Source: Bacteroidota bacterium (GTDB lineage Bacteria; Bacteroidota; Ignavibacteria; UBA10030; SZUA-254). Taken from it: 61,794 nt of DNA. The stretch is from NCBI GenBank assembly GCA_030019075.1, contig JASEHD010000002.1, forward strand, positions 1-61,794, in the 5' to 3' direction. Made by a program: the position numbers and the translations under genes. The notes below the pieces were generated by a model. The model ran no database searches and was not told the origin of the DNA. It saw nothing but the letters and a program-made list of their open reading frames with translations. Positions 1-61,794 of this stretch are shown here, piece by piece (the first letter of the stretch is position 1; the number at the start of each line of letters is the position of its first letter).

Positions 1-174
1 ATGCTTTGTTTGCATGAGCATTGCCGTTTACGGCAATGTAGTAACGAAGCATGATTACAATAACCTTTGCGTAACATCAGTTCACAAGTAAGTGCCCGTA
101 CCTTCGAACGAACTATGCTTAATTAGCTTCGCCCTCCCCAGATTGTCTTTATTTTTGAATAGAATCCTTTGCTG

Positions 175-1689
175 CTATTTTTTCTTTGTCGTGAAACTCC
201 ACACGTTCGACCAAGCGCTCGTCCCACTCGAATTACTTGCGTTCACCCTCCAGTAGAATACTGTAGTTCCGGAAAGCTTGCTCACAGTAACTGATGTTGT
301 TATGATACCACTTTGATCAACCACAGTTGTATTGAATGTCGAACTGGTGGATACTTGCAGGCGGTATGAAGTTGCATCGGTAGAAGCATTCCATTTAAAT
401 GTTGGAGTGGTTGAAATACGTACCGAACCATTAGCAGGAGAAATAAGGATTGGTGCTAAAGGTTGTGTTGGTGTTGTGCCAAAGAGCGAATAAATTAATT
501 TATTCGGTGTACCAGATGGAACACCTGTAATCTTATTTAAAGTTGCATTGTCAACTATTGCATTGGCTACAGTAATGGGTAAAGAAGCCGGATTTGCTTG
601 AAGATACAATGCGGCAGTACCAGCAACATGGGGTGATGCCATAGATGTCCCGGACATGATTGCTATTGCTGTGCTTGAAGTATAGTATGCAGAAGTAATG
701 CTTGAACCCGGGGCAAGAATATCGACACATGAACCATAATTTGAAAATGATGACAATCCATCTGTACTGGTAGTCGAGCCGACCGTGATCGCTTCAGGTA
801 CACGTGCCGGTGATTGGTTACATGCATCCGTTGATGAATTTCCTGCTGCCATAACATACGTGATTCCATCGGCTATAGATCGTTTTACTGCGTCGTCCAA
901 CGAAGTTGATACACCACCACCAAGAGACATATTTGCAACCGCGGAATTTGTTGTATGATGAGCTGTAATCCAATCCAAACCTGCTATAACGGTTGAAGTT
1001 GTACCAGACCCGGTATTATCGAGAACACGCACTGACCACAATTTTACATTTTTCGCAATACCATAGGTGACCCCACCAACAGTACCCGCAACGTGTGTCC
1101 CATGTCCATGACCGTCACTTCCACTCCCACCAAATGCATCGAATCCGAACACTGCACGACCTACAAATTCTACATGATCGTATCGAATACCTGTATCGAT
1201 GATATAAACATCTACTCCCAGACCAGTATAATCGTAATTATATTTTGTATCAAGCGGCAGGTTGCGTTGGTCAACTCGATCTAATCCCCACGTGGCATTA
1301 CTTTGCGTCGTAACCGTTTGCATGATCTGATCCTCTTCGATGTATGCAATGTTTGGATTGTTCATAATGTTACGGATTGCTACCTCAGGAACGCGAATTG
1401 AAAAACCTTTAATAGTATGGTGATAAATAAAATCTGCCTTCCCACCTGCTTCGGAAGCTACACGTGAGGCAACTTCGGCAACATTACTAACATCTTCTTT
1501 AAACACAACGATATAAGCATCTTGGATACGCCATTGTATATCTGCTTTGTGGAAATTGTTTTTTGGGATTTCCGTTCCAGACGAGATTATACCTGTTGGT
1601 GATTCATTCATCGACTGTTGCTGGCAGCTAACTAATAATAATAAAGAAACAAGCACAGTAGATAAAAAAAATAATAGCGACTTCTTCAC
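175..1689 (-). CDS. secreted subtilisin-family (S8) serine protease with I9-like propeptide and C-terminal Fn3-like domain
   Basis: 504-aa ORF. Signal peptide MKKSLLFFLSTVLVSLLLLVSC. Catalytic triad contexts VYIIDTGI, HGTHVAGT and GTSMASPHVAG. Confidence 0.9.
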   Translation of the reverse strand: MKKSLLFFLSTVLVSLLLLVSCQQQSMNESPTGIISSGTEIPKNNFHKADIQWRIQDAYIVVFKEDVSNVAEVASRVASEAGGKADFIYHHTIKGFSIRVPEVAIRNIMNNPNIAYIEEDQIMQTVTTQSNATWGLDRVDQRNLPLDTKYNYDYTGLGVDVYIIDTGIRYDHVEFVGRAVFGFDAFGGSGSDGHGHGTHVAGTVGGVTYGIAKNVKLWSVRVLDNTGSGTTSTVIAGLDWITAHHTTNSAVANMSLGGGVSTSLDDAVKRSIADGITYVMAAGNSSTDACNQSPARVPEAITVGSTTSTDGLSSFSNYGSCVDILAPGSSITSAYYTSSTAIAIMSGTSMASPHVAGTAALYLQANPASLPITVANAIVDNATLNKITGVPSGTPNKLIYSLFGTTPTQPLAPILISPANGSVRISTTPTFKWNASTDATSYRLQVSTSSTFNTTVVDQSGIITTSVTVSKLSGTTVFYWRVNASNSSGTSAWSNVWSFTTKKK

Positions 1690-1932
1690 AGCACTGCTCC
1701 TTTGATATGATTGATGATGAGAGATTTAGTATTTAATTATGATAATATATAAACTCTTTTGCTTATTATCCAATGATAACCTAATTTCCAAATCGATCTA
1801 TTTTAAATACAAAATATACCGGTATGAAGTTTTAAAAAGATGCCGTAATACGATGGGTTTGATTCTTTTTCATACTTTATGTATATTTGCACATAACAAT
1901 AACAATATATTTTGCTACACAGAGGAAACTTC

Positions 1933-3096
1933 ATGAAAAATATTACAATAATCGCAATACTAACGATAATTTTGGCATGTTTTCCAATCATCACTGGGTT
2001 CCAGTGCGCATCGCAGGAGATGACCAGCGCTAAATTATACATTCAAAGATCGGATTGGGAGAATGCTGAAAAGTGGCTTTCTCAGGAAGTCGAAAAAAAT
2101 CCTACTAATGCCGAAGCATGGTGGCTTCTGGGGCAAACACGAGTCCAGCGAACTAATTACAAAGGATCGCTTGATGCGTTCGATAACTCACTTAAAAATA
2201 GCAACGAGTTCACCGAAAAAATAACACAAATAAAAAAGTTTATATGGGGACAATCTTTAAACCAGGGTGTAAATTTTTTCAATAAAAGTATTTCAGCTTC
2301 ACCTGAAAGTGCAGCCGTGCTTCGAGAACAAGCGATAGAAAGCTATCAACTTGCTCTCATCGTTAATCCTGATAGTGTTATCACCTATCAAAATTTAGCG
2401 GTCGCGCAAAATGCGCACGGCCTTTACGATGATGAGATAGTAACATTGAAAGAAGCCATAAAGAGAAAACAAACACCTGTATTGCACACTTCACTTATCA
2501 ATGTCTACCTAACTAAAGCTCAGAATGCTGACGCAAAGAATGATAAAACAACCGCTGGTGAAAACTATACTAATGCAATCTCAGCGATACTAGACGCCCG
2601 TAAATTAGAACCCGATAACGCTGAACTTTTAGCAACGATGATCGACATTCATGTCAGGTTGGGAAAAGCAAACGAAGCAAAACCGTACATCCGTGAGGCG
2701 GTAGCAAAGGATCCGTCGAACAAACTTTATCAGTACAATCTTGGTGTGTTGTTGATGCAGACTGACTCTCTCGAGGAGGCAATAACACATTTTGATGCAG
2801 CAATCCAACAAGATCCTATGTACGATGTAGCACTCCAGAACATTGGCGTTGCCTATCTGCGGCTTGGTGATAAAATGAAACAAGCAGCACAAAGTACGGA
2901 TATGAAAAAAGAAATTGATAAAACATATTTAGAAAAATTCAAAAAAGCGGTTATACATTTCGAGACGCTTGTTGAGATTAAGAAAGATGATCCAAATTCA
3001 TGGGATCTGTTAGCCTCTGCTTACGCCAATGCAAACATGTTGAAAGAAGCAAAAGAAGCGCTAGAAAAAGCCGATGCGTTAAGGAAAGATAAATAA
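1933..3096 (+). CDS. TPR-repeat lipoprotein/secreted protein
   Basis: ORF 1912..3096. The 1912 codon is TTG; the ATG at 1933 follows AGAGGA. Hydrophobic N-terminus MKNITIIAILTIILAC. Repeated A/L/Y/N-rich 34-aa-like TPR pattern (NAEAWWLLGQ, NPDSVITYQNLAVA, DPSNKLYQYNLGVL, DPMYDVALQNIGVAY). Confidence 0.7.
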   Translation: MKNITIIAILTIILACFPIITGFQCASQEMTSAKLYIQRSDWENAEKWLSQEVEKNPTNAEAWWLLGQTRVQRTNYKGSLDAFDNSLKNSNEFTEKITQIKKFIWGQSLNQGVNFFNKSISASPESAAVLREQAIESYQLALIVNPDSVITYQNLAVAQNAHGLYDDEIVTLKEAIKRKQTPVLHTSLINVYLTKAQNADAKNDKTTAGENYTNAISAILDARKLEPDNAELLATMIDIHVRLGKANEAKPYIREAVAKDPSNKLYQYNLGVLLMQTDSLEEAITHFDAAIQQDPMYDVALQNIGVAYLRLGDKMKQAAQSTDMKKEIDKTYLEKFKKAVIHFETLVEIKKDDPNSWDLLASAYANANMLKEAKEALEKADALRKDK

Positions 3097-3111
3097 AACA
3101 TTTTAATGCAT

Positions 3112-3237
3112 GGCTGTCCAAAAAGTAAATATTGCTTAGTGTTTCTTAGTGAACTTAGTGCCTTAGTGGTAACTAATGAAAAGAAAAACACTAAGACACT
3201 AAGCACACTAAGGTTCACAAAGACTTTTTGAACAGCC
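3112..3237. repeat. MITE-like imperfect palindrome built of CTTAGTG/CACTAAG heptamer words
   Basis: The termini are GGCTGTCCAAAAAGT (3112..3126) and ACTTTTTGAACAGCC (3223..3237), complementary at 14/15 positions. Four CTTAGTG words (3135..3168) face three CACTAAG words (3189..3212). Confidence 0.75.
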
Positions 3238-3267
3238 TCGCATTTTCATTTTTTGAAAGGAATAACA

Positions 3268-3594
3268 ATGGCAAATCCGAATCAACCACCGCAGCAAATT
3301 AGTATCGAGTTAGGCGAGAAGGAAGCAGAAGGAATTTATTCAAACTTAGCAATTATTACACATTCACCTGCAGAATTCGTTATAGATTTTACGCGGGTCC
3401 TACCCGGTGTGCCGAAAGCGAGGGTGCATGCTCGTATCATAACAACTCCACAACATGCGAAGCTTCTGCTCAATGCACTTAAAGATAACATTGAAAAATT
3501 CGAAAAGACTTTTGGCGAAATAAAGATTCAAGGCGAGCCAACTCCCGGTGGATTCGGTTTTCAGCCACCAACAACTGGCGATAAAGTTCACTAA
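3268..3594 (+). CDS. DUF3467-family protein
   Basis: ORF 3253..3594 (TTG at 3253). The ATG at 3268 is preceded by AAAGGA. The sequence [31 protein letters not shown] matches my recollection of DUF3467 proteins. Confidence 0.65.
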
Positions 3595-4985
3595 AGAATA
3601 TATTTACTTAAATCTTTGTTTTTGATAATTCGATTGAGAGCATCCTCAACCATATCTTTTGTAATCATTATCGTCTTTCCAACATAGACATCCGGAGCTT
3701 CAAAAAGAATTTCTTCCAACAGTGTGGTCATAATTGTATGAAGCCGCCGGGCACCAATATTTTCCACCTGCTCGTTAACCTGAGCAGCTAACTTTGCAAT
3801 TTCTCGTATTCCTTCCTCTAAGAATTCTAATTTTACACCTTCTGTCTCCAATAAGGCAGCGTATTGTTTGATGAGCGCGTTGCGTGGTAATGTTAATATT
3901 TTTACAAAGTCATCTTCGTTCAAACTATTTAGCTCAACCCGAATTGGGAATCGTCCTTGCATCTCTGGTATCAAGTCCGATGGCTTTGATACATGAAATG
4001 CACCGGAGGCGATAAAGAGGATGTGATCAGTTTTTACCATACCATATTTTGTCAAGACTGTAGATCCCTCGACAATAGGCAGCAAATCACGCTGAACACC
4101 TTCGCGCGATACATCGGGCCCAGCACTGTGTCCACGTTCTCCTGCGATTTTATCAATCTCGTCAATGAAAACAATACCTGAATTTTCTACCCGTTCCAGT
4201 GCATCTTTAACGATAGATTCAGTATCAATTAATTTTTGTATTTCTTCCTGAACAAAAATATTCCGTGCTTCTGCAATCGACATTTTTCTCTTTTTTGTTT
4301 TCTTAGGAAGAATATTTCCGAACATCTCTTGAATGTTCAATCCCATTTCTTCCATGCTTACGGGTCCGAATATTTGCATCGAGGGAAGCTGATTCGTAGT
4401 TACATCAACTTCAATCATTCTATCTTCCATTTCCCCGGAGAGAAGTTTCTCACGAAATTTATCACGTGTTGCACAATTATCGTCCGACTCAATACCGTTT
4501 TCAACAGCTATGGTACCTGCTTCAACAGGATGCCGCCGTTTCATAGGTGGCAAAAGTGTATCTAAGATTCGTTCTTCTGCTTGTCTGACTGCCTTATCAT
4601 GTACCTCAGAAGATCTTGCACTTTTTAACATGTTGACAGCAAACTCGGTTAGGTCTCTTATCATAGATTCAACATCGCGGCCAACATAACCGACCTCAGT
4701 AAACTTTGATGCTTCAACTTTGATAAAAGGTGCATTTACTAATTTTGCTAAACGACGAGCAATCTCGGTTTTACCTACACCTGTTGGTCCGATTAGAATA
4801 ATATTATTTGGCATGATTTCTTCACGCATAGGCTCCTGTGTCTGGAGCCGGCGCCATCTGTTGCGGATAGCAATCGCAACTGATTTTTTTGCTGCCTGCT
4901 GACCAATGATATACTTATCTAATTCACGAACGATTTCACGTGGTGTCAATTCCCGTATAGTTTCTTTTTTCAATTTTCGATTCAT
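3591..4985 (-). CDS. hslU: ATP-dependent protease ATPase subunit HslU
   Basis: Walker [16 protein letters not shown] and typical HslU N-terminus [17 protein letters not shown]. The start at 4985 (MNRKL) overlaps the hslV stop as TAATG. Confidence 0.93.
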
Positions 4986-5521
4986 TATAATTCTTCGATG
5001 ATTATATTTTTGTTTGTATATATACATATATCGGCAGCAGCTTCGAGTGAGGCTCTGACAATTTCATGCGTATTAAGCGTGGTGTGTTTTTTCAACATGC
5101 GTGCGGCTGCAAGTGCATAATTACCCCCAGAGCCAATCGCAACAATGCCATCATCTGGTTCAACGATTTCACCTGTTCCGGAGATGATCAACGATTGCTC
5201 CTTATCTAAAACCGCAAGAAGCGCTTCTAATTGACGCAGGTATTTATCCGTCCGCCAGTTTTTTGCTAATTCAACAGCAGCACGCACAAGATTTCCGTGA
5301 TATTGCTGCAACCGATCTTCAAATCGCTCAAATAGCGTAAAAGCATCAGCGGCTGCGCCTGCAAAACCAGCAAGCACAGTATCGTTGTATAACTTCCTCA
5401 CTTTCCGAGCACCTTGTTTCATAATAGCATTTCCAACTGTAACCTGTCCATCAGCACCGATGACAGTTTTTCCGAGATGAGTTAAACCGATTACAGTTGT
5501 TGAATGAATTAACAGTGACAT
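4985..5521 (-). CDS. hslV: ATP-dependent protease peptidase subunit HslV
   Basis: 178 aa with an N-terminal TTVIG nucleophile context and [14 protein letters not shown]. It lies directly upstream of hslU. Confidence 0.93.
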
Positions 5522-5543
5522 TTAGGTACTTTCGATATAATGA

Positions 5544-6995
5544 TTAAATTTTTCTTCGAAGTCTTGCTACCGGTATTTTCATCGCTTCCCGATATTTTGC
5601 AACTGTGCGGCGTGCGATATTTAATCCTTCGTTATTTAATATCTCCGCAATACGATCGTCGCTTAATGGATGGTTAGTGTCTTCTTTTCCGATGATCTCC
5701 CGAATTTGATTTTTTACTTCCTTATTCGATATTTCTTCACCAGTTGATGTAGTAAGTTTATCACTAAAGAAGTGCCGCAATTCAAATACTCCGAATTCCG
5801 TTTGGACATATTTACCATTGACTACCCGGCTGATTGTGGAGATATCCATATGGATGATTTCCGTGATATCCTTATAAATCATTGGCTTGAGATTTTCACC
5901 CGTTTCAAAAAATGTTCTTTGTTTTTCAATTATTGCCCTCATCACTTTCAGCATCGTCTCACGGCGCTGGTTAATGGATGTGATAAACCACTTTGCGGCT
6001 TCAAAACGTTTTCTGATGAAATCTCTCACCCCATCAGCAGCGCCATTCTTATACTTACGGGTCATGAGTTCTTTATATCCATGACTGATGCGGATTGGGG
6101 GGACATTTTTGTCATTCAACATTACGATAAAATCATCATCATCTCTCTCAACGGTAAAATCGGGTATTATATAATTTTGTTGAGGGGTAAATTGTCCTTC
6201 CCCAGGTTTTGGATTAAGTTTTTGAATAAGCTCAATAATCGGTTTCAATTCATCGACCGTCATGTTAAGATTCTTCGCCAAATCTTCATAATGTTTCATC
6301 GTGAAATCTTCAAAATATTCTCGAAGGATCTTCAGCGCCTTTTCAGTAAGTTCAGAATTAGATTCATTTGATTCCAATTGAGCAATAAGACATTCTTGTA
6401 GATTTCTTGCACCTATACCCGGTGGTTCAAGATGCTGAATCATTTTTAGAATTTCTTCAGCTCTTTCTATAGTGATCGTATGTCCTTGGGATAAATTTAT
6501 ATCTTGAACGATTAACCCGATCTCGCGCTGGAGGTAGCCATCATCATCAATATTGCCAATGATCTCATCACATAATTGTTTTTCTTGCTCCGTTAATTCG
6601 AGCAAAAAGATTTGGTCTTTAAGTTTTTGGGAAAGGGTAACTTCGGCTGGCTGAGGATATTCATCACGATCTTCGTCATTCCTGTACATCATTGTGGCTT
6701 TATAGCCATCAAGATTATCGTTCATGAAATCTTCAAATGTATAACGATCTTCATCCGCTTTATTTTCTTTATCAGTCTGTTGGCTTTCCTCAGAAACTTC
6801 CTGAACCGCCTTCTCTTCAATCTGTTCCTGAGTCAACTCCATATCTTCTCCCTCCTCAAGCAGTGGATTTATTTCCAATTCAGCTTTGATGCGCTGCTCG
6901 AGTGCAAGTACGGGCAATTGAAGCAATTGAAGATACTGCACCTGCTGGGGTGTCAGCCTCATTTGCATCGTTTGTCGCTGAGAGAGATTTAACAT
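5544..6995 (-). CDS. rpoN: RNA polymerase sigma-54 factor
   Basis: 483 aa. Gln/Leu-rich region I (QRQTMQMRLTPQQVQYLQLLQLP), an acidic region II, and the C-terminal RpoN box ARRTVAKYREAM. Confidence 0.93.
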   Translation of the reverse strand: MLNLSQRQTMQMRLTPQQVQYLQLLQLPVLALEQRIKAELEINPLLEEGEDMELTQEQIEEKAVQEVSEESQQTDKENKADEDRYTFEDFMNDNLDGYKATMMYRNDEDRDEYPQPAEVTLSQKLKDQIFLLELTEQEKQLCDEIIGNIDDDGYLQREIGLIVQDINLSQGHTITIERAEEILKMIQHLEPPGIGARNLQECLIAQLESNESNSELTEKALKILREYFEDFTMKHYEDLAKNLNMTVDELKPIIELIQKLNPKPGEGQFTPQQNYIIPDFTVERDDDDFIVMLNDKNVPPIRISHGYKELMTRKYKNGAADGVRDFIRKRFEAAKWFITSINQRRETMLKVMRAIIEKQRTFFETGENLKPMIYKDITEIIHMDISTISRVVNGKYVQTEFGVFELRHFFSDKLTTSTGEEISNKEVKNQIREIIGKEDTNHPLSDDRIAEILNNEGLNIARRTVAKYREAMKIPVARLRRKI

Positions 6996-7022
6996 AAATT
7001 TAAAGTTTTAATTCCTTGAATC

Positions 7023-7601
7023 TTACAATAGATTTGAATTGTTATTATAATATAAACATATATCACGAAATTTGTTGTACCATTCTTCTCCATTTTTACG
7101 TATGAGTGCATCTTTTACAAAATCGAATAATTGTTCTTTTTTAAGCGTACCAAATATTCTTGCCGAATCACACTCGGCAATTCGTTCAAGTCTGAGCTGC
7201 TCGTTATTTCCATAAGTAACCCGAATCGGGAACAAATGACACGAAATCGGCTTCCGCCATTTCGTTTTCCCTTCGACTAACGCTTTTTCAAGTGAGCATC
7301 GCGCGATATCATCTTCAAAGTAGGTAAATACACAAGCTCTGTTGTCGATGCAGACTGTCGTGAAACTTCCCAGGTCTCCTTCAACGAAACCATGTGTTTC
7401 AATTATTTGTAGATGCTGCTCGCTTAAATATTGCCTGACGAACGGATACGCGCACTGAAGCTCAGGAAGCTCATCATCTCTTATCGGAGCGCCACGACTA
7501 CCATAGAGGGTACAACATGCGCCTTTACATTGTGAGAGATTGCAGGCGAAACGTTCATAGGCAATATCGTCTTCAATAACTATATCGCCTATGGAAAACA
7601 T
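7023..7601 (-). CDS. DUF3109-family Cys-rich protein
   Basis: 192 aa. The CNLSQCKGACC motif near the N-terminus is as in DUF3109 proteins (recollection). Confidence 0.55.
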   Translation of the reverse strand: MFSIGDIVIEDDIAYERFACNLSQCKGACCTLYGSRGAPIRDDELPELQCAYPFVRQYLSEQHLQIIETHGFVEGDLGSFTTVCIDNRACVFTYFEDDIARCSLEKALVEGKTKWRKPISCHLFPIRVTYGNNEQLRLERIAECDSARIFGTLKKEQLFDFVKDALIRKNGEEWYNKFRDICLYYNNNSNLL

Positions 7602-7639
7602 TGCTATATATTATACAAAAGTTTTTCCAAAGAGAAAAA

Positions 7640-8773
7640 TTAATTTTTCACGAACATTTTTCCGGGCAATTGTTTAACTAACCCTTTGAATTCTAAACTA
7701 AGTAGATTAACGAGAACATCAGATGTTGTTAATATTGCCGCCTCAGCAATCGAATCAATGTGGGAAGGATTTTCTGTGAGTACATCATAAATCGATCGTT
7801 CAAATAGAGTGAGAGATGGAAGTTGTTTTATTTCATCATGGTCTTTGGGTTTTATGAGGGGTTTTAGCTTTGTTGAAAGCTCTTCTAATATATCATCAAT
7901 GCTCTCTATTAATTTTGCACGCCCTTCTTTGATAAGTAAATGGCACCCGCGACTACGCTTCGAATTAACCAATCCGGGCAATGCAAATACTTCCCTGTTC
8001 TGATCTAATGCGGTATTGGCTGTAATCATTGCACCGCCATTTATATCGGTTTCGATAATTACCGTACCAAGAGATAATCCACTGATAATACGATTGCGAC
8101 GAGGGAAATTAACTGCATCGGGTTTGGCACCCATTTCATATTCACTGATAACAGCCCCACAACCGACAATTCGCTCGAATAAATTTTTATTCTCTGGAGG
8201 ATAAATAACATCCAGCCCTGATCCGATGACAGACAATGTTCGCCCGTCTGTTTTAATTGCCGCATGGTGTGCCACGGTATCGATACCGCGAGCCAAACCA
8301 CTCACGATGGTTATCCCAAGTACTGCTAATTCCTGACTTATTTTTTCTGTCATACGGACACCGTAATCGGATGGAGTGCGCGTCCCAACAATTGCAATTG
8401 CATACATATCTTTATCTGTGAACTCTCCCCGAACAAAAAGGAAAGGGGGTGAATCATAAATTTTCTTTAAGTTTTCAGGATATTGTTTATCCAAAAATGT
8501 TATAACTTTTCCCTCAACCTTATTCACCTTCGAAAGCTGCCGTTCAGCATATCTCTTTGCTTCACTATGCTTTTGACTTCTTACGAAATGAACAATCGTT
8601 GAAGCGAGTTTCCGACTAAATCCTTCCACTATCGCTATTTCCCTTATTGATGCAGTAAGTACTTCGTCGGTATTACCAAAATGCGATATGAGCATCCGCA
8701 ATCGATTTGAACCGATTCCAGGAATCTGAGACAATGTAAGAAGATCAAAAACAGAAATCACTTTTTCCCCCAT
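7640..8773 (-). CDS. dprA: DNA-processing protein DprA/Smf
   Basis: 377 aa. Rossmann-like core with GLARGIDTVAHHAAI and FPRRNRIISGLS, plus a C-terminal winged-helix-like tail. Confidence 0.88.
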   Translation of the reverse strand: MGEKVISVFDLLTLSQIPGIGSNRLRMLISHFGNTDEVLTASIREIAIVEGFSRKLASTIVHFVRSQKHSEAKRYAERQLSKVNKVEGKVITFLDKQYPENLKKIYDSPPFLFVRGEFTDKDMYAIAIVGTRTPSDYGVRMTEKISQELAVLGITIVSGLARGIDTVAHHAAIKTDGRTLSVIGSGLDVIYPPENKNLFERIVGCGAVISEYEMGAKPDAVNFPRRNRIISGLSLGTVIIETDINGGAMITANTALDQNREVFALPGLVNSKRSRGCHLLIKEGRAKLIESIDDILEELSTKLKPLIKPKDHDEIKQLPSLTLFERSIYDVLTENPSHIDSIAEAAILTTSDVLVNLLSLEFKGLVKQLPGKMFVKN

Positions 8774-8784
8774 GTTATCTCATA

Positions 8785-9060
8785 TCACTCAATTTTTACA
8801 TCAATTCCATCAACCACCGCAACAATCACTGAATGCACAGGTGCTTTTTTATCTTTGAGTACCTGCGCCGCACTCTGCCCTTCCTGAACAACGAGAACTG
8901 TGTCACCAACACCTGCATCTACCGAGTCGAGCGCCAACAAATCCCTCCCAATCAGATTTCCTTCAAGGTCAATCGGCTGTACAATCAGTATTTTATGCGG
9001 CTTTAAATGCTCATTCTTCTGTGTCGCAACGATAGTTCCAATAACTTTACTTAGTATCAT
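8785..9060 (-). CDS. EutN/CcmL-family bacterial microcompartment vertex protein (orphan)
   Basis: 91 aa. The sequence MILSKVIGTIVATQKNEHLKPHKILIVQPIDLEG...GDTVLVVQEGQSA follows the EutN/CcmL pattern. Confidence 0.72.
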   Translation of the reverse strand: MILSKVIGTIVATQKNEHLKPHKILIVQPIDLEGNLIGRDLLALDSVDAGVGDTVLVVQEGQSAAQVLKDKKAPVHSVIVAVVDGIDVKIE

Positions 9061-9069
9061 ATCATTATA

Positions 9070-10473
9070 TTAAAAATGTTTTTTGAATTGTTCGACGAGT
9101 TGTTTTGCCCGATCCATTGTTTGTGCCTCAGCAATAATACGGATAATCGGCTCAGTGTTCGACTTCCTCAGATGTACCCAAGAATCTTCAAAATCAATTT
9201 TTAAACCATCCTCAGTGTTGATGATCCCTGCTGATTCATATTTTCGTTGAATCGTTTCGAATGCTCGATCTATATCCTTCCTATGTCCGCCTGAGGTGGA
9301 TTCAAATTTTGATTTGACAATTGAATACTTTGGCAGTGACTCTTTAAATTCGGAAATTGTTCCTTGATATTCCGCAAGCTGTTGAAGGATCAATCCGATA
9401 CCAACAATTGCATCACGGGTAAAGTGAACATCAGGGAGAATAACTCCTCCGCTTCCCTCTCCACCTACAATCGCACCGACCTCTTTCATTTTCTGGGCAA
9501 CGTTTATTTCACCAACTGGTGTACGGATAACTTCAGTACCATACGATTTTGCTATAACATCGATTGCACGGGTGGTGGAGAGATTTACAACAACGTTTTG
9601 AGATTTGGGATGCTTGCCCGCCGAAGGCGGGTGAAGGATTTGGGATTTGGAATTTTGTTTTGAGAGTATGAATTTTACGACTGACGTGATGGTATATTCC
9701 TCACCGAATGGTTCGCCTTTTTCTGTGATTAAAACAAGTCGGTCAACGTCGGGGTCAACGGCAATTCCTAAATCTGCTTTTACATTTTTCACACACTTAC
9801 ATAATTCAACAAGATTTTCTGGAATTGGTTCAGGATTTCGAGTAAAGATTCCGCTTACTTCACAGTTTAGTTCTATGACTTCGCATCCTAAATCACGAAG
9901 CATCTTTGGAACGATATTACCACCAGATGCGTTGATGCAATCCACAACAATTTTAAATTTTCGATTTTTAATTTGTTCAATGTTAATATAAGGTAAACTC
10001 AGAACAGCGCCGATATGCTGCTGCATGAACGATTCGTCTGTAATATGTCGCCCGATTTTATCCCATGCAGCATAATTAAATTTTTGCCCTTCTGCAATAT
10101 TCCAGAGCTTTTGATTCTCCTCAGCATTTAGGAACATACCCGTCTGTGCGATAAATTTCAAGCCATTCCACTGGATTGGGTTATGACTTGCAGTAATAGC
10201 TATACCTCCAGCGGCTACAAGTTTTTCTACTGCAAGTGCAACTGTTGGAGTTGGTACAATCCCTAAATCGACCACATCGCAGCCTATCGAAAGGAATGTT
10301 GAAGACACGAGATTACTAATAATTCTTCCAGTAACTCGCCCATCTTGCCCGATCACAACTTTTCCATGATTGCAGAATTGTGCAAAAGCTGATGAATACT
10401 TCACAATTACATCAGGAGTGAGACTTTCACCCACGATGCCGCGGATACCTGATATGCTAAATATTAAAGACAT
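9070..10473 (-). CDS. glmM: phosphoglucosamine mutase (Bacteroidetes-type alpha-D-phosphohexomutase)
   Basis: 467 aa. N-terminus SISGIRGIVGESLTP, phosphoserine loop TASHNP, metal loop DPDVDR and sugar loop GEGSGG. Confidence 0.8.
   Translation of the reverse strand: MSLIFSISGIRGIVGESLTPDVIVKYSSAFAQFCNHGKVVIGQDGRVTGRIISNLVSSTFLSIGCDVVDLGIVPTPTVALAVEKLVAAGGIAITASHNPIQWNGLKFIAQTGMFLNAEENQKLWNIAEGQKFNYAAWDKIGRHITDESFMQQHIGAVLSLPYINIEQIKNRKFKIVVDCINASGGNIVPKMLRDLGCEVIELNCEVSGIFTRNPEPIPENLVELCKCVKNVKADLGIAVDPDVDRLVLITEKGEPFGEEYTITSVVKFILSKQNSKSQILHPPSAGKHPKSQNVVVNLSTTRAIDVIAKSYGTEVIRTPVGEINVAQKMKEVGAIVGGEGSGGVILPDVHFTRDAIVGIGLILQQLAEYQGTISEFKESLPKYSIVKSKFESTSGGHRKDIDRAFETIQRKYESAGIINTEDGLKIDFEDSWVHLRKSNTEPIIRIIAEAQTMDRAKQLVEQFKKHF
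9596..9665. repeat. palindrome plus GATTTGG heptamer words lying in-frame inside glmM
   Basis: GC hairpin CCCGCC-GAA-GGCGGG (9617..9631). It is flanked by GATTTGG words at 9602..9608, 9637..9643 and 9644..9650. The segment encodes SKSQILHPPSAGKHPKSQN. Confidence 0.7.
10397..10455. repeat. direct repeat copy 1 (functional glmM 5' end)
   Basis: The 59 nt are identical to 11097..11155 at all but 3 positions. The two copies lie exactly 700 bp apart. Confidence 0.9.
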
Positions 10474-10630
10474 ATATATTTACTTTGAAAATGTAGTAAA
10501 GAAGTTGATGAGAATCAAATAATAAAGCGAAGTGCGGAGAGCAATGAGCGGTGAAGCAGTATAATAAAATTTTGTATTTTAAGTGACGAAAGAGTACATT
10601 TAGGAAGTTTACACAAGTTAAGGAAACACT

Positions 10631-10843
10631 ATGGGAAAAGTAAAAGAGCCAGCATCCACATACATTGTGGATAAGGAAGGCAAGAAAACAGCCGTTATTC
10701 TTCCTATCGAAAAATATGAAGAGTTATTAGAAGACTTGGAAGATTTGGCAGTGATTGCTTCTCGAAAGACTGAACCAACATATGACTGGGAAGAACTAAA
10801 AAATAAATTGAAAAGGGATGGGATCCTTTCTGATAAAATATAG
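10631..10843 (+). CDS. type II antitoxin (RelB/Phd-like)
   Basis: 70 aa with an acidic C-terminal half (EKYEELLEDLEDLAVIASRK). It overlaps the downstream RelE-like toxin gene. Confidence 0.7.
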   Translation: MGKVKEPASTYIVDKEGKKTAVILPIEKYEELLEDLEDLAVIASRKTEPTYDWEELKNKLKRDGILSDKI

Positions 10844-11081
10844 GGCTTCGTTTGAAAAGGAGTTTCGGAGCATCCCAAAAGAGTTTACCGATGCTGTTGC
10901 AGTTCGCATAGATTCTCTTTCTCAAAATCCGTTTCCTGTCGGATGTAAGAAACTTACCAATGAAGAATTTTATCGAATTCGAGTTGGCAATTATCGGATT
11001 GTCTATTCGGTCGATTCAAACAGCAAGGTGATAACGATAGAAAGGATCAAACATCGAAAAGATGTGTACAGAAAACTTTGA
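10818..11081 (+). CDS. type II toxin, RelE/ParE family
   Basis: 87 aa. The sequence YRIRVGNYRIVYSVDSNSKVITIERIKHRKDVY is the classic RelE/StbE C-terminal pattern. Confidence 0.85.
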   Translation: MGSFLIKYRASFEKEFRSIPKEFTDAVAVRIDSLSQNPFPVGCKKLTNEEFYRIRVGNYRIVYSVDSNSKVITIERIKHRKDVYRKL

Positions 11082-11096
11082 CAGTGGTTAAGGAAG

Positions 11097-11155
11097 TATT
11101 TCACAATAACATCGGGAGTGAGACTTTCACCCACGATGCCGCGGATACCTGATAT
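11097..11155 (-). pseudogene. relic glmM 5' fragment (direct repeat copy 2)
   Basis: It encodes ISGIRGIVGESLTPDVIVKY on the minus strand with no start codon. The 3 differences from copy 1 all fall on third codon positions (P, V, K) and are synonymous. Confidence 0.8.
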
Positions 11156-11162
11156 ACATAAT

Positions 11163-11368
11163 GGCAGTTCCAAAAACTAATTTTTTGAATCACAAAGTTT
11201 TTACACACCTGTGTGCCTAAACACTTCGGTGTGTAGGCGCAAAGAGCACAAAGAACCCAACAAAATCCCTGCCTGAGTGCCGAACAATTCGGCAGGCAGG
11301 AATACTTTGTGAACTTTGCCCCCGGCTCGTAGAGTGGTAAAGTATTTTGGGAATTTTTTTGAACCGCC
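11163..11368. repeat. MITE-like element related to 3112..3237
   Basis: The left end is GGCAGTTCCAAAAACT. The reverse complement of the right end is GGCGGTTCAAAAAAA. Internal hairpins are ACAC-TTCG-GTGT and CCTGCCTG...CAGGCAGG. CACAAAG/CTTTGTG words are present. Confidence 0.65.
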
Positions 11369-11675
11369 CATTAATGACATGTAGTTATTGAATATTGGAT
11401 TAATGGAATAATGGAATGATGGATATAAATTAGTGAAGATGAAGTTGATAGGGAAGAATAAACCTTAAAAACAACAAACAAAATGGATTCTTGTATCTCT
11501 ACAATTATTTCCGTAACTTTTATTAAGATTTTACTAAGAAAATAGAGACAATATTTTCAGCAGATGACGACAAAATCAGTAAAAGAATTTTGTATTGCGT
11601 TATTTTTGTCAAGCTTGCACTTTGGCATTCATGATTAACTTGAATAAACATACATTTACAAGAGGAAAATGAGAT

Positions 11676-11882
11676 ATGTTAAACACACTTCGTGCAATTG
11701 TTCGAGAAGGAAAAATTGAATTACTTGAAAAAATGGATATCCCTGAGGGTACAAACGTTCTGGTGACTTTGATGCAAGAAAACGATGAAACTCAATATTG
11801 GGTAAAAGCAAGCCAGAAATCTTTGGATAAAATTTGGAATAACACCGAAGACGATGTATATGCACAATTACTTAAAGTATGA
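11676..11882 (+). CDS. putative antitoxin (DUF104/AF2212-like N-terminal swapped-hairpin type)
   Basis: 68 aa. The sequence LRAIVREGKIELLEKMDIPEGTNVLVTL resembles small antitoxins. It overlaps the downstream PemK-like ORF. Confidence 0.5.
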   Translation: MLNTLRAIVREGKIELLEKMDIPEGTNVLVTLMQENDETQYWVKASQKSLDKIWNNTEDDVYAQLLKV

Positions 11883-12117
11883 TGTTCTTCTTCTCCGTTA
11901 TCCCTTCGCAGATTTATCTGATTCCAAGATTAGACCTGCCGTCCTAATCAGCACTCAACATATTTCCGAAGATATCTTTGTTGTGCCTTTGACCAGTAGA
12001 ACAACTTCTTTTTTATCTGGTGAATTCGTTTTGGATAAATGGAATGTTGGCAAATTATTCTCTTCTGATGCAAAAAGATTGGAAGATTCATTACGTAATT
12101 GGTTAGGACTTCATTAA
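11854..12117 (+). CDS. PemK/MazF-like toxin, unusually short (possibly degenerate)
   Basis: DVLLLRYPFADLSDSKIRPAVLIS...IFVVPLTS matches the MazF/PemK N-terminal core. The C-terminal half looks about 25 aa shorter than typical family members. Confidence 0.5.
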   Translation: MYMHNYLKYDVLLLRYPFADLSDSKIRPAVLISTQHISEDIFVVPLTSRTTSFLSGEFVLDKWNVGKLFSSDAKRLEDSLRNWLGLH

Positions 12118-12142
12118 GAATTTGCCAGAGGAAATATAGGCA

Positions 12143-12694
12143 ATGCTTTCAACAAATGATAAAAAAATCCTTTTAGAAACAGCGCGCAAATCAATCGAAG
12201 CGGCAATCGAAGGCAACAAGTTTGAATCACCTCGAAGCGTTTCTTCTGCATTAAAAGAATCTTGCGGCGCATTTGTAACACTTCACAAATATGGCGAGTT
12301 GCGCGGCTGCATAGGTTATATCGAAGGTGTTCTACCATTAATCGAAACTGTCAAAGATGTTGCCGCAAAAGCTGCCACAGAAGATTATCGCTTTAACCCG
12401 GTTACTCAAGATGAAATGCCAGAGATCGATATTGAAATCTCCGTTCTAACTCCATTGAGACTCATTAAAGATATAAACGAAATCGAAGTAGGTAAACATG
12501 GAATCGTTATGCAGCGTGAACACAATCGCGGCTTGCTGCTGCCGCAAGTAGCTACCGAATACGGATGGGACAGAGAAACATTTTTAAACCAGACTGCACA
12601 CAAAGCTGGATTGAGTGCAGATGCTTGGAAAAAACCTGACACAAATATTTATATTTTCAGCGCTGAAATCTTTGGCGAGGAGAAAAACAGATGA
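12143..12694 (+). CDS. amrA: AmmeMemoRadiSam system protein A (AMMECR1 domain)
   Basis: 183 aa with CGAFVTLHKYGELRGCIGYIEG and the LLLPQVA motif. Confidence 0.88.
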   Translation: MLSTNDKKILLETARKSIEAAIEGNKFESPRSVSSALKESCGAFVTLHKYGELRGCIGYIEGVLPLIETVKDVAAKAATEDYRFNPVTQDEMPEIDIEISVLTPLRLIKDINEIEVGKHGIVMQREHNRGLLLPQVATEYGWDRETFLNQTAHKAGLSADAWKKPDTNIYIFSAEIFGEEKNR

Positions 12695-13527
12695 TCGTTC
12701 GTCAACCCGTGGTTGCCGGGATGTTTTACCCGGTTAATCCAAGAACACTTGAAAACGAAATTGGCCAGATGCTTTCGAAAGCAGCGATCAATCCATCCGC
12801 CTCAGTCAGACATGGAAATCTCATCGCAATCATCGTGCCTCATGCTGGTTATGTGTACTCAGGGTTGACTGCTGCACATGCGTATAAACTACTTCAACAA
12901 ACCTCTTTCGATACGGTTGTGATCATCTCTCCAAGTCACCGTGAATATTTTCAGGGAATTTCAGTATACAGCGGTGATGTTTACCGAACACCTCTCGGCG
13001 ATATTGCCATAGATGAAGACATACGGGAAAAACTTGTTAAGGATGATAAACTAATCGAAGCATCCACACACGGTCATACTGCTGAACATGCCATCGAAGT
13101 GCAGCTTCCATTTTTACAAAAAGTATTAAAAAATTTTAAAATCGTTCCAATTGTAATGAGCGACCAAGGAAGTGAGCTATGCTACCATCTCGCAGATAGA
13201 CTTGCAGAAGTCCTCAAGGACAAGAAAGCATTAATCGCTGCTTCTACCGACCTCTCACATTATCACACAGCATATGAAGCGGATAAATTAGATAAAATAG
13301 TGATTGATGACGTTGCACACTTTGATTATAAAAAGTTAAGTAAAGATTTAGAAACTGAGCGGGCAGAAGCATGTGGAGGCGGTCCGGTGGTTGCAGCACT
13401 CAGAGCGGCGAAGAAACTTGGTGCTAATCATGTTGAAATACTTCATCAATGCAATTCAGGTGACGTCACGGGTGATCGTGATGCAGTTGTAGGTTACCTT
13501 TCTGCAGCAGTTCTAAAAATATATTAG
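12691..13527 (+). CDS. amrB: AmmeMemoRadiSam system protein B (MEMO1 family)
   Basis: 278 aa with VPHAGYVYSG, a His-rich site HGHTAEHAIEVQLPF, and DLSHYH. It has a 4-nt overlap with amrA. Confidence 0.88.
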   Translation: MIVRQPVVAGMFYPVNPRTLENEIGQMLSKAAINPSASVRHGNLIAIIVPHAGYVYSGLTAAHAYKLLQQTSFDTVVIISPSHREYFQGISVYSGDVYRTPLGDIAIDEDIREKLVKDDKLIEASTHGHTAEHAIEVQLPFLQKVLKNFKIVPIVMSDQGSELCYHLADRLAEVLKDKKALIAASTDLSHYHTAYEADKLDKIVIDDVAHFDYKKLSKDLETERAEACGGGPVVAALRAAKKLGANHVEILHQCNSGDVTGDRDAVVGYLSAAVLKIY

Positions 13528-13533
13528 CCCTTC

Positions 13534-14469
13534 ATGCCTAAACGATTTCCAAAAGTATCAATCATCGGGGCGGGAGTAGTCGGAACTGTAATTGCCTCCA
13601 CCCTCTTTCATAAAGGATACCAATTCGTAAGCATTATCGATAAAAATGGCTCCAAAGCACTCTCACTTGCCCACGCTGTGAAGTGTGATAAAGCAGGAGT
13701 TACTTTAGCTGATTTGGCAACAAGTTCTGATATAATTTTTATTACAGTTAACGATAGTTCGATTAAACAGGTTGCTGCAGATTTAGCAAAACAGAAAAAA
13801 CTTAATTATAAAAAGATGTTGATTCTCCATTGCTCAGGTGTTTTATCATCGGAAGTATTAGCGCCTCTTGAGAAAAAAGGCGCCCTAATTGGAGGAATGC
13901 ATCCAATTCAATCATTTCCCCTCTTCCAAAATACGGTAAAAGTGAAATCATATTTAAAAGGAATATATTACGGTATCGATGGTTCATTAGAAGCGACTAA
14001 AGAAATACAGCAGTTAGTGGAAAATTTAGAAGGGAAGGCGATTATTATTCAAAAAGAGTTGAAACCATTGTACCACGTGGTTTGTGTATTTGCTTCGAAT
14101 TATATGACAGTATTTTTAAATGCGATTGAGGAGTTGACACGAACATTGCATCTCAATGCATCATGGACTGAAGTGTTCGGTCCGCTGATGACGTCAACAA
14201 TGGAGAATGTAGTAAAAACGTCAGCACATAAAGCGCTCACAGGTCCAATCATGCGCGGTGATTTCGAAACTATCGACCTGCACCTCAAGACTTTGAACGA
14301 GTATGCCCCGCAATTTCTTTCTATTTACACTATCGGAGGAATAGAAGCAGCCCGTATTGCTAAAGAAGAGGGTAAATTAAGTGATGAGAATTTTAATGAA
14401 ATTATTCGTAAATTTAGAACGTTCATAAAAACAAGTTCAATCGAAAAAATTACAAAGGTAAAACAGTGA
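13534..14469 (+). CDS. Rossmann-fold oxidoreductase-like protein with DUF2520-type C-terminus
   Basis: 311 aa. N-terminal dinucleotide-binding motif VSIIGAGVVGTVIAS. The ProC/F420-oxidoreductase-like layout is from recollection. Confidence 0.65.
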   Translation: MPKRFPKVSIIGAGVVGTVIASTLFHKGYQFVSIIDKNGSKALSLAHAVKCDKAGVTLADLATSSDIIFITVNDSSIKQVAADLAKQKKLNYKKMLILHCSGVLSSEVLAPLEKKGALIGGMHPIQSFPLFQNTVKVKSYLKGIYYGIDGSLEATKEIQQLVENLEGKAIIIQKELKPLYHVVCVFASNYMTVFLNAIEELTRTLHLNASWTEVFGPLMTSTMENVVKTSAHKALTGPIMRGDFETIDLHLKTLNEYAPQFLSIYTIGGIEAARIAKEEGKLSDENFNEIIRKFRTFIKTSSIEKITKVKQ

Positions 14470-15530
14470 AAGCACTTATAGCAAGTGGTGGACACGGCAC
14501 ACGCCTCCGTCCCCTTACGCATACACAAAACAAACATCTTATTCCAGTGGCAAACAAACCGATTCTGCATTACGCAATCGAAGCAGCGGTGGATGCAGGA
14601 ATCAAACAAATTGGAATCATCCACAATGCCGACAGCCAAGAAGTTCCTGATGCACTCGGAAATGGAAAAAGATGGGGTGTGAAAATTACCTACATCCCTC
14701 AAAAAACTCCAGCCGGACTTGCACACGTTGTAAAGATAGCTGAGAAGTTCATCGGCAAAGATAATTTCATTTTTTATCTTGGCGATAACATGGTTGTTGG
14801 CGGTGTAAAGCGATTCATTGATGAATTTGAAAAAAGCGATTGCAATTGCTGGCTTACTTTATCAAAGGTAAAAGACCCTGAGCGATTCGGTGTCCCCGTG
14901 ATTAAAAATGGTAGGATAATTAAAGTTGAAGAAAAGCCTGCGAAGCCAAAAAGTCAATTTGCAGTTGCTGGCATTTACATTTATGACAAACATATATTCG
15001 AGGCAGTAAAGAAAATTAAACCAAGTGCGCGAGGTGAATTAGAAATTTCTGATGCACATACTTATTTAATTGAAAAGGGTTATAAAGTCGGATACAGCGA
15101 GATCACCGGCTGGTGGAAAGATACAGGTAAGCCATCGGATTTATTAGAAGCTAATCGTCTAATCTTAGATAACATCGAACAGAATCTTCAGGGTGAAGTA
15201 GATAAAGCTTCATCGGTTTTAGGCAAAGTATTTTTAGATGAAGGTGCCAAAGTAATCAACAGTGTTGTCCGCGGACCGGCGATCATCGGTAAAAATGCTA
15301 TTATAGAAAATAGTTATATCGGACCGTTCACATCAATCGGTAACAATACGATTATTCGAAATGCAGAAGTCGAGTACAGCATCGTTCTTCGTGATTCTAA
15401 AATTATAAATGTGAAGCTTCGCATCGAGGGAAGCATCCTCGGTAACGATGTTGAGATCGTAGATGCAATCGGCAAACCGCATGTACATCGGTTTATGATT
15501 GGGGATCAAAGCAGAGTGGAAGTAGCGTAA
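14466..15530 (+). CDS. glucose-1-phosphate thymidylyltransferase-like sugar nucleotidyltransferase (long form with left-handed beta-helix tail)
   Basis: 354 aa. N-terminal GGHGTRLRPLTHTQNKHLIPVANKP. The C-terminus has hexapeptide-like repeats (IIGKNAIIENSYIGPFTSIGNNTII). Confidence 0.8.
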   Translation: MKALIASGGHGTRLRPLTHTQNKHLIPVANKPILHYAIEAAVDAGIKQIGIIHNADSQEVPDALGNGKRWGVKITYIPQKTPAGLAHVVKIAEKFIGKDNFIFYLGDNMVVGGVKRFIDEFEKSDCNCWLTLSKVKDPERFGVPVIKNGRIIKVEEKPAKPKSQFAVAGIYIYDKHIFEAVKKIKPSARGELEISDAHTYLIEKGYKVGYSEITGWWKDTGKPSDLLEANRLILDNIEQNLQGEVDKASSVLGKVFLDEGAKVINSVVRGPAIIGKNAIIENSYIGPFTSIGNNTIIRNAEVEYSIVLRDSKIINVKLRIEGSILGNDVEIVDAIGKPHVHRFMIGDQSRVEVA

Positions 15531-15532
15531 GA

Positions 15533-15554
15533 GATGTTAGATATCGGATGTCTG
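15533..15554. repeat. left inverted arm flanking the four-helix-bundle gene
   Basis: GATGTTAGATATCGGATGTCTG is complementary to 16032..16053 at 17/22 positions (hand alignment). It sits in a GATGTNN/GATATNN word array at 15531..15575. Confidence 0.7.
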
Positions 15555-15600
15555 TTATCAGATGTTTGTTGAATTAGGATGAATATATTTTTATGGAAAC

Positions 15601-16017
15601 ATGGAAGATACAGGATATAGAAAATTAGATATCTATAAACTCTCATACGAGTTGGCGCTTAAAGTTCATGGAATGACATTAACACTCCCAAAGTTTGAGA
15701 TGTATGAAGAAGGTAGTCAGATTAGGAGGTCATCGAAATCAATTCCTGCTAACATCGTTGAGGGATATTGCTTGCGAAGGCATAAGAATGAATATCTTCA
15801 GTATCTTCATCGTGCGTTTGGTTCCAGTCAAGAAACAATTGTTCACCTTAAAATTCTCTATGATACAAAATCACTTGTTGATAAAAGTATTTATGATGAG
15901 CTTTTAGATCGATACACTCATCTCGGTAAGATGCTATTCCGATTTATCGAATCAGTACTATCAGAGCACGTCTCTCCGCTTTATATCAAAGAAGAAAATA
16001 ATGAATATCAAGTTTAA
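15601..16017 (+). CDS. four-helix-bundle protein (23S rRNA intervening-sequence protein / Avd family)
   Basis: 138 aa. The family pattern is YKLSYELALKVHGMTLTLPKFEMYEEGSQIRRSSKSIPANIVEG...YLHRAFGSSQET. Confidence 0.85.
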   Translation: MEDTGYRKLDIYKLSYELALKVHGMTLTLPKFEMYEEGSQIRRSSKSIPANIVEGYCLRRHKNEYLQYLHRAFGSSQETIVHLKILYDTKSLVDKSIYDELLDRYTHLGKMLFRFIESVLSEHVSPLYIKEENNEYQV

Positions 16018-16031
16018 CTAATAACCAACAT

Positions 16032-16053
16032 CTAACATCTAATATCTCACATC
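16032..16053. repeat. right inverted arm flanking the four-helix-bundle gene
   Basis: CTAACATCTAATATCTCACATC is the reverse-complement partner of 15533..15554. Confidence 0.7.
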
Positions 16054-16058
16054 AAATT

Positions 16059-16841
16059 ATGGACTACCAAACATTACTAATAGGCATCCACGACCGCATC
16101 GCATGGATAACATTTAATCGCCCCGACAAACTCAATGCAATCAATCTGCAAGTCATTGACGAATTAAGACAAGCTTTTAAAAGCTTTGAAAAGGATCCAA
16201 ACGTGGGTGTAATCATTCTCACTGGTGCCGGTGAGAAAGCATTCGTTGCCGGCTCTGATATCAGTGCGCTTGCAACATATGATTCAACAGCGGCAAAAAA
16301 CTATTCCGAAGTTGGGAATAAAGTTCTGAGTTACATCCAGAATTTTCCTAAACCAGTAATTGCTGCAATCAATGGTTTCGCATTAGGCAGTGGCTGTGAG
16401 ATTGCTATGGCTTGCCATATCCGCATCGCTTCCGAGAATGCAAAATTTGGTCAACCCGAAGTTAATCTCGGCTTAATACCTGGACACGGCGGAACGCAAC
16501 GATTAACACGCATTGTTGGTATCGGCAAAGCGATGGAACTAACATTGACAGGCAATGTTATAGATGCGAACGAAGCATTCCGAATCGGTTTGGTAAACAA
16601 GGTTGTAACTTTAGCGGAATTAAAATCAACAGCAGAAGTAATGGCACAAACAATTCTCACAAAGGCACCGCCGGCAATTGCACTTGCGATAAAAGCGATT
16701 AATTCAAATCTTGAAAAACCTCTCAGCGACGGTTTACAGTATGAAGCCGAACTATTCAGTGACTGTTTTAAAACTGAAGACATGAAAGAAGGCACAAAGG
16801 CATTCTTAGAAAAACGAAAGCCCGTGTTTACAGGCAAATGA
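16059..16841 (+). CDS. enoyl-CoA hydratase/crotonase
   Basis: 260 aa with KAFVAGSDI, GFALGSGCEIAMACHIRIAS and C-terminal EGTKAFLEKRKP. Confidence 0.9.
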   Translation: MDYQTLLIGIHDRIAWITFNRPDKLNAINLQVIDELRQAFKSFEKDPNVGVIILTGAGEKAFVAGSDISALATYDSTAAKNYSEVGNKVLSYIQNFPKPVIAAINGFALGSGCEIAMACHIRIASENAKFGQPEVNLGLIPGHGGTQRLTRIVGIGKAMELTLTGNVIDANEAFRIGLVNKVVTLAELKSTAEVMAQTILTKAPPAIALAIKAINSNLEKPLSDGLQYEAELFSDCFKTEDMKEGTKAFLEKRKPVFTGK

Positions 16842-17299
16842 TTTTTGATAAATCAGTAATATTTCGGTTTCTTATTATTGCCCTATTAGCGATCTTGGCA
16901 ATAGTATTGTTTGCAGCCACTACCCAACGACAAATTGATAAAATCGAGAAACTGCATCGTGATCTCTCAGCAATAGCTACTGAGATTGATGCAGAGGTGG
17001 ATTCAATTCTTTCACAATTTCATGTTGAATTGAAAAAAGTTCGGAAGCGAACATTCACAATCCCTAATACAAATTTGAATCGCATTGAGCGCCGGGTAAC
17101 GATTCCGAAAGATGTTGATCCTTTGCATATCAATCAAGCATTGAACTTAATGGCTCAAAAATATGACGGCAGAGCAATCGGTTCTGAGAATTTGAAGGAG
17201 AATACGGTTACAATACATATTAAATTAGATGGTTATATACTCGAGACATTAATACTTAAATCTCGTGTTGAGCAAAAACCAATAAAGAGAAAAAAATAA
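16838..17299 (+). CDS. hypothetical membrane-anchored protein
   Basis: 153 aa with one N-terminal TM helix (FRFLIIALLAILAIVLFAA). It has an ATGA overlap with the crotonase stop. I recognised no family. Confidence 0.5.
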   Translation: MIFDKSVIFRFLIIALLAILAIVLFAATTQRQIDKIEKLHRDLSAIATEIDAEVDSILSQFHVELKKVRKRTFTIPNTNLNRIERRVTIPKDVDPLHINQALNLMAQKYDGRAIGSENLKENTVTIHIKLDGYILETLILKSRVEQKPIKRKK

Positions 17300-17308
17300 A
17301 TAACACTT

Positions 17309-17375
17309 CTCTGCGTCCTCTGCGTCCTCTGCGTTTCTGCGTTGAATTCACAGCTGAGTCGCTGAGAACACAGAG
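17309..17375. repeat. nonamer tandem array CTCTGCGTC x3-4 followed by partly complementary words
   Basis: CTCTGCGTC CTCTGCGTC CTCTGCGTT TCTGCGTT (17309..17343), then CAGCTGAG/CGCTGAG/CACAGAG (17348..17375). It lies in the intergenic region upstream of glyQS. Confidence 0.7.
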
Positions 17376-17401
17376 TTATTTAACAATCAACTATTAAGAT
17401 T

Positions 17402-18877
17402 ATGGCAAAAGACAAAAAGAATACAGATACACAATTAATGGACAAACTCGTTTCACTTTGTAAACGACGAGGATTCATATTTCAATCGAGCGAAATTTAT
17501 GGCGGATTAAACGGTGCATGGGATTATGGACATTTAGGTGTTGAGCTTCTACGCAACATAAAAGATGAATGGTGGAAGGCAATGACATATCGTGAAGATG
17601 TCGAGGGTTTAGATGCGGCAATACTTATGCACCCACGTGTTTGGGAAGCATCGGGACATGTTGAGAACTTTACCGATCCGATGGTTGACTGCAAACAGTG
17701 TAAATCTCGCTATCGTCTCGACACTTTATTCGAAGAGACTTCGATTAAAAAACAAAAAGAAGTTTTACGAGAACTCGATCCACAAAAATATCAAGGTCAA
17801 CAAAAGGATGAATTCATATCTGAAGAATTCAAGAAAATAACAGAGTCAACTCCAAGTTCAGTGCTTACTGCTCTTAGCTGTCCTAACTGTGGGAATAAAA
17901 ACACATTTACGGATGCACGTAAATTCAATCTCATGTTTAAAACATTTGTTGGACCTGTGGAAGATTCAGGAGCGGTTGTTTATCTACGCCCTGAAACTGC
18001 ACAAGGAATTTTTGTCAACTTCCTAAACGTTCAAGCTGCTTCAAGACAAAAGCTTCCATTTGGGATAGCTCAGATTGGTAAAGCGTTCCGAAACGAGATC
18101 AACACAAAGAACTTTCTTTTCCGAACTCGTGAATTCGAGCAGATGGAAATGCAGTACTTTGTTAAACCTGGAACGGACGATAAGTGGTTCGAATACTGGC
18201 GTGAGCAGCGTATGCAGTGGTTCATAGATCTCGGAATGAAGAAAGAAAAACTCCAGTGGCATCAGCATGAACCGGATAAACTCGCACACTATGCCAAAGA
18301 CGCTTACGATATTGAATTTGAATTTCCATTTGGTTGGGGAGAAATTGAGGGTGTTCACAATCGAACAGATTTTGATCTGTCTCGACATGAGGAATTTTCC
18401 GGGAAAAGTATGAAATATTTTGATGAAGAAACGAAAGAGAAATTCACTCCATTCATCATCGAAACATCGGCGGGAGCAAGCCGTTCACTGATGGCTTTTC
18501 TTGTCAACGCTTATCACGAAGAAGAAGCACCGACAGCCGAAGGGCAGATGGAAACACGTGTAGTGATGAAGTTTCATCCTAAATTAGCACCTATTAAAGC
18601 TGCTATCTTTCCGCTTGTAAATCGTGATGGTATGCCTGAGATATCAAAAAAGATCGAGCAGGAATTGCGACCACATTTCCGTGTGTTTTATGACGACAGC
18701 GGTGCGGTTGGAAGACGATATCGCAGACAGGATGAAGTTGGTACACCGTACTGTATCACGATTGATTCGCAAACACTCGAAGATCAAACTGTTACGATAA
18801 GAGAGAGAGATTCAATGATACAGGAAAGGGTTGCAAGTGATAAAATAAAAACTTATCTTTTTAACAATATTAAATAA
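17402..18877 (+). CDS. glyQS: glycine--tRNA ligase (homodimeric class II)
   Basis: 491 aa. N-terminus KRRGFIFQSSEIYGGLNGAWDYG, motif 2 AQIGKAFRNEI...FRTREFEQMEMQYF, motif 3 ETSAGASRS. Confidence 0.93.
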   Translation: MAKDKKNTDTQLMDKLVSLCKRRGFIFQSSEIYGGLNGAWDYGHLGVELLRNIKDEWWKAMTYREDVEGLDAAILMHPRVWEASGHVENFTDPMVDCKQCKSRYRLDTLFEETSIKKQKEVLRELDPQKYQGQQKDEFISEEFKKITESTPSSVLTALSCPNCGNKNTFTDARKFNLMFKTFVGPVEDSGAVVYLRPETAQGIFVNFLNVQAASRQKLPFGIAQIGKAFRNEINTKNFLFRTREFEQMEMQYFVKPGTDDKWFEYWREQRMQWFIDLGMKKEKLQWHQHEPDKLAHYAKDAYDIEFEFPFGWGEIEGVHNRTDFDLSRHEEFSGKSMKYFDEETKEKFTPFIIETSAGASRSLMAFLVNAYHEEEAPTAEGQMETRVVMKFHPKLAPIKAAIFPLVNRDGMPEISKKIEQELRPHFRVFYDDSGAVGRRYRRQDEVGTPYCITIDSQTLEDQTVTIRERDSMIQERVASDKIKTYLFNNIK

Positions 18878-18916
18878 TCAACATCTAAATCTAACTATTT
18901 TTAAAGGAGACATTAT

Positions 18917-19735
18917 ATGAAATTAAAAAATCGCCGATTATCAACTATACTCTTGGCAGTTATTTCCCTATCAATAGGTTTCATTGGTTGTGAGAAGGAA
19001 GATGTACTTGCACCCGAAGAATTTGCACCGCCAACAAATTTGAAAGCATTGTCCATGGATGGAGCGGTCAAACTGTCATGGACTGCTGCACCTGCCGCAG
19101 ATGCTGATTTCTTTGTGGGATATCGGATTATGACGAAACAGGGTACAACACTAGTTGACAGTGTTCAGGTAGGCAAAACTATAATTAATCATACTGTTTC
19201 TCAATTAACAAACGGCCAATCATACACTTTTTCGATCCGTTCAGTTAAAGATAATAAAGATGTAAGCAAGGATATAATTATTATTTGGGGACCAACTATT
19301 AGGTATGCACCTGCACGCATTTACGAATTCGATTCGCAAAATCCATCAGGTCTTCAATTTTCAACTGGTACTGCAATGTCATTTAGTTCAGTAAACAAAA
19401 CATTAGTTGATCTATGGATCGATGGAAGGAGCAACTCAACACCTTTATTAAAAAGCCCACATGACCAAACAATTAGCACTGGTTGGAAAACTACACAATT
19501 TGTCGAAACAGTAAAATCGAGTTTAGATGAACAGGTGGATGTGCCAGCTATTAGTGAATTCCGCTCATCACCTGGATTACCTATTGTAAATAATAAAGTT
19601 TATTTCGCTCGTACCTCAGCAGGAAATTATGTCCGATTCCAAGTAGTTGGAGGAGTTCAAGATACCGCACCAAATCGTTATGTAGATATTAGAATCGCAT
19701 TTAACTCCGGCTTCGGCACTTGGGCAAAACGATAA
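18917..19735 (+). CDS. lipoprotein with Fn3-like domain, function unknown
   Basis: 272 aa with lipobox SIGFIGC and an Fn3-like segment PPTNLKALSMDGAVKLSWTAAP...YTFSIRSV. Confidence 0.6.
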   Translation: MKLKNRRLSTILLAVISLSIGFIGCEKEDVLAPEEFAPPTNLKALSMDGAVKLSWTAAPAADADFFVGYRIMTKQGTTLVDSVQVGKTIINHTVSQLTNGQSYTFSIRSVKDNKDVSKDIIIIWGPTIRYAPARIYEFDSQNPSGLQFSTGTAMSFSSVNKTLVDLWIDGRSNSTPLLKSPHDQTISTGWKTTQFVETVKSSLDEQVDVPAISEFRSSPGLPIVNNKVYFARTSAGNYVRFQVVGGVQDTAPNRYVDIRIAFNSGFGTWAKR

Positions 19736-19756
19736 TCATTAATATGTTTTTGACAC

Positions 19757-19790
19757 AAAAGCCGATCATTAAATGGTCGGCTTTTTATTA
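19757..19790 (+). terminator. rho-independent terminator
   Basis: AAAGCCGATC-ATTAAAT-GGTCGGCTTTTTATTA lies directly after the stop at 19735. Confidence 0.7.
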
Positions 19791-19831
19791 TATAAATTCG
19801 ATGTGAATATTATTATTTTTTTATAAACAGG

Positions 19832-20998
19832 ATGTCCGATCTCACAAAAATAATATTCTCACTTCTCACCATGGGGATCCTCTCAAACACGCCCTCACAC
19901 TCCCAATGGATAGGCGACTCAACCAACGAATCTCATATTAGCAGAGGCATTCAATACGTTTATAATCTCTCCTTCGACAGTGCGAAGACGGAATTTCAAA
20001 CTGTAACCCGCTTACGTCCCGATCATCCAGCCGGTCATTTCTTCCTTGCGATGATCGAATGGTGGCGAATAATAACTGACATGGAGAACACAGCACATGA
20101 CGATAAATTTTATCGGATGCTGGATAAGGTGATCGACTTGTGCGAGAAGCGATTGGACAAGGATAAGAATGATCTGACAGGTTTGTTTTTCAAAGGAGGA
20201 GCGTTAGGATTCCAAGGTCGATTGTACGGCAACCGTGAAGATTGGCTGAAAGCGGCAAATTGTGGCCGGGAAGCATTACCACTTGTGCAAAAAGCATATA
20301 AACTCGACCCAAATAATTCCGATATCCTTCTCGGTATCGGCATTTATAATTATTATGCGGCGATCATACCAGAAATTTATCCGTGGGTGAAGCCCTTAAT
20401 GCTGCTGATTCCAAAAGGTGATAAAGTTAAAGGTCTCACACAACTTCGGGAAGCATCCGAAAAAGCAAAATATGCAAACATCGAAGCAACATACTTCCTT
20501 ATGCAAGCAAGTCAATATTTCGAAGGAAGGTATTCACAAGCCCTCGAGCTGGCAACAAAACTTCACTACCAATTCCCGAACAATTCTCTATTCCATAAAT
20601 ATATTGGCAGAGCTAATGTTTCATTGGGTAACTGGGAAGAAATGCACCATGTATATTTACAGATTTTCGATCGTGCTAAGAAAAAGCAAATTGGTTACGA
20701 TCTTAGTACAGAACGCGAAGCTAATTATTATCTCGGCTTATACGAGATGAATTCTAATAAATACACCGATGCTCTTCAATATTTTTACAAATCAGATGAA
20801 CTTTCCCGATTACTCGACAAAAAAGAGATATCCGGCTATATGGTTCTGTCAAATCTGAAAATCGGAATGATATATGATCTTCAGGGCAAACGCAATCTGG
20901 CGATTACACAGTACAAAAAAATCCTGGATATGAAAGACTATCAAGATTCGCACAAACAAGCAAAACAATTTTTAAAAACCCCTTTTAGATCATCATAG
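19832..20998 (+). CDS. secreted TPR-like/helical-repeat protein
   Basis: 388 aa with an N-terminal signal-like segment. All-helical repeats, with TPR-like stretches near the C-terminus (YYLGLYEMNSNKYTDALQYFYKS). Confidence 0.55.
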   Translation: MSDLTKIIFSLLTMGILSNTPSHSQWIGDSTNESHISRGIQYVYNLSFDSAKTEFQTVTRLRPDHPAGHFFLAMIEWWRIITDMENTAHDDKFYRMLDKVIDLCEKRLDKDKNDLTGLFFKGGALGFQGRLYGNREDWLKAANCGREALPLVQKAYKLDPNNSDILLGIGIYNYYAAIIPEIYPWVKPLMLLIPKGDKVKGLTQLREASEKAKYANIEATYFLMQASQYFEGRYSQALELATKLHYQFPNNSLFHKYIGRANVSLGNWEEMHHVYLQIFDRAKKKQIGYDLSTEREANYYLGLYEMNSNKYTDALQYFYKSDELSRLLDKKEISGYMVLSNLKIGMIYDLQGKRNLAITQYKKILDMKDYQDSHKQAKQFLKTPFRSS

Positions 20999-21009
20999 AG
21001 GAGGATGAC

Positions 21010-21753
21010 ATGCTTACGATTATCCTATTCGGATTGATTGCTGCCACTGCTGAGGTCATTGGAGGAACATTAATTGTTTTACGAAAGGAGTGGCCCCGGA
21101 AGGTACAGGAGTACCTTATCGCTCTGAGTGCTGGTTTTATATTAGCGCTTGTAGTGTTTGAATTAATTCCTGAAAGCTTGGCGCTTCTCGGTGAGGTAGC
21201 TTCTCTCTACATTATTATCGGCTTTGGTTTGATCCATTTCTTCGAGCATACTATTGTCGGGCATCTCCATTTTGGCGAAGAGACTCACCATGAAGTAATG
21301 GTCTCGAAGGTAGCCAGTTTCTCTGCATTCACAGGGCTGTTCATTCATGCTTTCTTCGATGGTTTCTCGATTTCCGCCGGGATGAATTTTGATTTCTCGA
21401 TAGGTCTTTTAATATTCATCGCAGTTCTTCTCCATAAAATACCGGAAGGTTTAACCGTAGCATCGGTGATGCTATCAGCCAATCACCCACGAAAGACTGC
21501 TTTTTTTGCGTCTCTCGCTATTGGTGTGGCAACCATGCTTGGTATTCTTCTGGTTTTCCTATTAGCGAGTGTTGATCAAAAAGCGGTTGGGATTGCATTT
21601 GCACTATCGGCGGGTGCGGCAATGTATGTTGGCGCGAGTGACTTAATTCCCGAAATTAATCGCTCCACAAATCGCATTACACCTTTGATTGTTTTTGGAG
21701 GGATGCTGCTCTTTTACATCAGTAAACAATTGATGGAAAGTATACTTGGTTAA
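21010..21753 (+). CDS. ZIP-family divalent metal transporter
   Basis: 247 aa and polytopic. It has a His-rich loop HLHFGEETHHE and the conserved HKIPEGL motif. Confidence 0.85.
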   Translation: MLTIILFGLIAATAEVIGGTLIVLRKEWPRKVQEYLIALSAGFILALVVFELIPESLALLGEVASLYIIIGFGLIHFFEHTIVGHLHFGEETHHEVMVSKVASFSAFTGLFIHAFFDGFSISAGMNFDFSIGLLIFIAVLLHKIPEGLTVASVMLSANHPRKTAFFASLAIGVATMLGILLVFLLASVDQKAVGIAFALSAGAAMYVGASDLIPEINRSTNRITPLIVFGGMLLFYISKQLMESILG

Positions 21754-21762
21754 AATTCATCA

Positions 21763-22704
21763 TTAATCTAATCGCAGTCCCAAACTAATCCTGTGCATCG
21801 CCCCAATCTTACCTAATGAATTATAACCATAATCTATTGATACGATATCTTTAGCAAAACCCACACCGACAGAAAAACCAGCCAAGCCCGCACTTTGTTC
21901 AAGCTTCAATTCACTCCTCCGTTCATTATTATAACCGAATCGTAACTTAACGACAGGGCTTTCAGTAAATTCTACTCCGATTGAAAATTGTTTGAACCGT
22001 GTGAGAAAATTGTCTTGCTCCTCATTTAGCTTATGCAGATTTATCATCACCACTGCCGGAAGGTGTTCGGGATATATTGATGCACCTATTTTTATATCCA
22101 GAGGAAGGTCTTCTCTTGTATTGACATAAGGATCTATCTGAGTACCGAAATTCAATAAGCTTGCTCCTATAATAATACGATCTGGAATCAGGAAATATTG
22201 CAATCCGAAATCAAGAGCAGCAGCGGATGAATGGACTTCTGCAATCGAAGAATAGATAAACTTTACATTAAAGCCATAATTCAGTTTCCTTAATAATATA
22301 TCGGCATACCCCGCTGTAAATGTAAATTCCCCAGCGCCGAATTTTCCTAAATTTCGACCTTCTTCACCCGTTCGCTCGAATTCGCCATAGTTTATGTAAA
22401 TAATTCCCAAACCGACACTGCCAAAGTTTGGAATCGCTGTTCCAAAACTTACGTATCCTGCATTTATATCCAACAAGTGCTTATAGTAACCCACCGAGAG
22501 TTGAGTTGAACTCAGAGTAGCCATCCCTGCTGGATTATAAAAAATGAGATTCGGATCGTCTGTAGAAGTTATAAAACTGCCACCAAGCGCAGCGGAGCGT
22601 GCACCCACATCGATCCGGAGAAAATCATAAGTTGTATTTCCCTGTCCAAATATAATTGTCGAGCTTAATAGGAAAATGCTTGTTAAAAGAAAGTACCGTT
22701 TCAT
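21763..22704 (-). CDS. PorV/PorQ-family T9SS-associated outer-membrane beta-barrel protein
   Basis: 313 aa with a signal peptide. The family signature is FLRIDVGARSAALGGSFITSTDDPNLIFYNPAGMA. The remainder has an alternating beta-strand pattern. Confidence 0.72.
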   Translation of the reverse strand: MKRYFLLTSIFLLSSTIIFGQGNTTYDFLRIDVGARSAALGGSFITSTDDPNLIFYNPAGMATLSSTQLSVGYYKHLLDINAGYVSFGTAIPNFGSVGLGIIYINYGEFERTGEEGRNLGKFGAGEFTFTAGYADILLRKLNYGFNVKFIYSSIAEVHSSAAALDFGLQYFLIPDRIIIGASLLNFGTQIDPYVNTREDLPLDIKIGASIYPEHLPAVVMINLHKLNEEQDNFLTRFKQFSIGVEFTESPVVKLRFGYNNERRSELKLEQSAGLAGFSVGVGFAKDIVSIDYGYNSLGKIGAMHRISLGLRLD

Positions 22705-22898
22705 GTATATCCTTAACTCTCTATTTTTAATTAATTATGGATTCAATCTAAGAAAATATTGAGTGATATTCAAGCTTTAGTATCTTCCACACTCATCTTA
22801 CCGCTCATAGCGATAACAGCTTGACAATTTCAGAATTAGTGCTTAACTTGTATATGAATAAACAATTATTCAAAACAACTTTTTCAAGGAGATTCATT

Positions 22899-25800
22899 AT
22901 GAAAAAGTACTTATTGTTTTTCTTGCTAACGACTTTTGTCGCTTTTGCACAGGAGCGTCTTCTCATAAATCCCAACAACGAAGTTATACCACTTGGGAAA
23001 AATGAAAATGCAATTGACGTTGTGAAGAAGTCGTTAAACCTAAACAAATGGCTACCACCTCAATGCCCTGAGAATTTTGTATGGGGATTTGACTCATATC
23101 ATTTTCCTATGAGTGTTAATTTCGGAGCATATCATTTAGATGTTATGGCGATGTGGTATATCGCACCTGCATCTGGAAATATTGACACTTTGTATTGGTT
23201 TATGTCTGATGAGATAGGCGCTCGGGATTCATTAGTAAGTATACGAGTTTTCAGATCTAATATTTATCCAGGTAGAGGTCCCGGATACTCACCATATCCA
23301 CCACCATGTATGAATTGGGGATATTACATTAATACTAACCTCTATGATCAAGGTATTTCCCCATATAAAGATGAAGCCACTGATACAAATTGGGTCTCAA
23401 CAGCGCATAATGGACTTATAACGTTTGATCCTCTTGGCGAAGAACTTTGGATAGATGGTGGCATCTGGTTTCATGTCAGACCAGGTATAAATGTTCTCCC
23501 ATTTAATATTTATGGGTATAACTTTCCAGTCAATAAAGGAGATATATTTTTTGTAACTATGCGAGTTCCTTATTCATTCTGGCCCATTGATGTTACCCGA
23601 TGGTTAGCCGGAGGAACAGATGAACCTTTATGGTACGATGACCCTAATTGGCCCTCAAGATTTTGGAAATTTTATAAGCATGATAGAGGAGCTGATAATT
23701 GCGCTGGTTTTCCTGTTGATTCAGTGAAAAAAGGTTGGGTAGCCCGTGGCCCTTTTGTGAATAACCAGATGTACTCCTCCGCACTTGCCTGGTGGTTTTC
23801 GATGACAACAGATTCAAATGTACCTCCTGCGATAATTCCGATTGAAAATTTAGGTCACACCTTTTCAACCAAACCAAGGGATATTTATGTAGAAATTTTC
23901 GATTGTGATTATGCTAATCCTGAAAGTGCGGGTGTAGCAGCCGCTTACATTGAATATGCGGTAGCAATGATTAACGTAGATGAGCCACTATCCGGTCCTT
24001 TGATTCAAACACCTATGACATATTCAGGTGTTGGTGATTTTTGGTGTGGAACTTTACCGGGACTACGAACGGGCACAATGGTTAGATACAGGTTTACTGC
24101 AGAGGATAATCAAGGACTTCGGCAAAGAGGTGCTACATATTCTTATAAAGTTTTTAAATTTTATAATCCATACTACTGGATAGATACGGGTTACGTATGT
24201 ACTCCGAAAAACATTAGCACTTCAGGAACTGATATACCCTATACTTCATTCTTCAATCCACCCGGCAGTACTGGCTTACCTCAAGATGATGGCACTGCTG
24301 GACCATTTGATATTGGTGGACCTTTCCAGTTCTTTGGTGATACAGTACGTTACGCATGGATTGGTGTAAACGGTGCAATAGCGCTCTCGAAAAGTCCGAC
24401 CGATACAATTGATGTGAATTCAAATGGATATTACACTTCAGGATGGGATTTCCCTATGCGTCAGCGTCATGGACGGTGGGATATTGTAAATGCTGACAAA
24501 ATGCCGCCTAACTTCATTGCACCACTTTGGGCTGATTTAGCTCTTGCAGATACTGGTAGTACACCACAAACATTTGGCCATGTTAGATTTGACAATGCTG
24601 GAGATAGTTGCTTGTTTATTGTTGAATGGGATTCCCTTGGTACCGTCGTTGAGTCTCACATTCTTCCCGATGTTACTACTTTCCGTGTCGTATTAAATCA
24701 TTGTAATGGAACGATTGAATTTCAATTTGACAATCTGGGTTATCACGAATTGGATAAAAAAGCATTAGTTGGCATGCAGCAAGATTCGTGTCATCTAAGT
24801 GGACCTGAGCCGGGGTATGTTTTCCTCAATAGAAATGGATCTCCTTTAGAAACCAAACCACGGGAGAATTGGTGTGTAAAGTTTTGGCCTGGTGTAGCTC
24901 TTTATGTTGATGAAGGATGGCAATTGCTTTCGATTTGTACGGATAGACCTGGGGCGATGGATCCAAAAACAATTTTTCCGTATGGTTTAGGAGATCCTTT
25001 TAAATACGTTGGATCATATGTTCCGACCCCAACACTAAGATTTGGTGGCGGTTTCTTCCAAAAATTTTCAAAATATTCTTATGTAGGTATGCCTGGTTTC
25101 CCCATTTATGATCGCTACGATACAGTTATAGCCGGATGGAATATCATTGCCACGATTACAAAACCTGTACATATATCAACGATCGAGGAAAGTGCACCGG
25201 GAATGGTTATCTCCTATTATTTTGGATACGATGAAGGATATAAGCTTGTACAAAAATTGAAACCATGCCGTGGGTATTGGGTAAAGGTGAATACTGCTGG
25301 TACGTTACGGTTGCGTGCCTCACCCTCGCTGACAAAATTTACCGAACCAGATTACTCAGGGCTCAACAAATTAATTGTTGTGGATAAAACAGGTCGCTAC
25401 AAACAAAACTTATATTTTGGAGATGAGAATATCGTAACAGAACAGGGAATTTATACTGGGGAGTTTCCACCCGCGATGCCTGTATTCGATGCAAGGTTTA
25501 CACACACTGACGGAATGATTGCAACTTATCCTTCTGAGTTAGCTGAAAATATCATATATGAATATCCCATAAATATTACAAGCGAAAAGTACCCTGTAAG
25601 GGTTCAATGGGAAATCGTCAAACCAACCAATCGTGCGTTTACTTTAATGCAGAATGGGAAGATTCTCTGTGTCATGGAGGGCAAAGGAAGCGTAAGTGTA
25701 CCGACTCAAGCAGAGTTGTCGATAGCACTTGTAAAAGACCCAGCCATTCCAAAACATTTTGCTCTTGAGCAGAATTATCCGAACCCTTTTAATCCAACAA

Positions 25801-26015
25801 CTATTGTTCGTTATCAGTTACCTGTTAGTGGCTGGGTAACATTGAAAATATATAATATTCTTGGGCAAGAAGTTGCAACGCTTGTTGATGAGTTTCAGGA
25901 TGCAGGATACAAATCGGTTGAGTGGGATGCGAGTAATTTACCAAGTGGCATGTACTTTTACAAATTAATAGCAGGTAAATATACAAACGTGAAAAAAACT
26001 TTGTTAATAAAATAA
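22899..26015 (+). CDS. large secreted protein with T9SS C-terminal sorting domain
   Basis: The ATG at 22899 follows AAGGA. Signal [22 protein letters not shown]-like stretch [24 protein letters not shown]: [37 protein letters not shown]...YFYKL. Confidence 0.8.
25761..26015 (+). repeat. T9SS-CTD-coding repeat copy 1
   Basis: It shares long identical nucleotide runs with copies 2 and 3, for example GTTGATGAGTTTCAGGATGCAGGATACAAATCGGTTGAGTGG. Confidence 0.85.
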
Positions 26016-26020
26016 GGAAA

Positions 26021-27736
26021 ATGAGAATGAAATATTCTACGCTTATCAATGCTATGAAATCCCTTTCTTTTGTTCTGACATTGAGCTTATTTGTTATGCT
26101 TAGTGTACAAGATTACTGTTATCCACAGTGGTCACATGTTGGTCTAACAAACTCCGTGTATACACTTAAAAAACAAAAGAACACTTTACTTGCAGGTGCG
26201 GGTTTTGTATATCGTTCCACTGATTACGGAACTCACTGGGGCACACTTGGAAATACAAACATTGTTGGAGTTTCCACTATTGAGACGATTGATGATACTA
26301 TTCTTGTGGGAGGAAATTGGGATTGCATTTTTTGCAATGATCCGTTAACGGCAGTATCCCGTTCTAATGATAATGGAAATACTTGGACGACAGTTCTATC
26401 AGCATATTATGGTGTTCAATCAATTCTAAAAAGTAATAGATACATTTTCACAAATCCTGATGGAATGCTTTATCGTTCTGATGATGGGGGAGTCAGCTGG
26501 AATCGTGTTCCATCTGATTCATTATTTGGGGGGCGAATCTATTTATCATATGAAGATGACAGAACCCTTTACTTGTCTAGTGAAAATCAACTGTTCTACA
26601 CTACCGATTACGGTGAAACATGGAGTTTAATGACAAATGGTTGGGGAAACGCCTACGTCTATGAGCTTGTCAAGAGGGATTCGTTGATCTTCACAGGTAC
26701 GAGTTATGGAGTGTACCGTTCTACAAATCACGGAGTGAACTGGGAAAAATTTAGCCCGGGAAATAACATTATTTTTGCTCTGCTCCTTTTGGGTGACAAT
26801 CTCTTCGCTGTCTGGAGTCACTCGATTTACATGACGAAAATTGTTTCTCAGGACTGGAATAATGTAAGTACCGGATTAACTCTCCCAGATTATCCGACTA
26901 TCAATACACTCGTATATAGCGGTCAATATCTTTTCGCCGGAACAAATTACGGAGTCTGGCGGCGACCATTATCAGAGATGATGCTTCTAGAGGATATAAA
27001 GGTTAAAAGAGGTTGGAATATGATTTCGCTACCGGCTATAACCACCGACGTTAGAAAAACCGATTTGTTTCCTACGGCAACATCGCACGCATTTTCCTAT
27101 AACGGTTCTACTTATATCCGGCATGATACGCTTCAAAAAGGTATCGGATATTGGATGAAGTTCAGCAGCGATCAGACAATATCAATCATTGGTTCAAAAA
27201 TAAATATAGATACGATTAATGTACTACCTGGATGGAATATGATTGGATCGATTAGTACTCCAGTTCCGGTTGGATCTACTACTTTCATCCCACATGACAT
27301 TCAGGTAAGTAAATTTTTCAAATACGACGGATCATACGTTCCTGCTGATACTCTTATGCCGGGGAAAAGTTACTGGATAAAAGTTAATCAGGTTGGTAAA
27401 TTGATTCTTTCGCCTTCTGGTTCTGCATCTTCATCAAATCTAATCAAAATTGTAAAAGGTGGAGAGATGCCGCCACCACCGCCGGATGGTGAAATCTCAA
27501 ATCCCAAATCCCAAATCCCAAATAAATTTGCTTTAGAGCAGAATTATCCGAACCCTTTTAATCCAATAACCGTTATTCGTTATTCGTTACCTGTTAATAG
27601 TTGGGTGACGTTGAAAGTTCATAACGTGCTTGGGCAAGAAGTCGTAATGCTGGTTGATGAGTTTCAGGATGCAGGATACAAATCGGTTGAGTGGATGGGT
27701 CGGGCTTACCAAGTGGAGTGTATATGTACAAATTAA
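26021..27736 (+). CDS. BNR/Asp-box beta-propeller protein with frameshifted T9SS CTD
   Basis: Asp-box repeats [36 protein letters not shown] and STNHGVNWE. The CTD starts at [11 protein letters not shown] but the frame breaks after KSVEW. Confidence 0.8.
27492..27526 (+). repeat. AAATCCC heptamer tandem array inside a CDS
   Basis: AAATCTC AAATCCC AAATCCC AAATCCC AAATAAA encodes [11 protein letters not shown]. The periodic word is the same as in the glmM insert. Confidence 0.85.
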
Positions 27737-27783
27737 ATGTGGGAACATTTTCAACGGTAAAGAAAATGCTTCTCATAAGATAA
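27530..27783 (+). repeat. T9SS-CTD-coding repeat copy 2 (contains the frameshift)
   Basis: It shows nucleotide identity to copies 1 and 3 and lacks one G at about 27693. Confidence 0.85.
27703..27783 (+). other. displaced reading frame encoding the remainder of the CTD
   Basis: Hand translation gives [26 protein letters not shown]-stop. This matches the CTD tails of the neighbouring genes ([10 protein letters not shown]...KKTLLIK). Confidence 0.8.
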
Positions 27784-27792
27784 GGACATCCC

Positions 27793-30291
27793 ATGAAGAC
27801 AATCATACAAGTTTTGGCTCTTTTGTACCTAGGCAGTTTCCTCGCAGTCGCACAGACATTCGTCAGAAGCCCGGTGCAGGATTTTCTCATTAGTGAGGAA
27901 AATACACCCTCAACTTTCGTTCAGAGCAACGTCAGAATATTTCCCAAGTACACATCCGGGTTTCTTGCTGCGTGGCAGGACGATCGGGATGGTGACCCCG
28001 GCTCTTACGCACAAGAATTTGATGGCAGCGGTAATCCGGTTAGTGGAAATTTCCCGCTTTTTTCCAATGAGACAATCAGATTTACTAAGGACGGTTCTTT
28101 TCTTGTCCTCGGTTCTCGAGTGGTAAGTCACTCTCCTTGGTTCGATAATATGTTTGTTGTTGATGGCAGGTTCTATGATTCTTCCAAGCAGCAGTTGAAG
28201 ACGGCGAGCCTCGCTTCCGCAAGGTTACCGTGGTGCGGGACCGGCTACCTCGGAGTGGATTATCACTGCGCCAGTACCTCCGATAAGTACCTTTTCCTCA
28301 TGCGAGACGATGGACGTATCTCGTTGACTAAATACGACTGTCATGGAAACATCGTGTACCAATTTCCCGACTCGATGAGCAACTTAAGAATCGCAGCGAC
28401 TGCCTCGATTACTTCAAATGGTCAGAACGATTATATGCTGGCGTGGTTCCAGATAGACCAGTATTATCAACGACCAGTCGGTTACTTTGCAACCTTTTTT
28501 GATCGCCGCGATTCGGTGACCGCAGCAGGTCAGCCCCTGGGTTTTCCGATAGACACAACGGAGACCTATTTTGGAATACATATATTTCCTCTGCTAAAGA
28601 CAATCTCGATCTCTGATACCGCTTACCAAGTCTTTATCATCAACCGTGATTCGGCTATCATGTACTTCCGCAAGTTCGACCGGAAGGGAAATCAACTCGA
28701 CAACGTTCAGTGCCTTCCGATCCCTCATACGACAGGTGGTAGAATTCATATCCTCAACTTTTCTGTGTCTACCATGAAAAACAATTCGTTCGATATTCTA
28801 CTGACCAACGCCGAGTGGCATAACAACGGTACCACATACTTCAACGCATTGTACACCTTCAATGCAGACGGAATTCCAATTGGGGATATTCGGATCGATA
28901 CGACTCATTACTTCCGCCTAGGGGATAGCTTTATCAAAACTTCCGACAGTACATTTCAGATTGGCACACATGATGCCACAGATGTTTATCTCACAACACT
29001 CTTGAACCTGACTCCCATCGGAAGCATCAAGTTAAACGACGATCAATCCGGTAGCAACGAGATTGCCCCACTTGTCACGCCCGTTGATGATAGTCGTTTC
29101 TTCGTGATCTGGCAGGATGAGAGAAAAATATCCGGACAGATGGTAAATATCTATGGGACGAATGTAGATAGACAAATAACACTGGAGGGAAAAACGAGTG
29201 AGTTCTTCTCTGATCGAACGTGTGTAAATTTGTGGCTGAGAGGAGGAGTACCAAGCCAGGATACGCTCGGGCTCACGATCTACGATGGTAATTGGGGTGT
29301 TATCAGGCGAGACACGGTAGCAGTGGGACAACCCTGCGGCGGTACATCGGGTGAGGTAAAAATCCTTACCGACAGCACGTTCCTCGTATTATATCGAACA
29401 GATCACGGCAATGCCCGGCTGAAGCTTTTCAACAAGAGTGGCATTCAAATCGACGAGACGACAGTCGCAGCAAAAGATTACGTGTACAACCTTAAGATCT
29501 CCGTCAACGATCCAAACTCGTTTTGGGTTCACTTTGGTAATAAGGTACGGTTGTACTCAAACCAACTTCAACCGCTGTCGGATGCTATTGCCATGAATGC
29601 TGCACTTCACCTTGAAGACCAGAAATTCCTATTCATCACATTTGAAGAATACAGCCAGTCATACTACGGTATTATCGTTTCAACTGCTGGCGATACGCTC
29701 AAGAGCAAGTTCCTGCTCGCAAGTAGACCCGATGAGATCACTTACGGCAAATTGACGCCACGATATTTCCTTGTCGTGTTTAGAAAGTCGAACACGATCT
29801 ATGCGAAAGCATTCTCGAACGACGGAATTGCAGACCGGGACTCCATTGTCATTCATCGTTCCACGAGTGGTAACAAGAAAAATGGTACTTACTCAATACG
29901 TGATAATAAAGTATTTTTTGCCTGGTCTGAAGTTCGACCTCCAGTCAAAGGATACAGCATTTTCGGAAGCATCGTGGACGTATCAACCCTCGTGGGCGTG
30001 AAAGAAGCACCTACCATCAACGTTCCGTATGACTTCTCCCTTGAGCAGAACTATCCCAATCCCTTCAATCCATTTACAATTATCAAATATCAATTGCCAA
30101 TTGACAATTGGGTAACACTGAAAGTGTACAACGTGCTTGGGCAAGAAGTCGTAACGCTGGTTGATGAGTTTCAGGATGCAGGATACAAATCGGTTGAGTG
30201 GGATGCAAGTGGGATGGGGAGTGGAATATATTTCTATAAATTAACTGCTGGAAAATATATTTCCATAAAGAAGATGATTTTAATTCGATAG
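27793..30291 (+). CDS. secreted protein with T9SS C-terminal sorting domain, function unknown
   Basis: 832 aa. Signal MKTIIQVLALLYLGSFLAVAQ. Recurring W-x-D-x-R motifs (AAWQDDRDGD, VIWQDERKISG). CTD: [20 protein letters not shown]...IYFYKL. Confidence 0.8.
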   Translation: MKTIIQVLALLYLGSFLAVAQTFVRSPVQDFLISEENTPSTFVQSNVRIFPKYTSGFLAAWQDDRDGDPGSYAQEFDGSGNPVSGNFPLFSNETIRFTKDGSFLVLGSRVVSHSPWFDNMFVVDGRFYDSSKQQLKTASLASARLPWCGTGYLGVDYHCASTSDKYLFLMRDDGRISLTKYDCHGNIVYQFPDSMSNLRIAATASITSNGQNDYMLAWFQIDQYYQRPVGYFATFFDRRDSVTAAGQPLGFPIDTTETYFGIHIFPLLKTISISDTAYQVFIINRDSAIMYFRKFDRKGNQLDNVQCLPIPHTTGGRIHILNFSVSTMKNNSFDILLTNAEWHNNGTTYFNALYTFNADGIPIGDIRIDTTHYFRLGDSFIKTSDSTFQIGTHDATDVYLTTLLNLTPIGSIKLNDDQSGSNEIAPLVTPVDDSRFFVIWQDERKISGQMVNIYGTNVDRQITLEGKTSEFFSDRTCVNLWLRGGVPSQDTLGLTIYDGNWGVIRRDTVAVGQPCGGTSGEVKILTDSTFLVLYRTDHGNARLKLFNKSGIQIDETTVAAKDYVYNLKISVNDPNSFWVHFGNKVRLYSNQLQPLSDAIAMNAALHLEDQKFLFITFEEYSQSYYGIIVSTAGDTLKSKFLLASRPDEITYGKLTPRYFLVVFRKSNTIYAKAFSNDGIADRDSIVIHRSTSGNKKNGTYSIRDNKVFFAWSEVRPPVKGYSIFGSIVDVSTLVGVKEAPTINVPYDFSLEQNYPNPFNPFTIIKYQLPIDNWVTLKVYNVLGQEVVTLVDEFQDAGYKSVEWDASGMGSGIYFYKLTAGKYISIKKMILIR

Positions 30292-30340
30292 GGAGCAATT
30301 GATTCTTCCTATAAAAATTGTATATTGAAGCAAAATTTTG
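30037..30340 (+). repeat. T9SS-CTD-coding repeat copy 3 plus conserved 3' flank
   Basis: It shows nucleotide identity to copies 1, 2 and 4. The flank TAGGGAGCAATTGATTCTTCC...GTATATT matches 34331..34371 at about 31/41 positions. Confidence 0.85.
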
Positions 30341-30409
30341 AATCTTTGAAAATAATATGTAACTAAATTTCACTATTTAAAAAGCTTGAATCATATTAAA
30401 GGAGATGTC

Positions 30410-33400
30410 ATGTCAAGATTCCTTCAGCGAGCCGGAATACTATCATTGGTGCTAGTACTTTCTGCTAATGATAGTCTTACACAGATACCAACTATCACAA
30501 CGTTTGCCCCGACCTCAGGGGCGGTTGGGACGGCAATAACTATTACTGGTACGAACTTTAGTTCAACTCCCTCGGACAACATCGTCTACTTCGGTGCGGT
30601 AAGAGGAACTGTCACGACAGCAAGTTCTACACACCTGACTGTCACGGTTCCGGTTGGCGCATCATATACGCCAATTAGTGTAACCGTCAACAATCTGACT
30701 GCATACACACATTTGCCGTTCAACGTGACATTTCCTGCTCAGGGTACCATAGGACCGACTACTTTTCAGTCTGTAGGGCCATTTGCATTAGGCGGAAGCC
30801 CTTCTAGTGTCGTAGTTGCAGATATTGATGGTGATGGTAAGCCCGATATTGTCTCAGCAAATCAAACAGGAAAAAGTATCTCTGTGTTGAGAAATATGAC
30901 ACAGAGCGGATCAGTTTCATTTGATTCGATGGTTGATTTTACTACCCCTGGTGCGCCTTATTTTGTTACGAGTGCTGATCTAAATAGTGATGGGAAACTA
31001 GATCTTGCCGTAACAAACAATGACCGTAATTCGGTTTCAGTGTTTCTCAATACAAGCACAAATGGAATCATTTCATTAGCTCCAAATGTTGATTTTACAA
31101 CAGGTACAGGTCCTAACAAATTAGCTTTTGGAGACCTTGATACCGATGGAAAACCCGATCTTGTTGTAGCGGATCTTCATAGCGATTCAGTTTCTATCCT
31201 TTTGAATACGAGCACACCTGGAAATTTTTCTTTTTCGCCTAAAATTGATTTTGCAACTGGAGATAGGCCCTTCGATGTTGCAATTAGCGACCTCGATGGA
31301 GACGGTAAACCAGATATTGCGGTAACTAATCAGTATCAAAACACACTTTCTGTCTTTCGGAATAATAGTACAGATATAACATTTTCGCTTGCCGAGAAAC
31401 TTGATTTCCCAGGAGGGGGATCTCTGTCTGGTATTGCAATCGCAGATATAGACGGAGATGGGAAATCAGATCTCATTCATATAGGAGATGACGCAGTGGC
31501 TGTGTTACAAAATACTAGCACTGGCGGAACCATTTCATTTACCGGGCCTGTCAACTTTGGAGTTGGCTCGGCTCCACAAACCATTTCAGTAGGCGATCTA
31601 AATGGTGATGGTAAACCTGATGTAGTGTCAGCAAACTTACTTTCCAACACGGTGTCAGTTTTGCGAAATACAAGCACGCTGGGAATTATCAATTCGAGCT
31701 CGTTTGCTCAGCGAATTAATTTTGCGGGTGGATTTGCACCCAGTAGTGCTACAATAGGAGATTTCAATCTCGATTGGCTACCGGATATCGCTGTGGTAAG
31801 CTTCTTCGAGGATCAAGTCGCTGTGCTAAAAAATGCCATCCCTGTACAATCGTTCTTTTCTTTAATGCCGACCGCGCTATTTTTTGAAAACGTGAGTGTT
31901 GGAATGAGTAAAGTGGATAGTGTTACCATTACATACACTGGTACAGGTTCAATGATAATCTCATCGGTATCTTCCAGCAGCAGTGAATTCACTGTCAATC
32001 CAACAAGTGCTGTAATACCTTCGTTAGACAGTCAGAAATTTTATGTTACATTTACACCAAATACACCTGGTGCAAAGAGTGCAACTCTCTCTTTTTATCA
32101 TAATCTGCCTGGCTTACCAATAGTCGTATCATTAGAAGCAGGAACTCCTCCTCGAATAACCTCATTCATTCCTTCTTCTGGTCCAATAGGAACATCAGTT
32201 ACAATTTATGGAAGCGACTTCGATAATATTCCTTCGAACAATATTGTTTACTTTGGACCAACGAAAGTTCCAGATGAGGATATCCTACAGGCGAGTAATA
32301 CATCTCTTACTGTGAAAGCTCCACCAGGTGCTGCGTTCTTTCCACTATCGGTTACAACAGGAAATCACACAGCGTACTCAACATTGCCGTTTAACGTGAC
32401 TTTTCCGACAAGCAATATTCTCGATTCTTGTTCGTTTGCTTCAAGCGTAAGCTTTCTCGCAGGGGTTTCACCTTGGGGTATTGCAATGGGCGATTTAGAT
32501 AGTGACGGGAAATCAGACTTGGTAGTAACAAATGCAGGTAGCGGTAACACTATCTCGGCTCTTCGCAATATGAGTACAACTGGAGACATAGGACCAACTT
32601 CCTTTTCCGCTCCTCTACAATTCACTATAGGACGTAATCCTCGTGATCTTGCTATAGCAGATCTGGATGGTGATGGAAAGTTGGATATTGCGAATCCCAA
32701 TCTCGACGATCATACAGTATCAGTGTTAAGAAACATGAGCACTACTGGAAATATCTCATTTGCATCGAGGATTGATTTTGTCACGTCGAGCTACCCAAGG
32801 ACCACTGCCGCTGCAGATCTCGATTTAGATGGAAAGACTGATTTAATTATGAACTGCCATAACAGTAGCAACGGAAAAATCACAATATTGAGAAATATTA
32901 GCTCAATCGGAGTAATTTCTTTCGCCTCGAAGATCGATTTCGATGCTGGACAGGAACCAATTGATATAGCAATTGGCGATCTTGACGGGGACGGGACACC
33001 TGATGTGGTCTTTGTTGATTATGCAACCAGTGTAATATCAGTTTATCGAAATACGAGCACACGGGGTAATATCTCGTTTGTTGCGAAACAAATTTTTACT
33101 TCATCGACTCCACCCAAAAGTGTAACAATCGGAGATCTCAATGGGGATGGTAAACCTGAGCTTGTAGTCTCTACTGGTTATATTAATAGTATCAAAATTT
33201 ATAGGAACACAAGCACAGTTGGGACAATCTCATTTGCATTTGGTGGTTCTTACGCAGTAGATAGAGCGCCAACTACGATTGTAATTAGCGACATAACTGG
33301 AGATGGGAAACCTGATCTGGTCGTTGCGGATTATTACAATGCAAAGGTTACTGTTCTTAAAAACACAACAGTGAATTCTATTTTTACACCTACTTCTTTT

Positions 33401-34333
33401 TTACAACGAATAAGCTATAGGGTTGGATCCTTTCCACTCCGAATAGCTGCTGGTGACCTTGATAATGATGGCAGACCCGAGCTTGCGGTTACCAATCTTA
33501 ATGATCATTCTGTTTCGGTGATTCGTAATTCTGTTTCGCTACCACCAATTACAGTTTCACTAAACAACAGATGGAATTTATTATCAGTACCACTAACCGT
33601 CAAGGATCTAAAGAAGACAACCCTCTTCCCGACAGCAATCTCTGAAGCGTTTGCATTTCAGGGAATCTATATGGCTGAAACAACGCTAACCTATGGAAAA
33701 GGATATTGGATGAGATTCAACTCATCACAGTTTATCAATATCTATGGTAATCATCGCCTTGAAGATACTCTTGACGTTTCAGAAGGGTGGAATCTCATTG
33801 GGTCAATCAGTTTACCAATTCCTGCAGCGACAATTACTTCAAACCCACCAGGTATCGTTACATCAAACTTCTTTGGATACAACAACGCTTATTTAATCAT
33901 AGATACTCTTTACCCTGGAAAGGGTTGTTGGGTGAAGTCAAATCAAAATGGAAAGTTGATTCTCAGAAGTGGCGGCGAATCTGTCGCCACAGGCAGAATC
34001 AGGATTGTTTCAGATGGAGAAACTCCACCACAGCCACCAGAGTTGACTGAAGCGAGAGGCAATGTTCCGAAAGCTTTCGCACTCTACCAGAACTATCCCA
34101 ATCCCTTAAATCCATCGACAGTAATACAATATCAATTGCCAATTGACAATTGGGTAACACTGAAAGTATATAATGTTCTTGGTCAAGAAGTTGCAACGCT
34201 TGTTAATGAAATGCAAGATGCGGGCTACAAATCTGTGGAGTGGACTGCGAGTGAGATACCGAGCGGAGTTTATTTTTACCGACTAAATGCAGGTAATTTC
34301 ACCAAAATAATGAAAATGCTCCTGCTCCGGTAG
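30410..34333 (+). CDS. FG-GAP/VCBS-repeat protein with IPT/TIG-like domains and T9SS CTD
   Basis: The ATG at 30410 follows AAAGGAG. There are two IPT-like segments ([22 protein letters not shown] and [22 protein letters not shown]). It has more than 15 repeats of D(L/I)DGDGKPD...VSVL(R/L)N. CTD: [19 protein letters not shown]. Confidence 0.85.
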
Positions 34334-34382
34334 GGAGCATTTGATTCTTTCATGGAAAATCGTATATTAATTCTAAGATAAA
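34078..34382 (+). repeat. T9SS-CTD-coding repeat copy 4 plus conserved 3' flank
   Basis: CAATTGCCAATTGACAATTGGGTAACACTGAAAGT is identical to copy 3. The flank is homologous to 30289..30329. Confidence 0.8.
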
Positions 34383-34401
34383 AACACAAAAAAAGGTATT
34401 A

Positions 34402-35286
34402 ATGCATCAACGAGAAATCGACCGTATCATTCAATCAATCTTAGGAGAACGACCAGGAATCACTTGTAAAGATGGTATCTGCACCGATGGACTTTGTGTT
34501 ATCCATAATAAAGATGGCGTCAAGAATATTGTTAAAAACGGTGCAGAGCGTGTTAGTGCAAGTATTGGAATTGAAGCTGCAGGAGGTATCGAATCTGAGC
34601 TGGGGAAAATGATCGATCATACACTCCTCAAACCTGAAGCAACCAAAGAGCAGGTCATTCAATTATGTAATGAAGCGAAGAAATATAATTTTGCCAGCGT
34701 TTGTATTAATCCGAGTTATGTGCCTTTGTGCGCCAAACTTTTACGAGATACATCGGTAAAAGTATGTACAGTAATTGGTTTTCCTTTAGGCGCAACATCA
34801 ACAGCTGCGAAAGCGTTCGAAACAGAACACGCTATACGTGATGGTGCAAAAGAGATAGATATGGTAATCAACGTTGGTATGTTGAAATCGGGTGAATATG
34901 ATTACGTTGAGAATGATATCTTCGCTGTTGCAACCACAACCCGACGGTATGGAGCGCTCGTTAAAGTGATCATCGAAACAGGATTGCTGACTGATGAAGA
35001 AAAAATCAAAGGATGCCTACTTGCAAAACGCGCTTGCGCCGATTTTGTAAAAACATCAACCGGTTTTGCAAAAGGAGGAGCAACTGTTGGTGATATAGCT
35101 CTTATGAGAAAAGTCGTTGGTACTGCTATGGGTGTGAAGGCATCAGGTGGCGTACGTACACGCGAAGAAGCATTAGCTATGGTCGCAAGCGGTGCTGATC
35201 GCATCGGTGCAAGTGCAAGCGTTAAAATTGTCGTTGGCGAAATTGAAACCCAACAAAAAGAAATATCAAAAACTCAATCATATTAG
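34402..35286 (+). CDS. deoC: deoxyribose-phosphate aldolase with an N-terminal extension of about 70 aa
   Basis: 294 aa. The DERA core is [22 protein letters not shown], and the Schiff-base Lys context DFVKTSTGF. The N-terminal extension is [16 protein letters not shown]...[11 protein letters not shown]. Confidence 0.88.
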
Positions 35287-35309
35287 TTTCATATGAAAGG
35301 AAGGATATT

Positions 35310-35771
35310 ATGAGGCATCTTCAACATTTAATTCTGAGTATTCTTATTAGTACAGCATCTATACTCAACGGTTGTTCAAGTTCAGAAGAAGCAACGGAAG
35401 ACCGAGAAACTCCCCCAACAGGAGGAACGAACGTTTTACAAAAAGTCGACACTCTGAAGGTCGACATTCAAAACACTCAGAAACCAAATTATCAATCCAA
35501 AACTTCATCCTCAGATTTAAAGCGACCGAGAGGAATGTATTCTGTCCAGATCGGTGCTCACAAAATGCCGGATAACGCTGACCGGATTGCTGCCATCGCT
35601 AAGGAACGATACAACATTAATGTTTATACTATCCACGATAAAAATGACAACCTTTACAAAGTCATGATCGGCGATTTTAATACAAAGGAAGAAGCCCGAA
35701 ATTTTCGTGACGAGATTGTAAGACAATTTCCTGATGATTACAAAGATGCCTGGGTATCGGAGAATAAATAA
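35310..35771 (+). CDS. SPOR-domain lipoprotein
   Basis: 153 aa with lipobox ILNGC. C-terminal SPOR pattern YSVQIGAHKMPDNADRIA...YKVMIGDFNTKEEARNFRDEI. Confidence 0.75.
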   Translation: MRHLQHLILSILISTASILNGCSSSEEATEDRETPPTGGTNVLQKVDTLKVDIQNTQKPNYQSKTSSSDLKRPRGMYSVQIGAHKMPDNADRIAAIAKERYNINVYTIHDKNDNLYKVMIGDFNTKEEARNFRDEIVRQFPDDYKDAWVSENK

Positions 35772-36348
35772 TACCTTGATTCACTATCTCCACTTGGAAA
35801 AAACTGTGACTATCTTTCCCATTATTCTCCTTTTAATGATTACATTTATCTCAGGCTGTAAAACTGGTGAAGAAATCAAAAAAGAAGAACGAGTTGAAGA
35901 TGAGGTAAATGAATTTCTTGCAAAGTATGAAAAAACATTCGATCCTGCTGAATACGATGAGGATGTTGACAAAATTCTTCAAATGGTAAAACGACAGAAA
36001 GATATTATTGAGGCAGAAAAAATATTTAAAATCTCACCAGCCGAAACTATCCAGGGTTTCCGACTTCAGGTTCTTTTTACACCAGATATTCAACATGCGA
36101 ATCGGTTAAGAGATGAGCTCACAGATCGTCTCTCTGATACGTGGACTTATATTGTTTATGATGCACCATATTATAAAATTAGAGTTGGAAATTATCTTGA
36201 TCGAACCTCAGCCGCTGCCATGATGAAGAAATTAAATGGAATGGGATACAAAGATGCCTGGATCGTACCTGACAAGATAATTAAGAATCCGCCTCCCCGC
36301 CCACCCGATACATTGATTGAAGCTGAAAGAAAACCATATCCTCGTTAA
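35734..36348 (+). CDS. SPOR-domain lipoprotein (start uncertain)
   Basis: It has lipobox FISGC. SPOR pattern FRLQVLFTPDIQHANRLRDEL...YYKIRVGNYLDRTSAAAMMKKL. The ATG at 35734 overlaps the upstream gene, so a later start is possible. Confidence 0.68.
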   Translation: MITKMPGYRRINNTLIHYLHLEKTVTIFPIILLLMITFISGCKTGEEIKKEERVEDEVNEFLAKYEKTFDPAEYDEDVDKILQMVKRQKDIIEAEKIFKISPAETIQGFRLQVLFTPDIQHANRLRDELTDRLSDTWTYIVYDAPYYKIRVGNYLDRTSAAAMMKKLNGMGYKDAWIVPDKIIKNPPPRPPDTLIEAERKPYPR

Positions 36349-36361
36349 CAAACCAATGCAA

Positions 36362-38044
36362 CTATTTCAAGCGAATGTTAACTCCTTCGAGGGGCCAGCG
36401 CGCACGCAGTTTTAAAGTATCTGAATAAATTGAATATCGTTCAGCGGGTGTAAAAGGGAACGGTTTACCGAACGAATAGCTTCCATTACTATCAGCATCA
36501 TGAAATGCTGAGAGTATGTACATACCTTCAAATAGATTTTCAAATAAAAATTTTCCGATGGAGTCAGCCACCTGCCAATACGGCTTCGTTTGTTTCTTCG
36601 AAATATTTATCGCATTGACAAGAATATTCTGTTTCTGGTTTTCGTCAATCACTGTTCCGCTTATGCTGCTCAAAACCTTCTCTTCCACAGTCTGGAACTT
36701 TAATATTGAGATACTGTCTTTGAACGAATTTCCTGAGTAATCAATCACCGAATCCAATTGAATTTTAATTGTGTACCACATACCTAAATAAAATCTCTTC
36801 AAAGGAATGAAAAATGCTTCGGTTGAATTCTGCCAACGAAATCTTCCTTCAACTTTTTTATCGAGCGAATCAGTCAGTTTAAAACCATTTTCAAAAGATT
36901 TTACCAGTACTGCTTCACTAAATTGAATGTGAATCGTATCGTCGATAGGAATTTCTTTCGAATTGTTCCTTATATTTTTAATTTTCATTTCTGGTTTACT
37001 GGTGTCGGAATTTAAACTTGAATTAAATTCAGCCATATTTGTCGGGATTTTCATCAAATTCCCTTTTACATCTTTGAAGCCATTCAAAAGGACCCGGTAC
37101 ACTCGGTCAATCTCTTGTTTGTCAGTTACTATTTGAGCTTCCTTGTAAGGTGTTTCTGTAAATGAAAAATCAAATACGTTTAATGAAGTATTCGAAAGAG
37201 TATCAACTATCGAAACACTATCAATATTACCTGAGGTGATCTCCATTGATTCACTGAAACGGAGAAGAACATGACTCCAATCTATTGCACGAGCGCTTGA
37301 GAGAAATGGGGCAGCAGTATCCTCTTCTATCAATCGAAATTGAATCCCAATACGATGGAGACTATCGGAGCTTAGCATGATATCTGATGAAAACGTACCG
37401 TATTTGTCTATCTGCGGCTCGTACAGTAAATTTTTATAAGCATCCCGGACGGCTATCACACGATAAGTTCCGAATGCCAAATAGGGAAGAAGAAACGAGC
37501 CATCTTTCCCGGTTTGCGTCAGATAGTCTGGCTTTACTTTGGAAGGATTCAGTGTATCCGAAATTCGGCTGTCAAGTTGATAAGCGAATATCATTATCCC
37601 GTCAGGTTTATCATCATGTACGATGCCCGACATCGATGCCGAGTCTATCCTATTGCCTGTCGAAAATGGTAATGAGAACGCCTGCGCCATTTTGTTATTA
37701 CGTGTATCCTTGACATCCGTTCCAATTGTAACAACATAAGTGGTATTATTTCGTAAAGAATCCGAGAATAATATTTCAACATCCTTTCCACTCCACTCAA
37801 ATTCAAGTTCACCAAGTGATGGTGAGATGAAGAACGATTCTTGAAGTGTTCGTCTATCAATGTATTTATCAAATGAAAAAGAAAATCTATTATCATGGAA
37901 TTGCAGCGTTCCCGGCTTTGGATAAGTCTCAATAATCTTAGGTGAAGTAGTGTCGGGCGGACCACCAGAGGGAGATTGAATGCCGGCGCAGTGGAATGTA
38001 GTGATAATCAAACAAAGTATTGATCCGATTTTTACTGTATTCAT
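36362..38044 (-). CDS. Ig-like (SbsA/Big_5-type) domain lipoprotein
   Basis: 560 aa. N-terminus ITTFHCAGIQSPSGGPPDTTSPKII, typical of Ig-like domain lipoproteins. It is beta-rich throughout, with a DUF2141/CarboxypepD_reg-like tail. Confidence 0.55.
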   Translation of the reverse strand: MNTVKIGSILCLIITTFHCAGIQSPSGGPPDTTSPKIIETYPKPGTLQFHDNRFSFSFDKYIDRRTLQESFFISPSLGELEFEWSGKDVEILFSDSLRNNTTYVVTIGTDVKDTRNNKMAQAFSLPFSTGNRIDSASMSGIVHDDKPDGIMIFAYQLDSRISDTLNPSKVKPDYLTQTGKDGSFLLPYLAFGTYRVIAVRDAYKNLLYEPQIDKYGTFSSDIMLSSDSLHRIGIQFRLIEEDTAAPFLSSARAIDWSHVLLRFSESMEITSGNIDSVSIVDTLSNTSLNVFDFSFTETPYKEAQIVTDKQEIDRVYRVLLNGFKDVKGNLMKIPTNMAEFNSSLNSDTSKPEMKIKNIRNNSKEIPIDDTIHIQFSEAVLVKSFENGFKLTDSLDKKVEGRFRWQNSTEAFFIPLKRFYLGMWYTIKIQLDSVIDYSGNSFKDSISILKFQTVEEKVLSSISGTVIDENQKQNILVNAINISKKQTKPYWQVADSIGKFLFENLFEGMYILSAFHDADSNGSYSFGKPFPFTPAERYSIYSDTLKLRARWPLEGVNIRLK

Positions 38045-40692
38045 TTAATAATCTCTTTCAATTCTTTTACATGCTTAAACTCAACCCCTTCAAACTCAGC
38101 AAAATGTTTATAACCGCATTTCACTTTTTGCCATTCGGAGGTTCGCAAATCATCATAATGGACTGACGATTTTGTTTCAGCAACAAAGTAAAACCGCTTT
38201 TCTTCTTTCAATACTAGCGCCCAATCAGGTCTATACTTTCCGATTGGCGTATCTATGTAGAATCCACGCGGGAGCTTCATGAAAAACTCTATGTCATCGT
38301 CATCCTCACAATCCTTGGCAAACTTTTTCTCCGGTTCTGACATTGAATCAATCGCGATGTAATTGTAAAGCGTCTTCTCATGTTTTCTTACTTGATAAAG
38401 AGCATCGATATATTGTTCAATCTCATCATCCTCGAACAATCTCATCTCATAATATTCATCCGCGATCTTCTGATATTTTATCCCGTCCACCATCAGCTTT
38501 GCAAGCACAGAATTTATCTCTTTCACAACGGCATCAAGAAATAACTGCGGATTCTTCAAAGCATCTCCCAGACGTCCAGACCCTTTAAGTATCCTATGTA
38601 TCGTTCCTCTCGTTAAATTGGTTTTATCCTGGATGTAGCCAGCAAGATCAGGAATGACAAAGTTAGGCGAATCAATGGCGAATGCTTTAATCTGTTTCGA
38701 CTCGCCTTTAATGCCTTCCTTTACCATCTGCAATTCGGTTTTCTGGAAAATAATTTTCGGTGATGTTATCTCGGCAATCTCTTTGATTCTTCTTACAGCT
38801 TCCTTAACAAGTTCAGCCGTGTCGTACTGAACTTTATAGGTTGTTTTTTGCCTAATTCTTTCCCATAGTTCTTTGAACGCTTCATCCATCTCGTAGCCCT
38901 TCTTCAAACGCACGGCTACTTTGTCTTCTTTCTTCTTTATCCTGCCTTCAAACTTATCGCCCGTCTCACGCTCGATTTCATTTTGCAATTGTTTTGCGAA
39001 ATCTTCATAGCTCTCATTGGCAACAACTGTCAACCGATTGATGTTTTTATCGAAAACCCTATTCCCGTCGCTTGCCACAGATAAGCGTAACCCACGACCG
39101 ATTTCCTGCCGCTTCTTCAACTCCGATTTTGTCTCGTTCAATGTGCAAAGCTGAAAGACATTTGGGTTATCCCATCCTTCACGCAAAGCAGAATGACTGA
39201 AGATAAACCTCAGCGGCTCGTTTACATCCAACAATTGCTCTTTATCTTTCATGATGAGATTGTAAGTATGCTCGTCATCCTCCGATGACCTTCCTTCACG
39301 CGAGTCTTTCAAGATTCCTTTTTTATCTTGTGCAAAATATCCGTTATGAACTTTCTCGACTTCGTACGGTAAGAGTCCCTTGTATTCTGGTTTCTTCGAA
39401 AACACGGTAAACGTTTGTTCAAACCATTCAGCAAATTTACCTTTACCGACAGTACCACTTTCGTATGTGCGATAATTTTTAACTTTGTCGATGAAAAAGA
39501 GTGAGAGTACTTTAATTCCTTTGTCCCTCATTTTTAATTCTTTCTTGAAATGTTCCTCAACCGTCTTGCGAATTTGGACTTTCATGATCTCGTCTTGAAA
39601 ATCTCCTAAAACATTTCCCACAACAAGCTTGATTCCGTTGGTAAAAGATAGCGTCTTCTCTGTTGCATCTATTTCATCTACGATGTAGCCATCTTTGTAC
39701 ATTTCACGATGATTTGAAAGCTCGTGAAGGTTATCTCCAACCTTCACATTTATTGCTTTCCTCTTTACCCCTTCATCTGAGTTACAATCCAGAGAAACCT
39801 TTGCCGTAACTTTCGTCGGAAGCGATTTTATACTTTCAAGCTTGATAAATGCCTGATTATAACTCTGCTCTGTTACAACCGAATCAACCTCGATTTGTTT
39901 TACCAAACCTAAATCGTAAGCTTGCACCGGACCTAATCTGTACACCTGATTGTACAACTCTGTATGAGTAGCAGAGTATCTTAATGTACAGCAAGGGTTT
40001 AAGCTCTGGATTGCCTTCTTGCGGATTGGGGTCTCCATATTCTGCGGCTCATCAACGATGACGATTGGATTTGTATGCTGTATGAATTCAATCGGGCGCT
40101 TGCCTGTTAGCTTATCGTTGTTTTTGTTGATGATATTATCGTCCTTTGCAAACGAGTCGATATTTATTACGAGTGCTTGTATTGTATTGCTTGTTGCAAA
40201 TCCTCTCAGCAGCGAAACGTTCTTTGAGTCGTAAACAAAAAACGATAACGGCACTTTATTGTATAGCATCTGGAAATGCTCGTGCGTAATTTCAAGATTC
40301 TTCAGCACCCCTTCGCGTATAGCAATGCTTGGTACAACAATTATGAACTTCTTGAAGCCGTACTTCTTATTCAGCTCATATATTGTGCGTAGATAAACAT
40401 AAGTTTTCCCAGTGCCCGTTTCCATCTCAACGGAAAAGTTTTTCCCTTCCAACCTCAACGATGGTGTTAGCCCGTTCCGCTCTTGTATTCTTTTTAGATT
40501 TGTCAGCAGGTCATCATCATGGAGTACAATTTTATTACCGACTCCATATTCGGTAAACGTAAGACTTCCTTCCGCTTGAGCGAGCGAGAATTCATAATCA
40601 CCTTTGCTTAACGGCTGGCCTTCAAACAAATCAACAATAGATTGGATTGCCTGAAGCTGGTATTCTTGATTGGAATCGAACTGTAGTTTCAC
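38041..40692 (-). CDS. res: Type III restriction-modification system restriction subunit (Res, SF2 helicase-nuclease)
   Basis: 883 aa with a GTG start. Walker A EMETGTGKTYVY, motif II IVIVDEPQNM and SF2 motif VI QEIGRGLRLSV. It is adjacent to a Type III mod gene. Confidence 0.87.
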   Translation of the reverse strand: MKLQFDSNQEYQLQAIQSIVDLFEGQPLSKGDYEFSLAQAEGSLTFTEYGVGNKIVLHDDDLLTNLKRIQERNGLTPSLRLEGKNFSVEMETGTGKTYVYLRTIYELNKKYGFKKFIIVVPSIAIREGVLKNLEITHEHFQMLYNKVPLSFFVYDSKNVSLLRGFATSNTIQALVINIDSFAKDDNIINKNNDKLTGKRPIEFIQHTNPIVIVDEPQNMETPIRKKAIQSLNPCCTLRYSATHTELYNQVYRLGPVQAYDLGLVKQIEVDSVVTEQSYNQAFIKLESIKSLPTKVTAKVSLDCNSDEGVKRKAINVKVGDNLHELSNHREMYKDGYIVDEIDATEKTLSFTNGIKLVVGNVLGDFQDEIMKVQIRKTVEEHFKKELKMRDKGIKVLSLFFIDKVKNYRTYESGTVGKGKFAEWFEQTFTVFSKKPEYKGLLPYEVEKVHNGYFAQDKKGILKDSREGRSSEDDEHTYNLIMKDKEQLLDVNEPLRFIFSHSALREGWDNPNVFQLCTLNETKSELKKRQEIGRGLRLSVASDGNRVFDKNINRLTVVANESYEDFAKQLQNEIERETGDKFEGRIKKKEDKVAVRLKKGYEMDEAFKELWERIRQKTTYKVQYDTAELVKEAVRRIKEIAEITSPKIIFQKTELQMVKEGIKGESKQIKAFAIDSPNFVIPDLAGYIQDKTNLTRGTIHRILKGSGRLGDALKNPQLFLDAVVKEINSVLAKLMVDGIKYQKIADEYYEMRLFEDDEIEQYIDALYQVRKHEKTLYNYIAIDSMSEPEKKFAKDCEDDDDIEFFMKLPRGFYIDTPIGKYRPDWALVLKEEKRFYFVAETKSSVHYDDLRTSEWQKVKCGYKHFAEFEGVEFKHVKELKEIIK

Positions 40693-41558
40693 GATTTTTC
40701 CTTATTTCCGTTTTTCCTCTTAGACAATTTCTTCACACTCTTGAGCATCTTCTTATCTTCTGAATCTACATGACGTTTCAATTTCTTAACGTCTTCTTCA
40801 GGCGGTAGGGCTTCGGGCTTAATACCTCGATCAAGAAGAACCTTGCGAACACCTACATTGCTCTTGATATGTTCCTTCGTGATTTTCTCTTCGCCTTTTA
40901 AGTCGTCGCGTTTAACATTGAAATTTGTTATCTCAGTAGCAAAATCTTTTGCTTTGATTGTTATTGTCGGAAGAAAATCTGCTAATGCTCTGCTCTGAGG
41001 CACACCAAGCTTATTCTTCATCTCATGAGTAGCGTAGCCACCGAAAAGAGCTTTATCTCCTTTGCTTCTAATACGAGCAAATCCCTGATCGTCCACTCCG
41101 CGTTCAAAGATAATACCTGAGAGTTCCCGCTCCGATTGTGAAAGCTTCTCTCTGGCTTGTAATCGTTCCCAAATACCTATTCGCTTTTCAAGAATTTCCT
41201 GCTTCCTCGTTTGAACGGCAAAGTAACTCATAGCAAATGCAATCTGCTCTTTTCTCGGATCACCATTCTGGGCAATAAGATAGCAGGCATAACGGGTTAG
41301 CATGAGGTCGTCAATTTCTTTGCTTGCACCTTTTGGCATCGGGATCGTCTTTGTTATCTCCAGAAAATGATCGTAAATATCTTGTCCCGCATTTTTACAA
41401 GCTATTCTTGCCTTGTCAATCACTAATGTAAAATTACTCCATTTGGAGTAACCTAGTAGCTCTTGTAATGCTCTTGCATACCAAAACTCGGTATCTTCGT
41501 GCTCTTGACGAGCAGATTCGAAGTCTCTTGTTAATTCGCGTATAATCTCAGTTTTCAT
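40689..41558 (-). CDS. dinD: DNA-damage-inducible protein D (DinD) homologue embedded in the RM operon
   Basis: 289 aa. The sequence LGYSKWSNFTLVIDKARIACKNAG...DHF...LTRYACYLIAQNGDPRKEQIAFAMSYFAVQTRKQE parallels E. coli DinD (LSRYACYLVVQNGDP...YFAIQTRRQE, from memory). Confidence 0.82.
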   Translation of the reverse strand: MKTEIIRELTRDFESARQEHEDTEFWYARALQELLGYSKWSNFTLVIDKARIACKNAGQDIYDHFLEITKTIPMPKGASKEIDDLMLTRYACYLIAQNGDPRKEQIAFAMSYFAVQTRKQEILEKRIGIWERLQAREKLSQSERELSGIIFERGVDDQGFARIRSKGDKALFGGYATHEMKNKLGVPQSRALADFLPTITIKAKDFATEITNFNVKRDDLKGEEKITKEHIKSNVGVRKVLLDRGIKPEALPPEEDVKKLKRHVDSEDKKMLKSVKKLSKRKNGNKEKS

Positions 41559-41590
41559 AATATTAAGTCCTCGCTCTATTTAATCATCCT

Positions 41591-41618
41591 ATCGTTTTAC
41601 CGGCGTCGGTAAAACGAT
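41591..41618. promoter_or_regulatory. 12-bp-stem hairpin in the mod-dinD intergenic region
   Basis: ATCGTTTTACCG-GCGT-CGGTAAAACGAT forms a perfect stem. Confidence 0.5.
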
Positions 41619-41671
41619 CAAAAATATTCCCAATTGATATTTTTTGCTTATTATCCATTTCATTGTATACC

Positions 41672-41693
41672 ATTTTGTTGACGTCAACAAAAT
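41672..41693. promoter_or_regulatory. 22-bp perfect palindrome immediately downstream of the mod stop
   Basis: ATTTTGTTGACGTCAACAAAAT lies 5 nt from the mod stop codon (41699..41701). Confidence 0.5.
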
Positions 41694-41698
41694 GAACA

Positions 41699-43747
41699 TC
41701 ATATCACCTCAAATCCTATTCCAGCATCTCTCATCTGCAACACCGTGTTTGTTTTTATTTGATCGTTGCCGTTAAAAAGCTTGTCGAGACATATAAACTG
41801 TTTCGGTTTGCGTTTTATAATTTCTTCGATCGCTTTTTCATTGATTGTATTTAGCGCAATCATCATCTCACCATCGGCAACGCTGTACATGCAGACATCT
41901 TTTACAGTCAGTGTCTCCAGCTTTGCAGTCAACTCGTAACCAGATTTTAGCAAAATTTCCCACGCCATATTTTCTTCTGTCGACAACGATTTCACAGGGT
42001 CGGCAAATGCTTCCATCTGATTCTTCAAGTCTTCTTCGTTCTCGATCGTATCTGTTCGCCATATTTTAAAGTTAGATGGCTCCAACCGGAATACTTTGAA
42101 ACCCAAATCAATATTCCCGGTAGCCGCAGACTTTATGTCTGCGTTCTCAGTGCTCGCACCCGTAAAGGGTGCGGCTACCGCCCCATGCAACGACAATTCC
42201 TCTTGTTTCCCCTTTTTATCATTTTTATCACCGTCATCAGCGGTATCAGCGGTTCTGATTTTTTTTATCACTCTCCTTATCCTTTCCTTGCATATCTCCG
42301 CAATTGTTTTGTAGCCCGCTTTGTATGCCTCCGATTCTTCACCTGTTTTCTCGGGCAGTTGGACAAGTATAAACTTCCGATTACCGCTGTCTTCTCTGTT
42401 CAACTCCAACACCGCCTGTGCTGTTGTGCCGCTACCAGCGAAGAAATCTAGAATAATATCATCTTCATCAGAACAATTTTTCAAAAAAGATTTTATTAAT
42501 TCTGGTGGTTTAGGATTGTCAAATATATCTTTTACAGAAAAATATTCTTTCAAGACATTCGTACCATCACCTGTTCTTGCCAAATTATATAGAATACTTC
42601 TTATTTTGATTCTCTTATTCAGATTATCTTCAAAATAAATTTTTTCATAAGGAATCCATTGATCATTTTTCTTTTCCCAATAGACCAAGTCATTCTGAAT
42701 CAAAAATTCCATTCTTGGTTTTCCGACTCTCCATCTGCCTTCATTACCGTCTGGTGCAAAGGGATAAAACAATTTTAAATCTGGAGCTTTAATTGCAAAG
42801 TGCATTGTGGGTCTATCTTCTTTTCTTGCACCACTTCCCCATTTTGCTAATTTAATTGCTTTAAATTTCCCTTTCTCATCATTTTTATTGAATTCACTTT
42901 CATCAGCCATGAATATTTCATCTTTCCAAATGAAATTTTCTGATTTTTGAAATACCAAAATAAATTCATGTTCAGTTACAAAATATTCATCTGTCTGACC
43001 TCCGCCTTCTTTTTTTCTCCAGACAAAAATTCCCACAAAATTCTCTTCACCAAAAATCTCATTCATCAACAGACGCAGGTTGTGCACTTCGTTGTCGTCT
43101 ATGGAAACAAATATCACTCCGTCGTCTTTCAGCAGGTTGCGGGCAAGGAACAATCGCGGGTACATCATCGAGAGCCAGTTGGAGTGGTAGCGTCCGCTAT
43201 CTTTGCTGTTCTTACGGAATAATCCCTCCTTTGTTAAATAGCCCTCCTCATCCATCTCGCCAATGCGTTTTAAATACTCTTCCTTCGTCTCGGAGAATTT
43301 ATCGGGATAAATGAAATTGTCGTTACCCGTATTGTACGGCGGGTCGATGTAAATCATTTTAATCTTGTTGTAATAGCTTTTCTGCAACACCTTCAGCACT
43401 TCGAGGTTTTCACCTTCGATGAAGAGATTGTCTGAACCACTGATCTCGCTGATTAAATGATTCCGCTGATTTTTTATCTTATTATCATAACCATCAGGGT
43501 AATCAGCGGTCATCAACGGTTCAGACAGTGGCTTCAAAGTAGCTGTTGTCGGTGTCTGTATAGCTCTGAACGCATCGGACTTGCCCGCCCAGTTGAGGAC
43601 GTACCGCTCGTCAGTAATAGTTAAATCTTCGCCGAGAGTTAGCTTGAGCTTTTCAAAATCGATTTTACCTTCTGAAATGATTTCCGGGAAAAGCGATTTT
43701 AATTTTTCAAGTTGTTCAGATATTATATCTAATGATTTACCGTCCAT
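41699..43747 (-). CDS. mod: Type III restriction-modification system DNA methyltransferase (Mod, N6-adenine/N4-cytosine class)
   Basis: 682 aa. Motif IV is IYIDPPYNTG. The AdoMet motif is DFFAGSGTTAQAV. The layout is typical of Type III Mod. Confidence 0.9.
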   Translation of the reverse strand: MDGKSLDIISEQLEKLKSLFPEIISEGKIDFEKLKLTLGEDLTITDERYVLNWAGKSDAFRAIQTPTTATLKPLSEPLMTADYPDGYDNKIKNQRNHLISEISGSDNLFIEGENLEVLKVLQKSYYNKIKMIYIDPPYNTGNDNFIYPDKFSETKEEYLKRIGEMDEEGYLTKEGLFRKNSKDSGRYHSNWLSMMYPRLFLARNLLKDDGVIFVSIDDNEVHNLRLLMNEIFGEENFVGIFVWRKKEGGGQTDEYFVTEHEFILVFQKSENFIWKDEIFMADESEFNKNDEKGKFKAIKLAKWGSGARKEDRPTMHFAIKAPDLKLFYPFAPDGNEGRWRVGKPRMEFLIQNDLVYWEKKNDQWIPYEKIYFEDNLNKRIKIRSILYNLARTGDGTNVLKEYFSVKDIFDNPKPPELIKSFLKNCSDEDDIILDFFAGSGTTAQAVLELNREDSGNRKFILVQLPEKTGEESEAYKAGYKTIAEICKERIRRVIKKIRTADTADDGDKNDKKGKQEELSLHGAVAAPFTGASTENADIKSAATGNIDLGFKVFRLEPSNFKIWRTDTIENEEDLKNQMEAFADPVKSLSTEENMAWEILLKSGYELTAKLETLTVKDVCMYSVADGEMMIALNTINEKAIEEIIKRKPKQFICLDKLFNGNDQIKTNTVLQMRDAGIGFEVI
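42118..42252. repeat. multi-hairpin plus ATCAGCGG-word segment lying in-frame inside mod
   Basis: The 10-bp inverted repeat CGGTAGCCGC/GCGGCTACCG (42118..42127 and 42171..42180) encloses hairpins GCAGAC-TTTAT-GTCTGC and GCACCC-GTAAA-GGGTGC. This is followed by CATCAGCGG TATCAGCGG (42235..42252). Confidence 0.7.
43447..43520. repeat. second CGCTGATT/AATCAGCG word palindrome in-frame inside mod
   Basis: CGCTGATT (43447..43454) and CCGCTGATT (43463..43471) face CATCAGGGT AATCAGCGGT CATCAACGGT (43492..43520). Confidence 0.65.
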
Positions 43748-43871
43748 AAAAATATTCCATCATTTCAATCAAATAAATGATAATGATCAGAGGTACAAAT
43801 TTATAAAATTTCAATAATATAGCAATTTCTTTTTTATTATCAATCGTTATATTAAATTATAGAAATTACTT

Positions 43872-44777
43872 ATGCGTATCGCAATCATAGGTTCAGGTGG
43901 GGTTGGTGGATACCTTGGTACCAAGCTTTGGAAAGCAGGGAACGAGGTTGTCTTTATTGGACGTGGTGATCATCTCACTGCAATGCAACGTAATGGCTTA
44001 CGACTCGAAAGTCCGGAGGGCAGCTTCACCGTTAAATCGACATTCACTGACAACCTCGATGGCTTTATACCGTTCGATCTAATCGTCATCGGTGTCAAAT
44101 CATTCGATACTGAATCTGCCGCTAAGTTAGCTCGCCCCGTCCTGAAGAGTGATACTATCGTTCTTAGCATTCAAAATGGAGTTGAAAATGAAGAACTCCT
44201 TGCGAATATACTTGGTGAGCAGCATATCATTGGTGGTGTTGCATATATCTTCAGCACTATCGCGGCTCCCGGAGTTATACGGCATGAAGGCGGCACAGGC
44301 AAATTCAAGTTTGGCGAGATGGATGGAACTATAAGCGAGCGCTGTTTAACATTGAACGAAATATTTCATAAAGCCGAAATCAATTCTGAACCTATCGAAA
44401 ATATCCGTCGGTTGTTATGGGATAAGTGGATATTTATATGCGGACTTGCAGGTATGACGGCATACACCAGAAAAATGATCGGAAAAATCATTTCAGATTC
44501 AGAGCTGAAATCGATGCTGAATAATGTTGTTCAGGAAGCAACACTGATCGCACGTGCCAAAAGGATTGATCCATTCGAGGGGATTGAGAAAAAAACAATG
44601 AGCCATTTGGAACGATTACCGTTCCGAAGCACATCATCTATGCACCACGACATTACGCACGGAAAACGGATTGAGCTTGAAGCGCTGAATGGTGCGATTG
44701 TTCGATTCGGAAAGGAATTAAGAATCCCTACTCCCGCAAACAAGATCATTTACAATTCACTCAAGCAATTCACTTAA
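43872..44777 (+). CDS. panE: 2-dehydropantoate 2-reductase
   Basis: 301 aa. N-terminal Rossmann motif MRIAIIGSGGVGGYLG and an ApbA/PanE-type C-terminal domain (SSMHHDITHGKRIELEALNG). Confidence 0.85.
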   Translation: MRIAIIGSGGVGGYLGTKLWKAGNEVVFIGRGDHLTAMQRNGLRLESPEGSFTVKSTFTDNLDGFIPFDLIVIGVKSFDTESAAKLARPVLKSDTIVLSIQNGVENEELLANILGEQHIIGGVAYIFSTIAAPGVIRHEGGTGKFKFGEMDGTISERCLTLNEIFHKAEINSEPIENIRRLLWDKWIFICGLAGMTAYTRKMIGKIISDSELKSMLNNVVQEATLIARAKRIDPFEGIEKKTMSHLERLPFRSTSSMHHDITHGKRIELEALNGAIVRFGKELRIPTPANKIIYNSLKQFT

Positions 44778-45790
44778 TCAACCTCTTGGGCGGCTCTTTG
44801 CTCTTCTCTAACTCTTCTATAATCTTTTATCGCTTTTTGATGTTCGCTATATGAGGATGTAAACCTGTGCCCACCCTCTCCTGTTGCCACGAAAAACAAA
44901 TACTTATGCCGTGCGGGATACAGCGCAGCAATGATGGACGCTTTTCCCGGATTGTTGATTGGACCGGGAGGTAAACCATAATGTTTATATGTGTTATAAA
45001 CAGATTCAACCCGATAATCCGAAAATTTCAATCGGCGTAGTTCACCACCAAGTGCAAATTGTACTGTAGGATCTGCTTGAAGCCGCATCCGCTTATGCAA
45101 TCTATTGTAGTATACTCCTGCAACAATCACTCTCTCCGAATCGATTGCTGTTTCTAATTCAATGATCGATGCCATTGTAATGATATTATTTATCGTCATT
45201 CCTCTTCTCTGAGTTTGTTTTTTCATCGATTCATAAAACATCTCCCAGAACTCTCCAACCATTGTTTTAATTATGTCGGTTTCATCGGTTTGCCAGTAAA
45301 AATTGTACGTCTTGGGCATAAGGTATCCCATTAAATTTCCGGCATCTACACCAAGACTTCGTGAGAAGCCTGAATCTTTGACCAGTTTCATAAAGATAGT
45401 TGAGTCAATCCCTAATTTCTCGGAAAGTATCTTAGCTTGGGTTGTTGCACGTAAACCTTCAGGAATCGTTACAGTTATCATCTCGATTGTTTTGCCATTA
45501 CCGATTATATCGACTATCTCGGAATTGGATAAACCACTACGAAAACGGTACTTCCCTATTTGGATCTGAGTTGTTTTTCCAAGAATTCTTCCAGCAAGCT
45601 CAAAAAATGTCCGATTACGTATAATACCAGCACTTTCTAGTGAGTCAGTTATTTTTTTAAATGTTGAGCCTTTTGAGATGAAAATGAATCTATCGCCTTC
45701 AAATTTATTGGGTGCCCCGAGAATTGCATACAGGATAATTAATCCAAAAACAATAATTATTGAAACAGTTATTAAGAATATTTTCTTCAT
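44774..45790 (-). CDS. mltG: endolytic murein transglycosylase MltG (YceG family)
   Basis: 338 aa with an N-terminal TM helix. YceG core: IASIIELETA, LQADPTVQF and YNTYKHYGLPPGPINNPG. Confidence 0.9.
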   Translation of the reverse strand: MKKIFLITVSIIIVFGLIILYAILGAPNKFEGDRFIFISKGSTFKKITDSLESAGIIRNRTFFELAGRILGKTTQIQIGKYRFRSGLSNSEIVDIIGNGKTIEMITVTIPEGLRATTQAKILSEKLGIDSTIFMKLVKDSGFSRSLGVDAGNLMGYLMPKTYNFYWQTDETDIIKTMVGEFWEMFYESMKKQTQRRGMTINNIITMASIIELETAIDSERVIVAGVYYNRLHKRMRLQADPTVQFALGGELRRLKFSDYRVESVYNTYKHYGLPPGPINNPGKASIIAALYPARHKYLFFVATGEGGHRFTSSYSEHQKAIKDYRRVREEQRAAQEVD

Positions 45791-45894
45791 TCGCGCTTTA
45801 AGTTAGTTGTTCAATCTGCCTGGGCAAATGTAACATTTGCAGATGGGAGATCCCAACCAATGAGAAAAATATATATGCATTAGTTTTATAAATG

Positions 45895-48045
45895 TCATTT
45901 CAGTAATAATAATTTTTTAGTGCCGATAAATTCTCCATGATTAATGATCATGCGATAGAAATATATCCCACTTGAAATATTATTTCCACTAAATGAGATA
46001 TAATGAACACCAGCATCTCGAATTTCATTAATCAAAGTTCCCACTTCTTGTCCAACAACATCATAAACTTTTAGTGTAACATAACTCTGGTTTTGGATTT
46101 GAAACCTGATCGTTGTTCGTGGGTTAAAGGGATTAGGATAATTTTGTTCAAGTAGAAAGTTCGTCGGAAGAGATAAAATACGGGTTTCATCTACTGCAAC
46201 AATGCCTCCACTGGTGGTTTTCAAAACTGTTCCATTGTAACCCGCTGCCCATCCGGTGTGTGCATCTGTAAAATCTACGGAATATAAACTTTGATTAGTT
46301 CCGCTAAGTTGAGCTGCCCACGTTATCCCACCATCGGTTGTCTTGATAATAGAGCCTTGGTGACCAACCGCATATCCAGTCTGTGAATCCACAAATTTTA
46401 CGGATTCAAAACTTCCTGTTAAACCACCGGATACATTTTCCCAAGTGTTTCCCCCATTATTTGTTTTGAGCACTGTACCAGAAAAGCCAACCGCTACGAC
46501 AGTATTTGAATCTAATACCTCTAATGCTAGTATCCAATTCGATGTCCCACTTGTTTGTTGTAACCATGTTGCTCCACCATCTGTAGTTTTCAAGATTTTT
46601 CCACCTGCACCACACACCCAACCTGTATCATGATCGTAAAACCGTACAAACAGTAACCACAATTCTGAACTGGTTAACTGAGTAACCCACGTGGAACCAC
46701 CATTGGTAGTCTTGAGAATCGTTCCTGGTCCTGTGTATCCTCCCACAACCCAACCTGTGTTTGAATCTACAAAATCTAAACATTCAAACCGAAGATTGGT
46801 GCCGCTTTCCTGAATTGACCATGAATCTCCGCCATTCGTCGTTGTAAGAAGTGTACCATCATCTCCTGTTACCCACCCTTTATTTGTATCAACAAAATCC
46901 ATTGCCCATAACATAACATTCACTCCGGTAGATTGATTTTGCCACGATTGCCCACCATCCATAGTTTTAAGGAGTGTTCCATAATCCCCCATAACCCAAC
47001 CAACATTTGAATTCCGGAAATATGTTGATAACAGCCAGCTAGTATTCCCGCTAGTCTGATTCATCCAAGTTACACCACCATTTGTTGTCTTAAGAATTTG
47101 GGGAGGATGTGTTGCATTAACTATCCAACCATTATCGACGTCAGAAAACGACATTGCATAATCTCCATAAGATAAGCCAGTCGAGAGTGAAATCCAACTT
47201 ATACCCCTATTGGTTGTTTTTATAAGCGAGCCATCATTGTAGAGTATCCATCCTACCGAAGTGTTTATGAATTGAATTGCAGTGACATTCTCGAGATAAG
47301 ATTCATTATACCATGTCGTACCACCATTTGTTGTCTTTAAACCAGGTATGATCCAACCCAAGGAATCATTGAAAAAATAAACGAAATTGAAAGAACCATG
47401 CAACGTATCAACAATTTCTCTATTCCATGATACACCGCCATCTGTTGTCTTGTAAGCTACTCCACGATATGTATCTCCTTGTTGTGAATAAGTTCCTTCA
47501 CTCCCTATTAACCAACCGTTATTTATATTGTTGAAATAAATTCCAGAAACAAAAGTGGTTTCACTTAACTCTATCATATTCCAGTTCTCTCCACCATTTG
47601 TTGTTCTAAAAATTTTATTACCACCACAAGCCCAACCATTTGAATGATCAACAAATTGGATATCATTGATGTTAGAAGATACCCCCGTCGATTGTACAGA
47701 CCACCCAACACCTCCATCAGTCGATCTTACAATTACTCCTTCTTCTCCGCACGCCCAACCAAAATTATCATCAATAAAACTTAACCTATTAATTACCGAA
47801 AATATATTTGCATTGTATGTTTTAATGTTCCAATGCTGCCCACCGTCCACAGTTTTTATCGTAGTGCCCAATTCACCAACAGCGACGGCATTGTTGCCAT
47901 CGAAGGCATGAATATCGAAAAGCGCATTACCTAAAGGCTTTGGATTCAACCAATTCCATCCTGTAGACTGCGCTTTCACCGTGGGAATAGTAGTGCTTGT
48001 CAAGATAAGTAGAAATAATGCTTTAAAAAAAATCTTTATATTCAT
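45895..48045 (-). CDS. Ycf48/BNR-like multi-blade beta-propeller protein with T9SS CTD
   Basis: It has more than 12 repeats of T(T/N)(D/N)GG-x-(T/S)W. The signal peptide starts at MNIKIFFKALFLLILTS. CTD: [19 protein letters not shown]...IYFYRM. Confidence 0.82.
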   Translation of the reverse strand: MNIKIFFKALFLLILTSTTIPTVKAQSTGWNWLNPKPLGNALFDIHAFDGNNAVAVGELGTTIKTVDGGQHWNIKTYNANIFSVINRLSFIDDNFGWACGEEGVIVRSTDGGVGWSVQSTGVSSNINDIQFVDHSNGWACGGNKIFRTTNGGENWNMIELSETTFVSGIYFNNINNGWLIGSEGTYSQQGDTYRGVAYKTTDGGVSWNREIVDTLHGSFNFVYFFNDSLGWIIPGLKTTNGGTTWYNESYLENVTAIQFINTSVGWILYNDGSLIKTTNRGISWISLSTGLSYGDYAMSFSDVDNGWIVNATHPPQILKTTNGGVTWMNQTSGNTSWLLSTYFRNSNVGWVMGDYGTLLKTMDGGQSWQNQSTGVNVMLWAMDFVDTNKGWVTGDDGTLLTTTNGGDSWSIQESGTNLRFECLDFVDSNTGWVVGGYTGPGTILKTTNGGSTWVTQLTSSELWLLFVRFYDHDTGWVCGAGGKILKTTDGGATWLQQTSGTSNWILALEVLDSNTVVAVGFSGTVLKTNNGGNTWENVSGGLTGSFESVKFVDSQTGYAVGHQGSIIKTTDGGITWAAQLSGTNQSLYSVDFTDAHTGWAAGYNGTVLKTTSGGIVAVDETRILSLPTNFLLEQNYPNPFNPRTTIRFQIQNQSYVTLKVYDVVGQEVGTLINEIRDAGVHYISFSGNNISSGIYFYRMIINHGEFIGTKKLLLLK

Positions 48046-48345
48046 AAAAACACCCATCTAAAATGTTGTGAATTATTTGATTAATTTTATTAGATATCGA
48101 TCCAATCTCTTTTGCGCGAATATAACACCTGTTCACCCAACATAGTAACTGTCATCAGCCCAAAGTCTCCGAGAACCAACCATTGCAACCAGTTCATAGT
48201 TAGCTAACCAATTTTCTAACTCCGGAATGAATTTGCCCGAAGTTCTCTTTTACTTAAAGATAATGTGAAACAAAATCAAAAACAAATTGATAAGACCTGA
48301 AATAAAATAATTGTCTTTTTAAAAAGATTTATTCATACAATCTCG

Positions 48346-49362
48346 TCATATTGATAGATTAGGAATAGCATTCAGTGAAAAATCAGAAGACTGCCCTGCT
48401 ATAATTTTCATCCATCCTAACTGTGCAATCATTGCTCCGTTATCGGTACAGTATCGGAATTCCGGAATGAATAAACGAAATCCATTCTCGTCGGCACAAG
48501 CTTGCAGCCTTTTACGAAGCTCTGAGTTTGCAGAAACACCTCCGGCTATTGTAACATTCCTGACTTTCATATTCTTAGCAGCTCGTAGTGTTTTTTCCAC
48601 CAGAACATCAACAACAGACGCTTGGAAACTTGCACAAATATCGGCTAACAATTGATTTGAGATATGAGATATGTGATATGAGTAGTCCGGGGTATGATCT
48701 TTCAGCCAGTAAAGAACAGAAGTTTTTATTCCGCTGAAGCTGAAATCATAACTATCTGGCTCAAGAAATGTGCGTGGGAATTTTATAAAATTAGGATTAC
48801 CATCCTTCGCCAATTTGTCGATTATTGGACCACCCGGAAATCCAAGCCCTAACATTTTTGCAACTTTATCATACGCTTCGCCTGCCGCATCATCAAGTGT
48901 CTCCCCAAGCAGTTGATGGTGGAGAGCTTTTTGTACATATATTAATTGCGTATGCCCACCAGATACAGTTAGACAAATAAAAGGATAATCGGGTTTTGGC
49001 TCATCAATGAAATTTGAATACATATGGGCTTCCATATGATTGATACCCACGAAAGGTATTTTCAAACCGTATGCAAGCGCCTTAGCGAAACTCAATCCGA
49101 CTAAAAGTGCACCCATGAGACCGGGTCCATACGTTACTGCAACTCCTTCAAGCTGCTGTTTCTTGATACCTGCGACAACCAGAGCTTCTTTGACAACAGG
49201 ACCAATCAAACGTTGATGTGCACGTGAAGCCAACTCAGGCACAACACCGCCATATTTTTGATGGATAAGCTGTGAAGAAATTATATTCGATAAAACCTTA
49301 CCATCATCGAGTACAGCAGCCGAAGTTTCATCACAAGATGTTTCGATTCCGAGAATATACAT
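48346..49362 (-). CDS. tsaD: tRNA N6-adenosine threonylcarbamoyltransferase
   Basis: 338 aa with GIETSCDETSAAV, HMEAHM and GGVSANSELR. Confidence 0.93.
   Translation of the reverse strand: MYILGIETSCDETSAAVLDDGKVLSNIISSQLIHQKYGGVVPELASRAHQRLIGPVVKEALVVAGIKKQQLEGVAVTYGPGLMGALLVGLSFAKALAYGLKIPFVGINHMEAHMYSNFIDEPKPDYPFICLTVSGGHTQLIYVQKALHHQLLGETLDDAAGEAYDKVAKMLGLGFPGGPIIDKLAKDGNPNFIKFPRTFLEPDSYDFSFSGIKTSVLYWLKDHTPDYSYHISHISNQLLADICASFQASVVDVLVEKTLRAAKNMKVRNVTIAGGVSANSELRKRLQACADENGFRLFIPEFRYCTDNGAMIAQLGWMKIIAGQSSDFSLNAIPNLSI
48654..48681. repeat. GATATGA-type heptamer tandem array inside tsaD
   Basis: GATTTGA GATATGA GATATGT GATATGA on the plus strand encodes YSYHISHISNQ on the coding strand. 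Confidence 0.85.
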
Positions 49363-49365
49363 GAT

Positions 49366-49402
49366 TATAAATAAGCAAAAAGTTTATTTAATTTTCAAGA
49401 AA
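49366..49402. repeat. 37-bp perfect direct repeat copy 1 (immediately upstream of the tsaD start)
   Basis: TATAAATAAGCAAAAAGTTTATTTAATTTTCAAGAAA is identical to 50014..50050. Confidence 0.92.
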
Positions 49403-49550
49403 GGGAAGGAAGAATGGATTTGAGATTTTCTTGTTGGGAGTAAGTTCCGCTAAGAAGACGGTGGGCAAGTCTATCCAATACCCTGTGTGGGTTCAATTGT
49501 CCGCTCCCCGCAAAACCCTTCACAAGAATCATAGAACAATTTGTTAGGTA

Positions 49551-49937
49551 TTATTTTAGATCCATTCTTTTTATATGTACAAGCCTGCGCCCAAGCATAT
49601 CAACCCAGGCTTGACACTGTTCTAATACAATATAACCTACTAACGGTTCATATTTTCCATTTTCTGGTTTCATGTCGATAAACAACACTTCTGTATATAT
49701 CGGTCTGAATCCTTCTATTTGTAATTTTACCGGCCCACATATCTCGCCCATCTGAGGCGTTTGATTAGCCAATTCCAATTCTATCCGATCGACTATTTCT
49801 ATATCGCCCAATTTGTTTTTCCACGCCGATGGTAAAACCATGTAAGATGCTCCAGTATCAACCAAAGCATCACATGAAATTCGATATTCAGGATTATTAG
49901 CATTTTTTATTTCTACAGGTGTAACAATTCGTCCCAT
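49551..49937 (-). CDS. retropepsin-like (clan AA) aspartic protease
   Basis: 128 aa. The active-site context is ALVDTGASYMVLP. Its size is typical of single-domain bacterial/archaeal retropepsin-like proteins. Confidence 0.72.
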   Translation of the reverse strand: MGRIVTPVEIKNANNPEYRISCDALVDTGASYMVLPSAWKNKLGDIEIVDRIELELANQTPQMGEICGPVKLQIEGFRPIYTEVLFIDMKPENGKYEPLVGYIVLEQCQAWVDMLGRRLVHIKRMDLK

Positions 49938-50013
49938 ATTTTTCTCCTTTCAATGTCGAACTATCAATATTGCAGTTTCCATAATGTTTTGATTCTAACA
50001 ATGTCTATATCTG

Positions 50014-50050
50014 TATAAATAAGCAAAAAGTTTATTTAATTTTCAAGAAA
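50014..50050. repeat. 37-bp perfect direct repeat copy 2
   Basis: It is identical to 49366..49402 and lies 648 bp away, upstream of the protease gene. Confidence 0.92.
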
Positions 50051-50054
50051 AGAA

Positions 50055-50101
50055 GTGCGACTCACCTTCAAGTATTACCGACACCGGGAGGTGAGTCGCA
50101 C
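50055..50101 (-). terminator. hairpin terminator downstream of hicA
   Basis: The perfect 12-bp stem GTGCGACTCACC/GGTGAGTCGCAC has a 23-nt loop. On the minus strand it is followed by TTCTTTTCTTGAAAATT. Confidence 0.5.
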
Positions 50102-50169
50102 ATAGATTGAGATTTAAGATTTCGTCATTCAATGCGTGAAGTTATTGATATCCCGAGTTGACCTGTTTG

Positions 50170-50352
50170 TTAAGTTTTATCTTTCAGCGTTTTCATAATA
50201 TGCTTTGCAAGGTTTTCATTTATCTCGCTGTGGCGTGGAATTGGTTGGCATACTTTGGTTGCCTGATTCTGATACCAGTCGTGTTTTCCCCCATGTCTTA
50301 TAAAAACACAACCCATTTGTTCTAATTGTCTGATTAAATCTTTCCTCTTCAA
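50170..50352 (-). CDS. hicA: type II toxin HicA
   Basis: 60 aa. The family pattern is LIRQLEQMGCVFIRHGGKHDWY. It has a TTG start that overlaps the hicB stop (TTGA). Confidence 0.85.
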   Translation of the reverse strand: MKRKDLIRQLEQMGCVFIRHGGKHDWYQNQATKVCQPIPRHSEINENLAKHIMKTLKDKT

Positions 50353-50540
50353 GCTACTTCCAGTTCAGCTATTTTCCGAACACAAGGTATTGCACCGCTT
50401 GTCAATTCTTTATATAAATCTTTTAAATGTTCTTTCAATTCATTCAAGGTTACACCTTGAGTTATATAGTCGGGATATTCTTCTAAATACCCTAACCACA
50501 TATCACCGTCCTGCCAATATGAAAACTTTTTAGTTTCCAT
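50349..50540 (-). CDS. hicB: type II antitoxin HicB (short form)
   Basis: The ATG at 50540 gives METKKFSYWQDGDMWLGYLEEYPDYITQGVTLNELKEHLKD, a HicB/UPF0150-like fold pattern. It is coupled to hicA. Confidence 0.7.
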   Translation of the reverse strand: METKKFSYWQDGDMWLGYLEEYPDYITQGVTLNELKEHLKDLYKELTSGAIPCVRKIAELEVA

Positions 50541-50630
50541 AATAATATCCTTTTTATATCTGCTTGATGATGAAGTTTTATAAAATAATATATTCCATAA
50601 ATTTCTTAAAATCAAATCTATCAATCATTT

Positions 50631-50681
50631 AACCTTGCGAAGTTTCCCACCAGAAGTAACATGCTAAACCTTCGCAAGGTT
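50631..50681. other. 12-bp-stem hairpin between the nuclease gene and hicB
   Basis: AACCTTGCGAAG (50631..50642) and CTTCGCAAGGTT (50670..50681) form a perfect stem with a 27-nt loop. Confidence 0.6.
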
Positions 50682-50819
50682 CATTGGGCAACTATAGTGT
50701 ACATCATTTATCAGACAAACTTCCCACTTCTATTTGTTTGGTTGAAGGGCTGATGAACTGTAAAGCTCACCAGCTTGCAATGGAGCGAAGCGGAATTACC
50801 AATCCGAGTTGTTGCGGTG

Positions 50820-51839
50820 TTAGATTGCTCCCTTTGGAATAAGAGCAAGAAAAAATGATACTGCCCCATCAACACCAGATTCGTAGGGGTGGCTACGCTT
50901 TGGGGCTAATAAGTTCATATAGGCAGCAAAGTGCCACTTCTCACCCTCCCTCCTGAAGAGCTTGTATCGAATCCCGTCCGAGACAATAAATCGGTCGCAT
51001 GCAGGATATGACTTTGCATAACTGATAGCTTGATCATCAGCGTAGCGCAAACCATCCCATAAACGCTTAGATTCGATTATTGCAAGCGGCTTGCTTTCTT
51101 TAGAGTACGGTGTGTCAAATAGTGCAATATCGATGTTATTCCATTCAATCTTTACTTTTTGTTCAGCCCACCCCAAAGATGTAAGCAGAGGCACGATCAG
51201 GAATGTTCGTATTTCATGCTCGCCGACATCTGAACCATGGAAGCTATACCACTTTGCGACTCGTCGAAGGCGCCAAATCGTGTTTGCAATGAGTTCAGCG
51301 TTTTGCCCCGGTAAGCCTTCAATAATTAGCGAATCGATAAGTTGATCGACGCTTAGTTCTTCCGGTTCAATCGGAATAGGGGTCGAGGCAACTTGGTGCT
51401 CACTCGACCAAACTTTGTTCACTTCACCAACCGCTTGATCATGGTTGACGCCAACAAGGGTTCCACGGCGAAGACCACTAATAATAGTTTGCGACATTGG
51501 TCTCTTCCAGTTTATTCTTCGGCAATGTCGAAGATCCCATCCGTCTACGTCACCGAAGACATTCTCAAAAAGATAACCAGACGTAATTTCTCCAACCGCA
51601 AGAATTTCCCAGTTGTGACCGCTAGGACGCTTTAATACTACAAGATCACCTTTGGCAAGCTCCTCTGCTAGGGTCTTGATAAATGGACGATAAGCCAAAC
51701 TATCAGGATTGTTATAAGCGTCTTGATTCGAGAAGTATTTGCCTTCTGAGCCAGGGCCAACGAGAATCACTCCGAACTTTAGGAAGACATCCGAATAATC
51801 GCGGCTGCCATCGCCTGCTGCTATCTGCCAAATCTTCAT
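50820..51839 (-). CDS. predicted restriction-type nuclease: N-terminal small beta-barrel reader-like domain fused to an HsdR_N-like PD-(D/E)xK domain
   Basis: 339 aa. The C-terminal half, EHEIRTFLIVPLLTSLGWAEQKVKIEWNNIDIALFD...PLAIIESKRL...QAISYA...RFIVSDGIRYKLF, fits the D...E-x-K nuclease pattern. The N-terminal part is MKIWQIAAGDG...GDLVVLKR...ILAVGEITSGY...RHCRRINW. The function is inferred. Confidence 0.5.
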   Translation of the reverse strand: MKIWQIAAGDGSRDYSDVFLKFGVILVGPGSEGKYFSNQDAYNNPDSLAYRPFIKTLAEELAKGDLVVLKRPSGHNWEILAVGEITSGYLFENVFGDVDGWDLRHCRRINWKRPMSQTIISGLRRGTLVGVNHDQAVGEVNKVWSSEHQVASTPIPIEPEELSVDQLIDSLIIEGLPGQNAELIANTIWRLRRVAKWYSFHGSDVGEHEIRTFLIVPLLTSLGWAEQKVKIEWNNIDIALFDTPYSKESKPLAIIESKRLWDGLRYADDQAISYAKSYPACDRFIVSDGIRYKLFRREGEKWHFAAYMNLLAPKRSHPYESGVDGAVSFFLALIPKGAI

Positions 51840-51955
51840 TTGATAATCCTTTGCAATCTAATGTCTGCGTTAAGGATACTGTGCGGCTTTATCGCACAAC
51901 ATCCCTTTGGATAATGTTCGGCACGCTCACAAACCTGAGACGTAGAATCCTTGCG

Positions 51956-52696
51956 TCACTCGTCCGGAACGGTAAGACTTGTCCCGTCTTTGAAGATAAT
52001 CATTCGAGGATCCCAGACCACCTTTAACTTGTCATCTTCCAGTTCAGCAAGCTTGCGATCGTTATTGTTTCCGATAGTGAACCTTACAGAACGTGAGTCC
52101 ATCCAGTTTACAGTTTGCCCTGCTTTTATGGTGTTGTAGTTGGAAATTAGGAACCCAGAAATTTCATCGCCGAACAAGTCTCTAATAGAGATGTAGCCCT
52201 TTACACCGGCAATGTCTTTGTCAGTGTTGTTCTTGTAGCCGAAGATCACTTCAAGGTTCTCGTTCCATATTATTCCGTTGGATGATCGTTCGGCTTTGAT
52301 CTTCTTAGATACCAGCGTAACTGTGATTGCTTCCCGCATCGGTTTCATAGCGGCCTCTCGCTCGCCTTGAAGCTTGGCTTTCACCGCGTGTTGTTTGGCT
52401 TCTTCAATAGCGGCATCCGCTTTGAACTTGCGTTGTTCCTCGATAGCTTTGCCGAGGGTCATGCCCTCTGGGATTCCTAGGTTTTCTTTTCCACCAAACA
52501 ATCCACCAAGTTTTGCGCCTACAGTATGGCGTATGATGTAGCCAGCCACCAGTTCTCGCTCTTCGGGTGTGAGTTTCTCGATCGCGGGCTTGATTCTCTC
52601 GATTTTATCGAGTTCACGCGGTAGGGGTGTTTCCTTGGGGCCACTACATGCGGCCAGAATGATCGCGCACAGCAGGATGGTCAAGTGCGTGCACAT
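51956..52696 (-). CDS. lipoprotein of unknown function
   Basis: The ATG at 52696 gives MCTHLTILLCAIILAACSG (lipobox LAAC). A coiled-coil-like middle is followed by a beta-rich C-terminus. Its G+C is higher than in neighbouring genes. Confidence 0.6.
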   Translation of the reverse strand: MCTHLTILLCAIILAACSGPKETPLPRELDKIERIKPAIEKLTPEERELVAGYIIRHTVGAKLGGLFGGKENLGIPEGMTLGKAIEEQRKFKADAAIEEAKQHAVKAKLQGEREAAMKPMREAITVTLVSKKIKAERSSNGIIWNENLEVIFGYKNNTDKDIAGVKGYISIRDLFGDEISGFLISNYNTIKAGQTVNWMDSRSVRFTIGNNNDRKLAELEDDKLKVVWDPRMIIFKDGTSLTVPDE

Positions 52697-53129
52697 GTAT
52701 TGCTCCAAGGTTTGTTGGTTAGGAAGACGCACTATTATGGGTTGTTGATTTGCTCATTGACGATTATGCTTGCTCAGACAGCTTGTCATATGACACCGAA
52801 TTATTAATTATACCGCTGAATAGCTTACTAACACATCTGCTAGTGGTCGAAGACTCTCTACGAGACCGTTCTACCTACGGTATCTTAGATACGAAACGTA
52901 GATGGGTCGATTCGTCGAGTGGACAAGTCGGTGGTTTGTGTGTTAGATTTATGTCAAACCCCGTTTTCATTCTTAAACCGTTTTAAACTTAGCATAAATA
53001 TATCAGGAAAAATATACAAAATCAAATCCGCAGTTATTGTATATTTTCCTAAAATATTCTATTTTCAATCTATGATTGTCATAGACAATAATAATTTGAA
53101 TCCATTATTCCTTATTACGCGAGTATATT

Positions 53130-54911
53130 TTGCAACATATTGAATCTCCACCATTTATTCCGCAGAGCGATGCGGAACAACAAACTAAAAGATTGTCAAC
53201 AATCTTTCTACTAATCGCCGCAATCAGCATACTCATCGGCATCTTTCACGCATCCTCCTTATTATTCGTCAATGACGATGCATTTATTACATTTCGGTAT
53301 GCAAAGAATTTGGTTAATGGATTAGGATTGGTGTACAACGCAGTCGAGAGAGTGGAAGGATACACAAACTTCCTTTGGACACTGATCATCGCCCTCGGTA
53401 TGAAATTGGGTTTTGATCCTGTGCCGTTCTCAACAACACTCGGGATTTGTTTCTATGTGTGCAATTTACTTTTATTCATTTATTTAAGTTGGAAATTTCG
53501 CAGCACAGGTAAGGGGCGATATCTTTTTATCCCGCTAACAGCCATCGTATTGTGTGTTCATCGCGATTTTAGCGCTTATGCAACCAGCGGTCTGGAAACC
53601 TCGATGTTCACCTTCCTCGTATCGGCAGGTTTTGCATTACTACTATTTGCGGATTCAAACAAACGAATGTTCATTGCCGGTTGCATCTTTGTTCTTGCGA
53701 TGATGACGCGACCGGATGGTTTTTTATTTCTGACTGCATCGGTGTTTTATCTATTCATCACAAAGGAGAAACCCTTAAAAAGTATTGTTTACTTCATGCT
53801 GCCATCGGCTGTGATCTTTTTACCATATTGGTTATGGCGTTACAACTATTATGGATTTTTCTTCCCAAACACATTTTACGCAAAGTCGATTGATCTACCC
53901 TATTACAGTCAAGGATTTGAATATGCCTATCTTTATCTGAAAACTTATTATGGCATTACTTTAATTTTTATTCTTGGAGGATTATTCACCTGGCGATGGA
54001 TTAAATCCCTCGATAAAAAGAATCTTCCCGTTTCTGTTTGGACACATCTTCGCGAAAAAAATAACCGTCCGATCTTGTTAGCGAGTTTATTTTGCGTGAT
54101 ATATACACTATTCATAATTCGAATTGGCGGCGATTTCATGCATGCACGGTTTTTTATCCCCATAACACCATTGCTATATTTCATTATCGAGATGTTGATT
54201 AACAGAATAACTCATAAGTTGCCAAATCTTATTTTCTCCATTTTAATATTGCTCACAACAATCTTTCGTAACGATTTATACAGTCAGGAGATAAGCGTGG
54301 GATACGTAGTTGATGAAGCAAAATTCTATACCTTTGAGAACCTTAAAAATTCAAAAAAAGATGGAGAATTAATACGAAAATATACAGAAGGATTACCGGT
54401 AAGAATTGCATTCTGGGGGGCCGGTTTAAGGTTTATTTACTATGCTGATCCATATTATGCAATCGAGTCGATGGCTGGATTAACAGATACGGGGCTTGCT
54501 CATCGAACACTTTTAAAACGAGGCAGACCCGGTCATGAGAAGTCAGCGCCATTATCATATCTTAGATTTAAAAAGGTTAATTTTTACTTTGGTCCCCTCG
54601 GGTTACCTCCCCAAAATCAGTTACCATTAAATGCTATAATCTTCGATTCACTCCTTGCCGAGATAATTGTATATGACAATGCAATCATGTCTCATTTAGC
54701 AAAATACCCAGAATTAAAATTCGTACGGATTCCAGAATTTATAGATAAATATTTTACTAAGAATCAGAGTTATTCTATAGATAATGTTAAAGAAGATTAC
54801 GTATTCCTAAAGAGCTTCTATTTTGCATACAACAACGATACACTTCGAGAGCAAAAATTTCTATCCTACTTCGAAGAACATAAAACTGACCCTTTCTCTA
54901 TAAAACAATAA
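53130..54911 (+). CDS. polytopic membrane protein, GT-C-like glycosyltransferase candidate
   Basis: 593 aa with a TTG start. It has about 11 hydrophobic segments. The first-loop motif VNDDAFITFRYAKNLVNGLGLVYN...ERVEGYTNFLW resembles GT-C/arabinosyltransferase-like membrane proteins (recollection). Confidence 0.5.
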   Translation: MQHIESPPFIPQSDAEQQTKRLSTIFLLIAAISILIGIFHASSLLFVNDDAFITFRYAKNLVNGLGLVYNAVERVEGYTNFLWTLIIALGMKLGFDPVPFSTTLGICFYVCNLLLFIYLSWKFRSTGKGRYLFIPLTAIVLCVHRDFSAYATSGLETSMFTFLVSAGFALLLFADSNKRMFIAGCIFVLAMMTRPDGFLFLTASVFYLFITKEKPLKSIVYFMLPSAVIFLPYWLWRYNYYGFFFPNTFYAKSIDLPYYSQGFEYAYLYLKTYYGITLIFILGGLFTWRWIKSLDKKNLPVSVWTHLREKNNRPILLASLFCVIYTLFIIRIGGDFMHARFFIPITPLLYFIIEMLINRITHKLPNLIFSILILLTTIFRNDLYSQEISVGYVVDEAKFYTFENLKNSKKDGELIRKYTEGLPVRIAFWGAGLRFIYYADPYYAIESMAGLTDTGLAHRTLLKRGRPGHEKSAPLSYLRFKKVNFYFGPLGLPPQNQLPLNAIIFDSLLAEIIVYDNAIMSHLAKYPELKFVRIPEFIDKYFTKNQSYSIDNVKEDYVFLKSFYFAYNNDTLREQKFLSYFEEHKTDPFSIKQ

Positions 54912-54919
54912 ACAGTTCC

Positions 54920-54950
54920 GGTGGAGGCCATCTTTAAGATGGTCTCCACC
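54920..54950 (+). terminator. stem-loop after the membrane-protein gene (no clear U-tract)
   Basis: GGTGGAGGCCATC-TTTAA-GATGGTCTCCACC has one mismatch. Confidence 0.4.
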
Positions 54951-55020
54951 TATCTAAATGAACTATTTGCATACAATAGACGTTTTTTATATCTTTACAA
55001 ATAATTTTAAATGAAAATAG

Positions 55021-56220
55021 ATGTCTGAAAAGCGATTTGATTTATCGAAGTTGAAGATCAGTCGAGAAGAAAATCCACCATCCGGACCGGAATCGCCCCC
55101 ATCCCGTCCACACATAGCATATTTCCTTTATATAGGAGCTGCCCTATTTATTGGATTTGGAATTTATTTCTTTTTGATAAACATAATTAAATCGGATGAA
55201 ATAGTCGAAGTTACAACCGTCGTACAAATTTCTCCCGCACAAGCGGATGCAATTCTAACAGCGAGTGGTTACATAGTGGCACAGCGGAAAGCATCGGTTG
55301 CATCGAAAGCAACCGGTCGGCTTGTATATCTTGGTTTCAAAGAAGGTGATCAAGTACAAAAAGGAGAAATTATAGCTCGAATCGAGAGTGAAGATGTTGA
55401 AGCTGCACTTGCACAAGCAAAAGCAGAACTCGAAGTCGCAAATGCCGATAAAATAGATGCTGAGCAGTCACTCGAACGTGCTCAAAAATTATTTGAGCCG
55501 CAGTTGATTTCACAAGCTGAGTACGATGGAGTAAAAGCTCGTTATGATCGTGTCGCTGCAATAATTGCCTCGCGAAAAGCCGCTGTCAAAGCCGCCGAGG
55601 TACAATTAGAAAATACACTGATTCGTGCGCCATTCGATGGAACGATCTTGACGAAAAATGCTGATGTAGGTGAAGTTGTTGCACCATTTTCGGCGGGTGC
55701 AAGCTCTCGTGTTGCGGTGGTAACTTTAGCAGACATGCGTTCTCTCCAAGTCGAAGCTGATGTTTCCGAATCGAACATAGAACGAATTGACACTCAGCAA
55801 CCATGCGAAATTATTTTAGACGCATATCCTGATAAACGCTACCGCGGTTTTGTGGATAAAATCATACCAACAGCTGACCGGGCAAAAGCGACTGTCCTTA
55901 CAAAAATTCGATTTGCAGATATCGACCACCGAGTTCTTCCTGAGATGAGCGCAAAGGTTCACTTTCTGAAAAAACAATCGACAGACAGCATCGATGTAAA
56001 ACTTATACTCGCAGTTGAACGTGAAGCTATCACTAAAAGAAAGAATGAGGAGGTTGTTTTTCTCCTTGACAAACGAATTGTTCATGAAATACCGGTGACA
56101 CTCGGAAACACATACGGCAAAATGATAGAGATTAAATCAGGACTTTCACACGGCGATAAAATTATTTTAAGACCCTCTTATAAACTCCAAAGTGGAACAA
56201 GTGTAAAAGTAAAAGACTGA
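55021..56220 (+). CDS. efflux transporter periplasmic adaptor subunit (HlyD/MacA family)
   Basis: 399 aa with one N-terminal TM helix. A coiled-coil hairpin follows (AALAQAKAELEVANADKIDAEQSLERAQKL). A beta-barrel region follows (IRAPFDGTIL). Confidence 0.88.
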   Translation: MSEKRFDLSKLKISREENPPSGPESPPSRPHIAYFLYIGAALFIGFGIYFFLINIIKSDEIVEVTTVVQISPAQADAILTASGYIVAQRKASVASKATGRLVYLGFKEGDQVQKGEIIARIESEDVEAALAQAKAELEVANADKIDAEQSLERAQKLFEPQLISQAEYDGVKARYDRVAAIIASRKAAVKAAEVQLENTLIRAPFDGTILTKNADVGEVVAPFSAGASSRVAVVTLADMRSLQVEADVSESNIERIDTQQPCEIILDAYPDKRYRGFVDKIIPTADRAKATVLTKIRFADIDHRVLPEMSAKVHFLKKQSTDSIDVKLILAVEREAITKRKNEEVVFLLDKRIVHEIPVTLGNTYGKMIEIKSGLSHGDKIILRPSYKLQSGTSVKVKD

Positions 56221-56244
56221 GACTTGGATCATTAATCAGATTGG

Positions 56245-56922
56245 ATGACGAATATGGCGATTGTATCCGTAAAAAATATTTCAAAATCATATTGGAGAGA
56301 TTCCTTAGAGATTCCGGTACTCAGGAATATTTCCTTCGAGGTTCCGGAGGGAGAATTCCTCGGACTAATGGGTCCTTCGGGTTCAGGGAAAACAACTCTC
56401 CTTAACCTAATTGCCGGCATCGATCAGCCAACGCGCGGAACAATAACGGTAGCAAATACAGATGTTACCCGATTAAACGAATCCCAGCTTGCAAAGTGGC
56501 GAGCGCAAAATATCGGATTCGTATTTCAATTTTATAATTTACTCCCTGTGTTAACAGCATTCGAGAATGTAGAACTTCCACTTTTACTTTCGAAGCTTTC
56601 AAAAAAAGAGCGTAGAGAGCATGTCGAATTCTCGCTAAAGGTTGTAGGACTCGAAGATAGAATGCGTCACTACCCGAAACAGCTTTCGGGTGGACAGGAA
56701 CAGCGAGTTGCCATTGCACGTGCCATCGTTACTGATCCCACAATCTTGATCGCTGACGAGCCAACCGGCGATCTTGATAAAACCTCCGCATTAGAGATTC
56801 TTGATCTCTTAGAACAGCTTAATAAAGAATTTAAAAAGACAATCATAATAGTTACTCACGACCCACGCGCTGCCGAGAAGGCACATATAATCAAACAATT
56901 AGACAAGGGTGAACTGACTTAA
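56245..56922 (+). CDS. ABC transporter ATP-binding protein (MacB/LolD-like)
   Basis: Walker A GPSGSGKTT, signature LSGGQEQR and Walker B ILIADEPTGDLD. Confidence 0.92.
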   Translation: MTNMAIVSVKNISKSYWRDSLEIPVLRNISFEVPEGEFLGLMGPSGSGKTTLLNLIAGIDQPTRGTITVANTDVTRLNESQLAKWRAQNIGFVFQFYNLLPVLTAFENVELPLLLSKLSKKERREHVEFSLKVVGLEDRMRHYPKQLSGGQEQRVAIARAIVTDPTILIADEPTGDLDKTSALEILDLLEQLNKEFKKTIIIVTHDPRAAEKAHIIKQLDKGELT

Positions 56923-56933
56923 GGCGAAGTAAA

Positions 56934-58094
56934 ATGCGTATTTTAAAGCTCATCCTCAAAAATCTACTTCGACATAAACTCCGAACACTTCTAACGATAC
57001 TCGGAATTACTATCGCTGTTGCAGCTTTTGGATTACTCAGAACTGTAGTTACGGCGTGGTATGCTGGTGTCGAGGCATCTTCTGTCAATCGTCTTATTAC
57101 TAGACATTCAGTTTCATTTATCTTTCCGTTACCTCTCGCTTACCGTGATCGAATAATAAAACTCGATGGTGTTGAGCGAGTTACCTTTGCAAATTGGTTT
57201 AGCGGAGTTTATAAAGATAAGAAACAATTTTTTGCACGTATGGCTGTTGATGCGGAAACTTTCTTTGATGTTTATCCCGATCTTCTCGTCCCAAAGGATC
57301 AACTTGAAGCTTTTAAGCGAGACCGAAGCGGTTGTATAATTGGTAATCAAATTGCTGAGCGGTATAATTTAAAGATCGGCGATGTTATGCCGATAGAGGG
57401 AGATATTTATCCCGGACGTTGGGAATTTACAGTTCGGGGAATCTATACTCCCCGCGATAAAATAACCGATCCTTCGAACATGCTCTTTCAATGGCAGTAT
57501 CTCGATGAACGCGTTCGTGAAGAGTGGCCCGGCCGTGCTGGGGTAATTGGCTGGTATATTATCCAAATTAATGATCCAGAAAAAACTGCCATTATCTCGA
57601 CACAAATAGATCAATATTTTAAAAATTCACCGGCTGAAACAAAAACAGAAACCGAGCGAGCATTTACTTTATCATTCATGGCAATGTTCAGTGCTGTTAT
57701 TACATCAATGAATGTCATTTCTTTCGTAATCATTGGAATTATTTTACTTGTCCTTGGCAATACAATGATAATGGCTGCAAGGGAACGAATTCACGAGTAT
57801 GCTGTCTTAAGAACACTTGGGTTTTCTACTTCTCATCTCATTACGCTTATTGCAGGAGAATCTCTCACAATTGCAATCCTCGGCGGTGTTATTGGAATCG
57901 CATTAACATTTCCGATGGCGCAAGGTTTTGAAGCTGCAATGCCAAAAGGATGGTTCCCCATCTTCAACGTTGAAAATATTACTTTGATACTTGCAAGCTC
58001 TGCTGCTATTCTGGTTGGTGTACTTGCATCGGTTTTCCCGATTCAGCGTACTCTCAACACAAAAATAGTTGATGGTCTTCGGCAGATTGGTTAA
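56934..58094 (+). CDS. ABC transporter permease (FtsX/MacB-type)
   Basis: 386 aa. The layout is an N-terminal TM helix, a periplasmic domain, then a C-terminal 3-TM FtsX module (YAVLRTLGFS). Confidence 0.87.
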   Translation: MRILKLILKNLLRHKLRTLLTILGITIAVAAFGLLRTVVTAWYAGVEASSVNRLITRHSVSFIFPLPLAYRDRIIKLDGVERVTFANWFSGVYKDKKQFFARMAVDAETFFDVYPDLLVPKDQLEAFKRDRSGCIIGNQIAERYNLKIGDVMPIEGDIYPGRWEFTVRGIYTPRDKITDPSNMLFQWQYLDERVREEWPGRAGVIGWYIIQINDPEKTAIISTQIDQYFKNSPAETKTETERAFTLSFMAMFSAVITSMNVISFVIIGIILLVLGNTMIMAARERIHEYAVLRTLGFSTSHLITLIAGESLTIAILGGVIGIALTFPMAQGFEAAMPKGWFPIFNVENITLILASSAAILVGVLASVFPIQRTLNTKIVDGLRQIG

Positions 58095-58098
58095 TGTT

Positions 58099-59274
58099 AT
58101 GAAACTACCTTTAAAATATACGCTTCGGAATATGTGGACACGACGGCTCACAACTGTGCTAACGATAACAGGATTAGCACTTGTTATATTCGTTTTCTCT
58201 GCCGTGCTTATGATGGCTTATGGCATTCAGAAGACGCTGGTCGAAACAGGTTCAGAGGATAATATCGTAATTCTCCGTAAAGCGGCAACGAGCGAAATAA
58301 CAAGCATCATCATGCAAGATCAAGCAAATATTATCAACGCGCTGCCCAATATTGCTAAATCAATAGAAGGCAAACCTCTTATCTCGAATGAAATCGTTGT
58401 CATCATTAATCTTCCTTACATCAAGAAGGAAGGCGGATTTGGGAATATCCTGGTTCGGGGAATAACTTCAGAAGGCATCCAGTTGCGTCCCCAAGTTAAA
58501 TTAGTTGAAGGAAGATTATTTCAATGGGGTTCCAGAGAAATTATTGTGGGTATGAACATTCACACGAGATTTCAGGGATGTAACATTGATGAGAAAGTGA
58601 AATTCGGCGGTGATGAATGGACCATTGTTGGATTATTCGATGCAGGCGGCAGTGGATTTGATTCGGAAGTATGGGGTGATGAGGTACAGCTCGCTCAAGC
58701 ATTCGGCTACGCGGGCGCTTATTCTTCAATTATTGCTAAATTAGAAAGACGCGATGGCTTTGATGAATTCGTCTCAACTTTTAACAAAGATTTGCGTCTA
58801 CAAACTTTGGAAGTGAAAAGTGAAATAAAATTTTATGAAGAACAGTCTGAGGTTATGGCAATGTTCATCAGAATCTTAGGCATCGTTGTAACTATTATTT
58901 TCAGTCTCGGAGCAATGATCGGAGCGATGATTACTATGTACGCCGCTGTATCTAACCGGACGGTTGAGATTGGAACATTACGCGCGCTTGGATTCCGTCG
59001 GCGTAACATTCTTAGTGCATTTCTAATCGAGTCGTTTGCACTCGCTTTGATTGGCGGATTAATTGGATTGTTACTTGCATCCATTTTGCAATTCTTTCAA
59101 ATATCGATGACCAACTTTGGTTCATTTGCTGAACTCGCTTTCAGTTTCTCATTATCACCATCTATAATTATCAGTTCGCTTATTTTCTCATTTATAATGG
59201 GATTTATAGGTGGATTTTTACCTGCAGTTCGTGCAGCTCGCTTGAATATTGTTAATGCTCTTAGATCAGCATAA
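58099..59274 (+). CDS. ABC transporter permease (FtsX/MacB-type)
   Basis: The ATG at 58099 gives MKLPLKYTLRNMWTRR. It has the same architecture as the preceding gene (EIGTLRALGFRR). Confidence 0.87.
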   Translation: MKLPLKYTLRNMWTRRLTTVLTITGLALVIFVFSAVLMMAYGIQKTLVETGSEDNIVILRKAATSEITSIIMQDQANIINALPNIAKSIEGKPLISNEIVVIINLPYIKKEGGFGNILVRGITSEGIQLRPQVKLVEGRLFQWGSREIIVGMNIHTRFQGCNIDEKVKFGGDEWTIVGLFDAGGSGFDSEVWGDEVQLAQAFGYAGAYSSIIAKLERRDGFDEFVSTFNKDLRLQTLEVKSEIKFYEEQSEVMAMFIRILGIVVTIIFSLGAMIGAMITMYAAVSNRTVEIGTLRALGFRRRNILSAFLIESFALALIGGLIGLLLASILQFFQISMTNFGSFAELAFSFSLSPSIIISSLIFSFIMGFIGGFLPAVRAARLNIVNALRSA

Positions 59275-59302
59275 ATATTTTATTTATAATAGGAGAAATA
59301 AT

Positions 59303-59767
59303 ATGAAACTCTATCGAATTCTAATCCTCACTTTTATTTTAACAATCTTCTCTTCAACGAATTCCTTGAGTCAAGATCATCGCTTTGGTGCGGGTATTAT
59401 GATCGGCGAACCAACAGGTATTAATCTTAAAGGATGGCTCACTAAAAAAACGGCAATTGATGTTGGGCTGGCATGGTCGTTTGTCAAAGAAACATCTTTC
59501 CACATCCACAGTGATTACTTGATTCATTCTTTTGATGTTTTTGAAACGAAAGAGAATATCTCACTGTATTATGGCATTGGTGGTAGAATTAAAATAGGTG
59601 ACCATGATAAATCTCGCTTAGGATTTCGGATGGTTGGGGGTATCAATTACATTTTCAGAGAGGCACCATTTGATTTATTTTTAGAAGTGGCTCCCATCCT
59701 CGATTTAGTACCTAAGACCGAATTAACTATGAATGCAGGATTTGGCGCAAGGTATTTCTTTAGATAA
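59303..59767 (+). CDS. small outer-membrane beta-barrel protein candidate
   Basis: The ATG at 59303 follows AGGAG. Signal MKLYRILILTFILTIFSS. Alternating strands end in an aromatic C-terminus (GFGARYFFR). Confidence 0.55.
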   Translation: MKLYRILILTFILTIFSSTNSLSQDHRFGAGIMIGEPTGINLKGWLTKKTAIDVGLAWSFVKETSFHIHSDYLIHSFDVFETKENISLYYGIGGRIKIGDHDKSRLGFRMVGGINYIFREAPFDLFLEVAPILDLVPKTELTMNAGFGARYFFR

Positions 59768-60263
59768 AATCTTCATCTTGAGATGATAGAAATTATTGAA
59801 ATATTTATTCGCTTTTTTTTTGAATAACTGATGTTTCACAAAACTCCCATTCTGAGGCAACCAAAATGAACGTTGCCCATTTCTCAATTGAAAATGACGA
59901 TTCTTGATATTTGTCATTAGTATTCCATATGAAGTGCGGGAGAAGAATCTTGATGTATGGTTTTCATTCATTTTTGAGATATTTCGGGGCTATCTCAAAA
60001 GTTACTCTCAAATGCACCCGTCTGCTCCGCCAGAGATGGATTCGGCGGGCAGGCACAAAGTTAATATTGACATTCGTGAGTAATAAAGTTATATTAAACC
60101 ACAATGGAAATCCATAGATTATGGATAAATATTTTTCTTACCAAGGATAGCAAAAATAAAAAAGTAAAAAATATTTTTTAACACAGAATAGGATTCATCA
60201 CATGGCAGAGTCAAGTGTAATGAAAAAATCAATGACTTCGTCACTAGACGAGCAATTGTTAAC

Positions 60264-60332
60264 AACCCACTTGCATTCCGGGCAATCCGCCAGAAGCGGA
60301 AAGAACGGAGTGTGGTGGGTTTTTGCGTTTTT
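60264..60332 (+). terminator. long interrupted hairpin plus T-run directly upstream of the SBBP gene (terminator/attenuator candidate)
   Basis: AACCCAC..CATTCCG..CCGC-CAGAA-GCGG..CGGAGTG..GTGGGTT is followed by TTTGCGTTTTT. Confidence 0.35.
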
Positions 60333-60361
60333 AAAAACTTGAGATGATGAAAGGAAAGAAT

Positions 60362-61420
60362 ATGATACTTAGAAACTTTGAACATACTTACTCAGTGCTT
60401 GGGTGCGTTGTATTCGTGCTGATGTGCATCTCAGCTTGTATCCAAAAGGCCGATGCCCAAGAAATCCTCTGGAAAAAAACTTTTGATACTGGTTGGGACG
60501 ATTTCGCTTCGGATGTTTGCAGTGATAGTTTCGGCAATGTGATTGTTACAGGAACAACATATGGCGGTGTAAATAATTATCATGATTGGCTTACCATAAA
60601 ATATAATAAGAATGGAGATACAGTATGGACAAGACGTTTTGATAATAGTTCGTATGATATTGCGTATGGTATTGCTACAGACCGATGGGGAAATATTATT
60701 GTTGCTGGAGAAACCCACACTGATTCGACAGGATGCGATTACTGTATAGTTAAATATTCTCCTCAGGGAGATGTTATATGGTTGCGGACATTAAGCACCG
60801 ATAGTCTTGGAATGGGGGAAGCACACAGCGTTGCGGTCGATTCTAAAGGTAATATTATTGTGACCGGCACCAGTACATTTCCTCCTGCGGTGACAGTATC
60901 ACCCGACTATGTTACAGTAAAATATGACACAGCAGGTACTCTACTCTGGATGCGTGTATATAATTATGCCTATGAGGATATCGCACAGTGTGTGACTGTA
61001 GACGATTCTGATAACATTATTGTAACGGGGTATTCCACTGATTCGAGCCAATCTTATAATTGGGACTGGTGCACAATAAAATACAGCTCAAGTGGTGACA
61101 CATTGTGGATGAAGAGGGAAGATGTAGGGCGGGACGACCGTGCTTATTCCACAACGATTGATCGTTCTAGTAACGGAGTACTTGTAGCGGGTGGGCTCGG
61201 TAAAGATGGAACGATCGTGAAGTATAATGGAACGACAAGGAGTGAATTATGGAGAAAAAATTTCAACTGGGTTGGACTAATTGTAGGTATATCAACCGAT
61301 AACAATCACAATATATACTTCACTAGTTTGTACACTCCCCTAGTGTACTGTCCCAAACGCTTCTCGACATATATTAACTTTCGCAATTATAGTATCAGCA
61401 TCCTTTGTCCATTTAAATAA
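60362..61420 (+). CDS. SBBP beta-propeller-repeat secreted protein, 3' end interrupted by an IS630-family element
   Basis: Repeats: DWLTIKYNKNGDTVWTRRF, DYCIVKYSPQGDVIWLR, DYVTVKYDTAGTLLWMRVY and DWCTIKYSSSGDTLWMK. The frame runs into IS sequence after about 61325. Confidence 0.7.
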   Translation: MILRNFEHTYSVLGCVVFVLMCISACIQKADAQEILWKKTFDTGWDDFASDVCSDSFGNVIVTGTTYGGVNNYHDWLTIKYNKNGDTVWTRRFDNSSYDIAYGIATDRWGNIIVAGETHTDSTGCDYCIVKYSPQGDVIWLRTLSTDSLGMGEAHSVAVDSKGNIIVTGTSTFPPAVTVSPDYVTVKYDTAGTLLWMRVYNYAYEDIAQCVTVDDSDNIIVTGYSTDSSQSYNWDWCTIKYSSSGDTLWMKREDVGRDDRAYSTTIDRSSNGVLVAGGLGKDGTIVKYNGTTRSELWRKNFNWVGLIVGISTDNNHNIYFTSLYTPLVYCPKRFSTYINFRNYSISILCPFK

Positions 61421-61794
61421 TTTAGGATTTTCATTATGCTTTGTCAGAAATAGCTTGATAGCTGCCTCAAGTACCCTTACCGAACTAAATGAACCTCTTC
61501 TAATCATCTTATTTGTTATCGTACTAAAAAATCTTTCTACCATATTTAGCCACGATGATGACGTGGGAGTGAAATGAAACTTAAACCGTGGATGTTTCTT
61601 TAACCATTTTTTTACATTCTCAGTTTTATGTGTGCTATAATTATCCATTATCAAATGCAAGTCTAATCCCTTAGGTGTTTTTCTATCTATCAATTGTAGA
61701 AAGTCGATAAATTCTTTGTGCGTATGTTTTTTGTAACATTCTCCAATCACTTTCCCATCAAGCATGTTTAATGCCGCAAAAAGCGATGTTGTTC
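61325..61794 (-). mobile_element. IS630-family insertion sequence, partial (continues beyond the window)
   Basis: It contains the C-terminal DDE part of a transposase. The left boundary is approximate (plus or minus 15 nt), because only one end is in the window. Confidence 0.65.
61340..61794 (-). CDS. IS630-family transposase, C-terminal part (5' end outside the window)
   Basis: HLIMDNYSTHKT...HFTPTSSSWLNMVERFFS is the IS630/Tc1-like DDE region. The frame stays open to the window edge (TTSLFAALNMLDGKVIG). Confidence 0.85.
   Translation of the reverse strand, partial: TTSLFAALNMLDGKVIGECYKKHTHKEFIDFLQLIDRKTPKGLDLHLIMDNYSTHKTENVKKWLKKHPRFKFHFTPTSSSWLNMVERFFSTITNKMIRRGSFSSVRVLEAAIKLFLTKHNENPKLFKWTKDADTIIAKVNICREAFGTVH

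Follow-up and report, generated by a model that had tools for sequence, protein, structure and literature searches.

Modification-dependent nucleases add a layer of defence against phages whose genomes are modified, and are useful as reagents for epigenetic mapping. Among the described proteins, a census by Bell, Wolf and Koonin (2020, PMC7641849) lists those that join an EVE domain to a PD-(D/E)XK nuclease as type IV restriction endonucleases by prediction, and a single-chain reader-nuclease architecture is thus already known (PMC7641849). VcaM4I and TspA15I combine an N-terminal EVE reader with a C-terminal HNH nuclease and typically have no adjoining methyltransferase (6yex; PMC7897488, PMC6765204). 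With Mn2+, YenY4I (EVE-DUF3427-PD-(D/E)XK) cleaves in a 5mC/5hmC-dependent manner, and it restricts phage T4gt weakly (Lutz et al. 2019, PMC6765204).

We analysed a two-gene islet in a 61.8-kb window (the whole stretch of DNA under study), in which gene 1 encodes a related architecture and gene 2 a lipoprotein. Like the proteins of the EVE-PD(D/E)XK census (PMC7641849), gene 1 is predicted to place an N-terminal PUA-superfamily reader and a C-terminal PD-(D/E)xK domain on one short polypeptide, and its family is sporadic and defence-linked, with relatives alongside Type I R-M genes and the COG1743/DUF1156-DUF499-SWI2/SNF2 operon. In contrast to the census proteins, its N-domain is too divergent for the Pfam EVE model and is structurally at least as near YTH as EVE, and the family has its own Pfam entry, DUF8426, a name that we did not meet in the literature searched. 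The VcaM4I structure is the best structural match to the gene 1 model (E 2.4e-4), and gene 1 shares with VcaM4I and TspA15I the order of reader and nuclease and, typically, the lack of an adjoining methyltransferase. However, the catalytic domain of these enzymes is HNH rather than HsdR_N-type PD-(D/E)xK, identity is 9-11%, and the overall TM-score is only ~0.3 because just the reader domains correspond. YenY4I likewise couples a PUA-superfamily reader to a PD-(D/E)xK nuclease, but has about 600 aa, an extra middle DUF3427 and a DUF3883-type nuclease, whereas gene 1 has 339 aa, a helical linker and an HsdR_N-type nuclease. The N-terminal nuclease of Type I HsdR (EcoR124I, 2w00) falls in the same PD-(D/E)xK subfamily (HSDR_N, HSDR_N_2), with the same D...ExK and QxxxY motifs; unlike HsdR, gene 1 comes without a helicase/translocase motor, HsdM or HsdS, and its targeting would fall to the PUA-like reader.

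Direct Pfam, NCBIfam and PADLOC scans of the gene 1 and gene 2 proteins gave sub-threshold matches only. PDC-S02, itself a PADLOC candidate system, resembles gene 1 in length (308-346 profile positions) and shares with it, at profile positions about 60-125, the central part of the N-terminal module. Its models match residues 54-113 of the gene 1 protein (E 5.4e-4) and nine of ten relatives (best E 4.5e-9), the matches lying at residues about 45-120 across these proteins; mostly ~60-70 residues align, and the C-terminal halves are unmatched. The mad2 model of MADS matches gene 1 residues 232-301 against positions 38-104 of a 492-position profile (E 5e-4). No full-length match to PDC-S02 or mad2 was obtained for the gene 1 protein, and the matches in relatives were partial as well. 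The PADLOC comparison that an earlier note on this DNA had proposed gave partial matches only, and assigned gene 1 to no known system.

Two independent genes in a G+C-elevated islet

The earlier note had described two ORFs on the same strand with a 116-nt gap, and this is what we found (Table 1); all peptide motifs that it quoted are present. For gene 2, homologs back the ATG start (246 aa) over a GTG farther upstream at 52732, from which the protein would have 258 aa. The islet lies 1.4 kb from tsaD of this Bacteroidota MAG, in the gap that separates tsaD from a membrane glycosyltransferase gene. At its edges we found no tRNA gene and no convincing flanking direct repeat, the nearby repeat pairs D3 and D4 being short and imperfect. 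Scans for promoters and terminators, in which Bacteroidota promoters are not modelled, counted no more sites than in shuffled sequence. As integron attC sites, the hairpins at 50626-50686 and 50055-50101 were rejected by eye, the R''/R' core motifs being absent. Of the defence-island context suggested for the islet, hicA stood (Pfam, 44.3 bits vs a cut-off of 27) and the 'hicB' ORF had no Pfam or NCBIfam match; in the protease cassette named alongside it, which has 37-nt repeats, the small aspartyl protease scored below the curated thresholds.

Table 1. Positions of the islet genes, their predicted domains and adjacent features in the window
Feature	Position	Strand	Description	Basis
Gene 1	50820..51839	minus	339-aa DUF8426 protein, MDI6765309.1, QME52_00530, annotated hypothetical	ORF
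Gene 1 residues 1-130	51450..51839	minus	PUA-superfamily (EVE/YTH-like) beta-barrel, putative modified-base reader	
Gene 1 residues 131-205	51225..51449	minus	Helical linker, helices 134-146, 164-173, 178-204	DSSP on AF2 model
Gene 1 residues 206-339	50823..51224	minus	HsdR_N-type PD-(D/E)xK core: E207/E209, D237, E256-x-K258, Q270xxxY274	
Intergenic spacer, 116 nt	51840..51955		Between gene 1 and gene 2; uncovered core 51863-51946	blastn
Gene 2	51956..52696	minus	246-aa lipoprotein, MDI6765310.1, QME52_00535	
Elevated-G+C block	50750..53000		G+C ~0.45-0.50	Composition profile and per-gene statistics
hicA and small hicB-like ORF	50170..50624	minus	Adjacent toxin-antitoxin module, separate, AT-rich; ORF G+C 0.293	
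hicA	50170..50352	minus		HicA_toxin match, 1.9e-11
hicB-like ORF before hicA	50349..50624	minus	Probable start 50540	

The window has a G+C content of 39.9%, and its 52 ORFs average 0.398 (sd 0.034). Against these ORFs, gene 1 stands at 0.458 (z 1.8) with a GC3 of 0.418 (z 1.3), and gene 2 at 0.484 (z 2.5) with a GC3 of 0.544 (z 3.6). The sliding-window check proposed for this region was carried out with 500-nt intervals and the deviation at the islet was seen, the profile stepping up near 50750 and down near 52750-53000. The maximum of 0.502 was reached in one 500-nt interval only, and the immediate flanks lie at 0.33-0.37. The reported skew is thus real, but its size is about 46% vs 40%, not the claimed 50% vs 37%.

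Could these be native genes, their raised G+C being ordinary gene-to-gene variation with no horizontal acquisition? The z-scores of gene 1 are modest, and one other gene of the window (27793..30291) reaches similar values, including a similar GC3. This reading is nonetheless refuted because identity spans phyla, and we regard it as extremely improbable. The closest gene 1 relative, MBI4825012.1 in a Nitrospirota MAG, has 91% protein and 86.7% DNA identity, and its homology reaches only 13 nt beyond the ORF. At the nucleotide level, the match in a Syntrophomonas (Bacillota) MAG is 79.7% identical. The composition of the genes also travels with them: close gene 1 relatives have a gene G+C of 0.45-0.51 while their host flanks range from 0.41 to 0.58, and gene 2 relatives have 0.47-0.54 in hosts of about 0.47-0.65. 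The GC3 of gene 2 and the sharp edges of the composition profile on both sides further argue against native genes. A foreign, horizontally acquired islet, as first proposed from composition, is therefore supported both by composition and by the constant gene G+C across differing hosts. Both genes are under purifying selection, with dN/dS of 0.075-0.107 for gene 1 and 0.05-0.15 for gene 2.

The nuclease and the lipoprotein had been put forward as a pair, and the co-occurrence survey suggested with that claim spoke against it. No gene 2 homolog was found near gene 1 at any of 81 loci (flanks up to 10 kb, contig ends permitting), and no gene 1 homolog near gene 2 at any of 57 loci (tblastn and family HMM). 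When the islet was compared by blastn with about 150 loci, homology to gene 1 covered 50786-51862 and homology to gene 2 covered 51947-52800, with no match in any of these loci bridging the spacer. A new two-gene defence system, in which the lipoprotein would sense or gate infection and the nuclease would be the effector, is suggested by the common strand, the 116-nt distance and the elevated G+C of both genes, and the coding strand between them showed no terminator-like site. Because the co-occurrence test was negative (0/81 and 0/57), such a system is largely refuted, and we give it hardly any credence. The closest gene 1 relative, from Nitrospirota, also has no such neighbour, the two units of DNA homology do not meet across the spacer, and the GC3 values of the two genes are unequal (0.418 vs 0.544). 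Gene 1 and gene 2 are independent mobile cargo genes that are neighbours by coincidence in an insertion-prone spot by tsaD, and this lipoprotein-nuclease pairing should be kept off lists of candidate defence systems.

The description of gene 2 as a lipoprotein with a beta-rich tail held up, and the middle that had been read as coiled-coil-like contains a long helix in the model. Its N-terminus, M-C-T-H-L-T-I-L-L-C-A-I-I-L-A-A-C17-S-G, contains the lipobox L-A-A-C17, and Cys17 is invariant in 35 homologs. The AF2 model (pLDDT 82) has a helical region, including a long helix at 81-123, and a C-terminal Ig-like beta-sandwich at 124-242. Foldseek matched the model to ApaG/DUF525 and GH2 Ig-like domains and to uncharacterised phage proteins (M4SRV0, E 9.7e-9), and the protein matches phrog_31085 over nearly its full length (E 4.7e-6). 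In a viral contig, one homolog immediately follows a CI-like repressor gene, another (locus L082) has a tail-completion gene two genes away, and tyrosine integrases stand upstream of homologs in four loci. Gene 2 is mobile-element or prophage-type cargo unrelated to gene 1, an envelope lipoprotein from a family that temperate phages and integrative elements carry. From this context, our best guess is a surface function of the lysogenic-conversion or superinfection-exclusion type, independent of gene 1. A 308-aa protein that follows gene 2 homologs at loci L082-L086 was considered as a truncated gene 1 relative and turned out to be unrelated.

Domain architecture of the gene 1 protein

More than 270 full-length gene 1 homologs carry PF28530/DUF8426. 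Membership of the gene 1 protein itself is indirect, through a 90%-identity cluster that it shares with a protein (P0001) having a precomputed PF28530 match; the entry is also found in most of the 120 full-length homologs among the matches listed (48-85% identity). An alignment of 43 family members, from bacterial phyla and one archaeon, has a mean column identity of 57%. The AF2 model of gene 1 reached a pLDDT of 92.5 and a pTM of 0.86.

The C-terminal half had been read from its sequence as an HsdR_N-type PD-(D/E)xK fold, and intact catalytic motifs, profile matches in relatives and the AF2 model all agree with this. The modelled core runs helix-strand-strand-strand-helix-strand (H207-221, E229-233, E236-240, E253-257, H267-277, E283-287). 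Across 63 proteins, with identities as low as 26%, D237, E256 and K258 never vary. Both outer residues of Q270-A-I-S-Y274 show no variation in the close family, and their conservation in the 63 proteins is at least 90%. A QxxxY motif after the ExK strand is a feature of the RecB family and of EcoR124I HsdR. Profile searches matched HSDR_N in 31 and HSDR_N_2 in 26 of the 43 family members (E < 0.1, best 3.9e-6). The gene 1 protein lies below the Pfam HSDR_N cut-off (15.2 vs 25.1 bits); two relatives pass the Pfam HSDR_N/HSDR_N_2 cut-offs, P0289 with 29.7 bits and P0362 with 30.6 bits. Foldseek returned a match to HsdR of EcoR124I (2w00, E 0.02).

The earlier note had likened the N-terminal module to small beta-barrel readers. 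Foldseek against the PDB matched the N-domain to the EVE domain of VcaM4I EVE-HNH (6yex, E 2.4e-4, probability 1.00), about 40 YTH domains (TMt 0.50-0.56), PH1033 (1wmm, TMt 0.58) and the EVE protein 2gbs, and the reader-like module is thereby placed among PUA-superfamily barrels of EVE/YTH-like form. These fold matches are moderate (TM about 0.5-0.58) and silent on which base is read and on DNA or RNA. By sequence, the EVE profile (PF01878) barely registered, reaching only E 0.05 in two of the 43 family members, no member matched YTH, and PDB sequence searches with the gene 1 protein alone and with the family profile gave nothing useful. Across the 63 proteins W111 is invariant, and W4, R13, D65, Y89 and H105 are at least 90% conserved. 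A profile search with the N-domain for fusions to other effectors reached 637 representative clusters; the best 150 mostly keep the gene 1 architecture, so that portability of the N-domain rests only on the partial PDC-S02 matches. On the model, gene 1 is a predicted fusion of a PUA-like reader and a PD-(D/E)xK nuclease, an architecture predicted for type IV restriction.

Distribution, genomic contexts and proposed function of gene 1

The 98 gene 1 relatives that we found in 185,579 species are spread thinly, across many bacterial phyla as well as four lineages of archaea. At 78-81% identity, relatives occur in three kinds of context: with a MobA/MobL relaxase, ArdC and Mrr_N; with WYL/WCX, DUF2779 and AddAB-like genes; and with transposases, an AAA_15/21 ATPase and GmrSD. 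Neither gene 1 nor gene 2 is present in cultured-phage records, and plasmid matches were distant and uninformative, the Cupriavidus record being unannotated. No methyltransferase recurs beside relatives of at least 45% identity, and tblastn with HsdM, HsdR, DUF1156, DUF499 and SNF2 queries found no Type I R-M, DUF1156 or DUF499 partner in the 61.8-kb window, a search that for methyltransferases covered the HsdM-like and DUF1156-like classes only.

The best overall explanation, which we consider probable, is that the islet holds two independent cargo genes and that gene 1 is a predicted solitary, single-chain, modification-dependent (type IV-like) restriction nuclease. It has the type IV layout, with a reader and a nuclease present and a cognate methyltransferase absent (for the classes searched, and beside relatives of at least 45% identity). 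We infer from this that cleavage would depend on modification of a recognised base and that gene 1 would act against phages. The EVE/YTH-like barrel would bind a modified base in incoming DNA, probably by flipping it into an aromatic pocket, by analogy with SRA and EVE domains, with W4, Y89, H105 and W111 as candidate pocket residues. Binding would recruit or license the HsdR_N/RecB-type PD-(D/E)xK domain (D237, E256, K258, QxxxY), which would then cut the DNA nearby. Gene 1 would have no need of a cognate methyltransferase because, on this proposal, host DNA would not carry the recognised mark.

Distant relatives raise the question of whether gene 1 might instead be an accessory reader-nuclease subunit of Type I R-M or of DUF1156-DUF499-SNF2, orphaned or acting in trans here. 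At 31-38% identity, relatives adjoin HsdM at eight loci and HsdR at six. Five distant relatives sit inside a DUF1156-DUF499 pair, the gaps being just 6-491 nt on the upstream side and, on the downstream side, tens of nt in four of these loci; three of the five have an SNF2 helicase as well. The DUF1156-DUF499 system has previously been linked to EVE domains, and Bell et al. described EVE proteins as partners of these systems (PMC7641849). Nearer to gene 1 this association fades: of 17 relatives with at least 45% identity, none stands beside HsdM or a DUF1156-DUF499 pair, and only L008 (59%) is near an HsdR-like gene. Relatives at 78-91% on long contigs are solitary, in unrelated contexts, no partner was found by tblastn in the window, and the gene 1 protein has a complete catalytic motif set of its own. 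We therefore consider an accessory role unlikely, and favour a solitary nuclease.

A different target is suggested by the structure matches, the most numerous of which are YTH domains, readers of m6A in RNA. Instead of being a DNA restriction enzyme, gene 1 might act on RNA or serve a housekeeping function; it could, for instance, be a nuclease reading a modified nucleoside of tRNA or rRNA. In four Dehalococcoidia genomes a homolog lies between tpiA and miaA, 10-12 nt upstream of miaA, and the 57% mean column identity (43 proteins) is unusually high for a defence gene. We find such a role improbable, however, given a sporadic distribution (98/185,579 species), contexts that are mostly mobile elements or defence islands, and a nuclease domain of the DNA-cleaving HsdR_N/RecB type; moreover, the four Dehalococcoidia loci amount to roughly one event because the genomes are related.

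The YTH likeness also admits a more speculative version of the modification-dependent nuclease. DUF8426 proteins might be a functional, widely mobile class of single-chain nucleases whose divergent YTH/EVE-like reader recognises N6-modified adenine and not the usual 5-substituted cytosines, an idea that we put forward as a long shot. The target could be m6A in DNA or, less likely, i6A/t6A-type marks in RNA; the latter idea comes from the homolog just upstream of miaA in Dehalococcoidia and the position of the islet 1.4 kb from tsaD, and from nothing else.

The DUF8426 family is compact and strongly conserved; its catalytic site is complete, its reader-like domain is divergent, and its members are found in both bacteria and archaea. 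The base that it reads, once determined, would be a modest but concrete gain. Were that base an N6-modified adenine, the family would bring a new specificity class to type IV restriction, on a 1-kb cassette that has spread between phyla and between domains.

Domains and family of gene 1

In the window, a 61,794-bp contig from an NCBI MAG labelled Bacteroidota bacterium, we recovered both minus-strand ORFs described in the earlier note, the predicted reader-nuclease (gene 1) and the neighbouring lipoprotein (gene 2), 116 nt apart and with every peptide motif quoted from them (see table). An AlphaFold model of gene 1 built from a 43-member family alignment reached a pLDDT of 92.5 and a pTM of 0.86. 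Residues about 1-130 are predicted from this model to form a PUA-superfamily barrel, whose top PDB match in Foldseek was VcaM4I, an EVE-HNH modification-dependent restriction enzyme (6yex, E 2.4e-4), with further matches to about 40 YTH m6A-reader domains (TMt 0.50-0.56), the PUA/EVE-like PH1033 (1wmm, TMt 0.58) and 2gbs. Residues 206-339 are an HsdR_N-type PD-(D/E)xK nuclease domain, which shows the canonical helix-strand-strand-strand-helix-strand order in the model and carries the motifs E207/E209, D237, E256-x-K258 and Q270xxxY274; the gene 1 model matched EcoR124I HsdR at E 0.02 (Foldseek, PDB). Pfam HSDR_N stayed below threshold on the gene 1 protein itself (15.2 bits vs 25.1). Among the 43 family members, HSDR_N matched 31 and HSDR_N_2 matched 26, and more distant relatives passed the curated HSDR_N/HSDR_N_2 cut-offs.

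Conservation was scored in a 63-protein alignment with identity down to 26%. D237, E256 and K258 were invariant, as was W111 of the reader module; conservation of at least 90% was seen for E207, E209, Q270 and Y274 and, within the reader, for W4, R13, D65, Y89 and H105. As a sequence pattern, this would fit an active nuclease coupled to a putative ligand pocket. Fold matches, motifs and conservation thus support, at superfamily level, the reader-nuclease fusion that had been read from the sequence.

A search of a large protein collection returned 271 gene 1 homologs at E ≤ 0.001; among the 120 matches listed, most were full-length, with 48-85% identity. Most of the listed homologs bear PF28530, a recent Pfam accession named DUF8426 in contig look-ups, and no mention of DUF8426 by name was found in the literature searched. 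The family is rare yet very widely scattered, with 98 relatives among 185,579 species genomes, in many bacterial phyla as well as Bathyarchaeia, Methanosarcinales, Nanoarchaeota and Hydrothermarchaeota. Searched against 1.84 billion proteins, the N-domain profile matched 637 representative clusters, and its top matches had mostly the same 330-380-aa architecture.

Gene 2 and its relation to gene 1

The pair had been put forward as a nuclease-lipoprotein system, which the co-occurrence survey contradicts. A gene 2 homolog was found in 0 of 81 gene 1 loci (tblastn, up to 10 kb on each side, contig permitting), and gene 1 in 0 of 57 gene 2 loci (tblastn and family HMM); the downstream flank reached at least 1.2 kb in 34 of the latter, and the upstream flank in 29. 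The window's DNA homology extended over 50786-51862 for gene 1 loci and over 51947-52800 for gene 2 loci; no match among the compared loci bridged the spacer, and the DNA common with the Nitrospirota ortholog was confined to 50820-51852. The two are unrelated genes that lie side by side by coincidence of insertion and form no system.

Gene 2 had 269 homologs at E ≤ 0.001, with 61-82% identity among the 120 matches listed, self-hit apart; named hosts were Undibacterium and Novilysobacter. The lipobox cysteine was invariant in 35/35 aligned homologs. In the model (pLDDT 82), the signal peptide is followed by a helical region, one of whose helices is long (81-123), and by a C-terminal beta-sandwich of seven strands; in structure searches the sandwich resembled ApaG/DUF525 and Ig-like domains of GH2 enzymes. 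Uncharacterised phage proteins in a viral library (M4SRV0, E 9.7e-9) also resembled gene 2, and phrog_31085, of unassigned function, matched it across nearly its whole length; none of these structural and profile matches indicated a function. Homologs lay directly downstream of a CI-like repressor (an IMG/VR contig), two genes from a tail-completion protein gene, and, in four loci, downstream of tyrosine integrases. Our guess, drawn from this context, is that gene 2 encodes an envelope protein and travels as cargo of phages or integrative elements, where it may serve lysogenic conversion or superinfection exclusion.

On two contigs, a gene 1 homolog of 78% identity has a gene for the surface-exclusion lipoprotein TraT upstream of it; because the TraT family differs from that of gene 2, this gives the nuclease-lipoprotein link no support.

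Composition and insertion site

The window has a G+C of 39.9% (52 ORFs, mean 0.398, sd 0.034). Gene 1 has a G+C of 0.458 (z 1.8) and a GC3 of 0.418, and gene 2 a G+C of 0.484 (z 2.5) and a GC3 of 0.544 (z 3.6). In a 500-nt profile, G+C rises near 50750 and falls near 52750-53000, attaining 0.50 in one window only between flanks of 0.33-0.37. The composition contrast given in the earlier note was right in direction and overstated in degree. The sole further GC3 outlier, the gene for a T9SS-sorted protein (GC3 0.507, z 2.9, near gene 2's value), may likewise have been acquired.

In close relatives of gene 1, G+C stays within 0.45-0.51 whether host flanks are 0.41 or 0.58, and gene 2 relatives have 0.47-0.54 in hosts of about 0.47-0.65. 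Purifying selection acts on both genes: dN/dS is 0.075-0.107 in gene 1, and in gene 2 it is 0.047-0.145. Gene 1 has a dS of 0.63 to the Nitrospirota copy, and transfer is therefore recent only relative to phylum divergence.

The 3.7 kb from tsaD to a GT-C-like membrane glycosyltransferase gene is a mosaic of an aspartyl protease gene, an AT-rich hicA module, gene 1 and then gene 2. The protease unit, bracketed by perfect direct repeats, lies immediately upstream of the tsaD start and resembles a 648-bp insertion in which the 5' region of tsaD was duplicated. The ORF earlier called hicB had no Pfam or NCBIfam match, full length or from Met 50540, and is assigned by position (4-nt overlap with hicA) and size only. 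Two nearby hairpins may be terminators or operators.

Features of the window and of compared loci (L-numbers)
Feature	Position	Strand	Description
Gene 1	50820..51839	minus	339 aa; MDI6765309.1, QME52_00530; annotated hypothetical
Gene 2	51956..52696	minus	246 aa counted from ATG; MDI6765310.1, QME52_00535
T9SS-sorted protein gene	27793-30291	plus	832 aa; T9SS type A sorting domain
Direct repeat	49366-49402 and 50014-50050		perfect, 37 nt; chance expectation none
Aspartyl protease ORF	49551..49937	minus	128 aa; clan AA; between the direct repeats
Inverted repeat	50055-50101		hairpin, perfect 13-nt arms; just after hicA
Toxin-antitoxin by gene 1	50170-50624		hicB-like/hicA
HicB-like ORF	50349-50624	minus	G+C 0.293, lowest of window ORFs
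Inverted repeat	50626-50686		hairpin, 20-nt arms, 85% complementary; between gene 1 and hicB-like ORF
Toxin-antitoxin by gene 1 homolog	L151 9169-9710		76-aa gene and PemK; Nitrospirota MAG
Toxin-antitoxin by gene 1 homolog	L002 7248-7538		HicB-like gene
TraT gene	L149 4366-4875; L150 2075-2797		upstream of gene 1 homolog

Neighbours of gene 1 and the restriction reading

Unbiased neighbour clustering of 82 loci found no universal gene 1 partner. On long contigs, close relatives were solitary within mobile or defence regions. The genes around them were either for ArdC, a relaxase (MobA/MobL), an Mrr_N protein and a DEAD helicase, or for a regulator (WYL/WCX), DUF2779 and AddAB-like proteins, or for transposases, a toxin (DUF4258), TraT, an AAA_15/21 ATPase and GmrSD. 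The closest relative (91% identity, Nitrospirota MAG) has a housekeeping neighbourhood, with toxin-antitoxin pairs of the HepT/MNT and PemK types at its flanks.

Toxin-antitoxin modules lie directly downstream of gene 1 homologs in three independent loci; this adjacency may reflect only island context, because the three modules come from different families. Four Dehalococcoidia homologs (L014, L017, L018 and L019, around 8600-12000; about 40-42% identity) share one conserved neighbourhood, a housekeeping context unlike other loci. Upstream, L014, L017 and L019 have a tpiA-like gene; downstream, a miaA-like gene begins after 10-12 nt in L014 and L019 and overlaps the homolog in L018. The window islet is 1.4 kb from tsaD; miaA and tsaD both modify N6 of tRNA A37.

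Distant relatives (31-38% identity) adjoin HsdM (8 loci) or HsdR (6 loci), or have a methyltransferase-like DUF1156 gene on one side and a DUF499 gene on the other (5 loci, 3 of them also with an SNF2 helicase). Type I R-M, DUF1156, DUF499 and SNF2 partners were absent from the whole window. The DUF1156-DUF499 operon has already been tied to EVE proteins by Bell, Wolf and Koonin, who also reported 'a substantial variety' of EVE-PD(D/E)XK predicted type IV enzymes (PMC7641849), and Lutz et al. characterised EVE-HNH enzymes and the EVE-DUF3427-PD-(D/E)XK enzyme YenY4I (PMC6765204). PADLOC gave partial matches only to the gene 1 family: the candidate system PDC-S02 (best E 4.5e-9, gene 1 relatives) has about 60-70 N-module residues in common with it in most matches, and mad2, a MADS component model, weakly matches the nuclease core.

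Taken together, gene 1 is an uncharacterised, well-formed single-chain PUA-reader and PD-(D/E)xK nuclease of an already known architecture class, and a predicted type IV restriction enzyme. Its interest is modest and lies in the specificity of the putative DUF8426 reader and in the cross-domain mobility of the family.
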